Assembly (NCBI GenBank): GCA_964188305.1
Contig: OZ076886.1
DNA: 64,000 nt
Reading direction: 5' to 3' (one strand)
From: Podarcis bocagei
Taxonomy: Eukaryota
Shown here: one piece after another, positions 1 to 64,000 of the stretch
Layout of the letters: each line of letters opens with the position of its first letter
How positions within the stretch are numbered: position 1 is the stretch's first letter
Translations under genes and position numbers: made by a program
Notes under the pieces: generated by a model
The model's input: the letters and a program-made list of their open reading frames with translations, nothing else
Told to the model about the DNA's origin: nothing
Database searches by the model: none

Positions 1-1255
1 TAGGCATGTAAGACCATTAAGTCCGAGGTCTAAAAATTACCTAGCTTCTCCCTGTGACATAAATGCTCCTTTATATGCTCCTCTTCCAGTTTTCTCTGCT
101 GCAGCACACTTAAATGTCTGTCTCACATATACACTCCCAGTGTGGCATTTTCTCCTACAGCAGTTTGGATGAGAAATTGTGCTCTTAAAACTTGGTCACA
201 TCCAGTGGAAATACTCTGCTAAGAAGTTTTAGCAGAAATTCGAAACATCTGGAAATGTCTCCAAACCATGTTGTAAGCAAGTGATAATCCAACATGCAGC
301 GACACCCTTCAGGTGCCAACAAGTGCTAAAATATATATTTTAAAACCCTCTCTGCCGAAAATGAAGCAACTTGACCTTTCTGGCAATTGACAACCTCATG
401 AGAGGCTTAGAGTTACATATGTTGGATGTGGTTCTTTGCATTCCAGTGTCTCATAACTTCTGTGATCCCATCCTACGACTTGAATGAAACACTCTTTCTT
501 TTGTGTTACCATTCCAGTTTTCATGGATGTTAATTTTCCTCCCTGCCAAAAAATAAAATAAAAATTCTGCTTGTTGCCATTTAATAAGAGCAACTCCAGT
601 GCACTCTCTTGTTAGCATTACCAGCAAGGACACTTCTTTTTCTGTGGTGTTCCTATTCAGGTTATGACCAATTTCTGGCCACATTTGGATGATCATATCT
701 ACCCCTAAGGAAGCCAAGTTATGAGCAAGCCTCTTGCTCACACACCCAGCACCTTTGTTCCTTTTCAGTGAGCCACAATATAAACCAGGAAGTCTCTAAA
801 CTTAGTTTTTGGTTTTTATTCATTCTGGGAAACTCTGGTTTCTAGCATCAGAACAAGCCAGGGTATTCAACTATGAATTGAAGTTTGTTTAATATCCTGG
901 CTTGTTCCAAGGTTTTCCTGGTTCAGACTTAACAGGAAACTGTAGTTAGTTAGAAGCTTCCTCATTTAATTATAGCTTGTACCAGACGGAGGGGCAAGAA
1001 AGGAGGAAAAGGCTCATTCATATCTTGGTTTATTAAACCGATATATGATTGTCTGAACCAGCTCAATGGTTTTTCAGTCTTCATATTACAGAATCACCTT
1101 TGACTGCTGGATGCCTTGACTTCTTTGTGCATGTGTTCTTTCCGGCTATCGGTTCAACCCAGTTTATATGTATTTTGTAGTGTTTCAAGCTATACCCTGG
1201 AAAAGTGAAACAAAGCCAAATGCATTGTCAGCACAGCTACAACAGCAAAGATATA

Positions 1256-1497
1256 CAGTGGTACCTCTGCTTACAAACGTAATTCATTCCGGAGGTCCGT
1301 TCTTAACCTGAAACCATTCTTAACCTGAGGCACCATTTTAGCTAATGGGGCCTCCCATTGCTGCCGCACCGCTGGCGCACAATTTCTGTTCTCATCCTGA
1401 GGTAAAGTTCTTAACCCGAGGTACTACTTCCGGGTTAGCGGAGTCTGTAACCCAAAGTGTTTATAACCCGAGGTGTTTTTAACCCGAGGTACCACTG
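1256..1497. mobile_element. Tigger/pogo-like MITE
   Basis: TA-CAGTGGTACCTC...GAGGTACCACTG-TA termini; internal TTAACC(C/T)GAGG repeats; same family at 38241 and 56360. Confidence 0.85.
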
Positions 1498-3320
1498 TAC
1501 CTTTGACTGTCCCAGTTGTCTGTTGGGCAGTGCCTATTTCAAGTTCACACATGCCCCTAATCTGGATAGCTTTGTCTGGGCAATTCTGCTTGTATTAATA
1601 TTTCTTGCATGGGTGTATTTAAAAAGTTTATTTCTTTTTTATTTTTTTAAAATATTTTTCTTATATATATGGAAGTATGTTTGCTCATCCACCCAAGCCG
1701 TTATGTGGTTCTACAGAAAGGAGGCAAGTCTAACCTCTCCTCCACATTTCTGAGAACATTTAGTTAAGAACACATTTTTCTTTGAACTGTGTGTTCTTTC
1801 CCCATCCATCTCCAACACTAGAGCAAGCATCTTTGTTTCAAAAAGAGAGAAGCAGGCTATTCCTCTCCCCTGGCAGGAAAACGGTGACATTTGAACAAGG
1901 CTTCCCCTCTTTTTCTTCTTCAATGAGGGAGGTTATCAAGGTACCCCACAACAGGACTGGGTTTAGTGCCACCATAGCAATAAGGAGACAGGCACCTGTA
2001 CATTCTTGATTTTGTCCTGGTGTTATTAGGAGAATCACACACACGTGTCCCAAGTCCCCTTACAGGGCCAAGAGATTCATAGCTTAAAATAATTGTACAC
2101 AATAACTTGATAATCTTTTCCCTCCCAATTTTTGTGAGCGCTTGCAGATTATATTTTAAATGTCCCCTACAGCTCCTTGATAGTGCTTTCTGTTTGTCAA
2201 GTACACTGTCAACAACACAGTAAGGGCATTTAAGGAGGTCTTTTTGGTCGCTCTCTAACTAGGAAGCTTCATCAAAGCTCAAGCCCACTAATCTCTCTAA
2301 ACCGTTGAGAACTTTGCATTTTGGCATGCACTATAGTATCTATTTCTTGTCCCAAGATGAAGCAGTTGGATGGATTATAAATTTAAATAAATGCTTTCTG
2401 TCAGGCTTCATGAATTAAATTAGTGAATTATGGATCCAGAGAGGAATAATTTTCAGTTGCGCTTTTTAAAAAATATGCATTGAAGTGCAACATCTGAATA
2501 TTAGTCTAATGATTTTATTATTAATCTGGTTTTCTCTCCATTGTGTCCATTAGCTTCACTGGGACTTTCTGTGTACTTCTGGCATAGGCTGTTGTGTAAA
2601 ATTTGGTTTTCCATTTGTAAGATCCCTTAGGCAGCTTTAACTCATTTAATGACATCCGGTCCAAGTTAGAAATGGTTTTACCTAGAGCTGCTACTAGATT
2701 TCACCAAAAAGTGAAATGATAAGGAAAACATGGAGGTTCCTGTTTGGGTGAAACATTTGAGGAATTTCCACAGAGGCAAACATTTTTAGTGAAGTGGTTG
2801 CCTTTTGAATTTCATCACTAAAGTGAAATTGCAAGGCAAACATGAAGGTTCCTGTTTAAGAAGGAACATCCAAACAATTTTGAGGGTAGTAAGATTTAAA
2901 CTGCAATCCTAGCCCCACTTCCCTGACCATAAACCCCATTGGATTCAATGCATGCTTGGACTTGGGCTTAGAAGTAAGTCCAGGTAGACATACCTAGTAT
3001 TGCGCTTTTAGTCTAACAATAAGTACTGCACATTCTTAGTTTTATCCTCCCTCTTCTTTTAAATAAAAGAAGGAGGCATGCAGGGTTTGATGATCAGAGA
3101 TCCTGTTTTGCTTAGAGTCTGCTTCCTAGATATTGCAGCGACTTTCAACCACACAAAATCTCTTACATCTGCGTTCTATGACATCTCCTGGTTAAAGCGA
3201 GCATTACATTCAGCAAGAACCTAAGCCAGCTGTGTTGCATTTATGCAGCTTTTGTTTACATGCATCCATGTTCCTGAACTGCTTTGCACGTCCAATGTAT
3301 TCCTCTTTCCTTTTTGTCAG

Positions 3321-3410
3321 ATAAACTGTGTGACGTTCCCCCACCCTGACGCAATGCCAGAGCAGCAGCTGCTGAAACCTTCTGAATGGAGCTACTGCGA
3401 TTATTTCTGG
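3321..3410 (+). CDS. GAS7: GAS7 coding exon (INCVTFPHPDAMPEQQLLKPSEWSYCDYFW)
   Basis: tttttgtcag acceptor, gtaagt donor, 90 nt, phase 0/0. Confidence 0.96.
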
Positions 3411-3770
3411 GTAAGTGAGCAGCCACCCATATGCTCTTTACTGCAGCAACCGGGATTCATACAGTACGTAGCATATTGCTAAAATCTCTGTTGGCAAACA
3501 TGGTTAAAATCCAAGCTTGGAAGGAGGTGCATAAGATGTTGAAGAAGTTGTTTCCCCACCTCCACAACCTAATTGGATTGCAGCCGTATTACGCAAGACC
3601 GGGTGACTACAATGGGCTCCTATGTTGAGTCATATTCTGGGGCTTGTAACCCCAGAAGCCAGCATCATACAAATCTGGGCAGCATGTATGTGCTCAAACA
3701 CCATCTTCCTGATTTGCTGCCATCCCATCTGGTCCTTCCCTCTACAAATCCATCGTGTTAAAGTATAGCC

Positions 3771-3906
3771 CAGGCATAGGCAAACTCAGCCCTCCAGATG
3801 TTTTGGGACTACAACTCCCATCATCCCTAGCAAGCAGAACCAGTGGTCAGGGATGATGGGAATTGTAGTCTCAAAACATCTGGAGGGCCAAGTTTGCATG
3901 TGCCTG
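3771..3906. mobile_element. Palindromic hAT-type MITE (related copies ~15750-15882, 37880-37980, 40755-40875, 47235-47365, 53352-53490)
   Basis: CAGG...CCTG termini, long inverted arms (CCCTCCAGATGTTTTG.GACTACAA.TCCCATCATCCCT and its reverse complement), near 8-bp TSD gtatagcc/gtgtagcc. Confidence 0.75.
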
Positions 3907-5275
3907 GTGTAGCCATTATTCCCCTTTCTTATCTTAAGGAGCAAGACCTTTCCAGAAAGGGGTCTGGGGTCCCCAGGATGCTGGGATGAGCTCTCTTAAT
4001 AAGTTGATTGTTGATTGGTTAGCCTGGAGAGCTGGATAGTAATAAGGTGGTAATAAATTATCTGAGTATGGACTTTAGTTTTGGATTACAGTATACACCT
4101 CCTTTAACGTTTGTAAAAAAATTGGAGTAGATAAGTTTTAGAGAAATAAGAGAATTCCCTGCAACTTCAAATGTAATGATAACTTTAGATGAGAATAGTA
4201 TAAGGAACAAGATGGCCAAACTACTTACACTGGACAAAACTCACGAGTAATCATCACCTGAGAACCCACAGCCCAATTGGACTGGAGCCCTGTTCTGTAA
4301 TAAGCATAATTCGGCTCCAACATGATTTGCTTCATTCAGACACAAATGGCTGAAAGGGGAAAGGGAATTTGCAAATATTATATAAGGGTTGGATGTAGTT
4401 TTCCTACAACTAGAATATTTGTGGTTGAGGGGCAGGTGTATTATTATTTTTTTTGGTAAACAATAAAATTAGATGATTTAGACTTTCTTGATTAAAAAAA
4501 TGTGGTTGTCTTCACAAAGAATGAGGGCAGAGGGGAGTTCAATTGAGTTCCATGCATCCGAGGAACCATTTTGTTTTCTCTTTTACATTTCATGTGATAT
4601 TTCCAAGTGCATGCAAAACGTTAGATATACAGCATCAGAATTCTCTTGCACAACTAGAGGTTGCCAGAAATGCAAATCTTGCAGCACCCACTGTGCAATA
4701 TTGCCCTGCAGGGATAAAGAAGCAGTAGGGAAACAACAAATAAGTGGGGGAGGGAGAGAATGGATAGAAAAGAGGTAGGAACTGTCCCAGGGAGCAAGGC
4801 TTCTGTGGTAGGCCAGGAGGTATTCTGAGTAAGAGTCTGGGGAAGAGAAGCCTATATGCCAGTTTGCAAAAAAATATGTGGCTAGTTCTGACCTTGGTCA
4901 TTTGTCCCTGCCACAAGCATGGGTTGTTTTCTCCCTTATATTAATACTGTCAATTCCTATTAACACAGAATCTGCTGCTGTTTAACTACCTGTTTCATAT
5001 ATGCCAGAGCAGCCCCTAGTGGCAATGATCTGGTATTTGCTGGAAATTCTGCTAGCTCTATTGAAGTCGTCTTTGAAGCTCCGCTAGCAGCTGTTGTATT
5101 TGTTGCATTAGGCAAAAATATCCTGAATAGAATTGCCAGCTTGTGACTTGGGGGCGTTTGAGGTAATTCTTAGCCCACTTTCCGATATCTGCTGCGTGGC
5201 GGAGCTGCTAAGTGCTTTGGCACATCTTCTGACGCCTCTAGTGTGGCATATATTCTAACTGCACGTTTCCTTTAG

Positions 5276-5391
5276 ACTGATAAGAAGGATCCTCAAGGAA
5301 ACAGCACCGTCTCGGGATTTGAAATTCTTCTTCAGAAACAACTGAAAGGAAAGCAAATGCAAAAAGAGATGGCGGAATTTATTCGGGAAAG
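5276..5391 (+). CDS. GAS7: GAS7 coding exon (TDKKDPQGNSTVSGFEILLQKQLKGKQMQKEMAEFIRE-R)
   Basis: cctttag acceptor, gtaact donor, 116 nt; start of FCH domain. Confidence 0.96.
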
Positions 5392-6159
5392 GTAACTTGG
5401 AAATTAACTCCTTCTTTCATTGGTTTCTGTCTCCATTAGTGAGACACCTGCTTCCGTTAGTCCCTTAGTAAATAACTTGCTTTCGCTTGACAATCTTGAC
5501 AATTGGGAAGGAGAATACTAGCATGAATGGGTTCCTTGGACTGTTCTGTCTTGACTACTTTATATTCCTACAGGCTACCAGCAGTATCTTATTCTCACTT
5601 TCATAAGCTCATTTATCTAAAGCTTTGCAAAAATGGTTTATCCAAACATGAACACACGGCAGTTATATTCAGCAAAAGGATCGACAGCTAACAAGTTTTT
5701 CAATCGGCATTTTGTATGGGGTTCTGGGCCAAATTCAGCAATTTGTGGCTATGTTAGCACCGTAGAAATGCTCAGTTTTAGAAAAACATACATTCATTTT
5801 TGTGAAATTCATGGTAAAATAGTATATGATATCTGCTCTAGATGTTGTGGTTCACACAGAGAAGATGCTGTATGCCTGTAGAGTTACCTGCCCTCCTTCT
5901 CATGCTTTCTGACATGCACCTCTGCCCAACACTTATCCACAAGCTTGTGTCACCATGGCAGCAACAGCACTTCATGCTTACAGTATATCTGTCATAGGTG
6001 GTTCAAAATAAGTCAAGTGAGTTAGTGTGTATTTCTCAATAAGATGGTTTGAAATATTCAGTGGCTGTAGCTGTTGTTTTTATAAATTCATGAACAGTAA
6101 GAAGCTATTGAAGTGATGTACATTAAGGTAATATGGGATACAATACCAAAGATACTGAG

Positions 6160-7013
6160 TCTGGCACAATTAGTGCCAGCACCATCCGTTAAGAGTTTGG
6201 GTGTAATCTTCGACACCTCCCTTTCCATGGAGGCGCAGATTGCAGCTAGAATAAAGGCGGCATTTTTTCATCTCCGCCAAGCTAAGCAGTTGGCTCCTTA
6301 CCTCTCTCACCCTGACCTAGCCGCTGTGAGCCACGCGACGGTCACCTCGAGACTGGATTATTGTAACTCACTCTACGTGGGGCTGCCCTTGAGACTGACC
6401 CAGAAACTCCAGCGGGTGCAGAATGCCGCGGCGAAACTCCTTACGGGGTCCTCGCTGCGGGATCACATTCACCAGGTGCTATAACAGCTGCACTGGCTCC
6501 CGGTGGAGTACAGGATCAGGTTTAAGGTGCTGGTTTTAACCTTTAAAGCCCTATACAGCCTAGGACCCTCGTACCTATGGGACCGCCTCTCCTGGTATGT
6601 CCCACGGAGGACCTTAGGGTCTTCGAACAAAAACATCTTGGAGGTCCCAGGCCACAGGGAGGTTAGGCTGGCCTCAACCAGAGCCAGGGCTTTTTCGGCT
6701 GTGGCCCCGATCTGGTGGAACACTCTGTCACAAGAGACTAGGGCCCTGTGGGACTTGACATCTTTCCGCAGGGCCTGCAAGACAGAACTGTTCCACCAGG
6801 CCTTTGACCAAGGCACAGCCTGACCCCCTCCTTTGGTAATCCTCATAGAACTCTAGCCCAATGGTTGCCATTACGGTAATTTGATTCTGAACTGATTTTA
6901 GAATGAATTGATTTTAGAATGCTGTGTTTACTTTTACTGTTGTTAGCCACTCTGAGCCCTTCTTCGGCTGGGGAGGGCGGGATATAAATAAAATTTTATT
7001 TTATTATTAGTAT
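6160..7013 (+). mobile_element. 5'-truncated L2-clade LINE (RT C-terminus plus 3' tail)
   Basis: ORFs 6113..6484 and 6503..6823 are in the same frame, separated by one TAA. Motifs VKSLGVIFD, SRLDYCNSLYVGLP, LQRVQNAAA, LHWLPV..RI.FK; AT-rich (TTA)-like tail. Confidence 0.9.
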
Positions 7014-10000
7014 TAAAAAAATATTCCAGTCAATATTCCAGTAAATGGTCCAGTAAATGACTGGGTCACACTTCAAGGAAAGTCTTATTAAATAAGAAGG
7101 CAGTAATAGCCACCCACACATCAAGTAGGTGCCTAATTTCAGCTGGCAACTAATTCCAGAAGGGTCAGTTGATGTGTCTGATCCAGTTTCCCAGCCATAC
7201 AGTTCTATAGCTTGGATCCTATCTTTCCTTCTGTGAAAGGAACAGAATTCACCCTCATGGAATGGGACTTTTACATCTTCTTCAGCCTGTACCCATCAAA
7301 AACCTGCTCCTGGTGATTGGAAATGGTGTGGGAAATGTTGCAAATGGAATAGGGAGACAGTAGAAGTCCCTTATCATACATGAATGGAGGAGCAACTTCT
7401 ATATGCCCAGAGCTGCTCTTTATAACATTCGCATATATGCCCGGAGTTGCTCTTCTTAAATGGAAGGACTTGAGAGAAGGATCTTAGCAGAAGGTGGGGA
7501 GGTGATTTTTTTTTTTTAAAAAAAAATATCCCTATACACACACACACACACACACACACCTGGGACCCCTTCCATGCTATTCCAGAAAGTCCCCCTACCC
7601 TCTAGAGTGGATTTTCAGAGTTCACAAGGGCTGTATTGGGAAGGGGGGGATGAGCAAAAATGACTTCTCCTAGTATTTTGCTGCAGGATTGTCCTGTAAA
7701 CAAACAAACAAAATGCTCACAGGATCTCTATTTTCATCCCCTGTGTCTCCAGAAATCATAAAGCTGGGTTGTCGGATTTAAGAAATTTTGGTTGCAACCT
7801 AGCAAGGCATTTAATTTTTTCATATTGTTTGATATTAGTACAATCACTGTATTTACTAAGGGTCCATTTTAATCTTCACTGTAGAGACTTAGGAATCATA
7901 GAAGTACAAATCCTCTTGAGTTCTCTCTACTTCACGATCTTCAGTGACTTTAGCACGTCTGGGGGTGGGGATCTTTCCTCACCCCATCCGGTCTGCCTCT
8001 GCTCTGCTAGAACATAGTTTAAATAACTCAAAATATATGCAGGACATGAAAGGAGAAGGCGCGCGAGAGAAAGATAAACAGTTATTATTTATAGCTGCTC
8101 ATTATTTATAACTACTCTTAGAAGAAAAAGAGCACTGTTATAAATAGCTTTCCGAATAATAATAATAATAGGATGGAGATTTACTTCTCTATGGCTTGCA
8201 ATGGAGAACTGGAACACTGTGTTCCAAGAGTGGACTTTGCCTGGTCAGAGGACAATGAAGGCGCCACTACCATTACCCATTTCAATTGGACAGTGGTGAA
8301 TTGGTAGGAAAACTTTATCTTGTGCCAGTGGAAAATCTTAAGCATAAGGACAAGTGGGAATCCTTTTGACAGAGTATAGATCATCAACAAATCCACACAG
8401 CTCTTGAGCACAGAAAGTAACCTTTGGCACAAAATGGCAAATATATAAATATGTGTCCATAAATACATTACATAGCCATATTGGATATCTTTCATGGAAA
8501 TGGGAGAGCAGAGGCCATTCATAGCTTTACAAAAGAAACAGGAGTTTATATAGATTGATATCGTTCTCACCTCTTCTTGGAAAATGTCTTTATCAAGGGG
8601 GAAACTTGGAAAAGCCCCTTTGATGTGCTGCAGCATGAAAGTCCCCCACCCCCACCCCGCAGTTTTTATCAAATAGTACAACTCTGTTTTTGCTTGACAC
8701 TGAGATGTTTGGTTTGGTATGGATTGGTTGTTGTTGTTTTAAAAACACACACAATAGCAGTTTATGCACCTGTCTTTTTGTCTTTTCTATGGGTGTATTT
8801 GATCCCCTGCTTGGGAGACTATTCACAGCTCCCCACAGTGTTGGGGGTTTTTTTGAGGGGTGTGTGAAGGTATTTCAAATAGATACGATTTTAGTATAGT
8901 GCAGAGGTGGCTCCACAGACCAGAGCTGCATCAGCATCTGCCTTGAAAGGTGGATGGGGCTGCCCACCTGTCAGTCACATAATGTAACAAATGACATCAA
9001 GTGTTTTGGTCAGAAAAAAGCCTTCCTTTTAGCAGTTCCTTGCTGTTTGTGAGGTGCTTTGAAGCCCTGACTTTGGCAGTTCAAAGAGCAGCCAAACTGA
9101 GAAACCTTGGATGCACTCGGTGCTTTTTTTCTGTAGGTACTCAAGGGTACAGAGTATTGGCATCTTCCTTTTTCAAATGTTAAAAGTTTGTTGCAGGGAG
9201 GAGTTCTCTCACACATCTAGACCAAGCTGGACTGAGCTCCCCACATATAATCCAATGTATGAGGGGTTCAGTCCAACTTAGCACTGAGTTTGGATGCACA
9301 ACAGAGTTTCTTGCAAGGGGTGCCTTTGCCTATGGAAATTTCATGGAGGGGATAGTATGGCCAGGAGGAAGAGTGGGGGGAGCCTGAGGATTTGGAGCTA
9401 GAGGAGTCTGTGAATGATCCCAGTAGGGTGGAACTGGGGTCTCAAGAAGTGTCTGGTGCCAAGGAAAGGCTAGGAGACCTGGAAGGGGAAGATTCAGACC
9501 CTGAGGAAGACCAAGCAGATTGTCAAAGGGCTACTTGTTCATCACACCTTATTTATCAGCCTGTTTGTATTGATGGGGCTATGTAGAACAATGGAATATC
9601 TCACTGTGAGGAGTAGCAGAGAAAGATCCTCTTGCAGGTGGATCCTCTTGCATCATAAATACATTTTTTGACTTATTGAAAATTGAAATCTTGCTTTGGC
9701 TTCTGGTAAGAGCTGGGCTAGATTCAGCTGTTTTGACAAGTCGGACAGAGCTGTCCAACCTGGTTCCACATGCCAGGGAGGTGGAGCTGCTTTGTTCCGT
9801 TACACACAACCTATTCTTTCCATCATCACAGGTATATGGGGTTGGGGTTGAAGACACAAGAATTGACCTGTATTACCTTGGTGAGGATTTTCAATAATGA
9901 CTACTCGGCTTGTTGGGTTTTGCAAGTTGAATTATACAATGTGTGAAAACATCTATTGTAATGTGAGATACTGTTCTTTTAAATGATGTATTTCTGCTGG

Positions 10001-10018
10001 TGTTCTTCCTTTCTCCAG

Positions 10019-10093
10019 GATAAAGATTGAGGAAGAATATGCTAAGAACTTGTCCAAACTATCACAAAACTCGTTGGCTGCCCAGGAAGAAGG
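10019..10093 (+). CDS. GAS7: GAS7 coding exon (IKIEEEYAKNLSKLSQNSLAAQEE-G)
   Basis: ttctccag acceptor, gtaagg donor, 75 nt; F-BAR motif ERxxIEEEYAKxL. Confidence 0.96.
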
Positions 10094-12405
10094 GTAAGGT
10101 CATATTCTTACCATTGTGTGAGTGGATGAAATCCCATGTAGCTATAAAACCTGTGCCTTTACTTAAATAATTTCTCCGCTCTTTCCTGCTTTCTGTCTGG
10201 GATCGACATTGGACCCTGGGCCCATCCTGTCTGGTTTCTTTCTTTGGAAATCAGCACAAGAATGAAAGGTTGTAATTTGTACTCTGAGGGGGAAGAAGGT
10301 TGCTCACCTATCCATTGAAAAAATGAAAAGAAAAAAGGTGTATTGATACTTCAGTAATGTGTTAAGTGTTTAGAAGTTAGAAGAGAAAGTAAGGATCCTA
10401 GAGAAATGTACCTCTTCTCTTTCCGTGGAAGTTTGAATCCAGCACAGCTGTATAGCAGGCCAGCTGTCAAGTAGCAGCAAGCCATAGTTAATGGCTTATT
10501 GAGACAGAGCAGTGCACACTGCCTAATTACTCCTGCTTTGTGCCTCACCAGTTGGAACAACCAGCCATGAATCATTGGCTTGTTGTTAGGTCCAAACTGG
10601 GATTCTGTTTTGTTTCTCTTTAATAAACCAGATCAGCAAGCCAACAACAAACAATGGCTTTATGTCGATGAGTAGTCATGGTTTGTTAGAGTGAAACAAA
10701 CCACATCTCAGGTTCAGGCTTCATGGCTTATTTCTCCCACTAGGGGACAAGCTGGAGTGGAAGCGATTGGGCAATGTACTCTAGCACACTGTTCAGTCCA
10801 AATAAGCCTTTAACCATGACTTACTGTTATTTGCAAATGAAGTCAATGAGCCTATATAATGCAGCCTTTTGATACGTTTCATTTTTCTTGCGATGGGGAT
10901 TTGACCACATGTCCTTTCCAACTCAGAAATGTGATTCGCATTTTATTTTACGTCTTTGCGGTTCCATCCATTCTAGATTCGCCGTGGCATCTGGTGAGGT
11001 GGACTCTAGTCTACAAAAATATATCCCAAAATAAATGTTAGCCTTTAAATAAATTTGTTCATCTAAGGAGTCTCTACAGACCCTTTGATGTTTCTTGCCA
11101 CAGAGTATAATTGAATCGCAAACATCTGATAACTTAGTTTGCTCCCTTAACAAATTCCTTGTTCCTTTTAATGTTTGTGTCCTCCTGGAGGAGAGTATAT
11201 TGATTGCAGGAATTCACAGTTTATTCGTTTTCTACTCTGGAGGACAAGAGGAATTTTAATGGGGCATGCCTGCATACCAAATAGTGAATTGGGTTTCTGC
11301 TTGGATGCATTCAATTCCTGGTTCCAAAAGAGATGTAGGCAAAATAATTCCTGTCTTGTACAAATACTTTGGATTTCAGCATGTCCTTCTATAGTATTAA
11401 GATGGCTTTCAGACACTGTACGTTTCTTATGATTCAGTGGCTATGGAACTTATTTAATTTTTGTGATATGGGGGGGGGGACATGTAGCAAGGCAGATTAA
11501 CTTTCTTTGTCACCTGGCATTCATTAGATTTATATCCTGTCTTTTTCAATGATGAAACTCGTGTAAACTTCCAGCTCATTGCCTAAACTGATAGCCATTA
11601 TGTTATTATTCCCTCCGCTAGACTAATTCTCACAAGTTATTGGACACTTTGCTTGGAGGAGCTACTAAGAGTTTGGAAGACATGTTTGAAAAGGCTATTA
11701 AAAGAAATCACATTGTTTATTTTCTGTCACCTGAGAAAATTAATTCAATTCTCTGTGTTGTCATGGGCTCATTTCAATTGTTTGACATTTTGAGGCTTAA
11801 GAAACAAACAAACAACTCATCCAAACGGCTCCTCATTAGGTAAAACCTTCCTAAATGTAATTGGAGTCTGATGGGAGACACTCTGGATCTAATCAACATT
11901 TTATGGCTACTCTACATATTATGCTTCAATTTATGGTTAAGCTATCCCTTTTGGTATTTAAAAAGTATCAAATTACACACTCGAATCAGTAGCTGAAGAA
12001 GTCATTAGTTACCTCTGCTGAATTATTATAACTACAAGTAAGAGCACAGGTAGAGAGGTTGCTAGTTTGTCTCAAATGAATGGTAATTATGAGCCTAAAC
12101 AGCACTAAGGGATTGTGAGCGTAATTTATTCCAGGGGGTGGATGGGGGAAATGGGATGAGATTTTGCTGAAAATAATTATGCTCATCTTCCTTCCCCCGA
12201 ATGTGAATCTGAACATGAGTCTAGAGAGAAAAATTATGTAAGATAATTTACATTTTTTGTCTTTTGAGTTCAGCTCTCTGAAATGCCGCTGTTCCCATTA
12301 TGTGTAGTATTTGGAATGCTACTGCTAACAGAAACGTACGTTTGTAATGATGAGAATTGGATGCTAATGAATGAGTAAATTTCTTACCCCTCACATATGT
12401 TTCAG

Positions 12406-12484
12406 GACGCTTGGAGAGTCTTGGTCTCAGCTGAAGAAAAGCCTGGCTGATGAAGCAGAGGTTCACCTCAAGTTTTCCTCCAAG
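12406..12484 (+). CDS. GAS7: GAS7 coding exon (TLGESWSQLKKSLADEAEVHLKFSSK)
   Basis: gtttcag acceptor, gtaatc donor, 79 nt, phase-compatible. Confidence 0.96.
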
Positions 12485-12920
12485 GTAATCACTTCATAAG
12501 GAATCTTCTGTGTGGGGTTGAGACCAGCAGAACATGTTTTCTGAAAACTGGGGTGCAGTTTTACATAAAAGCTGCATTTGCGGGATTTTCATGGGTAAAC
12601 TGGATAAGATGTCTGGGGAACAGAAGGATCCCAGTGAGTTGCTTTTCCCCAAAATCAGAAGCTATTTAAGCAAATGACTGTTGTGGCCCTCTAATGCTGG
12701 ATGATAGGAAGCTGCCTTCCATCAGGACAGACTGTTGTTTAGTCTGGCTGGCAGTGGTCTGTTACATAATCTGTTCTGTGATCCTTTTTTTAAGTGGGGA
12801 TGCCTAGGTTTGAACTTTGAACCTTCTGCACTCAAAGCATGTCCTCTGCCATTGATCTGTGGTCCCTTCATTGATTCCTAAGAAAGCACCATATGCAAAC
12901 TTTAGGCATGAACCAGCCAA

Positions 12921-12993
12921 AGTTGTTGTTGTTGTGGTGGTGGTGGTGGTTATTATTATTATTGTTGTTGTTATTATTGTTATTATTATTATT
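12921..12993. repeat. Compound trinucleotide microsatellite (GTT/GTG/ATT)n
   Basis: Directly visible. Confidence 0.9.
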
Positions 12994-12994
12994 A

Positions 12995-13395
12995 AATGTT
13001 TTCCGTTTTCAAAAGGTTACAAATACACATCTTACAGTCTTGTACTTCCAATACAAATACATGTCAGACCCCCCCCTTTTGTGGTTTCTTATTTAAATTT
13101 TTAACACTGTATTTTCCACTTTACTCCATTTTTAAATTGTTCTACAATTAATCTTACTTATACTTTTAACTTCTTGATTTAAGTTAACCCTACCAATGCT
13201 TTTAGTTGCATACCATGATTTTTCAAATATTCCACAAATATTCCCCACTCCTTAATAATAATAAAAATTTATCTTGGTTTCTTAGCACACCTGTTAATTT
13301 TGCCATTTCAGCGTAATCCATCAGTTTAGTTAACCACTCTTCCTTAGTCGGAACAGCATCCTCTTTCCATATCTGGGCAAATACCATTCTTGAAC
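12995..13395 (-). mobile_element. L1-type LINE 3' fragment
   Basis: WKEDAVPTKEEWLTKLMDYAEMAKLT resembles the extreme ORF2 C-terminus of reptile L1; A-rich tail runs into the 12921-12993 microsatellite. Confidence 0.6.
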
Positions 13396-14798
13396 CAGTC
13401 CTATGAGTCAAGTCCATGGGAAAGATTAAAGCATTAAAATAGTGAAATTTGAAAGCTTTTATCATTGAATTGCTCTTCCAATTAAAAACAATAAACAGCC
13501 TTATTCAAAGGTTAGCAGCTTAGAAATAAGCAGAAAAATAGGTTAGCACATTGTGGAATTATCACTTAATGGGTGCATATCCTCTGATAGAAACAAGTTC
13601 TGCAGATAACTTTTTCCCATTTTCATCTGATAAATGTGCCAGTTTCCTTGGAATCACAATGCTCAAGGCTGCAAGCTCAGTTAATGTGGGTGGAGTTTAG
13701 TGTATGGGTTGTGTGATTACTGCATAATATGTGTGCTGGGGCGGTATTCAGTTTGAAAATCTGGGATGGGTAGAAATTAACTACCTTCAATGCTATCACA
13801 GCACTGCTTTAGAAAGAAAACTATTAGTTCAAGTGACCTTTTTTCATCAGTCCATGCCTGGAAGGAATCCACAGCAGTCCCAAGACTATTGATTCAGCTG
13901 AGTAACTGCCCTTCTCATGATCAAGTTGTTAAGAGATTAGACAGCAGACAAATTTTGCCTGCTTCATGGTTTCAATTGTTGCAGACATGTTGAAATATAC
14001 ACTGAGTCAGTGTTTGGCTGGTTATGTAGTACACATGCATCTAAGTCATGACTTGGGGTGGAAATGTCCTTCCCCTGATTGCCTTTTTCGTTCCTGCAGT
14101 TGGTTGAGACAGAATAGGTCTGCTTTGCAGACAGTACTGATGTCGTTGTGTTTGAGAGCCAAAACAGATGTGACTGGGAAATGCATGGTCAAATCTCCCA
14201 GCTCTTTTCTCTCTGTTAAATTGGGATGTGCAGCATTTTGACTGGCACACCGTTGCTGAGGGTAAAGGCTATTTAACACCTTATTTTTTGGATTCCCCAC
14301 CCCCACCCCACCTGCACTTGCTAGTCCTGTTGGGGGAAATACAATACTGTTACAAGCATCTGTCTTTTTCTCTGAGGGGGGATAATAGCAGTTTCAAGGA
14401 GGAGATTTCAATCAGGAATACAGAACTTGGAGACAGGGCTAAAAATACTTTCTCCCCCGGTGCTGTTACTATTCCAATTGATGTCTGAAGTATAGTGCTC
14501 CTGGCATCCTGGAATCACCAGATGCTGCGGATAAGAAAATATTTTTAATTGTAATTGGGTTTTTAATTTTTTTTCTAAATTGTTCCATTATGGATGGCCA
14601 GCATGGACTCCTTCAGAAGGATGGGTGGGATTTAACTTGAATGAATAAACGGACAAAAAAATAAAAATAGAGTGTGTCACCCACACTACTCAAACTGGGA
14701 GTTTCCAAAGTTGAAAGAATTGTGGTCAAAATAGAGGTGTATCAATTATCAGCCTGTTAGTCCTTCCTCAACCAAATTCCCCTTGCCTTTTGTTTCAG

Positions 14799-14927
14799 CT
14801 CCAGGCAGAGGTGGAGAAACCCCTTCTCAACTTCCGAGAAAACTTCAAGAAAGACATGAAGAAGTATGACCATCACATTGCTGATCTGAGGAAGCAGCTG
14901 GTTAGCCGGTATGCATCGGTGGAAAAG
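14799..14927 (+). CDS. GAS7: GAS7 coding exon (LQAEVEKPLLNFRENFKKDMKKYDHHIADLRKQLVSRYASVEK)
   Basis: tgtttcag acceptor, gtaagc donor, 129 nt; overlaps ORF 14790..14987. Confidence 0.96.
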
Positions 14928-15460
14928 GTAAGCCAAAGCAGTCAGATGAGTTCATTTAAGGGGGTCAGTGGGCTGCCTGAAGGTTAGGGATAACTTGGCA
15001 ATTCCACCTTCAGAAACAGACGACAATAGCTTATGTTTCTTCCCCGGCCAAATCTATTTTGGTTTGAAGAAACAAGTGCATGTAGTTCATGCAGCAACTT
15101 TTTAGCATGCCCTATATTAAGCCAAAGTAGCTGACTTCTCAGACAAACATAGTGTTGCTATTAATATTATTAAATGTTCTTTGCTCCAGCATTCCTAATG
15201 ATTTAACAGTTGCCGCATCTGAAGAACTACTCTGAAGAGCACCTTTAATCTTCCCTGTGGTGCTAAAACTATCACACAGAAGAGGAAGAATCTCTGTGTC
15301 TCATGGTTCATGTTCCAGGTTCATGGCCTCCAACAAGGGCATATGTTCCATATTGCAGTGATTAATTCTGAAAGGAGGGGAGGGATATGAGAAAGAGGAG
15401 GCAAATGGGTATTGTTTTTCTGCTGAGGAGGAATTCATGGTCATTTCTTTTTGTTTCAAG

Positions 15461-15584
15461 GCCCGAAAAGCATTATCGGAGAGGCAAAAGGATTTAGAGA
15501 TGAAAACACAGCAGTTGGAGATAAAACTCAGCAACAAGACAGAAGAGGAAATTAAGAAGGCTAGGCGGAAGTCCACCCAAGCTG
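15461..15584 (+). CDS. GAS7: GAS7 coding exon (ARKALSERQKDLEMKTQQLEIKLSNKTEEEIKKARRKSTQA-G)
   Basis: tttcaag acceptor, gtaagt donor, 124 nt. Confidence 0.96.
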
Positions 15585-17331
15585 GTAAGTGAGGATAACG
15601 TGTGTTAAGAAGACAAGGAACAGTGGTGTAAAAAGAAAGTTAGGTGGAACAAAGTCCCTGCTGTTTTAGCTAAGGAGAAAACTTAAGTTCGGGAAGCATT
15701 GTTTTGTGAGAGGATAAAGAGAGCACAAATGCTGACTGGCTCACTCCACTTCCCCAATGTGATGCCCTCCAGATGTTGTTGGACTACAACTTCCATCAGT
15801 CCTAGCCAGAATGGCTAATAGCCAAGGATGATAACAGTTGTGTTCCAACAGCATCTGATGGACACCAGGTTGAGGAAGGCTGACTAACTCCCCAAATCTT
15901 AACATTTGGTGTTGATCAGGACTGAATTCATAACAGTTCCTTCCTTCTGGTTATATCACAAATATTTACTACAGACACCCCAAAGTTTAGGTGCTATTGA
16001 TAAGTTCCAGGATTTAGCTTATTCCACGCCCCGCCCCCCCCCCCAACATACATCTGAAAGACAAGAGGAGGAAAAGTATGTAGAGCAATTAAGGAAAAGT
16101 GACCAATTATGCAGGTCTTTGTAATGCTGGAAGAGTCAGACAGGAGTTTAGTATATCAAATTGTCAACACTCCTTGAAGCTGGTTAGTTCAGTGATGTGA
16201 CTTTCTGTGATTAAATTTGTCCATTTCCTCTCTGTTTCCTTGTATTAAATATGTGACTAGCAGAAAGTAGTGCTGGAGGTGCTCTCTACATTCAACACTT
16301 CGTGATTCCATGTAAATTGCATTTTATAAAATACATACTCTCCGATTTGTACACTAGATGGCAGGAGAGATATTCACTACTACTTGGCTCAAAAACCTTG
16401 TTTAAAAAAATCATATGATTTAAAAACAGCATTAGCCTGGGTCTGCTTCTGCATTTGTTCTACTCGAAAACAATATTTGGGGTCTCAGGTAGTAGCAGCA
16501 TTAGAATGATCCATGCTGAAACTGATAAGAGAAGCAGCTTTTCCTGCTGCTTACCAGTATGCTGCAACGTGAGGGTAGCAGTGAGGGCTAGGCAGGGGCG
16601 CTTGATTGGCTCTGCTCATATGACATCATTGCTGCCCTGCTGCACCTCCGCACCATTCTGGTACATGGCAGCAATTCTGCTGCAAGGAGATCAGGTATAT
16701 GGTGCTCCCTGACAGCTACTCCTGGCCAGGAAAGGGAGTTTAACAAAGGGAAGCTATAAAACAAGCATGGATTGCCCATTTGACATAGCAAATAAATATC
16801 CAAAGCTTGGGGCAAAAACTCCATTTTGTTTCCTCACTGAACTGTACTTTTGTTTCTCAGTCCAATGAAATTGAAATTTCAAGAAGTGGGAAACAATATT
16901 TTTCCCTTTGTTCCATGACACAGTTTCTGAATATTTTGATGACTCTTGGCCTCAGTGGCCAGGGAGACTTGGGGAGATTTCCTTGAAGGGAGAGGAGGAC
17001 ACACCTGGGAGGTAGGAAATCAATGGACTGGTTTGTTTCTCAGTGTTTGTCTTACAAACATGCTCCATTGTGAGGCATGCTGTCCAGCTGGATGAGCCCG
17101 CGGTATTTGTTTGAGAACTGTGTTTCACTCCTATTAATAAGGATGGAGAGATCACCATTCACTTCTCTCCTAATGGGTTTGATTTAGCTACACTACATTC
17201 TCTTCGTTCTTAACACCTTGCATGTAGAAACTTGTAGATAACTGCACTTTCACTTCTAAGTACCCTTTAGAGCGAGTGAGTGGGCTTGCAAAAAAAAAGT
17301 TACTCACTGTTCTTTGCTTTGTGTGTTGCAG

Positions 17332-17411
17332 GAGATGACCTCATGCGCTGTGTGGATCTGTATAATCAAGCCCAGTCAAAGTGGTTTGAAGAAATGGTGA
17401 CCACCTCTCTG
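17332..17411 (+). CDS. GAS7: GAS7 coding exon (DDLMRCVDLYNQAQSKWFEEMVTTSL)
   Basis: gttgcag acceptor, gtatgt donor, 80 nt. Confidence 0.96.
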
Positions 17412-17915
17412 GTATGTCATGTTGGGTCTCTCCATGTTATGTTTGCAAAACTTCAGTGATAAGTGCCCATCTGGTAAACGTTATCAAAAGTTCAGCCCAT
17501 GCCTGATCTTGCCACAACATTCTCAGGTCCAACTCTGGACGGCTTCCAGCATATATTAAAACATAGTAAAACATTAAACCTTAAAAAGCTATCTTGGCAA
17601 ATTCAGCATACATTGTGTACGCAACAGTTTTCCTGGTCTGTGCATCGTTACAGTGGCCCCTGCATTCTGAGAGGGCTCATTAGAGACTATCGATTGCGTA
17701 TTCATAGTAGGAGCTGTGGTAGCAGGTAAAGCCCTCATCTGCTTCAGCTCTTGTTTGATCCATGTTCTCATTTCAGATGGATTCTTTAGAGAACAATAGT
17801 GAAGTTCTTAGTCACTAAGAAATTCACATAAAGCAATCTCACCTTTCATTTGATGTTCAAGTATACTGCCTTATCCCCCATCTTTTAATGAAAATCTTTT
17901 ATTGTTTCCTTTCAG

Positions 17916-18014
17916 GAGCTTGAGAGGCTAGAGGTGGAGAGAGTGGAGATGATTCGGCAGCACCTTTGTCAATATACACAGTTGCGGCACGAGACAGATA
18001 TGTTCAACCAAAGC
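17916..18014 (+). CDS. GAS7: GAS7 coding exon (ELERLEVERVEMIRQHLCQYTQLRHETDMFNQS)
   Basis: cctttcag acceptor, gtgagt donor, 99 nt. Confidence 0.96.
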
Positions 18015-18400
18015 GTGAGTTTGCTTGGCCTTTTCTCCTTTCTGAAACAGTATTTCAGCAGGCCCTTGTAAACCTTAGAGCCTTAGAGTTGCACTGAGCC
18101 CGCCAAACTCTTGCCCTCCAGTGTAGACAACGGCAGAAGTACCACAGCTGACTTGAAAAAACAAACGATTAAAACGCATTGGCCTCCTTGATGTAATATC
18201 TGTGGTCTGCTCTTCTTTCAAAATGGTATCCTTGGAATAGCTCAAGGCCTAGTTGGAAATGTTGTCTGAGCACAGTGAGGAAACAAATCTGAAGAACTGG
18301 GAGAAGGAGGTGGAGAAGTGGTTCAGTTTTGCTAGGGGGTCTCATTAGGCATTCCTTTGTGCTCTTATGGTAACACTGCTGTTGTTTCTGTGTCTTTCAG

Positions 18401-18514
18401 ACAGTAGAACCCGTGGATCAGTTGCTTCAGAAAGTGGATCCAGCCAAAGACAGGGAACTGTGGGTAAAAGAACACAAAACCGGTAATATCAGACCCGTGG
18501 ATATGGAGATATAG
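18401..18514 (+). CDS. GAS7: GAS7 terminal coding exon (TVEPVDQLLQKVDPAKDRELWVKEHKTGNIRPVDMEI*)
   Basis: tctttcag acceptor; TAG at 18512-18514. Confidence 0.97.
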   Translation, partial: TVEPVDQLLQKVDPAKDRELWVKEHKTGNIRPVDMEI

Positions 18515-19190
18515 ACTGCTGTTACTGGTTGTAAGTGGTGGGCTCCTTGTCCCAGCCATGTTCGAGAGAGTTCTGTAAAGCCTCAGGAGTAGGGAAAAGA
18601 GAGACGTTCTGCTGTCAGCTTCCTTATATATTTATTATTGCCTGTAGGGACTATTTCTGTCATGTTTGATCATTATTTCATTTCCTGTTGTGCTTTGCCT
18701 TAAACATCGAACATTCCAGGTTTGAGAAGCCACGCTTTATACTTCCTTTCAAAAATGGGCTGCCAGCAGCCAAGCAGTTGCCGCACTCATGATGAGCTGC
18801 AGGGGCTGTTTTCTGGTACAAAGAGAGTTTTGCTATTCAATTGTGATTGACTATCTCATGCTACTCTCCTTGCATGATGCTCTGTTTGTACAGCAATGCT
18901 AAGACACAATATGCCTCTGCCAAACAAACGAGACTGGTGAATTTGAACACGACTCTGGAAGGAGTGAGATCTTCCTGAATATTGCCACTTAATTGGATGG
19001 GAAGGCGGGGGGTTGAGGAAAACGCTCCTGTCCTCCCTTTACAATTTATGAAATGGCATTTATAAAGCTAACCTACCTCACAGGGGTGTTGTGAGGATAA
19101 CAGTAAAACCTGTACAATATGTATTTTTTAACAAATCCTGACTCCCGTGACTGCAGACTGCTGTTGTGAGGCCATCTGTGAAATTGTGTC

Positions 19191-19491
19191 TTTTTCAGTA
19201 CAAAAGAAAATGAGGTAATAGGTCTGGTGACCTTTTGAAAAGGTTGGTCCTTCTTTATATACCCTCTCAGGTACTCACTGACTGGAGTCCACAAGCCACT
19301 TACTCTGAAGGGGTGGGATTCATCTAATAAACCCTATCAGTGGAAGCCCTGTAGGAGGGCTTCTACTTTACAGCAGGGCTTTCTCCCCATCTCCTCCTCC
19401 TGCACCCCCCAAAATTTGGTTCTTGGGAGGCAGGAGGGCCCCCCAGAACAACACGGTAGGAGGGGGGGATTATTCCATCTGGCAAGCTGAT
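19191..19491 (+). repeat. Direct duplication, copy 1 (copy 2 at 22668-22956)
   Basis: Long exact runs shared (e.g. tttttcagtacaaaagaaaatgaggtaataggtctggtgacctt); ~90% identity by eye; one ~12-nt indel. Confidence 0.9.
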
Positions 19492-22400
19492 TTGCTTGTG
19501 TAGGCAGAACATTTGTAACAGCGTGACAATGAATCCCACCCATGGTCTCCTTGACTTTGCCAGGGACAATTCCTGAGGAAATGTTCTGAGAATTGCAGAC
19601 ATTTATCAGCACTCTCCAGAAGAAAATAACGTCCTCCATTGAATAGATAATAAGGCTACAGTGATTAGGACCCTGATGCTGTAGTCTTCAAAGAACTTTT
19701 TGAATGCTTCCCTTGAAAGATTGTAGCCAAATCGAATTAATTAAGGCATTGCTTGAGCTTTACTTTCCACCAAATAACTTACGAGTTTACAGACTATATA
19801 GATGGCAGAACTTCCTAGCTAATGTGTCTTACCTCAAACATGAGTTACCCAAAAGGTGGATTTATCCAATTGCTCTCTGGTTGCGTCACGCCATAGCAAC
19901 CTTCAAGTGGGACTTGCTCTTTGGGGAGGATTTAACAGGCCTTTGGCTCCTGAACTCCTCCATCATGGCAGCCATTTTAAAACAAGGAATTCAGTCTGTG
20001 TCAAATCTTTTCAGAAGACCGAGTTCCATGTAGCTCCCACCATGCAGTGATAGCCAAAAATCAACACGAGTAAATTAGAAACGACTGTATAAATCCAGCC
20101 AAATATGCATTCTGAAGCTAACATTCTGAAGTGCAGCTCTTTTCGTGAATGACGATGGACCCAATTGATCCTGAGGTCCCAAATGTTGAGAACTGTTGGA
20201 GAAGAACCACAGTGTTCTTCGTCCCTCTTTTTTCTTCATTTGTCTTGCCTTGTCTTGCCTTGGTATTTATACAGAACAAATATTTCCCCTCTGAATTTAT
20301 CTGATCTCTTTTCGTTCCTCATACTGCCAAGTGTTTTGTTTGATCAGCTGTCATAAGCAAATGTGAGGAGCAGATAGCCCTTTATGTCCTTCCTGAGTAT
20401 TCCAATATTCTTTTTACTGGAATGCATAAGTATGTACTATGACCAGATTTCACTGGATAAATGTTTTTATTTTTTGAATGATGATAGGTGTTGCAGATAA
20501 GTGGAGTTCCATGAGCTCACTTTGGCCTGGGTGGGTTGAGGTGTAGGTGGGAGAGGAGACATTTGTTTTGTTTGGTGCTGTCAAGCAAACTATCCCAATA
20601 AGTTACAACACAACTTCAGCTAATTTGAACATTCTTGCGTACTCTTCCCTTGCTTTACTTCCAGTGAAATATCATTTCCCCCCTCTTTCTGTGTAACATC
20701 AGGTTTCTAATAGGAAACACATTTCATCTCCCCCCCCCCCCAAGAAACTGACCATCAAGGTTGCAAAAAAGAACGATTTATCCTGTTGGTATGTGTGGGG
20801 AAATTGAGACTTGGACACATCCCAGCATTAAAAAGATTTCCAAGGCATCCGTTCAATTCTTCTTCCTGTTTTGAAAACCAGAGTCATATTTCCATATTCT
20901 GTGCATCCTTCAACCAGCTTGCCATTGTCTGGAGCATCCCTCACTTGCCTTTTCCTGGCCTTCTCACATGTCACTGTTTAGCAGTCTGCTCCCTGCATGA
21001 TATAGACCTTGTCTTCTCATTTTCCTTCACGTGTGTTCTCAGGTATCAGCCAACATAAGTGAAACTGCCCACACAAATTGTGAAAAATAACAGACCATCT
21101 CTCAAAATATATTTTAAGCCATTGCTCCATAAATACTCAACAGCACCTGACAGATTTTGTTCTCGTGTGTCTGCTGCTTTGCACCAAATAAGAATTGTCT
21201 CATTTTTCTATGTTCTGTAGTGACCTATGCTTTATCCTCCCTCTCCATGTTTCTGGTGTCTTTCTCCTTTTTTCTTCAGAGTCTGGAGGTATCACACTGC
21301 ATTCTGCTCTACCAATTTTACTTTGAGGAGCCACCTCATTTAAAGCAAGCTCTCCCAGACATTGCTAAAGATTATATACTGATTTAGAACTCTCTTTTTA
21401 TAATGTGGCAGATCTATAAGGTAATTGGTAATATGCTTGTACTAGATTTGTTTGTTTGTTTGTTTGTTTTGCTATTTTTATACACCAGATACCTTTTTCT
21501 TCTGGGCTGATACAGCCTGTTTGCACTTTAAAATTTCTGTCTTGCACCAAGTGGCACCCACTGAGTTCTAAGATTTGAGGGGCCGGTTCCATTAGGTTCA
21601 AGCCATTACTACTACCCTCTAACATCCTCATTTTTCCTTCCTTGTTCTCTTTAAAGCTCTCTTTTGCCATGTAAAGTAGATATAGATATAGGTGGCTTCA
21701 AACAGGAGGGGGGCAAGCAGAGTGGGAGAAGGGGTTGTTGAGCCCTTTCCTTGCAAATCCTGAATAGACAATTAGTTGGCAAAGAACAGATTAAATGGCC
21801 TCTTTCTTTGCCCTTCTGGTTCTCTGCATAACCTGATGCAATGGATAGTTGCTTTTCATGACTTAAGAAAGCCTTTCAGGGGAAACAATCACAGCATTAC
21901 ACCCAACCATTTCACTGTAACCGTACAGCCATTTTATGTGTAACATGTTTCTACTCAGGCTTGTCCTCAGAAACTTTCTTTGCTGTACTGCTTTATGATT
22001 TGTGCTTCGTTCTCATCTAAACTTATGGGCTCAAAACTTAAAAGGAGATAGCTGTTCAAATGATAATACTCTTTTAAAAGGAGACCAACAAAAAAAGTTC
22101 AGCATGCCAATTTTGTGATGTTCTTTCTCTTTAATTGAAGTTCAAAACCTCATTGCCTCTGTTGAACTCCTGTGCCATCTCAGTGTTCTCACTGGATGTC
22201 CTTCCTTTCTGGGTGCTATTGATCACATTCCTACTATTTTTATATTTTAAAAAAATGACATTTGTTATATGACTTGCAGTCATGAGATGGTTCGCAAGTG
22301 CCATTCATGCTTCAGGTGGTTCTTTTATATCAGTTCATATTTAACTTGAATTTTCATTAGATTAGCCATTCATGAACAGCCAATTTTTGTTGCATCTGTT

Positions 22401-22519
22401 TTCTAGCTGCTTAATCTCAATGTCATTTTAACACACAGTGCTCATGGCTTAAACACTTGCCAACACTCAACAATATGAAATAAGTCCTAACTGATTTGTT
22501 CAGTTTTCCAGTTTCACAT

Positions 22520-22638
22520 AGGCGATCAGCCTTCTCTATGGTCCAGCTCTCACTTCTATACATCACTACTGGGAAAACCATGGCTTTAACTATACGGACC
22601 TTTGTTGGCAAGGTGATGTCTCTGCTTTTTAAGATATA
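22520..22638 (-). mobile_element. BovB/RTE LINE internal fragment in the GAS7 3' UTR
   Basis: Encodes ILKSRDITLPTKVRIVKAMVFPVVMYRSESWTIEKADR; near-identical to 54665-54780. Confidence 0.85.
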
Positions 22639-22667
22639 CTCTGAGCATATCCAGATGCAAATCTGTG

Positions 22668-22956
22668 TTTTTCAGTACAAAAGAAAATGAGGTAATAGGT
22701 CTGGTGACCTTACGAAAGGGTTGGTCCTTTTTTATATACCCTGTCAGGTACTCACTGACTGTAGTCCACAAGCCACTTACTCTGAATGGGTGGGATTCAT
22801 TTAATAAACCCTATCAGTAGAAGCCCTGCCTTTACAGCAGGGCTTTCCCCCCCATCTCCTCGTCCTGCACCCCCAAAAATTTGGTTCTTGGGAGGCAGGA
22901 GGGCCCCCCAGAACAACACGGTGGGAGGGGGGGATTGTTCCAAGTGGCAAGCTGAT
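22668..22956 (+). repeat. Direct duplication, copy 2
   Basis: See copy 1; the ORF track shows paired near-identical peptides (19073..19294 vs 22586..22771). Confidence 0.9.
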
Positions 22957-25900
22957 CTGGAAATCCTTGATCTGATGGGATGCTGCAATTGAATACAGCC
23001 CAGTAAGTTAAAAGATTACCCATAGTTTATGAATAAAACCTAAGCACAGTGCTTGTCTTCCATGCCAGACATCCTTGTGTAGCCATCTGCTTCTATATTT
23101 CACACACACACCCTTTGTTCTGCTGGGGCACCTGTCTCTTCGTAGAATCTCATTGACTTTATTCAGGGACATACTAGTTTTGTATGCCACCTGTTCCTAA
23201 GACATAGCTTTACTCTCGCTGCTAGATGTAATCTTTTACAGAACAAATCTATGCATTTACTCAGAAGTAAGCCCTTTGTAAAGTAGGGCTTACTCCATAG
23301 TTAGTATTATTGTTTTGTTAAGGTTGCAATGTTTTCATAAACACAAGGCCTCCTAAGCAAGACTTGCTAAATCCCTGCTTCAATGCCTGCCCTGGTGTTT
23401 TTAGGCATTCAGGACTATTCCCTATGCTTTCAGAGTATATCGTCCATAAGCTCAATTTTGTGAGCTGTGGAGCTCAAGTTCTCTACAGTCATCCTTCTAT
23501 TTTTGATTTCCCCACCCCCTTCCCTCCCCTACAACAGGGATGAAGTCACTATTAAAATTCTGAATTCCTTCTCATACATCTGTTGTTCTGTCGTGTACTT
23601 TTTCCTACATCCAGTTCAGAATTTTGCCAGCTGCCCGGCCTCTGTAGTGTGAAATGGGAAGGGAAAGCAAAATTTTCTGCTATTTTCTGTCACAGACAAT
23701 GCAGGCTTGTTCTAGGCTTTGCTTAGCAATGCTGCTTGGGCTGCCGTCACAGCTGCATTCTGATCCAGTGTTCCATTATTAGCCAGGCTCTGATGTGAAA
23801 ACAGCACAGAAGTGCCATCGTAAGGATGGCTATGAGCACAAAAGGGCTTACATTCCCATTTTTAAAAGGTGGGAGTAGAGGGAAATGTGACAGGTGGGCA
23901 TAAGGGCACGAACCTGAGAATACAAGGACGAAAGAACATCTGATGAAATGAGCAGGCAACCATTTTGAAAGGAGCGGGGGGCAAAATGATTCTTAAAACT
24001 TCGTGTAGATTTAGCTTGCACAGCTACATGGCATGAGACACTCAGGATACTGATAACTGATCTAAGTTTGTTTGGCAGTTGCTGATCATAAGCTCCCTTT
24101 TGATTCCCTCCCCCTCCCTTTTTTTTCTTTTTTCCCCCTTACAAATTAATTCAGCAGACCTATAGAATTTAGAGGCTGACTAGGATATTGCTATACGATA
24201 CAGTGGGGCATGGGGAAGTGTAGCACAGATGTATCCATGATGCCCCAGATTTGTTATCAAGCAGGGAAATAACAAAATATGCATCTTGCAAGGATTTTCG
24301 CCCCCATAGCTGCAACAACAGTTGTGGAGGTGGGATCAAGCATCTAAAATAATCCCTCATTGGGAAGTGTTGAGTGGGAAGCTTCTACACATGGTACATA
24401 TTTCCATTAGAAACTAATAGTGATTTCATCGTGCTAGTTTAAAAGTGATATCTTCTTCCAAAGAGTCCTGGAAAATATAGTTGGGTGAAATTATGGCGAA
24501 TTCTCTGTTAGAGCTATACCTAGTCGTCACCTCAGAAGTACAGTTCCCAGGCTTACCTAGGAAGAGCGAATGACGACTGTCAGAGAGGGTGAAATCTGTA
24601 GTGCAGATATGGCCTTGATTTAGGAGTGTCAGTACTTGTGTATATAATGTGGATAAAGATATGTGAATAGTGTAAATAAGTAGACTTTGTCCAGTCCAAT
24701 ACCTTGAGCTCAGTATGTCTCCAACAGTGAACATTCGTTGGTTGCATGAACTCGGAACTGGTTGTGCTCTATCAGTACTTGCACCAAAGGTGTTGTCTCT
24801 CAGATCCTGTCCGTAAATCACAATACATAGTAACTAAGATGTGTTACAGTGGATTTTTTTTAAACCTCAAAGGCATAGCATGCAGTTGCATCTGGCAGGC
24901 AAAAACTTAAAAGGTTCCCAGCAATTTGACTAGTGTACACGCTCACATTTAGCATTATGTAACCATACACTGTGCCTGGAGGTGGCACTGCATGTATTTT
25001 ACATTTTGCTGATCTTGCATGGGGTTCTCCTGCTTGACTTTTGTGTGACTCTAGTTTCCTTCACTTTTCGTATAAGCAAGTCAACCAATGTGTTTGTAGA
25101 ACTAATGGTTGTGTCCGTCTGTTAAGGTGATGTTTTGAGAGTCTTGCGGCCTTTGTTCATTGCGGAGCAAGACAATAGTTCTTTTATCCCATAATTGCTA
25201 TGAAACAAAGAATACTGCACCCCAAAACATGACATTCCCATATGACTGGGACTTCAACTTACATGGCAGTGAGTCTTCCTGATGTTTAGTTTGATGTCCA
25301 TTCATTCTGTGCCCACTCATACATGCTTAAGAATATTTCGCTGTGGTCTAATTTCAGACAACAATTTTTGTCAGATTTCCAAGTTGGGGTTTTGTCCCTA
25401 CGCCTCCTGAAAACCTTCCACCTGCTATCAGGATTGGTACAGATACTTTTTTAAAAAGTCGATTTAGGTAACTACAATTTTTTTTAAGTGCTTGGAAATT
25501 TACTTTACAGCAAGCCTTTCTTGAGCCTCTGCTGTGTGTTCTACATAATTCATTGTGATATGGTGGCTCCTTTCTATGATATGTTCTCTGCTCAGCTGTC
25601 TTGGTTTGGTTATGGTGTGATCCAGAAAACCAATGGTATGCCATTGATTTCAGCAATATACATATCTTGCTGATACTTTCTTAGTCCTTATGCACTCCAC
25701 GGTGCCAAATACTGTTGAAATCTAGCTAAATGCTCTTATTCTAACATTTGGACCATGTAAAAATAAAAAAATAAGAAGAACCTTATTTGGAGGGGGCGGC
25801 AGCAGGAAGGCCAATGTTTTGGAAGCACAGAGAATTGGAAATGAAGAGAAATAGAAAAAAATTCCCCAACTTATATTAAGTTGAAATATCTTGGATAAGA

Positions 25901-27627
25901 TTGGTTTTAATCTAGAAGGGATGTAAAGAACAGACATATTTTCAGTTGTGTTCAAATACTCAATCTGAGATATTGGGGGGGGGGGCGTATTTTCCTTTGC
26001 TGCTCTTATCACAAGCAAACTCCAGGAAGATCTTGCTGTAAGTCTAAAGCACAACCAGTTTGGGCATTTTGAATACCAACAGCAAAATAATATTTTAGAG
26101 ATTACAAATCCACCTCAGATTATTAGATTTTACATTTCTGAGCTCATAGTCCACTCTTAATATAGTCCACTTTTAATATAGAATTTTTTACAGTATTAAT
26201 GCTAGTGGAAAATCACATAACACTCCTTGAAAAAGTGGTGCAGGGCCTTTTTCTGCCCTAGGTTGTGCCAAGTTTTGAGCGAGTGCCCAGTAACATTTAA
26301 GCAGACCGATTCCAAGTTTGGCAGCATTTGTTTCAAACTGATGTTCTTCTCTAGTGGTTCTGTTACATAAGCATTGCAAGTGAAGAGGATGCTTTTAATG
26401 GAAATTGTAATGAACCTTTTGGATGTTTGGGGTTTGTAGACAGTAGTAATTTCACTCTGTCAATATTTTTAAATCGGTTGACCCTAATGTGCATTGAATA
26501 CGGTTAGCAGAAAAACTCAAGACTACCTTCAGTGTTTGAGTACCCAATTCATCATGTCTATGTAGTAGCAATAATGTTTATTGCAGAGCAAGGAAGTGAA
26601 GGTGGCTACAATCTAATGAATAGCAAAGTGAATTGGTTGCAATCAATGGAGCTTGCAGTTTATGCATGTTTACTCAGAAGGAAGTTTTCCCAAGATATGT
26701 GCATAGGATTGCAGCCTTAAACATCCTTAACTGTGATTGTTGACTTTGATTTCTGGCAAATATATCCTTGTGTTCCTTTCCAAAATTGGTGTACACTGAA
26801 ATTTCTGTTACCTGTATTTGGTTGTCTATTTCCCCAGTCAACTGAATTCACTGTGTGTCTCCCATGTCAGAGTAGCCTTATGAAAGCAACACTCCCTGTT
26901 ATCAAAACTTGTGTTTCCAAACACTGTAGGCTTATCACAGGCTCTATGGATAAGCAAATTCACAATGTATTTCTTTTTACCATCCATGAGTAAATTGAAA
27001 GTGCACAATTCAGTTTTGCAGATATAGATTTGGAGGGCAGATCTGGCCAGCAACTAGCTCTCCCCAAAACAGTTTTGTTTGTTTTTTAAAAAAAGAGATT
27101 TTAAAAAATGGCATTGCTTATCTCGTCTTTTTATCCTGTACCTTTTACTAAACACTTTCTAAATTTTTACAGTCAAATGTGTCCTCTACCAGCAGTAATG
27201 GCTTTGAACTTTGTAATAATACTTAGCTGCAGATTTTTGGGCTGACTAGACATTTAAAAACTTAATTCTACTGTAAGCTCTGTGTATCAATAACAGCAGT
27301 GAGCCTTTAATCATTGTGAAAACTGTTAATGTGGCTTTTTTGTCCCATGCAATTGTATGACTAAAACACTGCAGCTGAAGAGGTAAATAAATACTCGTTA
27401 AAATTTAAGGGCCTTGTTGTCAGTTCAGGTATGTCTCCTAAATGTTAATCTCACTGGAGTTGCACTGATTTATCCCATTTACAGATCTAGCCCTTAAATG
27501 TTGAAGGTATTTGCTATACATTCCCCCCCCCCGTCTTATGTACAAACATTTCCATAAACTTTGTACTTTCCTCTATTTTAGCAAGTTTGTATTATGCACT
27601 TGAAAAGCTTTGTCTCATCTCATGTAA

Positions 27628-27633
27628 AATAAA
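27628..27633 (+). terminator. Candidate distal GAS7 polyadenylation signal (second candidate at 27386-27391)
   Basis: AATAAA preceded by TGTA elements and followed by a GT/T-rich tract (tgctgtgttgctgaactgttattt). Confidence 0.5.
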
Positions 27634-29020
27634 CTGTACAGTCCATTAAATGCTGTGTTGCTGAACTGTTATTTTCACTAATAAGGAGCAGGATTTCTGT
27701 GACCACTTCACACTCGAATTAATCCACATGATTATGTACATGCGTACATCAGTACATAGAAAAGGATTAACATGCATCAGGATGCAAGAAGGCAGTATTT
27801 CAATGAATAGGAACAGGCACACCCTCTTGGACCCTACTGAGTCAATTGCTGTAACGATACCCTTTAACCATCTTCTGTGGTGACACTGCAACACAGCAGA
27901 AAGCAAGGCTATCAGCTCCTTTTTTCTGTTACGCTGACCCAGTGGTGTCACAAAATAAGGTGTTGCAGTCATAGAATCATAGAGTTGCAGAGTTGGAAGG
28001 GATCTAAAGGCAGGGGTGAAGCTAGGCTTTATTTCACTCAGGTCCCCAATATGTCAGTGCAGGAATCACAGCTAAAGAATCCCTGACAAATGGTCATCCA
28101 ACTTTGGTTAAAAAAGACCTCCAAGGAAAGACAGCCTTTGGTCTGAAATCTCTGGCACCTTAAAAAGTGACTGCTGTTTCCTTGCAAAGGCGTCTTTGCT
28201 CATCAAAACTTGACCCTGCCTACAATGCTCCAAGGGAAGGCGCCACCCCAACGTTGAGAACTATTGTACAGAAAACTCAGAAAACAGAAATCCACGGTAA
28301 AGAAAACTTCCTTTTCCTGCCACATAGAAACATGTTTCAGTGTCATTTCGCATTACAGTGTCATCTGCAAAACCCACCTATACTTGATGTACACATTGCC
28401 TAGTATTTCATCTATATTTTGGATATTTTAGTAGTCATTCCATAGACCCACCTGGTTAAGAATGTGTTAGGGTTTCTTCAGGTGGTGGGGGGTGAATAAA
28501 AACTGCTACCAGCCCTGTGAGTAGGTTTTAACTAGCAGCAGTTTCTAGAGCAACCAGGAAGGCAAGGGCTGGCTGAGCAGAGGGTATTCTTGTTCTGCTT
28601 TACCTCAGAAATTCTTAAGGGTAGATTGTTGCCTGAAATATGAGTTGTTACTCATAGAAACAGTGGTATTCACTGGTCGGGTGGAAAGCAAGGAGACCGA
28701 CAGTAAGTGGAACCAGAGCCAATGACCAGTAGAGTCATCATATTCTAGTATTGCCACTGTCTTCCCCCCCTGCTGAGTTTAACAGGGAATGACATTTCTC
28801 GGACTGAGTTGTTTTTGTTTTTGTTATGTATTTTGTGTTTTCATATCCTGTTTTTATGTTGAATCCACAGTGAGACCTGCAGGTATAGGACAGTATACAA
28901 ATTTTAATAATAATAACGATAACAATAAGGCAGCAAATCAGTAAAGAACACAGCAGCTGTGCTTCCGTAGAGTATTATCTTGAAATTAAATGGATTATGA
29001 AGTTGCGGTGAGAAAAGGAT

Positions 29021-29162
29021 NNNNNNNNNNNNNNNNNNNNNNNNNNNNNNNNNNNNNNNNNNNNNNNNNNNNNNNNNNNNNNNNNNNNNNNNNNNNNNNN
29101 NNNNNNNNNNNNNNNNNNNNNNNNNNNNNNNNNNNNNNNNNNNNNNNNNNNNNNNNNNNNNN
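29021..29162. other. Assembly gap (142 N)
   Basis: Run of n. Confidence 1.
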
Positions 29163-32100
29163 TCCGGCTTACAGCCAATTATTCCAAACTGGCAATTCTG
29201 AAGTAAATTCCTTAGAGGTCTCTGCGTTTTGTCAAATATTCTGAACAGAGAGTCTGAAGAAGGAGTCTTCTGCCCTTCAAAAACTGGGAGTAATTGCTCT
29301 TCCGATTATTATATTTGCTGAGGGGATTGGTACCCTGACAGTGAGTTTCTTACCCGGTGGCTTCATTGTCTGTTACAATTCACAGTGTCAGTTGGGGGCC
29401 ATCATGTAGTGACCACGATTCACATTAAATAGTGTTCAACAGCAGGGGACGGAGAACTCATTTTGCAATGGCCAAGACTCATGTGGTGAATTCTAATTGA
29501 GGATATGGCTGGGTAGGAGACATTTACTAGGGGAAGACTGGTCCCTAAGGTGCAGAAAGCCATCCACAGCTTCCTGATAGGATTTGCTATTAAACTGCTC
29601 AGCTAAAAAGGCAGGATGACAAAGAGCAGCTTAATTTGCCACACTGGAACTGGGACGGTTGAAGGTCAGTCACAGATAGTGATTTAGAACTAGACTCCAG
29701 AGTACAGGCCGGCGGGTGGGGTGGGGACAAGTGGGGCACTGGCCCATGGTTCAAACTTTCTGAGGGGCCCAGAGATCCACTGGCCGCTTCTAGGACCCCA
29801 GGCAATTGTACATAGAGCTGCTGCTACATCAACAGAGCAACCAGCAAACATTTGCTACACAGATGTTTCCAGAAGCTTCCAATAACCTGAGGTAGATAAT
29901 TTTAGCAATTGCAATATTGGGTTGCTCTGCTTCTCTTCTGAGTGTTACAAAGGAGAATTCAAAACATGTCTAAAGTATTACTCTTCTGCATTCATGTTCT
30001 CCAGTTTGAATCATCCTCGATATACAGCATTACTAGAAGTAATTGCAAATTCTCTTCTCACCCTCACCAGTACTGAGTAAAACCTTCTTTCATTTACTGT
30101 TGTACACTGGGACAGCTTTTATATTTCTTTAAAAACAGCCCTTTCAGTATGTTTATACCAAAGTTGCAGATTCCTGTGGAATTAGACAACACTTCTTTCT
30201 GTTTGTAATAATTTTACTTTTTCCATGCATGTCATTTAAGGTATGCACTTCTAACTTCAGTTTGGCTATTTGTGCCCTGTTTTCTAACTTTGCAAACCAA
30301 ATGCTCCATCTTCTGAAGATTCAGTATAAATTGTAACTCTGTTTACAGATCCATGACTTGATTTTGGCATTAGAGATAGATTATGCCTCTTACTTTTAAG
30401 GAATTGTTTGTGGAAGGATGCCTAAATTACTCCTTCTAGTATAATTTGTTTACTTGTTTGGCCTTGGTGACCTCATGTTGATTGTAGCAGCCTCATAGCA
30501 ATGATAGACTTGAGGTGCCAAAAGCATCCTAGAGACCATGTCCCAGTCAAAGATAAAATACTATGTCCCTTCAGATGCAGCCACATGGTCCAGGTTGGTT
30601 CATATGAGGAGATCCCTGAGGTTACGTAGAGCGCAAAATGAGGCAATTTTGAATTTTATGTGCTCATTTTTTATCTTTGCAGTCTGAATTAATCGATCTA
30701 GGCAGTAAAAGTCATCAGACTCTGTTGGTATCTGCTTAGAAGATTGTTGATTACTACAATCAATTAGAACTTTTAAAAAAACTGTGAATATAGTTCACAA
30801 AATGTTATCTTGGTTCCTGAGCCATCAATTGGCTCTGGGAAATTGTCAAATCCTGAATTTGTACAAAATTTAGAATTTGTGTGATATTTCAGTTTTATGC
30901 AGGAATTATCTTTTATTTTACAGCACTTTGTTTTGCAAGTGTTTTTACACTTAATGATACAAATAACAATAATAAATAGTTTTCTGAAGTAATATGTTGC
31001 ATGGGAAAGCTTTTACCTTAGGTATCATATTTGGTATCTATGATGGCTTTACCTACATGGATTCAGTTGTTATGTCACTTGGCCTGCCATGGAAGTCCTT
31101 TTTGGTGGTATCCTATGATAGCATGAATGTATGCTCTTGGAAGAGTTACATACATCATAGAAAGGCACCAGAGTTGGGTGGATCTGGGGCTGTAAAATGG
31201 GCTGCATTCCATAAGGCCATGGTACTGTTTCATAAAGGTCATTGTGTGAAGACCTGTATGACACAGTATATGGCACTTCATGCAGTTTCCTATACAGAAG
31301 TCACTTCCATGTGGGAAATTCACCTTTTGTGAAGTCTTGCAGGTGATATGCAAAGCAAATAAAATCAAGGTTGTTTCCCACCCCCCTTCTTTATTATTCT
31401 TGCTCTGAGTAGTAAAGAGCAATTTTAAAGACCTAAAGTGTTCTTGGGGCAGATTGTATCTAGTCCATGAGTCAGAGCAAAGAGGACACTACAATCTTTC
31501 TCACCCTAAAATTCTGACCATACAAAGAATACAAAATGAGGCTGTTATGTGCTGGTTTTGTACCTGTTTCCTTAAAGGATATATCTGCTATGGGATGATA
31601 TAAAGAAAAATGAGTGCACCATTTTATTTTCTTGAAAAACGAATGAGATGGATGGTTGTTTGATTTGGATAGGTGGAGCCCTCGCTCTAACAAGATAAAC
31701 ATCATCAGTCTAGTTCATGGATAAATAAGAGCAGTTTCAAAGATTAAAACTGCTGATTTATACAGTTGCAGTTTTTTCCTACCGTACAGTCTGCAATCAG
31801 TTGAAGTAGCCCAAAATATTATTTTCACCTGGCCTCTTGGATTTGATTATATAAGGTCACTTGATTTCCCAACTCCAACCCCTCCCAATAAACAGGGAAA
31901 GATTACAGACGCATGAGAAAGCAAAAATGCAGAGAGACTCTCTCCAGAGAGTCTAACAGCTTCTGCTAAAGTAGCAGTGTGGAGCTTGTGACCCTCTGCA
32001 GATTGTTGGACTTCAACCCCAGTCCCTATGGAATCAACACAATCATCTATCTAGTACAGCAGGAGCAGGGGATCTGTGCCCCCCCCCCAGTTATTGGACT

Positions 32101-32236
32101 ACAGCTCCCTATAGGCTATAGTGGCTGCAGCTGATGAGAGTTGGAAGATACCCATTTTCTGACACCCATATTACAGCACCTGTTTACCTCTGTGACCAAG
32201 CGGATGCCTCCCTCAGGCCCACAACACACACACACA

Positions 32237-32248
32237 GAGAGAGAGAGA

Positions 32249-32288
<40 letters not shown>
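32237..32288. repeat. (GA)n microsatellite preceded by (CA)n
   Basis: Directly visible. Confidence 0.9.
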
Positions 32289-32291
<3 letters not shown>

Positions 32292-32431
32292 GCCTTCCTC
32301 CCCCAACAACTAGCATTTTATGACATGCCGCAGTGCTGCTGAAGATGGATGGTCCACTTAGCCAGAATGACTGTCAGACATTGATAGCCTCGGTCCCTGT
32401 GAATTTGTCTAATCTCTTTTAAAGCCATCTA

Positions 32432-33013
32432 CCGTATTTTTCGCCCCATAAGACGCACTTTTTCCCCTCCAAAAATGAAGGGGAAATCGGGGTGCGTCTT
32501 ATGGGGCGAATGCCTGCAAGCCTCGCGCGCCCGGCAGGAGGTCCCACCGGGTGCGCGAGGCTTGGGGCGGCAGCGGACTGCTTGCGCGCACCTAGAAGCT
32601 TGGGGCCGGCTGAGCTCAGCCCGCCCCAAGCTTCTAGGTGCGCGCAAGCAGTCCGCTGCCACCCCAAGCCTCGCGCACCCGGTGGGACCTCCTGCCGGGT
32701 GTGCGAGGCTTGGGGCGGCAGCGGACTGCTTGCGTGCACCTAGAAGCTTGGGGCGCGCTGAGCTCAGCACGCCCCAAGCTCCTGGTATAGCACAGCGATC
32801 CGCTAGCCCTGGGAGAGCCCCGCGGCTCTCCCAAGGCTAGCGGACTGCTTGCACGCACGCAGAAGCTTGGGGCGCGCTGAGCTCCGCACGCCCCAAGCTC
32901 CTGGTGTAGCGCAGCGCACCTGGGGGGGTAATAAATTTTTTTCCCTTTATTTCCCCCCCAAAAATCTAGGTGCGTCTTATGGGCCGGTGCGTCTTATGGG
33001 GCGAAAAATACGG
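32432..33013. mobile_element. Tc1/mariner-superfamily (Tc2/Kanga/MER104-like) MITE, 582 bp, GC/CpG-rich palindromic interior
   Basis: Perfect 27-bp TIRs CCGTATTTTTCGCCCCATAAGACGCAC; TA TSD (32430-31, 33014-15); internal copies of the TIR motif; no transposase. Confidence 0.88.
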
Positions 33014-33015
33014 TA

Positions 33016-33670
33016 AGCTGCTTGCCATCCCATCTCATAGCAGTGAACGCCATAGATGAACTTTACATTGTGTACTTCCTTTTGCTTGTCTTGATTTTTT
33101 TGCTAATCAATTTTATTGTGTCAGCTCATTTTACCCATCTTTGAAACTTGTTTGCATTAAATCTTATTTGCCTCCTGCCCCTACATTTACCTAGTTTGGA
33201 AAGTCCCTCTTGGAGCCTTTTGTAGTCTGCTTTGGTTTCCCCCATCCTGAATAATTTGATGTCATCCTTAACTTTCTCCCTGGTTATCACAGACTTGTTT
33301 ATGAGCAAGCTGAATAGCACCAGATAGGGGCAGCTGAGGCAATTGCCTCAGGCGGCAGGATCGCCAGCAGCAGCTGATCCCACATTGATCTTGATTTCCC
33401 CCTTGTTCCTGATGTAAATCTGCAATCACCCCTTCTTCCAAGGAGGGACGCCATTTTGGGTTTTGCCTCAGGTACCAAAAAGTATTGGGCTGGCCCTGCC
33501 AGATGCAGTACTGATAATCAGCTATTGTTTTCTTGCCTTCATTGAGAATTGTCCATCTGCTCCTGCCTTCCATTCTTTAGCCAATTACTAACCCATAAGA
33601 AACCACATACTTTTATTCTATGACTACTAAGCTTACTCAGGAGCCTTGTTGAGGAACATTGTAAAATGCT
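33016..33670 (-). mobile_element. Degenerate CR1 LINE RT fragments (with a probable hAT MITE insert ~33325-33500)
   Basis: DDIKLFR...LQEGLSKLG...RFNA motif (ORF 33126..33320) and a decayed LLSKLSSH segment at 33575-33670. Confidence 0.65.
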
Positions 33671-34264
33671 TGTATCAAAATAATACACTTTCCCTTTATC
33701 CCAGCAATCACATATTCTACATTCTAATCAGACTGGCACGGTTTTGTCATCTTCTGCATCTGCTGTCTACTTTTCAAATAATGATCTCCCTTTCAAAAAA
33801 AATTCCACATGTTTTAATTTATACATTGATTTGACAATTCAGACAGAAAACCCCTCTAATCAGGCCTGTGAGGTCAGTGACCCTGAGTCCAGTTCTCATA
33901 TTATTCCCTTCTATGGATTATGTTTCAATATTCTACAAGATAATAATCTGGTGGTACACCCTGTAGCTGAATAGCTAAACCCTTCTAATGCCATTTTATT
34001 ACATTTCCTAAAGGTGGGCAACTGTCTCACCTCTACCTCCACAGATTCCAAACCCCCACACAAAATACCTCCAAACTCAATGCCTGGAGGCATTTACTTT
34101 TAAAGTCCCTGTTGGTTTTTGTTACGTAAAAGAAAATGGTAAAAGATGTATATAAGAGGCTGTGAAGATTTATATATCAGAAGATTTTATATATCAGAAG
34201 ATTTTATATATATATTTGAGAGAACTATCTTCTAACAAAAATAAGTAACTTGCATCAGCATCCA

Positions 34265-34595
34265 TAATAGAAGAATGGGCAGTAGCCAATATAACACCAA
34301 TTTTTTAAAAGGTTTCCAGGAAATTTAAAGCTCTTAGCTTACATCTGTTTGAGGAAAACTGGTGGAAAGCATGATTCAACATAAAATCATCAAGCATATA
34401 GAAGGAAGTCCTGCTGAAGAAGAATCAAAATGGCCTCTCCAAAGTAAGTCCTGTCTCACAAACCTTTTAAAGTTCTTCAAGACTTTGGTATATTTATACA
34501 AGTGCCTGGTATAAATTGTGCACTTAGACTTTTAAAAAGCTTTTAGTAAAGTTCCTCTCACCAAAGATTCCTTAGTAAGCTTAGGAGTCATGATT
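34265..34595 (+). mobile_element. Degenerate CR1 LINE RT fragment
   Basis: Decayed WxVANITPIFKKG, KSCLTNLL and LDFxKAFxKVP...LSKL.SH motifs. Confidence 0.7.
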
Positions 34596-37141
34596 AGTTT
34601 GAAGAGAGCTAAACCATCGGGCCAGGTTAGTACAACGCCACATCAAGTCATTAGCATGGTTCATCAGCAAAATGAGCAGAGAGGACCAAAGTGGTTGCAA
34701 TCTCTTTTCTGGGAGACTTCACGCTTGCACATTCGTGCTAAACCATGACTTGGCTTAATGTAACATGTGAACCAGACCTAAATCCGTAAGATTGTTTTGA
34801 AGTCATAAACTTTGATACCTGATACAGAACTTGGCATTCAACTTTCATTTTTAAAAAATAAAGTTTCCACTCCTTGGATGTACGGAAAAACTTTCTTGGT
34901 TTCAATGTTTCAATGTTTTCATCTTAACATAAGAATTGATTCCATCTTTACCTATTCTGTCTCTCTCAGGTGATAATTAAAGCACATTGCAACCTTCATG
35001 TCTACACAGAGTAATAAGTAATAGTCCATTGGGTAATATTACTGCCTGCCTATTTGGTGTGTTCTTACAAAAGCTGTGTGCCAGAGGGCTTTGTGTACAA
35101 ACCACTCATTCCCTCCTAGAGTAAAAGGAAAAGTTTTGCTTATTATCTGGGGAGTTGTCTGACCAGCATAATGATATGGAACAGGGACGTGCTGGGCATC
35201 CTCCAACTTCCTTTGTGTAAACATTAATTCAGCACATCAACAGAGCGATGAATCCCAGAGTGCTCAGGCTGGTCTCAGAGGAACTGCTGTTTTCTAGCAT
35301 GTAGGCTGCATAAGTGTAAGTGCAATTATATGGAAAGAAGTTCCATTAATTTCAGTAGGATCTGAGTATAACTTTCCCTGGATTGCATCCAGCAGTGTTT
35401 GCAACTGGGTGGCCATTTTAGGTTCATCTCATTCAGTGACACAGTGTTATTCCCTACCAAGACCTGGTCCTTGTTAGAGACTAGGAAAGAACATTAAAGA
35501 CAGGGAGACAGGTTAAGACAGCTGAAATTTTGTTTTAAAAAGAGCTAACTTTGCAGTATAAAGGGCATGGTCTTTGTGTCAATGGAATCCTACAAAACAT
35601 TTGAAAACACAGAACATCTTAAAAGGAAATAATAGCAACCCTCATACAAGAAATCTGGATACGTACCATAAAATATACTTTGAAAGACGACTGGTCTTAA
35701 AAGAATTGCACAAATGGCCGCAAAAATCCACTGTCAAGAAGCACAGTCTAGAATGAATGGCATTTTACCAAGCCACGTTATCGCTCTCAAGGATATGGAC
35801 AGTATATCAACCAGGTTTCTTGAATGATAGCTTTAGTTGATCTATAACTTGCTTGATAAGGTCCTGGAGTTTTATTTACTTCAGGATTATTATTATCTAC
35901 ATATATATTTTGGGAAATGGCTCATCTCTATAGGTGTGGCCACCTCCTGAGACTCAGCAGGAGGGATTGCAGAGAACGCTTGCCTTTCAAAGTTATGTAT
36001 GGATTTGATCAATGATTTTTAAAAATATACTTGTACACTGCTTAGAAGTCATTGTACACCAAGCAGCACATAAATTAAGAACTAATTACACGTGACAAAA
36101 CCAGCCTTTGGATTTCACAGTGGGTACAATATATAAGGAAGGAAAACAATTCGGCAGCTTCCCATTTTTAAATCTGTGAAAATACATGTAAGATCAACAG
36201 CTTGTGAAATAAAAATGACAACAGGTAACACAGCAGGCCTGGAGCTGTGCGGGTACATAGCTTAGCAGTTGCTTGTGATTTCAAGACAGTGTGAAGCAGC
36301 TTCTGGTGGACCTAGGGTTACCCATATTTTCTCCTCCATGGGGAGAAAAGCAGCTTGGTGGAATTCTGAGGAAAGGCATGGCTGGTGGTAAAAGGAGGAA
36401 GCACACCACCCATTTGGTCCTCCACCTCACTCCCCAGGCTGCTGCTTCTTAAATAAAAATGCTACATTGAAAAAATGTTACATGGATCTGGTTGCAAATT
36501 CTAGCTTGGCCCTTTTCTGCTTGCTTACCTATTCACTTGTTCTCTCATTAACTCATCCTAAATTTGTAAAACACACCATACTGTCTGGCTGTTTGACAAA
36601 TAGATGCATTTGGGTAATGTTGCCCCCGCCTCCCTCCCATTTTTTTCCCCATCTGGTGACTTTGAAGCTTCTCAGATTTTTCATCTCCAGTCATATCAGT
36701 TTTCTCCCTGTTAAGAGGTGGTATAAAGATGTTTAAAATAAATTTGCAAAGTGGAAGTAATAATGACTCCTTTTGCAGGTCTGTTGGTAGGATAATGGAA
36801 GAAAGAACCACAACTTTGTATATTACATGTATTAAAAGATGCATTAGCGGCTGTGCCCTAAAAACAAGTCCGTTCAGCATTTCATAATTTTTACAGCAAA
36901 GCTTAGAAAATGTGCTTATAAATATATACAATCCCACACGTTCCTAAATGTCAATCCTGTTCATTTAGTCATTGTTGGAATTCAGCTTCTTGTTTAACAG
37001 TATCACTTAAGCAATTGTTGTCCTTTCTGAGACGCTGCAAAGCAATCCCATGGGATCAGATTGATGGCTCCAATAGTGGCGGTCAATGTTGGGAAACCTA
37101 AGAGAAACAGCAAGCTCTTTCAAGGTGCTCAGTCTATTCCT

Positions 37142-37147
37142 TTTATT
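37142..37147 (-). terminator. Candidate proximal GLP2R poly(A) signal (another at 35871-35876)
   Basis: AATAAA on - strand (TTTATT on +), ~250 nt past the stop. Confidence 0.3.
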
Positions 37148-37392
37148 CCTGATTTCATATCTGGTTCTTGTAGGATCAAGGAGAAGCCATTTTCATGCAA
37201 TTACCAGGCTTGGCTGACTTTAATTTTGGCGGCGGGGAGTGGGAGAATGACCTGGGAAGAGTCAACCTGGAGGGAAATGCTAAGAAGCTATTTTCATCTT
37301 TTTCTTTCACGGGCTCCCCCCCCCCACCCATACTTCCAGTGGCTCCCACATGGCACACGACGCAAGATCCCTCATTGATCTAATCAGGTATC

Positions 37393-37731
37393 TCAGTTTT
37401 TACTTTTGTTACAAATCGAAATCTCGCTTTCTTCGAAGACTTCTTCGGTCGTCTCCCCCATTGTGACTTCTCCTTCACTGCTGTCTGAGAGGCTTGCTCT
37501 GGGAATATGCTTTAATGCGAAGCTTAGCTCCACTTTGCCGCCTGTCCTCTGCTTTGCCACTTGTGTGCTCTGAGGCTGAGTCACCTCCAGGGAGAAGCAA
37601 TTATTGTTTGAATGCTCTTTCTTGGAACATCTCCCCAGGTGCTTGATGTTCTTTCCGAGAAAGCACGGCATGCAGACAAAGGGGGATGCCAGCAAGAAAT
37701 GGGACCACTTCTTGCGCAGTTCAGCTTTTAC
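37393..37731 (-). CDS. GLP2R: GLP2R terminal coding exon 13 (VKAELRKKWSHFLL...TMGETTEEVFEESEISICNKSKN*)
   Basis: cttttccag acceptor; TGA at 37395-37393; matches ORF 37393..37752. Confidence 0.95.
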   Translation of the reverse strand, partial: VKAELRKKWSHFLLASPFVCMPCFLGKNIKHLGRCSKKEHSNNNCFSLEVTQPQSTQVAKQRTGGKVELSFALKHIPRASLSDSSEGEVTMGETTEEVFEESEISICNKSKN

Positions 37732-38240
37732 CTGGAAAAGGAAGGAAAGCAAACAGAGCAGTTGAGATGGATTGCAGGATGTAATATAGATGCTTCCTTG
37801 GCCCGTCTTAGGGCTTCTGTCCTTTCAGATAAGCCTGGAGCTTCTTAGTTCAGGTATGCTGTGGGTAGGTTACCCTACAGCAAGAGTAGGGAATCTTTGG
37901 GCCTCCAGGTATTACAGAACTCCAACTAGCAACAGCCCAAGCAAGCATGGCCAATGGCCAGGGATGGTGGAAGTTAAAGTTCATTCCCCACACCTACGCA
38001 ACAGGCAGAAGTCCTGACTGCTCGAGTAATTACAAGTAAAATATACTCTGAGACCTGCAGCACAAAGTACAATCTTAGGCCTCTCTGCAGTGTTCAGCAC
38101 AGTACACCTGCTCCTAATGCCCCTTTCAAGAGGTCCTGATCTACTTTACACCTTTCCCCCTTACTGTCCCAATATGTTCGCACAGAACCCTGTGTGCATT
38201 TTACACAGAGAGCAGATTTCTCACTGATGTTATCACAATA

Positions 38241-38476
38241 CAGTGGTACCTCGGGTTACATACACTTCAGGTTACATACGCTTCAGGTTACAGACTCCAC
38301 TAACCCAGAAATAGTACCTCGGGTTAAGTACTTTGCTTCAGGATGAGAACAGAAATCGCGCGGTGGTGGCGCAGCGGCAGGCCCCATTAGATAGAGTGGT
38401 GCTTCAGGTTAAGAACAGTTTCAGGTTAAGAACGGACCTCTGGAACGAATTAAGTATGTAACCAGAGGTACAACTG
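38241..38476. mobile_element. Tigger/pogo-like MITE (opposite orientation to the 1256 copy), in the last GLP2R intron
   Basis: TA-CAGTGGTACCTC...GAGGTACAACTG-TA. Confidence 0.85.
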
Positions 38477-39113
38477 TACTTGGACAGTGTACACAGACAC
38501 TTATGAATAGTTGCTATTTAAATGACTTCAGCATGTTTTTTACAGTTCAGCAGCTGAATATTGCGAATACCACTCTGTTTATGCTTCTGCCTCCTGTACT
38601 CCACATATCTTCTGCCATCCTTTCTTCCTACCAGTTTCTGCTCCCTGCCCTCAGTGGAAAGGGGAGGAGAACACTTCCTGGAAAATGAAAACCTTCATGT
38701 AATGGAGTGTTCCCCCTTCATTTTGGGCTCAGCTCTACTCCAATCTGTTGCACATCAGGACTGGTTGGTACCCCTCCTCATAATTAGAGGCACAAGGGTA
38801 GCATCCTGGCCTTTTGCTTGGCATGCATGGGCAGCTTATTGCAAGTCGATCTGTTTACAAGTAGGTACCCTATACTGCTGTTTCAAGGAGCAGGCTGAAA
38901 GGGGTCGTGTTCCTTGCTTGATATCTCCAACTACTGCAAGGATCACAATGGAAACTGAATAACTCTTCAATGTATACTAACTGATATAAAATGCCAGGTG
39001 ACCACCAATAATGTCACACAGGACTAAGTGCAAGCTGCACCAGTCAGTCTGTTCTGCAACATCTTCCAAGAGAAACAAGTGGTTAGAAATGAAGGTCAAG
39101 AAGGATATTTTAC

Positions 39114-39155
39114 CTCTCCATTAGAAAAACAGTATAAAAGTGCTACAAAGAAACC
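39114..39155 (-). CDS. GLP2R: GLP2R exon 12 (GFFVALLYCFSNGE)
   Basis: ccttccag acceptor, gtaaaa donor; the 42-nt TM7 exon typical of class B1 GPCRs. Confidence 0.95.
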
Positions 39156-40459
39156 CTGGAAGGGAAAAGAGAGAGAAGGGAAATTAGATCTGGATGAAAT
39201 TTGCCAAGGTACAATTCAGCTACAAGCTTATGCAATCACATAATATTGTTCCTAGAAAACACCTGAAACCTGAGTCATCATGCTGCTAAATTGAACTTCC
39301 CCTTGCTCAAAAATCACCTTTATCTCTCAGGTATCATGTGACGAGGCACCAGTACCCAAAACTCTGTTTTATTTTGCTTAGAACAATTTTGCTCGAGGAA
39401 ATGTCAGGCTTGCAATTTTAAACCACGAAATATATCACTTTGACCTAATCTGTGCATTTCGCATTAGGTTGTGCAGGAAATATTGCAACTGAAGTTTAGG
39501 GCAAAATTACACGTATAGCTTGTGAACTTAACCCTCCCGAGGATGTGACTGTGAGACCTTGTAAGAGTAGTATCAAATTTAGCCAGTTTCCCTAAAGCTC
39601 AGTAGCTGACTCCCCAACCCCACTTAGTATTGACATGCTAAAAAAGTAGTAATGCAAGAAACATGCATATTGGACTGATATACATCTGACTTCTTGCACC
39701 TGGTTCCTGCTGGCAAGAATTTAAGGACATCTAAGACTCAAAGCATTTCTCCTCAGATTTATATATGAAGATTGAAAGACACTGCATAATTTCCCATTTA
39801 AAAAAACGGACCTAATGGCAACTCTTTACTTAGTCCAAATGTCTCATTCTTTGGGACCAACAAATCCCCAAGCAAATCTGAATTTGTATTTAATAGTTAA
39901 TGAACTAGCTGCAAAGTTCTTTATTGCATTTGTAGAATAGTACAGAATATGGTATACCACATGTCTTAAGAGTGATGATCATTTTAAATTTCTAATACTT
40001 GCTATTCTGAAAGTTGTTTCCTGAATTTCCTCAGCTAACTCATCGAATTACATAGTCTGTTCCCCGAATTTTCCAGCATTTGTTTGCAAACCCTTACCAG
40101 CTATTTATATTCAAGAACATTTTCCACAGAGTTCTTCTTGAGAACCATTTGTCAAAGAGTGCTCCCTCCCTCCCTCATTCGCTAATATGTCCAGCAACCA
40201 TGGTTTACTGATGTGACCCTAGATGTCTAAAAGTTATACGCAAGCAATTTGGAACTTTCTCAGGTAAATAAGCATTATATTATAATAGTTGCAACATTCA
40301 ACCCTATGTTGTCTTTTTCTTTGAAGATTTTTTGCTCTCTGCTCTATCTATGGTTTTAGTATGAAGATTATTATTTCTTTTCTTTTCATCTATTCATTAA
40401 TGCCCTCTGTTTATTAATTAGTGGTAATAAATAATGCCCCTTCCAGCACAAGAACTTAC

Positions 40460-40598
40460 TTGGAAGGAGCCCAGGGTCAGCTGAATGAAGACTTTTATGT
40501 GCCTGGAAAGACCATCAATTCTTTCATCCACAATGAAGTTAAAAACAATCTCGTGAATCCCAAGCAATGGTATTAACACAAGGGTTGATCTTGCCAGT
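40460..40598 (-). CDS. GLP2R: GLP2R exon 11, TM6-TM7 ([46 protein letters not shown])
   Basis: atttttag acceptor, gtaagt donor, 139 nt. Confidence 0.96.
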
Positions 40599-41129
40599 CT
40601 AAAAATACAAATAACCATAAGAATGAATTCAATCCTAGAGATAAACTACATCAAGAAATCTCAATGGAATCATGATATTCTCCACTCACCTCCATTTGTT
40701 TGGTGCTAGCATCAGAATGATCAAACCTCATACATAGATATTGATATATTAATGCAGGGGTGGTGAATCTGTGGTCCTACCAATGTTGTTTGTCTGCCAT
40801 CAATCCCAGCCAGTATGGTCAATTGTCAGGGATTATGGAAAAAAACATGTGGAAGGCCAGTTCCCCCACCCCTGTGATTAAGGATATATTTAAGGATTTT
40901 AGTCAAACCTCCAGCAACATGAAATTGTTGAATTACAATTTTATCAAGAAGTTCAATGTTGTCACTTGTAGACTGAATTGGAACAAAGGCTTTTTAACTG
41001 TACTATGTATTACCACTAACTATGATAGACTGTACTTTGCCGAATTTCACTTCCTTCTGACTTCACTGCTTACAGCCCCTGCCCTCCAAACATGTAGATA
41101 AGTAAGTACCTGTAACTCAGGATAACACT

Positions 41130-41212
41130 TCATTCTTCTGAAGAAGCAGATTGTTATCCATAAAATCTTATGTAATAGTAAACTAACTTGCTAGTCTTTA
41201 AGGTGTCATTAG
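41130..41212 (+). mobile_element. Degenerate Penelope-like terminal remnant with decayed hammerhead
   Basis: CTGAAGAAG at 41138 followed by ...ccaTAAAAtcttatg...tagtctttaaggtg; GAAA core mutated. Confidence 0.45.
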
Positions 41213-41921
41213 CCTTAACCTTTTCACCTTCTCCCTGACATATTAATTTTATTGGCATAAGTATGTTGCAGTTGTTTTGGAGATGACAATTCACCTGAAG
41301 TGGTACAGCCCAGACACAGATTTATTGTCTTAGTGAGTTTACCATTATTAAACAAACTAGGCGCTTATCAGCCTTTTGTTTCTTCAGTGACCAACCCCAG
41401 CAAGCCACTGCCAGGCTGGGCTCATAAGAAAGCTAGTTGGTATTGTTTCCAGCCCTTGCTAATTAATGAATTGATGAGTTTTCTCAAATTCTAACCCTTC
41501 GCTGATTGTAGAGATTATGAAGGGGCTGCCTCCCAACTCATAACAATAGACACATGCTCTCTGACTACTATTGAAACTTTGTAAGTAAAACATTCACCTA
41601 TGTGCAAAAAACACATGACTGTGATATATTCTAGCCTAAGTATGTTCATGGTGAATGCTTGTTTAAAGGTGGGTGAGGCTTCCCATGGTAAGATGTAACC
41701 AAGCATAAAAGTGCCTGGTGCAATCAGCCATTGTGCAACTCTGCCAAGATAGTTAGAATCTCGTCCAAACCTCTCTCTCTCCGGCACATGTAACAAAATA
41801 GACGTGGAGGAAATTATTGTGTAGAATGAACTGGAACATAATCAGTGGATTCTCCTTTCAGTTTAAAAAGTACTGTAGAAGACTAAGTAGATAAGTACAA
41901 ATCTGAGAATGTAATATTTAC

Positions 41922-42010
41922 CTGAATTTATAATCACGAAAGCTCATTTGCTGGGCTTTAAGTTTGGAAAGTAGCAGCTTCACAATTTTTAGAAAGATGC
42001 AGAAGTTAAC
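41922..42010 (-). CDS. GLP2R: GLP2R exon 10 (VNFCIFLKIVKLLLSKLKAQQMSFRDYKF-R)
   Basis: ctttgaag acceptor, gtaaat donor, 89 nt. Confidence 0.95.
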
Positions 42011-42935
42011 CTTCAAAGAAAAACACCTCTTGGTTAGTTTCAGTAAATGCAATGAACATTATTTGGCTAGCAGCGGGGCAATCACAAGAAATTAACCACA
42101 AGCAACAATTCACAGCACAATCTTAACCGTGTTTACTCAGAAGTAATTCCTATTGAATTAAGTTGAGTTTACTCTCAGGTAAATGTGTTTAGTATTGCAG
42201 CCTCTGAATGTGTGAAGACATTGTTTCTAGAGATTTTCTACCCATCACATTTACACAATTTTTCCTGCCATTTCTCTTATCTCATTCTGTCCCCACCCCT
42301 TTCTTTAGGTCAGCCTTTTGATCCAAGATACTTTTGATCTTTATTAATGGTTGCTGGAACAGGGAGCATCAGTAGCAGATGGAAAAGAACACCAAGGACA
42401 AGTACCCTTGCCAATATCTTATGTATCACACACACATAATACCTGCATACATGTTTACATGCTCTCATGTATTTGAATGGGTATCACAGCATGTGATCTC
42501 TCTTTTTAAAATATAAATGCAAAAGCATTTGCCTGTTCATGTTCCCAAGACTATCTTGCTCATATCCTTCTCTGGGACACTCTCTGGTTCTCATTTTTCT
42601 GATCTTCTGAATTTCGAAGCTGATTTCAGTCCAAGTATTGCTTCAGGAAGTGCAGATTCAGTCAGTTCACAGTTTAATGCAAACTTCTCCCCTACCTTTA
42701 GTCCCTGTCCTGCCTTATGCCTTCCGCAGCCATTTTTGTTCAATCAATCCTAGCTTTAAATTATTTAGGGTTAGTCCTTATTTTGTAAAATACAGAGAGA
42801 CACAAATCATGGAAAGGGTCAAGTCAGTCTCACCCTGCTGTGCACCAGGAGATGTTTCCCCTTGCAAATAATGTAACAGAAACATACCACCACAACTGTA
42901 TAAAGAATTAATCAAATTTATGCCATGATGCTTAC

Positions 42936-43005
42936 AACAATGGAAAACAAAATGGGCCCGCGAATGATCCACCAGAATGCCATGTTGTGATGTGTTGCCC
43001 AGCAT
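42936..43005 (-). CDS. GLP2R: GLP2R exon 9 (CWATHHNMAFWWIIRGPILFSIV)
   Basis: ctccctag acceptor, gtaagc donor, 70 nt. Confidence 0.95.
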
Positions 43006-43864
43006 CTAGGGAGTAAGTCAAAATTATTCTGTCAGCTCACATAAGCACAAATGGCAAGCCACATTATTTTTAAATAGATTTGGATAGGACCTGTGAACCT
43101 GGTTGCTATTTTTTGCCAAGAGGAATAATCAGATTACTCATCAAGATTACATTTTTCAAAATCAATTGTAAACAATAATCCATTCCTAAGCAAGTAATCC
43201 CAAGGCATGCATTTTCCCATAACACAAAACCATTATTCTAATAGTTGTGGCTGTAGTGGGTTGTAATGCAATTTCTTATTTTTATAATGAGCTTGCTAAT
43301 GGAGGCTTAAGCAACTGATACCTATGGAAGCAAATGATGATGATTCATTTGTGTTCCACTAGGTGCATCTAAACGCCAGGTTAACTTCACTTAATTCCTT
43401 TGGTTTAGCATTAGGGACCAACAGGATGTAGGATGAGGTCTATTTATTAATTATACTTACATCCCACTCTTTCTTTCAAAAGCTCAGAGCAGCTTGTATT
43501 AAGTTCTCAGTGGCCTCTTGTTCAAGCCATGATCAGGCCCACATCAGCTAAGCTTTCCTATACCATTCACAAGACTGATCTTACTATGTCCACATAAATA
43601 TCAATAATAGGGGGATTAGAAAATCAGAAACTGGTGGTGCTTGGGTGTGTGTATGTGTTTTAGCAAAGTCACCATCAGTATCTGGCTATATACTTTAGAT
43701 CACCATCTCCACAGCCTGTTTACAAATGACCACCACAGAGCAAAATGTTTGTCTGTATCCATCCAAAGACCTTTGTTTAAACCAGCAGGCCATGCCTTCC
43801 ATTGTCTTGGCAGAAACTGAAGCAACAAACCAAGCCAGAGGAGCATTTGGAAACAGTCACTTAC

Positions 43865-43925
43865 CCCTCATACTCCAGTTGGTATTTTGTTATTCCCCAG
43901 GAAGCCACAAACAGAACTGGAAAAC
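43865..43925 (-). CDS. GLP2R: GLP2R exon 8 (FPVLFVASWGITKYQLEYE-G)
   Basis: ttcccag acceptor, gtaagt donor, 61 nt. Confidence 0.94.
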
Positions 43926-44451
43926 CTGGGAAAAAATGAGATGCAGGGACAATGTGACTTCGCAATGGGCAATATGTAACAGTTGTTGTGCTTGTGGACT
44001 AAATAATAATGGAGGAGCTGGAATATAGGGATGGGAGGGAATATTACTAATTTGTGTACAAGGCAAAGGCTATTGATCACAGCAACTTTTTTCTCTTGTT
44101 GATCGAGTCACACATTTTTGTAACCCTCTTTATCCAAGGACAGTCTCTGAGCAGATAAAAGCAGCAACAAAGTTAAAAGAAGAGTATACTTATAATAATC
44201 TGATGTCAAAATGAAGGGCAGGGTTTGGATCATTTATCAGATGGCGATTATTATTTATTCAGTTTATTGTACATTTATATTTTGTCTTTCCTCCCAAGGT
44301 AGCCCAGGGCAGTTGTGACATAGAGAGGGGTGGCTTATCTTCAATATAGACATGGCCTTCGTGGCTGCAGCTGCCTTGATGACATGGGTTTTAGATTGAT
44401 GCTAACCAATCCTGAAACAAGCGCTGCTGGGGGGAAAATCTGTATATTTAC

Positions 44452-44611
44452 CCCATCCAATGAAGATGTATCTCAACAGCAGATGTTTCTCAGAGAGCAC
44501 AGTGGCTACCAATAGTCTATGGAGGTAAATCCCTTCCACTAAAATCCAGAAGAAATTTGCCCCAACAACATAATGCATCAAAAGCTGAGCCATCCTGCAT
44601 AGGAACAACTT
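44452..44611 (-). CDS. GLP2R: GLP2R exon 7, TM3-TM4 (KLFLCRMAQLLMHYVVGANFFWILVEGIYLHRLLVATVLSEKHLLLRYIFIGW-G)
   Basis: tttccacag acceptor, gtaaat donor, 160 nt. Confidence 0.95.
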
Positions 44612-45615
44612 CTGTGGAAATGAGATAGTGAGAAGAAAAGTTAATATTGAACAACCGTCAACAGCAAAGTAAAACTTGGTACTACCAATTATCAAAATAC
44701 AGCTTGGTACATACAGATATGTGGAATTTTTGTTAAGCAAGTCAGATACTTGTCAGTCAAAATGAATATTTGAAAAGCCCTATTCTTCTAAAGCAGTTTT
44801 GTTAAATGTTAATGACTACAGAGCTCTGTGGCTGGGTGGTTCTCAAATGGAGGGCACTAGCAGCAGAGCCCAGATACCTACCTTCTGCACTGCCAAGCTA
44901 GCCTTCAAACGAAACAAGCTGCTAACTTGGTCCCTGCTGCGTGAGCAATGCAAAGGCCCAAGAGTCCAACAGGGTCAAATTAGCCAAAGTACAATCTCAA
45001 AGTTCTCAGAATTCTATGGGAAGAAGGCTTGATTGTTAAACTACTCTAGCAATTGTAGCTCTGCGAGGAGCATAAAGGGCTCTGCTAAAAACTACCTGCA
45101 ATCCATGGCTGTCAAAGTGGTATAATTATGCCTTAAATGCATCTGTATTGTGAGTGGTATGTGCTGGCTGCAGGCCATCTGAGGAAGACAGCATACACCT
45201 GTGTAAATCTTCCGGACATATCCATCTTTTGTTCCTCCAGTTGTTTTAACTTCCCATTTACCTTGTTTTTAGATGTCTTGTTTTATCTGGTTTTTAACTG
45301 GCACACCACTTTAGGGTTTTTTTTGTAAAAATAATAATCAGTCTATAAGCTTTATGAATAAATAAATAAACGAAGGAATTTTCTAGCTATTTTCATACTT
45401 GTGTGCCAGTTACCGGTGAACAAAAGAAAGTATGCAGAGCTTGAAACTTGCTAGCAAAGGATGCTCAGCATGGAATGCAATGCTTTGAATGAGTTCAATC
45501 AACAACAGTTTTCTAGCAAGCTTTGCAGCTACAGAATTCAGCCATGAACACATAGAAACTCCAGGTATCATTAGATGCTCTTTCTTCCACCCACTTGCTT
45601 TTAACAATGCCGTAC

Positions 45616-45790
45616 CTCTGGACTTGAGAATGATATCCATCCATTTAGATCACTTGGCTTTTCAGAGTCCACATAAAGAAATACATAAGTGCTGTGGGTT
45701 GTTCTGTCTTTGATGAGAACTCCTGCAGCTCGCAAGATGAACGCAATGAACAGATTCATATGGATGTAGTTCCTTGTGCAGTGCAGTTTC
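45616..45790 (-). CDS. GLP2R: GLP2R exon 6, ICL1-TM2-ECL1 ([58 protein letters not shown])
   Basis: ttccacag acceptor, gtacgg donor, 175 nt. Confidence 0.95.
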
Positions 45791-47043
45791 CTGTGGAAGA
45801 AGAGAAGCATCCTCTTAGGAATCCACTGAAGTTGGTTTTATTCTGATCTGAATAACAGCATGTTCTTGCCCTGCTGTAAATGTTCTTCCTTCCTAGTGGG
45901 GACTTAGCGGCTATGGGTGCTAAGGACACTTGGATCAGCTAGGCCTGCATGTTGTTCCAGTAGCATAATTTCTGTCTTATCCTACACTGGGCTGAGCACA
46001 CCTGACAACCAAGAGTATAGGGGCTCCCATCTCTGTTGCTCATTTTCTGTGAAGCAAGAAAGGAAAAGAGGCAGTGGCAAAGTTGGTGTGGTATTGTGTG
46101 GTTTACAACATATACTCTCTGCAGAGAACTGGACAGCTGGGGATGCTTGCTCCTAAATAAAAAAAATTGTGTGTGTGTGTTTGTGTGTCCCTCCTATAGG
46201 GCTGATGAGCAAGAGGACCTCACTGCTGCCATTGCTATTAGATGGCCTCATGTTGCAGCAGAAAAAGACAAACACTACTTAGGGTGGAACTACATCTCTC
46301 ATCCCAGTCAATAATTTGCTAAGGATGGGAGTGCTGAGACTAGTGGAACACTTACAGGAGAAGATCAGCAGAAGGGGGGTGCTTAACTCATGCTGGCTAC
46401 AAAGATTCCCACCCACCTCTGCCATTTCCACGCTAGCTGGGTTCATCGCCAGTTTTGGAGCACGACTGCTTCGCTGGGGAGGCTTAGAAACTGCTTGTGT
46501 GAACATTTTCAGGGGAGAATCAGTAGGCAGGCAAGCATTAATAGGAACCATGTCCAATTAATTTATTCTCTCCTGTGGGTGTTGCACATTTGTTGCAATA
46601 CTTTTGCAAAGGAAACATTAGATTTGGAAGCTTGTTAGTCAACATCTAGTTTATTCCTTGCACAAGGGCCTACTTACATTATGCAATCTTTTGCCTTCTT
46701 TTATAATGCTCAGGTAACAGGTGGCCCACTGATAATATCTGATCACCACTCTATCCCTCTCAGCTGCCATGATACACAATGCAATTAAAACTGTACCGAT
46801 TTCATGGTCTCATAGGTGTGGTATGACCAGGGCAACTTCGGCATTATTATTAGGTGAGCAGATCCTTTGACTGATCTGGGAAGAAGGAAGTTTCTCTTAC
46901 TTTGTCCAGGATGACACCAGCCATCATTCAACGTTAGATTATAATGCAAACCCAGGTCCAAATCCCAGCTCCTGGCAATTGGAAAATGTACCACTGGGTA
47001 ATTCCAAAACACCATGTTTTACTGAAAGATAGATTATACTGAC

Positions 47044-47150
47044 CTGAGCAACATCAGTATGAAAAGTGCTAAGACAAGGGAAACAAGAGAAAAAGTATAT
47101 CCCACAGTATAAATGTACAGGGTGGAGATCCACAATGTTTGTTCTTCATC
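47044..47150 (-). CDS. GLP2R: GLP2R exon 5, TM1 (DEEQTLWISTLYIYTVGYTFSLVSLVLALFILMLL-R)
   Basis: ttcttag acceptor, gtcagt donor, 107 nt; YTVGYxxSLxSL motif. Confidence 0.95.
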
Positions 47151-47941
47151 CTAAGAACAACAGAGAAGCAAAGGAGTTAAATTGATGTAAAGTCTGGGAA
47201 ATGGATCATTCCAGGAGAGAAAATTCTGTAGAACAGCAATGAGAAATTTGTGGTCCTCCAAATTTTGTTGGACATCAACTTCCATCAGCCCCAGTCATAT
47301 GGTCAGTGGCCAGGGATGATGGGTGTTGTAATTCAAAAACATCTGGAGGACTACAGGTTTCTCATCTCATCTGCAGAAGATCACTCTAGCACATAACTCA
47401 GGGCTCATTCAGACTTCATTTTGTGCCATGTTTTTAGGCACAGGTCCAGGCTCTAAAGCTCTGTGTCTAAGCATGGTGTGGTTTTTTTGTTTTTTGTTTG
47501 TCTTGGTGCTTTCCCCAGGAAAACCTGCATTTTACTGCTGAATCAGAGCCAATCGGCAATTGGGCTTTCCATGGATTGCTGTTTGCTTTGATTCATACCT
47601 AATTAACATATCCTCTCCTATCTTTCTAAACATTCCTACAAGCCCTCACTGTTTTGGAAACCAGACGTGTTTATCAGACATTTGTGCTGACCTATTATTA
47701 GTCATTACTTAAATGGAACCTCTGGTTACCTGATGCTGAGGGCAACCAATATGACAAAATGATGATCTCCTTTATGCTGTCTTTGTAAGCTTACAAAGGT
47801 ACCTAGGTATGCTAGGCTTGATAGTCTCCAGTGGTAGTCCCCATTCCCTCAAAATTCCCAGGACCAGAGAGGCCATCCAGAGCACCACACCTTAAGGTGC
47901 TGCCAGTGAAAGGAAATTCCCCTTCCCTTGTACATATAAAA

Positions 47942-48179
47942 GAGTTTGGATTTGATATCCCGCCTTTCACTCCCTTTAAGGAGTCTCAAAGCGGCTAACA
48001 TTCTCCTTTCCCTTCCTCCCCCACAACAAACACTCTGTGAGGTGAGTGGGGCTGAGAGACTTCAAAGAAGTGTGACTAGCCCAAGGTCCCCCAGCAGCTG
48101 CATGTGGAGGAGCGGAGACACGAACCCGGTTCCCCAGATTACGAGACTACCGCTCTTAACCACTACACCACACTGGCTC
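47942..48179 (-). mobile_element. tRNA-derived CORE SINE (Squam3/Ther1-MIR type)
   Basis: - strand begins GAGCCAGTGTGGTGTAGTGGTTAAGAGC (box A) ... GGGTTCGTG (box B); CORE-like CACAACAAACACTCTGTGAGGT...GTGACTAGCCCAAGGTC; adjacent (GGAAT)n. Confidence 0.8.
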
Positions 48180-49055
48180 TGGAATGGAATGGAATGGAAT
48201 GGAAGTGCATTCTGCTTGTACAGCCAGGAAAGAGAGAGAGAGAGATGATCTGCCTATTTTGTTTTCCCTCCTCCTGGATGGACTTCCATGTGGGAATGTT
48301 GAGGGTGGCAGGAGAGGATATATTGTTTATTAATATCCTTCCTAACTTGTGTTAGCAAGTTTTTTACTTAGCAGAGTTTACATTCCCCTTCTTACAGCAG
48401 AAAGCTGGTTGCAGCCTTGTTAGAACCTCTTACTATTATGCAATTCAATCTGCCTCAGATTGAACTGTATATTGCTGGTAAGATCCCCTTTTAAATCCCT
48501 CCTAAAGGAATAAAGACACCACAGTCTTATTCATAAGTAACAAAAAGTAGTTTTACTTACGATCAATGTGATCCCTGAAGGCAGGCTTTAGGCTTAAAGT
48601 TACAAACATATACAAACAGGTTTACCCCATAAGGGAGATGATCTGGAGGACTGCTTGGCTGGCAGCCAGCAGTTCAGTCCAGGAAGATCGCAGGATGAAA
48701 GGAAGATGGAAAAGAGGGAGGGTAGCAGCATGCCTTGGCCTTTTACCAGGTCTGGAAAGGTCAAGCCCACCCACTAGTCACATGCAAGGAAGGATGCTCC
48801 AGCCAGGTGTAACAGGAAGTTTGACTGGCTGGACCAACATCCCCTTGCATGTCACTCTAGGAAAACAAGGAATGTTATATTTGACTGCTCCCAGTGGATT
48901 ACATCCCACATTCCACACTTACATTCTGTGAATCATTTTGGAAAATGTCCCAGATGTGCTCTATCTGTGACCTAGATTAAAGGTTATACTCATTGTTTTG
49001 CAGAGTTCCATATTATGTGCATGTAACTCCTATCCATATGTAACTAGTAGGTGGA

Positions 49056-49057
<2 letters not shown>

Positions 49058-49097
<40 letters not shown>
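49058..49097. repeat. (GT)20 microsatellite
   Basis: Directly visible. Confidence 0.9.
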
Positions 49098-49099
<2 letters not shown>

Positions 49100-49516
49100 A
49101 AAAAAAGCTAAATTCCTCATGAGAGTTCATTACATCTCAGAGTAGTTTTATGTGGCTGGAATAGTCATAGGTGCAGATTCCCATATGAATTTGTATGTAC
49201 CATATGGAAGAAAAGGTGAAAGTGAAAATGATTGCTCATTATATTTATATAGTGCCTCTCTCTTCTAATGGCTTTACTCATTCTCCTCATAACTTTTAGA
49301 ACCAGCTCAGCAGTCAGAAATCCAAGAAACGTTGGGGGGAAGAATGTGCTCAACCTAAGCATCCAGCCTGAGTTGACCCAATTCTCTCTTCTAAATAAAC
49401 ACACAGACTACCCATTTTCAGGTGAAGTACTCAGTGGAAACAATTTGATCAAGAGGATTTCCAGAGGGGATTAAGCAGGTTACTGTATTAAACCATAAAA
49501 AGGCATCTCTACTCAC

Positions 49517-49638
49517 TTTTCTCTCGTAGTGGCTGTCTCCAGAACATTCAGTGCGGTTATCCCAGACCACAGTGGAGTTTTCAACTTTTTTCCAAATCCC
49601 TTGGTCCAAGCAGATTCTGTATACGTTTCTTGCACTTC
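49517..49638 (-). CDS. GLP2R: GLP2R exon 4 (SARNVYRICLDQGIWKKVENSTVVWDNRTECSGDSHYERK)
   Basis: catttag acceptor, gtgagt donor, 122 nt; YRxCxxxGxW...WxxxxEC. Confidence 0.95.
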
Positions 49639-50406
49639 CTAAATGTAAACAGACGCAAGCTCAAAGGTCAAGACACACATTTCATTTTTCAGACATGCTT
49701 TGTGCCGTCATCCTTTCATCACTTGCCTAGAGACCCCTGAAAATGGAGACTTGGCTGGATGTATGTGGCTCTTTGTAATGTCTGTTTATTTGGGAGGTAA
49801 CTGTAGAAAGCTTAATATTTATCAATGGATTAACACTGTCAAATTCTCCTAATTCCTTGTTTCTAAAGCCCCTGTCAGTGCTTAAACCCAAGGGATAAGA
49901 TTGTATTTCACTTAATTCCATTTTACATGCTTTCGATTATTTGTGCTTGGGGTTGAGAAGCAGTCACTGATATTGTATAATTAACCAATTCAGGACTGCA
50001 GATTCCAAAGGGGGATTAAGTAAATCTGGCCACCTTCCCTCTTTCATTCTTGTGTGATCTCATTGGCTCCTTTACAGCTTGCTTCCTTGCCTCCCAGTAT
50101 TGTCTCCTCCTTACTACTGTAGGAGTCTGCTGACGAAATCATGTTTCTACCTTACATCTACCTTATAATCCATACATCATACTATGTATGGAGTGTGGTA
50201 GAATTGGATTTCTGAGTATGTGTCAGGAGAGATTTGATTCAAGCATTTATTTAAGAAGCTACCCTACGCCATCAGCGTTGAAGAGTCTCAGTTAGCAGTT
50301 TCTTTGCATGACAAGGTACCCAGTACAGAACTCTAGAGGGAAAGAGAAATCTTCTCATATATATTACAGCTTTGCAATGTGCATATATTTCCAAGTCTTG
50401 CCTTAC

Positions 50407-50511
50407 CATTTTCTATCCATGGTAAATAATGTGGACAGGGAACCGAGACTATTCCTGGAGGTGAATGAGGCCAGCAAACAAATTCATCAAAACTCCCATT
50501 GCAGTATATTC
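50407..50511 (-). CDS. GLP2R: GLP2R exon 3 (IYCNGSFDEFVCWPHSPPGIVSVPCPHYLPWIEN-G)
   Basis: ctctcag acceptor, gtaagg donor, 105 nt; class B ECD signature CxxxFDxxxCWP...VxVPCPxYLPW. Confidence 0.96.
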
Positions 50512-52236
50512 CTGAGAGAGAGGGAGAGTCTTTTAACATTCACTAAAGGATGCAGGCAGCTGATCACCAAGGGATGCAGTGTGTTCAAACCAAGCCATAT
50601 TGATGTTGCACCTAAAATACATAACTCTGCACATCTTGTAGCATTTAAATTAATACCACTAAATGAAGTTTACAGCTTGATCATAAGCAGGGCTCAAAAG
50701 CAGGAGGGGATGCAGTTCCACTTCTTTGCAACAGACATAACAGAATCTGACCAAACTTGAAATGAAACCCTCTTACGTTCCTTTTTCTGCCACTTTGAGC
50801 ACTAAACGTAAGACTTACAGTGAAGCATGCCAGCAGCCACCCTTGTGCTAAGCTGCTACTTGTGCTACTTAGATAAGCATTTCAGCTAGATATAGATGGT
50901 GATTTAGATTTCAAGCAAAGTTCTCAAGAACATTTATCAATCAAACTTTGGGGACGGGGGCATGAATGGAACCAAGGCATCAAAATTACTGAAGCGAGCA
51001 ACCAAAACAAGCACGAAGCTGGCTGATTATCATTTTGACCACATATATCAACAGGAAATGAATGTAGGTGAGTGAGAACAAATATAACAAGATGTTCCCA
51101 AGAGGCCAAATGGTTAGTTGAAAGGATTAGAAATGAATAATCAACAAAATAATGATGATAGCATTCATACAGAATACCTCAGTAATTTTTATGACAACAT
51201 ATAAATATTATTATCTTGGCCAGATCACATCCTCATACCAAATGTCAGCAGAAAATGAATTAAGATGACTGACAGAAAATGAAACAAGATGTTCCCAAGG
51301 AGGTTCAGTAAATATTAACAACAACAAACAGACATTTGCATAAATTATCTCAGTAAACAGCCACCTTAAGGTAGTAGTAGAAAAGTACTATTATCACAAC
51401 CGTATTAAAAATGAAAGACTGAGGCTGAAGGAACAGTGGCTTGTCTATGCAAGTTCTTGTTTGAGATTATATTTGAACTGCTTCTGTTCCAGCTCACACT
51501 CCCAGTCTGCACTGCACCAGCTTTGACAGTACTGTTGACTGTCAAACAAACAAGAACATGTCATAACAAATCCCTCTCCCTCTGAGAGACTGAGGATACC
51601 AAGGGTTTAATCCTTAGGCCCTGAGAAGGATATTCTCAGGGCAACATATCCAATATTCCCACCCCCACTGCCAATGAAGCATTAATTGCCCTGACCCAAC
51701 TGATGGCAGAGGCCAAATGGGGGCCTTTCAGGGGTGGTTCAGGGGTGTGGAGGGAGACTGAGAAAGTGACTTGACACCAAAGGATCCAAAAGCTGTTCTG
51801 ATCCCGCAATATGCCGTTTTAGCATATTCAATAAAATACATCTCATTCTTCTCCCTATCCTGCTCACCAAATTTCCAGCATTTCTTGCTCTTTATACTTG
51901 CATCCATTTTGGTGAGAAGCCCTACTACTCATGATCTTTTAGTTATCACTGGGCAGTATTCAGCTAACACATCCCACCAATGCAAGGATTTCCACTTGCA
52001 AATGGGACTTTCATTTCTCCCCTCCCCCATGCACCCTCCCAAAATCTGCTCCACAGGGTTGAGGGAGCCCCTAGAACAGATTGCAGGGAAAGAGGGAGGG
52101 TGAATGCTCCACTGCACAAGCAGAAATCTTTGCAGTGACATTAGGCTCATGTACTGCTGATTTGGATACAACACATTTCTACAAGCTTTGCAAACTATTA
52201 TTTGTGCGTTGATGATGGTGAAGGTTGCTTTCTTAC

Positions 52237-52327
52237 CTGGGCTGATCGCAGACTCGTGCAACATTTTCAAGCATGCTTCTTTATAGTTAAGCAAATTCAC
52301 TCTTATTTTCTCATAAGATCCTTCAGC
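52237..52327 (-). CDS. GLP2R: GLP2R exon 2 (AEGSYEKIRVNLLNYKEACLKMLHESAISP-G)
   Basis: cttgcag acceptor, gtaaga donor, 91 nt; ECD helix with first Cys (YKEAC). Confidence 0.9.
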
Positions 52328-53563
52328 CTGCAAGCAAAGAAAACATTGTATATGAACCATTTGAATATGGAAGTTAGTTGCTTCCCAAAAGGTGCGTTAA
52401 GAGAACGAGGTCAACATTTTATATCTGTATTCTGGCAACAGCTTGCCCAATTTGAGTGCCCCAACACCACACAGTAACAACCCACACTTCTCCCACTAAG
52501 CTATTCTCTTGGGGAAACATTTCTTCCAACACATTTCCCTCAAGAAAGTAAATAGGACATGTTAATTGCCAGTAACACAATGTTTGACATGTCAGCTCTT
52601 AGGCACTGTGGCAGTTTAGTGAATGGCTGATTTTTAACATTGGACATGAAACAAAATGTTACCGGATGACAGATTGAGACAGCTAAAGTGGAGAGGCTAA
52701 ACTTAAATGAGAGGTTGTCTTCAGGAGTTGCATCCAGTCAAATATAATAACCCTTCCCTTAGTATGTGAGGTGACACATTGTCAGTTTACCAGTGGCCAA
52801 GCAGTCCAAAGGACGCAAGTTCATATTGGCACCTCAATGCTCTCTTCTTACCCCGTTTTTATCTCCTAGCAATGTTCTTTAGTTTTCTTTATTTAATTAC
52901 ACCCTGAATAAAATATGGGGGGGGCCGCACGTAAGCCCCACCCTGCATAATCGATCACAAGACACAGTGTGCACACACCATTTGAATGGCAATGCCCATC
53001 AACTCCCCCCCCCCCCGTCACCTCAAATATGTTACTGGGAGGGCCAAAGGTACCTTGGCCCCTAGGAGTTAGCTTCTGCACTCTTTAATCATTCCTTCAG
53101 GTTCTTGCTTACCTCCATACTGAGAATGGATTCTGGTGTGGTGGGAACATAAGAAGAGGCATGCTCAATCAGATCAAACACTGATCTAGCCCAGCATCAT
53201 GCTTCACACAGTGGCGAACCAGATGTTTATAGAAATCCTACAAGCAGGAGTCTTCTCCCACTTGTGCTAATCTGTGGCTGGCAATTCAAGGGGCCATTGA
53301 TAGGCAGATTCATGGAGGGCAAGTCCAGTTGTCTTTGAGAGCCATCTACTCAGCCTTGTCCAACCTGGTAACCTCCAGATAATTTTGGAGTACAATTCCC
53401 ATCATCCCTGACCATTTGCCATGTTGGCTGAAGCAGATGGGAGTTGTAGTCCAAAATATCTTCTGGAGGGCACTAAGTTGAGGGAAGGTCAGAGTAGCTG
53501 AAAGTGACAGCTGATCCTCGTTGTGAGGAATGCTGTGGAAGAGGACAGAAGATGGAATTAGCA

Positions 53564-53830
53564 GTAGATAGGTAGCCGTGTTGGTCTGCCATAGTCAAAA
53601 TAAAAAAATTCCTTCCAGTAGCACCTTAAAGACCAACTAAGTTAGTTCTTGGTATGAGCTTTCGTGTGCATGCACACTTCTTCAGATACACTGAAACAGA
53701 AGTTGCCAGATCCTTCTATATAGTGAGAAGGTGGGGAGGGGTGTTACTCAGAAGGGAGGGTGCGAATGGGAGATTGGCAGATAGCTGAGAGAGCCTCTTG
53801 ACGACTCTTAACGACTGTAATAGGTCTTAC
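53564..53830 (-). mobile_element. Penelope-like element terminal-repeat fragment with 12-bp target-site duplication
   Basis: Flanked by identical ATGGAATTAGCA at 53552-53563 and 53831-53842. Contains the reptile PLE terminal pattern CTGAAGAAG...CGAAAGCTCAT...TTGGTCTTTAAGGTGCTAC...AACACGGCTACC on -. Confidence 0.8.
53652..53689 (-). ncRNA. Minimal type I hammerhead ribozyme motif (PLE-type)
   Basis: - strand GTAT-CTGAAGA-A-GTGTGC AT GCACAC-GAAA-GC-TC-ATAC: stem I GTAT/ATAC, core CUGANGA, stem II, GAAA, palindromic AGCU stem III, NUH = CUC. Confidence 0.75.
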
Positions 53831-54227
53831 ATGGAATTAGCATAAGGGATATCCATATTAATGGTGTTTATAGACTTGTTATAATTTCTGGAATGTATTG
53901 AAAGACTGGAATGTATTACTGATGTCTTTGGGCCCCTTTTTGTTTCTGCTTCAATATTTCATAGCTGTTTTCTGTGATGGTTTTGTTTTATTCTTGATTA
54001 TGTATTTTAATAACATAAAAGAAGAAGAAAAATGAACATTTTTTTAGGACACTTAATATAAATCCAGTTTTCTAAGGTCTCCCAAACACAACTGTAAATA
54101 ATTGCATCCGCTGTGGCTTTGCTAACTGCTGTATTTAGATAGTTGAAATCATCCTCTAAATACTAACTAGAGGTGATTCACCAGACCTAAGCCAAAATGT
54201 CAGGTGTAAGTGGAGCCTACTTTTAGA

Positions 54228-54350
54228 CCTCTGGCAGTATTGGCTTAGTCCATGAAGTCTTATTACACCACAAAAAATGTGTCTGCTTTTAAGGAGCCAT
54301 AGAACTCTTGGATATTTCTGCTGCAACAAACTGACATGGCTACCCCTCTG
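54228..54350 (+). mobile_element. Degenerate Penelope-like terminal remnant
   Basis: ...ctttTAAGGAGCCATAGAACTC...GCTGCAACAAACTGACATGGCTACCCCTCTG resembles the PLE terminus; the upstream hammerhead core is decayed. Confidence 0.5.
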
Positions 54351-54429
54351 GGAACAGTTGTATTCAGGCTGTAATCCTACATGCAACTCTTACCTGGGAA
54401 TAGGTCATCTTGGATTTAATCCAGTGAAG

Positions 54430-54640
54430 TTTCTGCACAAGCAAAATGACTTCCACTCACACAACAGAACACCCCTCAATCCCACGTACCCCCATATCTG
54501 CTCTAGAGAGTTGGGAGAATCCCCAGAGCAAATCTGGGGCATGTGTGGGGCACTAGTGGATAGGGATAGGGAGGGGAAGTTCTGTTGCATGAGTGGAATC
54601 TGATTCTCATACACAATGATTTAGTTGGATACAACCCAGT
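54430..54640. mobile_element. Old palindromic MITE-like repeat (related decayed copies ~7215-7680, 19350-19500, 51960-52130, 61220-61420)
   Basis: C-rich arm / ATCTGCTC...GAGCAAAT hairpin / G-rich arm architecture recurs across the window. Confidence 0.45.
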
Positions 54641-54664
54641 GGGACTTACATCTGAGTAAGCGTG

Positions 54665-55160
54665 TATATCTTAAAAAGCAGAGACATCACCTTGCTGACA
54701 AAGGTCCATATAATTAAAGCCATGGTTTTCCCAGTAGTGATGTATGGAAGTGAGAGCTGGACCATAAAGAAGGCTGATCGCCAAAGAATTGATGCTTTTG
54801 AATTATGGTGCTGGAGAAGACTCTTGAGAGTCCCATGGACTGCAAGAAGAACAAACCTCTCCATTCTTAAGGAAATCAGCCCTGAGTTCTCACTGGAAGG
54901 ACAGATCCTGAAGCTGAGGCTCCAATACTTTGTCCACCTCAAGACTTCCTGGAAAAGACCCTGATGTTGGGAAATATGGAGGGCACAAGGAGAAGGGTAT
55001 GGCAGAGGACGAGATGATTGGACAGTGTTCTCGAAGCTACGAACGTGAGTTTGACCAAACTGTGGAAGGCAGTGGAAGACAGAAGTGCCTGGCATGCTCT
55101 GGTCCATGGGATTATGAAGAGTCAGAAATGACTAAATAACTAAACAACAATAACAAGAAC
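54665..55160 (+). mobile_element. BovB/RTE LINE 3' fragment
   Basis: ILKSRDITLLTKVHIIKAMVFPVVMYGSESWTIKKADRQRIDAFELWCWRRLLRVPWTARRTNLSILKEISPE is the BovB ORF C-terminus; ends in a (CAA)-like tail. Confidence 0.92.
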
Positions 55161-55344
55161 AAAGTGTGTGCAGGATTATATTGTTAGTATAGCATAGATA
55201 TAGAACAGTAATTGAACACTACCTATTTTCTCCAGTTTAAATGCTGCAAAAAAATTAGTCTATGCATACACTCCTATAGTCTTCTTTTTCACATCTCTCT
55301 CCTATTCTTGTGTTTTTCTGTAAGGGGGAAATCTGAGAAAAGCA

Positions 55345-56740
55345 ATTTCCTACTGTATCGCTAACCAAGTGCACCACGTAATCCCATACATTCTAGAAAA
55401 TGAGATAAAACAATGGATACACTTGGAGAGACACAGACCATGCTTAAAGCATGGAAGGAAGAAGCAGGCAAACTGTCCCCAACCCCAACCCCATCCCCAC
55501 TAATCCCACTAGCTCACCACCCACTTATCCACCACACAGCACAAATTCTCCAGATAAAAACCTGGCAAGCCAAAGGCCTATATGGCCTAGCAGACCTCTA
55601 CAAAAATAACAAATCCGTAATGACACAAGAAATTCAAAACAAACTAGGGGACACCCAAATACCCTGGCTAACACACCACCAACCGCACGCCTTCCTAAAC
55701 AACCCAGTAGTAAAATCAACAGCCACTAGGCCCTTGACCACCTTCTAAAACTGTCTCATAACAACAACGGGACATGGCAAGGGGATGGTATCCACAATAT
55801 ACAAAACACTGCTCCAAAGCCCCACAAACCCCCTTGATGCAATCAAAAAACAATGGGAGGACAACCTAGACTATGAAATTAACTCCACCCAATGGACTAG
55901 ATTGGGTCTAAACCTCCATTTAAATCCATATCGCGAAAAGAAAAGAACTCACTCTGAAACTCACTTACAGATGGTACCTAACACCATGGAAACTGGCGCT
56001 GATACGCCTAGGAACCTCACTAAAATGCTGGAGACGATGCACCTCCACAGGCACATACCTCCACATATGGTGGGAATGCCCCAAACCCAACTCTTCTGGA
56101 CAGCAGTCATATAAGAAATAAGCAAAATAACTAAGCAGGTACTAGAAGTCATCCCAGAACTGACCCTACTGAACATTTTCCAAAATAACAATGCCCACTC
56201 ACACTATAAAAAGCTCATAACCCATCTACTCTCAGCAGACAGAGACATCATAGCCAGACAATGGAGGGACCTGTCAGGATTAAACATGGAACACTGGTAT
56301 CAAGTAGTATGGGAAACAGAGTTAAACAGCTAACCAATAGACTGAAACTGACACAAATACAGTGGTACCTCGGGTTACAGACGCTTCAGGTTACAGAGTC
56401 TGCTAACCCAGAAATAGTACCTCAGGTTAAGAACTTTGCTTCAGGATGAGAACAGAAATTGTGCGGTACCTCAGGTTAAGAACAGTTTCAGATTAAGAAC
56501 AGACCTCCAGAATGAATCAAGTTCTTAACCCGAGGTACCACTGTAGAAGAAGACGCCTTCACCCCGGTATGGCTCCCTTTATCACATACACAGCCCAACA
56601 AGACAACAACACGAACCCACAGACAGCATACAATTCAATATGGCTAACTTAACCCAACAACCCCCCCTCCCTGAAGAAAGAGACAATGCATGTGCTTTTG
56701 TAAACGAGGAAAATCTTTAATAAAAATTATTTTAAAAAAC
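55345..56740 (+). mobile_element. L1/Tx1-type LINE 3' fragment (frameshifted ORF2 C-terminus), interrupted by a MITE
   Basis: A/C-rich strand bias; YRWYLTP...KCWRRC...GTYLHIWWECP zinc-knuckle motif ~55965-56085; AATAAA plus A-rich tail ~56720-56740. Confidence 0.8.
56360..56543. mobile_element. Tigger/pogo-like MITE, internally deleted, nested in an L1-type LINE
   Basis: TA-CAGTGGTACCTCGGG...CCCGAGGTACCACTG-TA interrupting LINE sequence. Confidence 0.85.
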
Positions 56741-58782
56741 AAGCGTAAATGTGACACATCTGAATGTGACTCTTTGTCACGGGAGGGGGGGGACTGGCAT
56801 TCCCTCCACTGTTCTCATGAGACAGACAAGGGAGTTTTGATCAACCTTGAATTGAAACTTACTAGTTTCACAAACTGCCGTTCCTGATATAAGTCCCTTG
56901 CATCACTTGAGCATGCAGAAACGCAATATATGCACCACCTTCCTCAATATGACGTGAAACAGAAATGCTGACCTTGGCAATAAACTTTAATGTCTGTGAA
57001 ACATCAAAACACACACAAAAAACTCTGCAACTTCCCACTTACATTTTTCTTTCCTTCTTTCTCTCATATTGGCCCTCCTCCCATGTTTTACCTTTTCTAT
57101 CTTTCATTCCCCTTCTATTTTTCAGCGCAGAGCCAAGCTAACTGCTGACATCTTTGGGGGGAGACAGAATCTTTTCTGTTACGCACTTGACATCTTCTGT
57201 TCCTGATCAAAGCAGTTTTGGTGTGTTGACAGGTTTTATCTTATTGCTGAGGCATTGCTGTCTACTGAAATGACAGGCGTATAATAGAAACTCTTCTCTA
57301 CTGGCAGCTCCAGTGCCGTTGCAAGGTAGAATATTCAGAGACCTCAGACGTATACATTCCTCTTTCTCAACAACTGGTGCCTCCCCTCTCCTGCTGATGT
57401 TTGTCCCTTCGTAAGTCTGCCCACTTGAACTCACAGTAATCTCATGTTCAGGGTGAGAGCCCTTCCTAGAACAGTAAAGCAAAATTTACAAAAGCAGGAG
57501 TGTTGATTAAAGCTGTAATCCTAAACAAACTTACAAGGCAGTAAGCCCCTTTGAGATCAATGGAACATATGACTAGGTAATCATTCATAGGTGTGCTGTA
57601 AGTGATGCTAAAAAGTGGTTCTAAAGCCAAAGGCAATATTTTGATGTTTATGTAACTTGATAATTGCAAAATTAGAGTCATCAGCCCATTTTTGCCTACC
57701 CTCTAAAAGTGCAAGCTAGAACAATATAACCTCACTTGGTACCATGCTAGCTGATTTATATTTAAATGGGTACCTTCTAGTCTGTTGAAGGGGACAAAGT
57801 TGGGAAACGTAGATTTGTGAAAGTGCAGACAGAGCCTCATGCACTCTAAGGCCACATATTTATCATCAATATAAACTGCTTTAGCTTCCACAGCTTCCAC
57901 TCAAAGAACCTTGGAAATTTACTCTAGGGATCCTAAATAAAGAGTTTTTCATACACTTACAAAATTTCCCACCCCCCAGACATCCCTGATAGCATCCACT
58001 ACTGTTAAGCACAGACTTAAATGTGAGGAGTGGGCATGCTTTAAAAAAACCCACACCAATTATTAAGGATTTTCTTAGGTTACAATACTACAAACATTGT
58101 TCCTACTTCCATTATCATAAAGTGCTTTCTATAGATTGGTTATGTTCGATGTGAGACTTTAATGTTGTTGAGTAGGCATGCTTATAAATTGTTGGAAGAT
58201 ATCCAGTTTTAAGGGCTGAATTCTCCTGCATCAAAAGGAAATCAAATTGATTGACTTGAGTGACGATACGTCTGCCTACCAACTGACACTTCCTGAAACT
58301 GGCATGGTCAGGACGTGACGCAAATTTGATGGTAGAAGGCCCCACTTAATAAAGTGAATGGAAATTGGTCATTTATCATCTATATAATATGTAATTGTAT
58401 CTTGCGGCAGCAACGGTCCTGCAGGGTGGATGAGTGATGTTTTTGGTTAAAATGGTCCATTAGCGTTCTGTTGTCACTCTGACTCCCGGTGTCATAACCT
58501 CTGGTTTTAAACAGTGAAATATGACTGATTGTCATTAATTGGCTTGAGGGCAGCCGCCTCAGTTGCAACCCAGTTAAGGAAAAGTACTTGAGTTGAAGAT
58601 GATGGAAGGGATGTCTGCAATCTAATGCAATTTACTTTTTTAAACCAATTTAACTGCTTTCGCTTTCCTCGACAATATTCTGCAGATTGCAGCTGAGTGA
58701 AGTTGTTAAAGATCCATAGTCTGCCCAAAGAACTACCATTCCCTATTATACAGGTATGGCCTCTTCACAGTTGACACCCTCC

Positions 58783-58815
<33 letters not shown>

Positions 58816-61800
58816 ATGTGCACACCTATGGAGGGGAGGGGGAGTCATGGGAAGGTGAGAAAAGCCCTGCTAGATCTGGCCAATGGTCCACATAGTCCAG
58901 CGCCCTGTTCTCATAGTGGCCAACTGTCCCCTCCTGAGGTTTCTAGCAGCTAGTATTCAGAAACATTACTCCTTCCAAGTGTGGAGGCAGAGCATAGCAA
59001 TCATGGTTAGTAGCATGGAGTGGCCCCAGAACTCCATAAAAAGAAAAGGATCTTCAAGCACTAAAGTTCCTTTGAGGATTAGCATTGACTGTTCAACCAT
59101 GCCAGTTTATACGGCAGGTGTGCCACTATTTCTGTTGACGTACACAAGGCCTTTGATTCTTTGGTTTAACTGGGATCTGGAGTACGTCGCCAGTGTTGAT
59201 TGCATGTGTCATTTAATTTTTTTTCATACTAAACATATTTTTTTTTTTTGCATCCATATAGGAATTGGAAGTATCCGAGAGAACCTTTGGGATGATCTTA
59301 GCCAAAAATGGAAGATGAGTTGCTTTTGGACAATTGCCCAAATGGCCGGGTCAGCGTTTTGAACAGATGCCCACCCTTGCAATCTCCCTTGAAAGTGACT
59401 GCCCATACAGAGAAGTGTTCCAGGGAAAAAGATGTTTGTCATGGAGCTGAATTAATGCCCTTCCCACATGTGTGCGATGTCTCGAGCTGTTAACAGCTTG
59501 GCAAATGTCCCTGCGCTGGCAGGGAGACACTGAACAAAATGCTTGCCTTAAGCTTCAGTGAGGAAGAAACTTCGTTCCAGGATTGGTTGCTAAATTCTTC
59601 AAGAGAAGCACAGAATATGAATAGAGTTATCTTTTCCTGTTTTCCATCCAATCATTCCCTGAGCTTCGCACTGTGAACTTTTGACCTCTTTGGCCAACTG
59701 TCTGCAACTTGATCATTCTGTGCCCTCCGTTTGGCAGAAACACAGTCTCCTGCCATGCTCTTGTGCAGTCCAGTGGGATTTGCGCAGAAAACGTGTCCAG
59801 CAGTTTGTGCCCTGTGTGAATGAGTGGGCATGTGCATTCAATTTAAATGATCTTCCTCAGGCATTAAAACAAGCCAACTCTCAGCAGCTTTCTGTCTCCA
59901 TCCTTCATCATGTCCCAACACTCTTTCTGACTCTCTTCCTTCTCCCAGACTCTCTGAACCAAAGCCATCCTTTCCCAGACATCAAAACCCACAGCTGGGC
60001 AAGGCCTGCATTAGGACACACCAAACTGTCACAAAACAGCAGCAAGCTTTTGAGTTCTCTGAAAGTCTTCACCAGGCAAGATGAAATAGTGGGTGGTAGG
60101 AATGGAGGACTAGGGAAAATACCCCCATTATAAAAAAAACTAGTCTGGATGTTGTAGCCAAAAGGTCAGCTTGAATATGGCTGCATACAAACTATTCATT
60201 TAAAGCACGTGGCTTTCCCCAAAGACTCCTGGCAGGTCTTGTTTACCCCTCCCAGAACTACAATCCCCAGGACCCTTAACAAACTGCAGGCCCCAGGATC
60301 CTGTGGGAAAGTAATGTGCTTTAATGCACTGTGTGTTTGCAGCCTATGTCTCTGCTACGTGCTACAAGCTTCGCAGTTTCCCATTCTCTAGTCTGGCTGC
60401 TTCTCTATTTTCTAGCCACAATCCCCACTGCTGTTTCAGTTTTAAGTCTTCTGTCACATCATCTGGGTCAGAAAAGCCACAGCACCTCCAGAGAGGGAAA
60501 TAAATCTCTCTTGCACCAAAACAGGCAGCATATAAATCTTGAGAACTGATCAGAGAGGAAAACCGATAACGCAGAGGGTCGATTAATGAGCCCAGTGTTG
60601 AGAGCACAAAGAGTCACTTGATGATCGTTCAAGATAAAACTATTTACAAAAGAGCCATGAGAGAGGAATTCTCCTTTAGGGACAAGAACCAAATGGATTT
60701 CCCCCACCTACTCTTTCCCCCTCTCTGCTTTCCCTCCCCTCCCCAAATGTAAGCGATGAGAGGAGGTTTGTTGGTCAATGAACCTTGTCTTAAGAGGCAT
60801 GGAATGGGGATGACGCAGTTGTTTTGTGGAAAGCTCGCTGGGCTCCGAAAACAGTTTGGCTTTCAAATGAACAAGGGGGATAGCAAGCAGCCTTGAAAGG
60901 GCAAACCAAGAGTGAGCCTACAGGTGCTCTTCATCTCCTTGGGCTTAGTGTCAAGATGCATAGGATGTTCATTGGCCATGTGTAGTGTTCTCCATGACGG
61001 TGTCTGTGCGTGGGTGTTCACAAAGTGCAAACATTTAAATTTTTTGGAAAATGTGGCTGTAGAGGCCCTTCTGTGGGTGGGGGGGGGGGGAGGGAGAGGC
61101 TCCTTAACTCTATCCCATCAGTGGAAATGGGCATTGGCAAGAATTTTTCCACTGAACGCAAGGAACAGGTTAATTCTTTCAAATAATTGGAAGAATGGTA
61201 GGGATAAATTGATGTAGCACTAGGGAGATTGCTCTGTCAGCACAAACATTTTTGCTTGGCTAATGGAACAACCTTTCCTCCCCTCATGTGCTGTTCCGTA
61301 GTTTCTCCCACTCCCCCCTAAACCAATTTGGGGGTGCATGGGGGTGAGGAGAGGGGGGAAAGCCCAGTTGTACTAACATAAGTCCTTGCATGGGCTTCTA
61401 TTAGCAGAACCGGTTAGCTGAAACTGGGCAATCATCTAACCATTTTGCTTCATATCTCAGGTTCTAAGTATGTTTAAAATGTACCATGTCGGCTTTTTAA
61501 AGCTGGGAATCTGGGGGTTATTCAGTGGGGCAAATTTTCCCCTCCCCCTTGTGGATGCCCATGCTATGGAGACTCCAGTTTGAAGCAGTTTGCAACAAAC
61601 AAACATTGGGGGGGGGGTAGGCTCCTTAACCTTCTCCCCTCTTGCATTTTACATTTTAAACCAGGGCTGGGAAATTCTTGGCCCTTCAGATATGGCAAAT
61701 AGTAATGCTGTTCTCACTGAGACCTTCAAATATGAAGTCCAATTAGACTTCCCACCCTCTTTGTGCCTATGGAATTATTTAAAAGACTTGCATAAGACCA

Positions 61801-61911
61801 GAACATCAAAATCAGGCATTACACATCATTGCAATGGCTAGGATTCTGCATACAAAGTAATGGAAAAGTAAACCTGATAAACAACTAAATATTAGCCAGA
61901 TGGTATAAATA

Positions 61912-61985
<74 letters not shown>
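61912..61985. repeat. (TAT)~24 microsatellite
   Basis: Directly visible. Confidence 0.92.
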
Positions 61986-61986
<1 letters not shown>

Positions 61987-64000
61987 ACTTAGAAAATGTT
62001 AGAGACATTCTTCATAAATGGTGGCTCAATATATAAAATTTAAGTATTTATAGATGGAATAAATTTATAAATTGAATGTTTAGGTAATCATTTGTCAAAA
62101 AAGGTTAGGTGGAAAATGACAGGTAACAACCTTATCCACATATAGTTTTACCACTCATCCTAAGTTTCTTTAAACTCAATATATGTTAAATATAATATTT
62201 CATTTTTAAAGTAGTCCAGAAACATCTAAACATTCTTCCCCAGTAATTGCTTTCCCTGCCTTTTAAAACATGGCTGCTCTGTATTCCTTTGTTTTATTTT
62301 TAACACAGAGAAATGTCCTTACTTGCCAGGTTGCAACCTGGAGATTCTCCTTTTTACTCTTGATATGTGTTGCTGAATTCTACTCCTTCCTCCCTTGGTG
62401 CTGCTATCTGCTTCTCTCACCTGTCCACATGTGCCACGAGGGATAGGAGAACGTGCCCATTTCTCATTCTCTCATTTTCCAATCTTAAGTTCAGCTCTGC
62501 ACATTTCCACATCAGTTTCTGATTTCCTTTTTTCTTTTCTTTTTTTAAATAAAGCCCTTTTGAAAATTCACCAGCATTTTAGTGCCACTTTCTCCCAATA
62601 TACACATTTTTGTGAAGCAATTTTTTTCTGAACACAGCACATTTTTGTTTGTTATCTTTGCATTTTTGTGCATTTTTATAACCTAGTACACCTGTTTTGT
62701 ACACATCACTTGGTTGGGGAAATGCATTGCAAAATTCAGAGAAGAGCGATTCGCCCCCCCCCCAAAAAGTGCAAATCAGGTAGTGCAAATGTGAATGGCA
62801 TCAAATTTCTGCTCCATCCATATGTACCACCCAGCAGAAAGATAGGGGGCTCGAGAGCAGGGATGAAGGGGAAATGCTTACTGCCCTAGCCTTCCAATTC
62901 TGAAGCAAATCCAAAATAAAGGAGAGCTCTTCACATCACAATCTGGCAACCCCACGCCAGCTTCAAGAGGGTTTCTGTATTAACAAAAAACACACCATAA
63001 GAATAGGAAACAAAAATCTTGCAGGAGGGGGAACCCATTCACCTCATTTTAAAAGATTTCTATGCAATAAGATGCAGCCTTTTCTCTTTCGTCTTCTTGT
63101 TCCTCTGGCTCTGCTGCCTACAGAGGCTAGTTTCTCCACCAGCCATCCTCCATACAGCAGTATTTTCACTCCTGACTATGGCCCAGCTCTGAAGCTTCAG
63201 TTAAATGTCTAGTGCTATAGCCTGGGGGTGCAGAAGGAGCCTGCTGGCGAGGAAGCAATTTCTCTTATATTAATTATTGTGATTATAACTATCACTGCCA
63301 TCACTGATTTATGAATCACCTTCTAAACAACCGTCTCAATGTGATTCACAGTAAAGATTTCTTGAGGTCAAAGGCAGAGAAGACCAAGCACTTAGGGCGC
63401 TTCCAGATGAACCGTTTACTGAACATGCGTCCCTATTTGGTTGCTGGGACGCCAGATGACGTTGCACCAAAGCAAGTGTCACTCCACACTTTCCGTTGCA
63501 TTTTCTTGTCACCTTCCTTGCTGCAAAAAGTCTGAGTTTCCCCCTGCGAAGCAGGTTTGCTGCACAATCTGCATGACCTCAATTTAACACTGTGTGATTG
63601 AATCCCAATCCAGAATAGTGACTTCAGAATATTCAAGGGGCCTTTCTGGGTGACAAAAGTAAATAGCACTGCTGCTCATGCTATTCTTAGCACTAGAGCA
63701 ACCCTAGCCTGACCCTGAGAAGCAGTGCGCTCTTCTGTACCCTTGCAAGAGATGTGGTCAGGTTCTTCTTCCTGTATGGCAGAAGAACTAGGCTGCAGGA
63801 GTCTTAGCTGCTCAGAGCATCACACACACACACACAAACACACACACAATATATGAGTACTCTAGCACAGCCTCCAGCTACACTTCTTTAAAAAGAAAAA
63901 AAAGGACGAGGAAAAGTGTCATGAAGTGATGGGGCAATGCTGAAACAGCAGCAACCAACGTCTGTGAGTCCTGGCTGGCATTTCCCTCCCCATATTGTTG

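Follow-up and report, generated by a model that had tools for sequence, protein, structure and literature searches.

A minimal hammerhead motif, very probably a passenger, in a recent Penelope-like insertion sense to GLP2R in Podarcis bocagei

The minus strand of the window analysed here, a 64,000-nucleotide stretch of the Podarcis bocagei genome (assembly GCA_964188305.1, contig OZ076886.1), contains at 53652-53689 a motif that is, on its sequence, a standard minimal hammerhead ribozyme (min-HHR) of the type known from Penelope-like retroelements (PLEs). It is present in what is likely intron 1 of GLP2R because a recent fragment of such a retroelement landed there, and it is very probably a passenger: a standard PLE hammerhead within an unfixed, 5'-truncated insertion, predicted to misfold, with no partner nearby, and expected to be spliced out uncut. 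As a regulator of GLP2R, the motif very probably does not matter. The features of the insert are as follows.

53564..53830, minus strand: insert of 267 bp, a 5'-truncated copy that keeps the end (pLTR plus tail) of a likely Neptune-type PLE, recognised by 100%-identical copies elsewhere and by longer loci
53564..53597, minus strand: PLE 'tail' extension, ~34 bp, delimited by the bimodal 3' ends of 100 copies
53552..53563, unstranded: target-site duplication (TSD) copy at the element 3' end; a direct repeat, with one copy at the empty site
53831..53842, unstranded: TSD copy at the element 5' end; a direct repeat, with one copy at the empty site
53652..53689, minus strand: hammerhead motif, minimal type I, by sequence; its architecture matches the min-HHR consensus as given in PMC4209133
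53689-86, minus strand: stem I 5' arm GUAU (this and the next eight features read from the sequence)
53685-79, minus strand: CUGAAGA core box
53678, minus strand: extra A after the core box
53677-64, minus strand: stem II, 14 nt
53663-60, minus strand: GAAA core box
53660-53657, minus strand: AGCU palindrome, in place of helix III
ending at 53656, minus strand: GCUC, with C17 at 53656
between 53656 and 53655, minus strand: predicted cut, after C17
53655-52, minus strand: stem I 3' arm AUAC
53690..53694, minus strand: initiator-like TCAGT, a putative start from the 5'-end pile-up of copies, overlapping an acceptor-like pyrimidine tract ending in CAG (AG at 53692-53691)
53691..53706, minus strand: upstream stretch that, in predicted folds, forms an anti-core hairpin with the catalytic core
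53716..53722, minus strand: TATA-like box TATATAG, a predicted pLTR core promoter by sequence, found in 7/7 subfamily rows reaching that far upstream

Read from 53689 to 53652, the motif is GUAU-CUGAAGA-A-GUGUGCAUGCACAC-GAAA-GCUC-AUAC, exactly as an earlier note on this DNA had it, with the predicted cut where that note placed it. No other hammerhead core with a stem II occurs in the 64-kb window. The core elements CUGANGA ... GAAA ... UH occur in the correct order, helix I comprises 4 bp (GUAU/AUAC), inside the 4-5 bp range of min-HHRs, and both the G10.1-C11.1 pair in helix II and the extra base after A9 are present. An AGCU palindrome at 15.1-16.1 / 15.2-16.2 replaces helix III, and every min-HHR sequence feature that could be tested is found. 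The 14-nt stem II (53664-53677) is a perfect palindrome over its full length; contrary to the earlier description, a 2-nt loop cannot close, and the isolated 38-mer is predicted to form stem I and, below a 4-nt loop, a stem II of 5 bp (-6.8 kcal/mol; stem II probability 0.98, stem I 0.64-0.73).

A chance match to the hammerhead core would accord with three null results. An Rfam scan of 53000-54500 at E<=5, the kind of model search proposed in the earlier note, returned eight hits, none to a hammerhead family; the 38-mer folds no more stably than its shuffles (z -0.44); and the family is too uniform for covariation, with single changes in 100 listed cores and 19 variant rows, none of them compensatory by eye. 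Because no Rfam hammerhead was returned and stability is no better than that of shuffles, the identification rests on core sequence, architecture and family context. These make a chance match exceedingly improbable: the motif is located in the pLTR of an element encoding RT and GIY-YIG domains, and of the unselected PLE min-HHR features described in PMC4209133, the four open to checking from a single sequence or family are all found (family context, extra base after A9, G10.1-C11.1 and palindromic 15.2-16.2). The exact 34-nt motif, moreover, has 9,494 copies in the genome (4,765 + 4,729), against none for the reversed control.

The family to which the insert belongs is large. A DNA search of the same genome gave 870 candidates, of which 40 were scored; among the 41 matches listed, 16 were identical over all 267 bp, the window copy included. 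The 22-mer downstream of the cut occurs 12,504 times in the genome, and a relaxed core pattern 13,330 times, against 62 for its control. At 28/29 other fetched loci, common element sequence runs on upstream and stops at differing points, the 3' end staying fixed, which rules out that the 267 bp are a fixed-length non-autonomous unit. Longer copies contain an open reading frame carrying RVT_1 (E 3.7e-12), plus a GIY-YIG domain at its C terminus (E 1.8e-5, above the cut-off), bearing out the Penelope-like origin proposed earlier. In tandem copies, this ORF begins ~11 nt past the tail end, with an ATG ~100 nt downstream of the hammerhead. The family displays 5' truncation, inverted 5' copies, an optional 30-40-bp tail and a TSD, the hallmarks of EN+ PLEs. 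A C-x4-C-x2-C linker stands between RT and GIY-YIG, and since this matches the CX2-5CxxC form given for Neptune and Nematis (PMC8557442), and Neptune and Poseidon are the only PLE clades reported in vertebrates according to bioRxiv 10.64898/2026.07.22.740005, the element is likely a Neptune. Many identical copies and long open frames make the family look recently active, so element protein could be present in some cells.

Retrozyme-like arrays, short direct tandem repeats of pLTR-ORF start, occur at C4:103250686-103251139 (212-bp spacing, three copies) and C1:6520923-6521282 (330-bp spacing, two copies), and cis dimers could form in such direct tandem arrays. Older subfamily variants, seen among 17 fetched loci, have U instead of C at the core end, and two copies break the AGCU palindrome; at two variant loci (L160 and L166) the U-G pair of the anti-core hairpin is changed to C-G.

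The insert is flanked by a perfect 12-bp direct repeat (53552-63 and 53831-42). Empty-site data came from five DNA runs of related individuals, covering four samples, three studies and three organism labels. In 4/4 runs, 53551 is joined to 53831, with 279 bases skipped and 12 letters common to both sides; in the fifth, a single unbroken contig crosses an identical empty site. Because the exact empty site is found in 5/5 runs, the 12-mer counts as a genuine duplication, and the insertion as unfixed and recent; its recency the earlier note had already suspected from the repeat. The filled junction was not seen among the rows listed from DNA runs. In one run (X1), a contig breaks exactly at 53831, which would fit a filled allele; a second run of the same sample (X2) spans the empty site. 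Across the family, duplications of 9-18 bp were found at 35/76 sampled insertions, compared with 0/75 shifted controls at a threshold of at least 7 bp. The insert starts with a donor-like GTAAGA, and junctions show no sign of its use. The insertion is a clean polymorphic marker and, with heterozygous carriers, would provide a natural experiment on whether host pre-mRNA is ever cut by PLE minimal hammerheads.

The host gene was placed by homology, with the following features.

52237..52327, minus strand: GLP2R exon 2, with a phase-0 acceptor and a GTAAG donor, from tblastn matches of homologues P0003, P0005 and P0006
50399..50524, minus strand: GLP2R exon 3, approximate bounds, hormone-binding domain; best PDB match 7d68_R, the GLP-2 receptor (E 2.3e-16)
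L034:2025-2093, minus strand: candidate for the first coding exon of GLP2R (exon 1), with 23 codons, KQ at the end and GTAAGA following, by pattern; candidate donor at C2 about 94,988,024

Two minus-strand exons have 7d68_R as best match (E 2.3e-16 and 5.1e-15), and coding exons placed by homologues run from 52327 down to ~37420. Exon 2 has no GLP2R match in PDB and was matched by homologues in tblastn; it (52327-52237) is without a start codon or signal peptide. An upstream scan for exon 1 gave five candidates, the best of which, ~2 kb past the window, ends in a hydrophobic run, KQ and GTAAGA. This candidate resembles, by eye, the exon 1 ends of homologues P0005 and P0018; neither PDB nor tblastn (E<0.05) gave a match for it. 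Exon 1 probably lies just outside the window, the candidate being assigned by pattern. Given the minus-strand exons, the insert is oriented sense to GLP2R; with this candidate, intron 1 would measure 13.7 kb and likely holds the insert, whose predicted cut (53655) is 1,328 nt ahead of the exon 2 acceptor (52327). The orientation, the ~1.3-kb distance and, with probability, the intron 1 placement of the earlier note all hold. Further upstream are a CpG island (63% GC, 72 CpG in 1 kb) ~7 kb beyond candidate exon 1 (L034 about 9000-10000) and a second family copy with an intact core in the same orientation, ~11 kb past the window end and upstream of candidate exon 1 (L035:1246-1358). No RNA run was listed as containing the locus. 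Three RNA runs of a related organism, in the 6-12% of each that was read, gave zero reads on exons 2-3, which leaves them uninformative on GLP2R splicing or expression. Family reads occur there on both strands, and 90-97% of them continue into other flanks. These reads show no pile of ends at 53656/53655, with only 53704 listed, in libraries that are fragmented and from another organism and so carry no weight here.

Within GLP2R RNA, the hammerhead is predicted to misfold. With 100-200 nt of real flank, the predicted probability of stem I falls to 0.02 and that of stem II to 0.24-0.32, and stem I stays <=0.07 for all 5' starts at or upstream of insert position 128; these are equilibrium, protein-free predictions. 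In the predictions, element sequence lying upstream pairs with the catalytic core, the anti-core hairpin reaching -12.9 compared with -6.8 kcal/mol for the hammerhead fold, and the earlier suggestion of a self-cleaving site in the pre-mRNA is not supported. That the hairpin is an evolved switch is unsupported, as stem I drops equally far with 179 and 132 of 300 shuffled upstream sequences, and 39 and 26 of 300 block the core as much. Since shuffled upstream sequence disrupts stem I equally in about half of 300 cases, the disruption reflects a weak fold and not a demonstrated switch.

Partners for the motif are similarly disfavoured. The window holds no second core, the following 10 kb hold none either, and the closest one is ~9 kb upstream of candidate exon 1. 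The AGCU duplex is predicted at -3.9 kcal/mol (Kd about 2 mM), whereas the predicted co-fold of two copies runs through the palindromic 14-bp stem II at -25.2 kcal/mol, with an unpaired AGCU motif at either end; activation in trans by another PLE transcript, proposed earlier, is not supported. Hammerhead variants of this sort are said, in the title of a 2016 study by Lunse et al., to cleave as dimers. In PMC4209133, Cervera & de la Pena describe no cleavage of PLE min-HHR monomers and 'some, though low' cleavage of dimers and trimers, and a review gives very low rates even for dimers (PMC6765202), so that the efficient dimer cleavage assumed in the earlier note is not upheld. In an Anolis PLE, according to PMC11167929, the ribozyme cut only with the element protein, in vitro; cleavage was dispensable for insertion, and the dominant substrate was unprocessed RNA. 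For cleavage to occur here at all, either another copy in cis or the element protein would be required.

That the hammerhead nevertheless cuts GLP2R pre-mRNA, alone or AGCU-paired with another PLE transcript and perhaps helped by protein, thereby lowering expression of the filled allele, is very improbable. Its core is intact and sense to GLP2R ahead of exon 2, family RNA on both strands in a related species means that partners exist, and a PLE protein switched on its hammerhead in vitro (PMC11167929). Intronic ribozymes can also influence host mRNA: that of CPEB3 does so with a half-life of 2-3 min over 9,931 nt, as reported in PMC10919898. Such cutting is opposed by the misfolding predicted in real flanks, by the millimolar AGCU pairing and the preference of copies for the stem II palindrome, and by the little cleavage that even covalent dimers show (PMC4209133). 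Where CPEB3 needs its 2-3 min half-life over 9.9 kb, only 1.3 kb remains here. Fixation of the CPEB3 kind is not found at the GLP2R site, which is empty in all five DNA runs, and the motif is one of ~10^4 copies; the modulation of receptor expression imagined earlier is accordingly not supported. Judged from the folding model, cutting of the gene's RNA is unlikely, and the intron copy would be spliced out uncut.

An effect on GLP2R without cleavage, in which a sense TATA/initiator promoter or an acceptor-like site gives an internal start or a cryptic exon before exon 2, is also improbable. The window copy retains the TATA-like box, which is present in only 26/100 sampled copies, and carries TCAGT with a pyrimidine tract ending in CAG (53706-53690, minus strand). 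Precedents have been described: TATA and Inr motifs in the pLTRs of rotifer PLEs (PMC3846280), and an intron end at helix I in D. virilis Penelope (PMC4209133). Against such an effect, the insert shows no strong donor downstream, by eye, and is unfixed. An enhancerless core promoter in a heavily repeated element is likely to be silenced, which counts against a promoter effect on GLP2R. To go by these motifs, they may be a slightly likelier route to an effect on the gene than cleavage is.

The passenger reading, to which we return, fits how copies of the family end. The census covered the 100 matches heading the list for the 22-mer that lies downstream of the cut, a non-random sample from the first 4.8 Mb of contig C1. 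Their 5' ends fall upstream of insert position 1 in 16 copies, at 1-134 in 13, at 135-146 in 36 (20 of these at 140-142), at 147-165 in 23 and at 166-203 in 12. Ends within 3 nt of the cut (position 176) number 2/100 and are not enriched (p 0.64). The pile-up lies at the 5' edge of the hammerhead, ~30 nt behind the TATA-like box, at TCAGT. Because copies start at this edge and only 2/100 near the cut, the templates appear uncleaved, and the simplest reading places the start of element RNA 2-3 nt before stem I, with the RNA being copied uncleaved. The 3' ends are bimodal, 56 at insert 227-243 and 44 at 261-269, and 60/100 copies stand in 30 head-to-head pairs, 28 of which have exactly one tailed arm. 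Most of the 100 copies are pieces of 90-130 bp. Five start exactly at the first base of the palindromic stem II, all in fold-back pairs, for which reason the palindrome may seed inversions or RNA dimers. The window copy reaches past the TATA-like box and so would derive from read-through RNA: the element endonuclease would have nicked the site, and RT would have copied 267 nt of this RNA, uncleaved, beginning at the tail end.

The 5'-end pile-up could instead stem from spliced templates or stalling of RT, though this is unlikely. An acceptor-like CAG coincides with the peak, and the junctions of the head-to-head pairs (60/100 copies) are blurred by microhomology. However, junctions upstream of 140-141 share no exon beyond one or two letters, by eye; the peak keeps the G of AG (11 starts at 140, two at 141) and lies ~30 nt behind the TATA-like box; and unpaired copies show it too (13/40 at 135-146). 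A transcription start therefore remains the preferred account of the pile-up.

In the element's own cycle, RNA would likely start 2-3 nt before stem I, the context that favours the fold most. Even then the predicted fold is fragile: with a start at insert 139-142, stem I probability is 0.88-0.91 with a 3' end at 182, dropping to <=0.016 at 233 and <=0.035 at 330. A tentative and rather doubtful extension is that the hammerhead is the first structure of the element mRNA and is context-gated, folding from the pLTR start and shut in read-through host transcripts, with protein-assisted cleavage removing a capped 36-nt leader as expression feedback, and copies recording uncleaved templates only. 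If such gating were true, ~10^4 copies could reside in host introns and leave these uncut. What PLE hammerheads do is called unclear in PMC8557442, and a young, uniform family offers a nucleotide-level record of template ends.

Elsewhere in the window, a MITE-like family of short inverted repeats occurs at 53372-53487, 3770-3907, 15749-15886 and 47255-47359, and gives weak microRNA-model hits far below gathering scores. A long, near-perfect inverted repeat spans 32517-32906 (196 bp, 96%), with further internal copies, and a run of 142 N occupies 29021-29162. Remnants at 54646-55131 and 55404-56449 resemble what we take to be RTE/BovB-type and L1-type reverse transcriptase frames.

In the literature, no paper was found on this family or on GLP2R intronic hammerheads; the supplements of PMC4209133, which cover reptile motifs, may contain it or a relative. 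The motif is close to the metazoan PLE min-HHRs as described in that paper, being type I with a helix I of 4-5 bp, a long helix II, an extra base after A9, G10.1-C11.1, a palindromic 15.2-16.2 and a pLTR location; in both, motifs are mostly single, copies truncated and numbers in the thousands per genome, reptiles included (PMC4209133). It differs in that stem II is here a perfect 14-nt palindrome and the family very uniform, with its 9,494 identical 34-mers. With Neptune EN+ PLEs, as described by Craig et al. 2021 (PMC8557442), the element shares a C-terminal GIY-YIG domain, a CX2-5CxxC linker, 5' truncation, an inverted 5' copy and a 30-40-bp tail.

As in CPEB3 (PMC10919898) and the amniote intronic hammerheads (PMC6765202), a self-cleaving type of motif lies on the sense strand of a host intron. 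Those ribozymes are described as conserved single-copy motifs, whereas the GLP2R motif is an unfixed repeat copy in which stem III is impossible alone. The metazoan non-LTR retrozymes likewise carry a type I hammerhead from PLE pLTRs, and about 43% of their copies in Xenopus are intronic (bioRxiv 10.64898/2026.07.22.740005). They are defined there as tandem units, each with a hammerhead, while the window copy is a single truncated monomer.

The nearest functional comparison is with PAc, a Poseidon element of Anolis carolinensis (Frangieh et al. 2024, PMC11167929), which is also a squamate-type EN+ PLE. Its ORF starts at stem II, whereas the present family has a Neptune-type linker and an ATG ~100 nt past the hammerhead. 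The two RT start sites reported for PAc bracket the tail and match the bimodal 3' ends seen here; its substrate is described as uncleaved RNA, with no read ends at the cut site, and the copy ends of the present family are alike. If confirmed genome-wide, this record of ends would extend the in vitro Anolis Poseidon result to a second clade.
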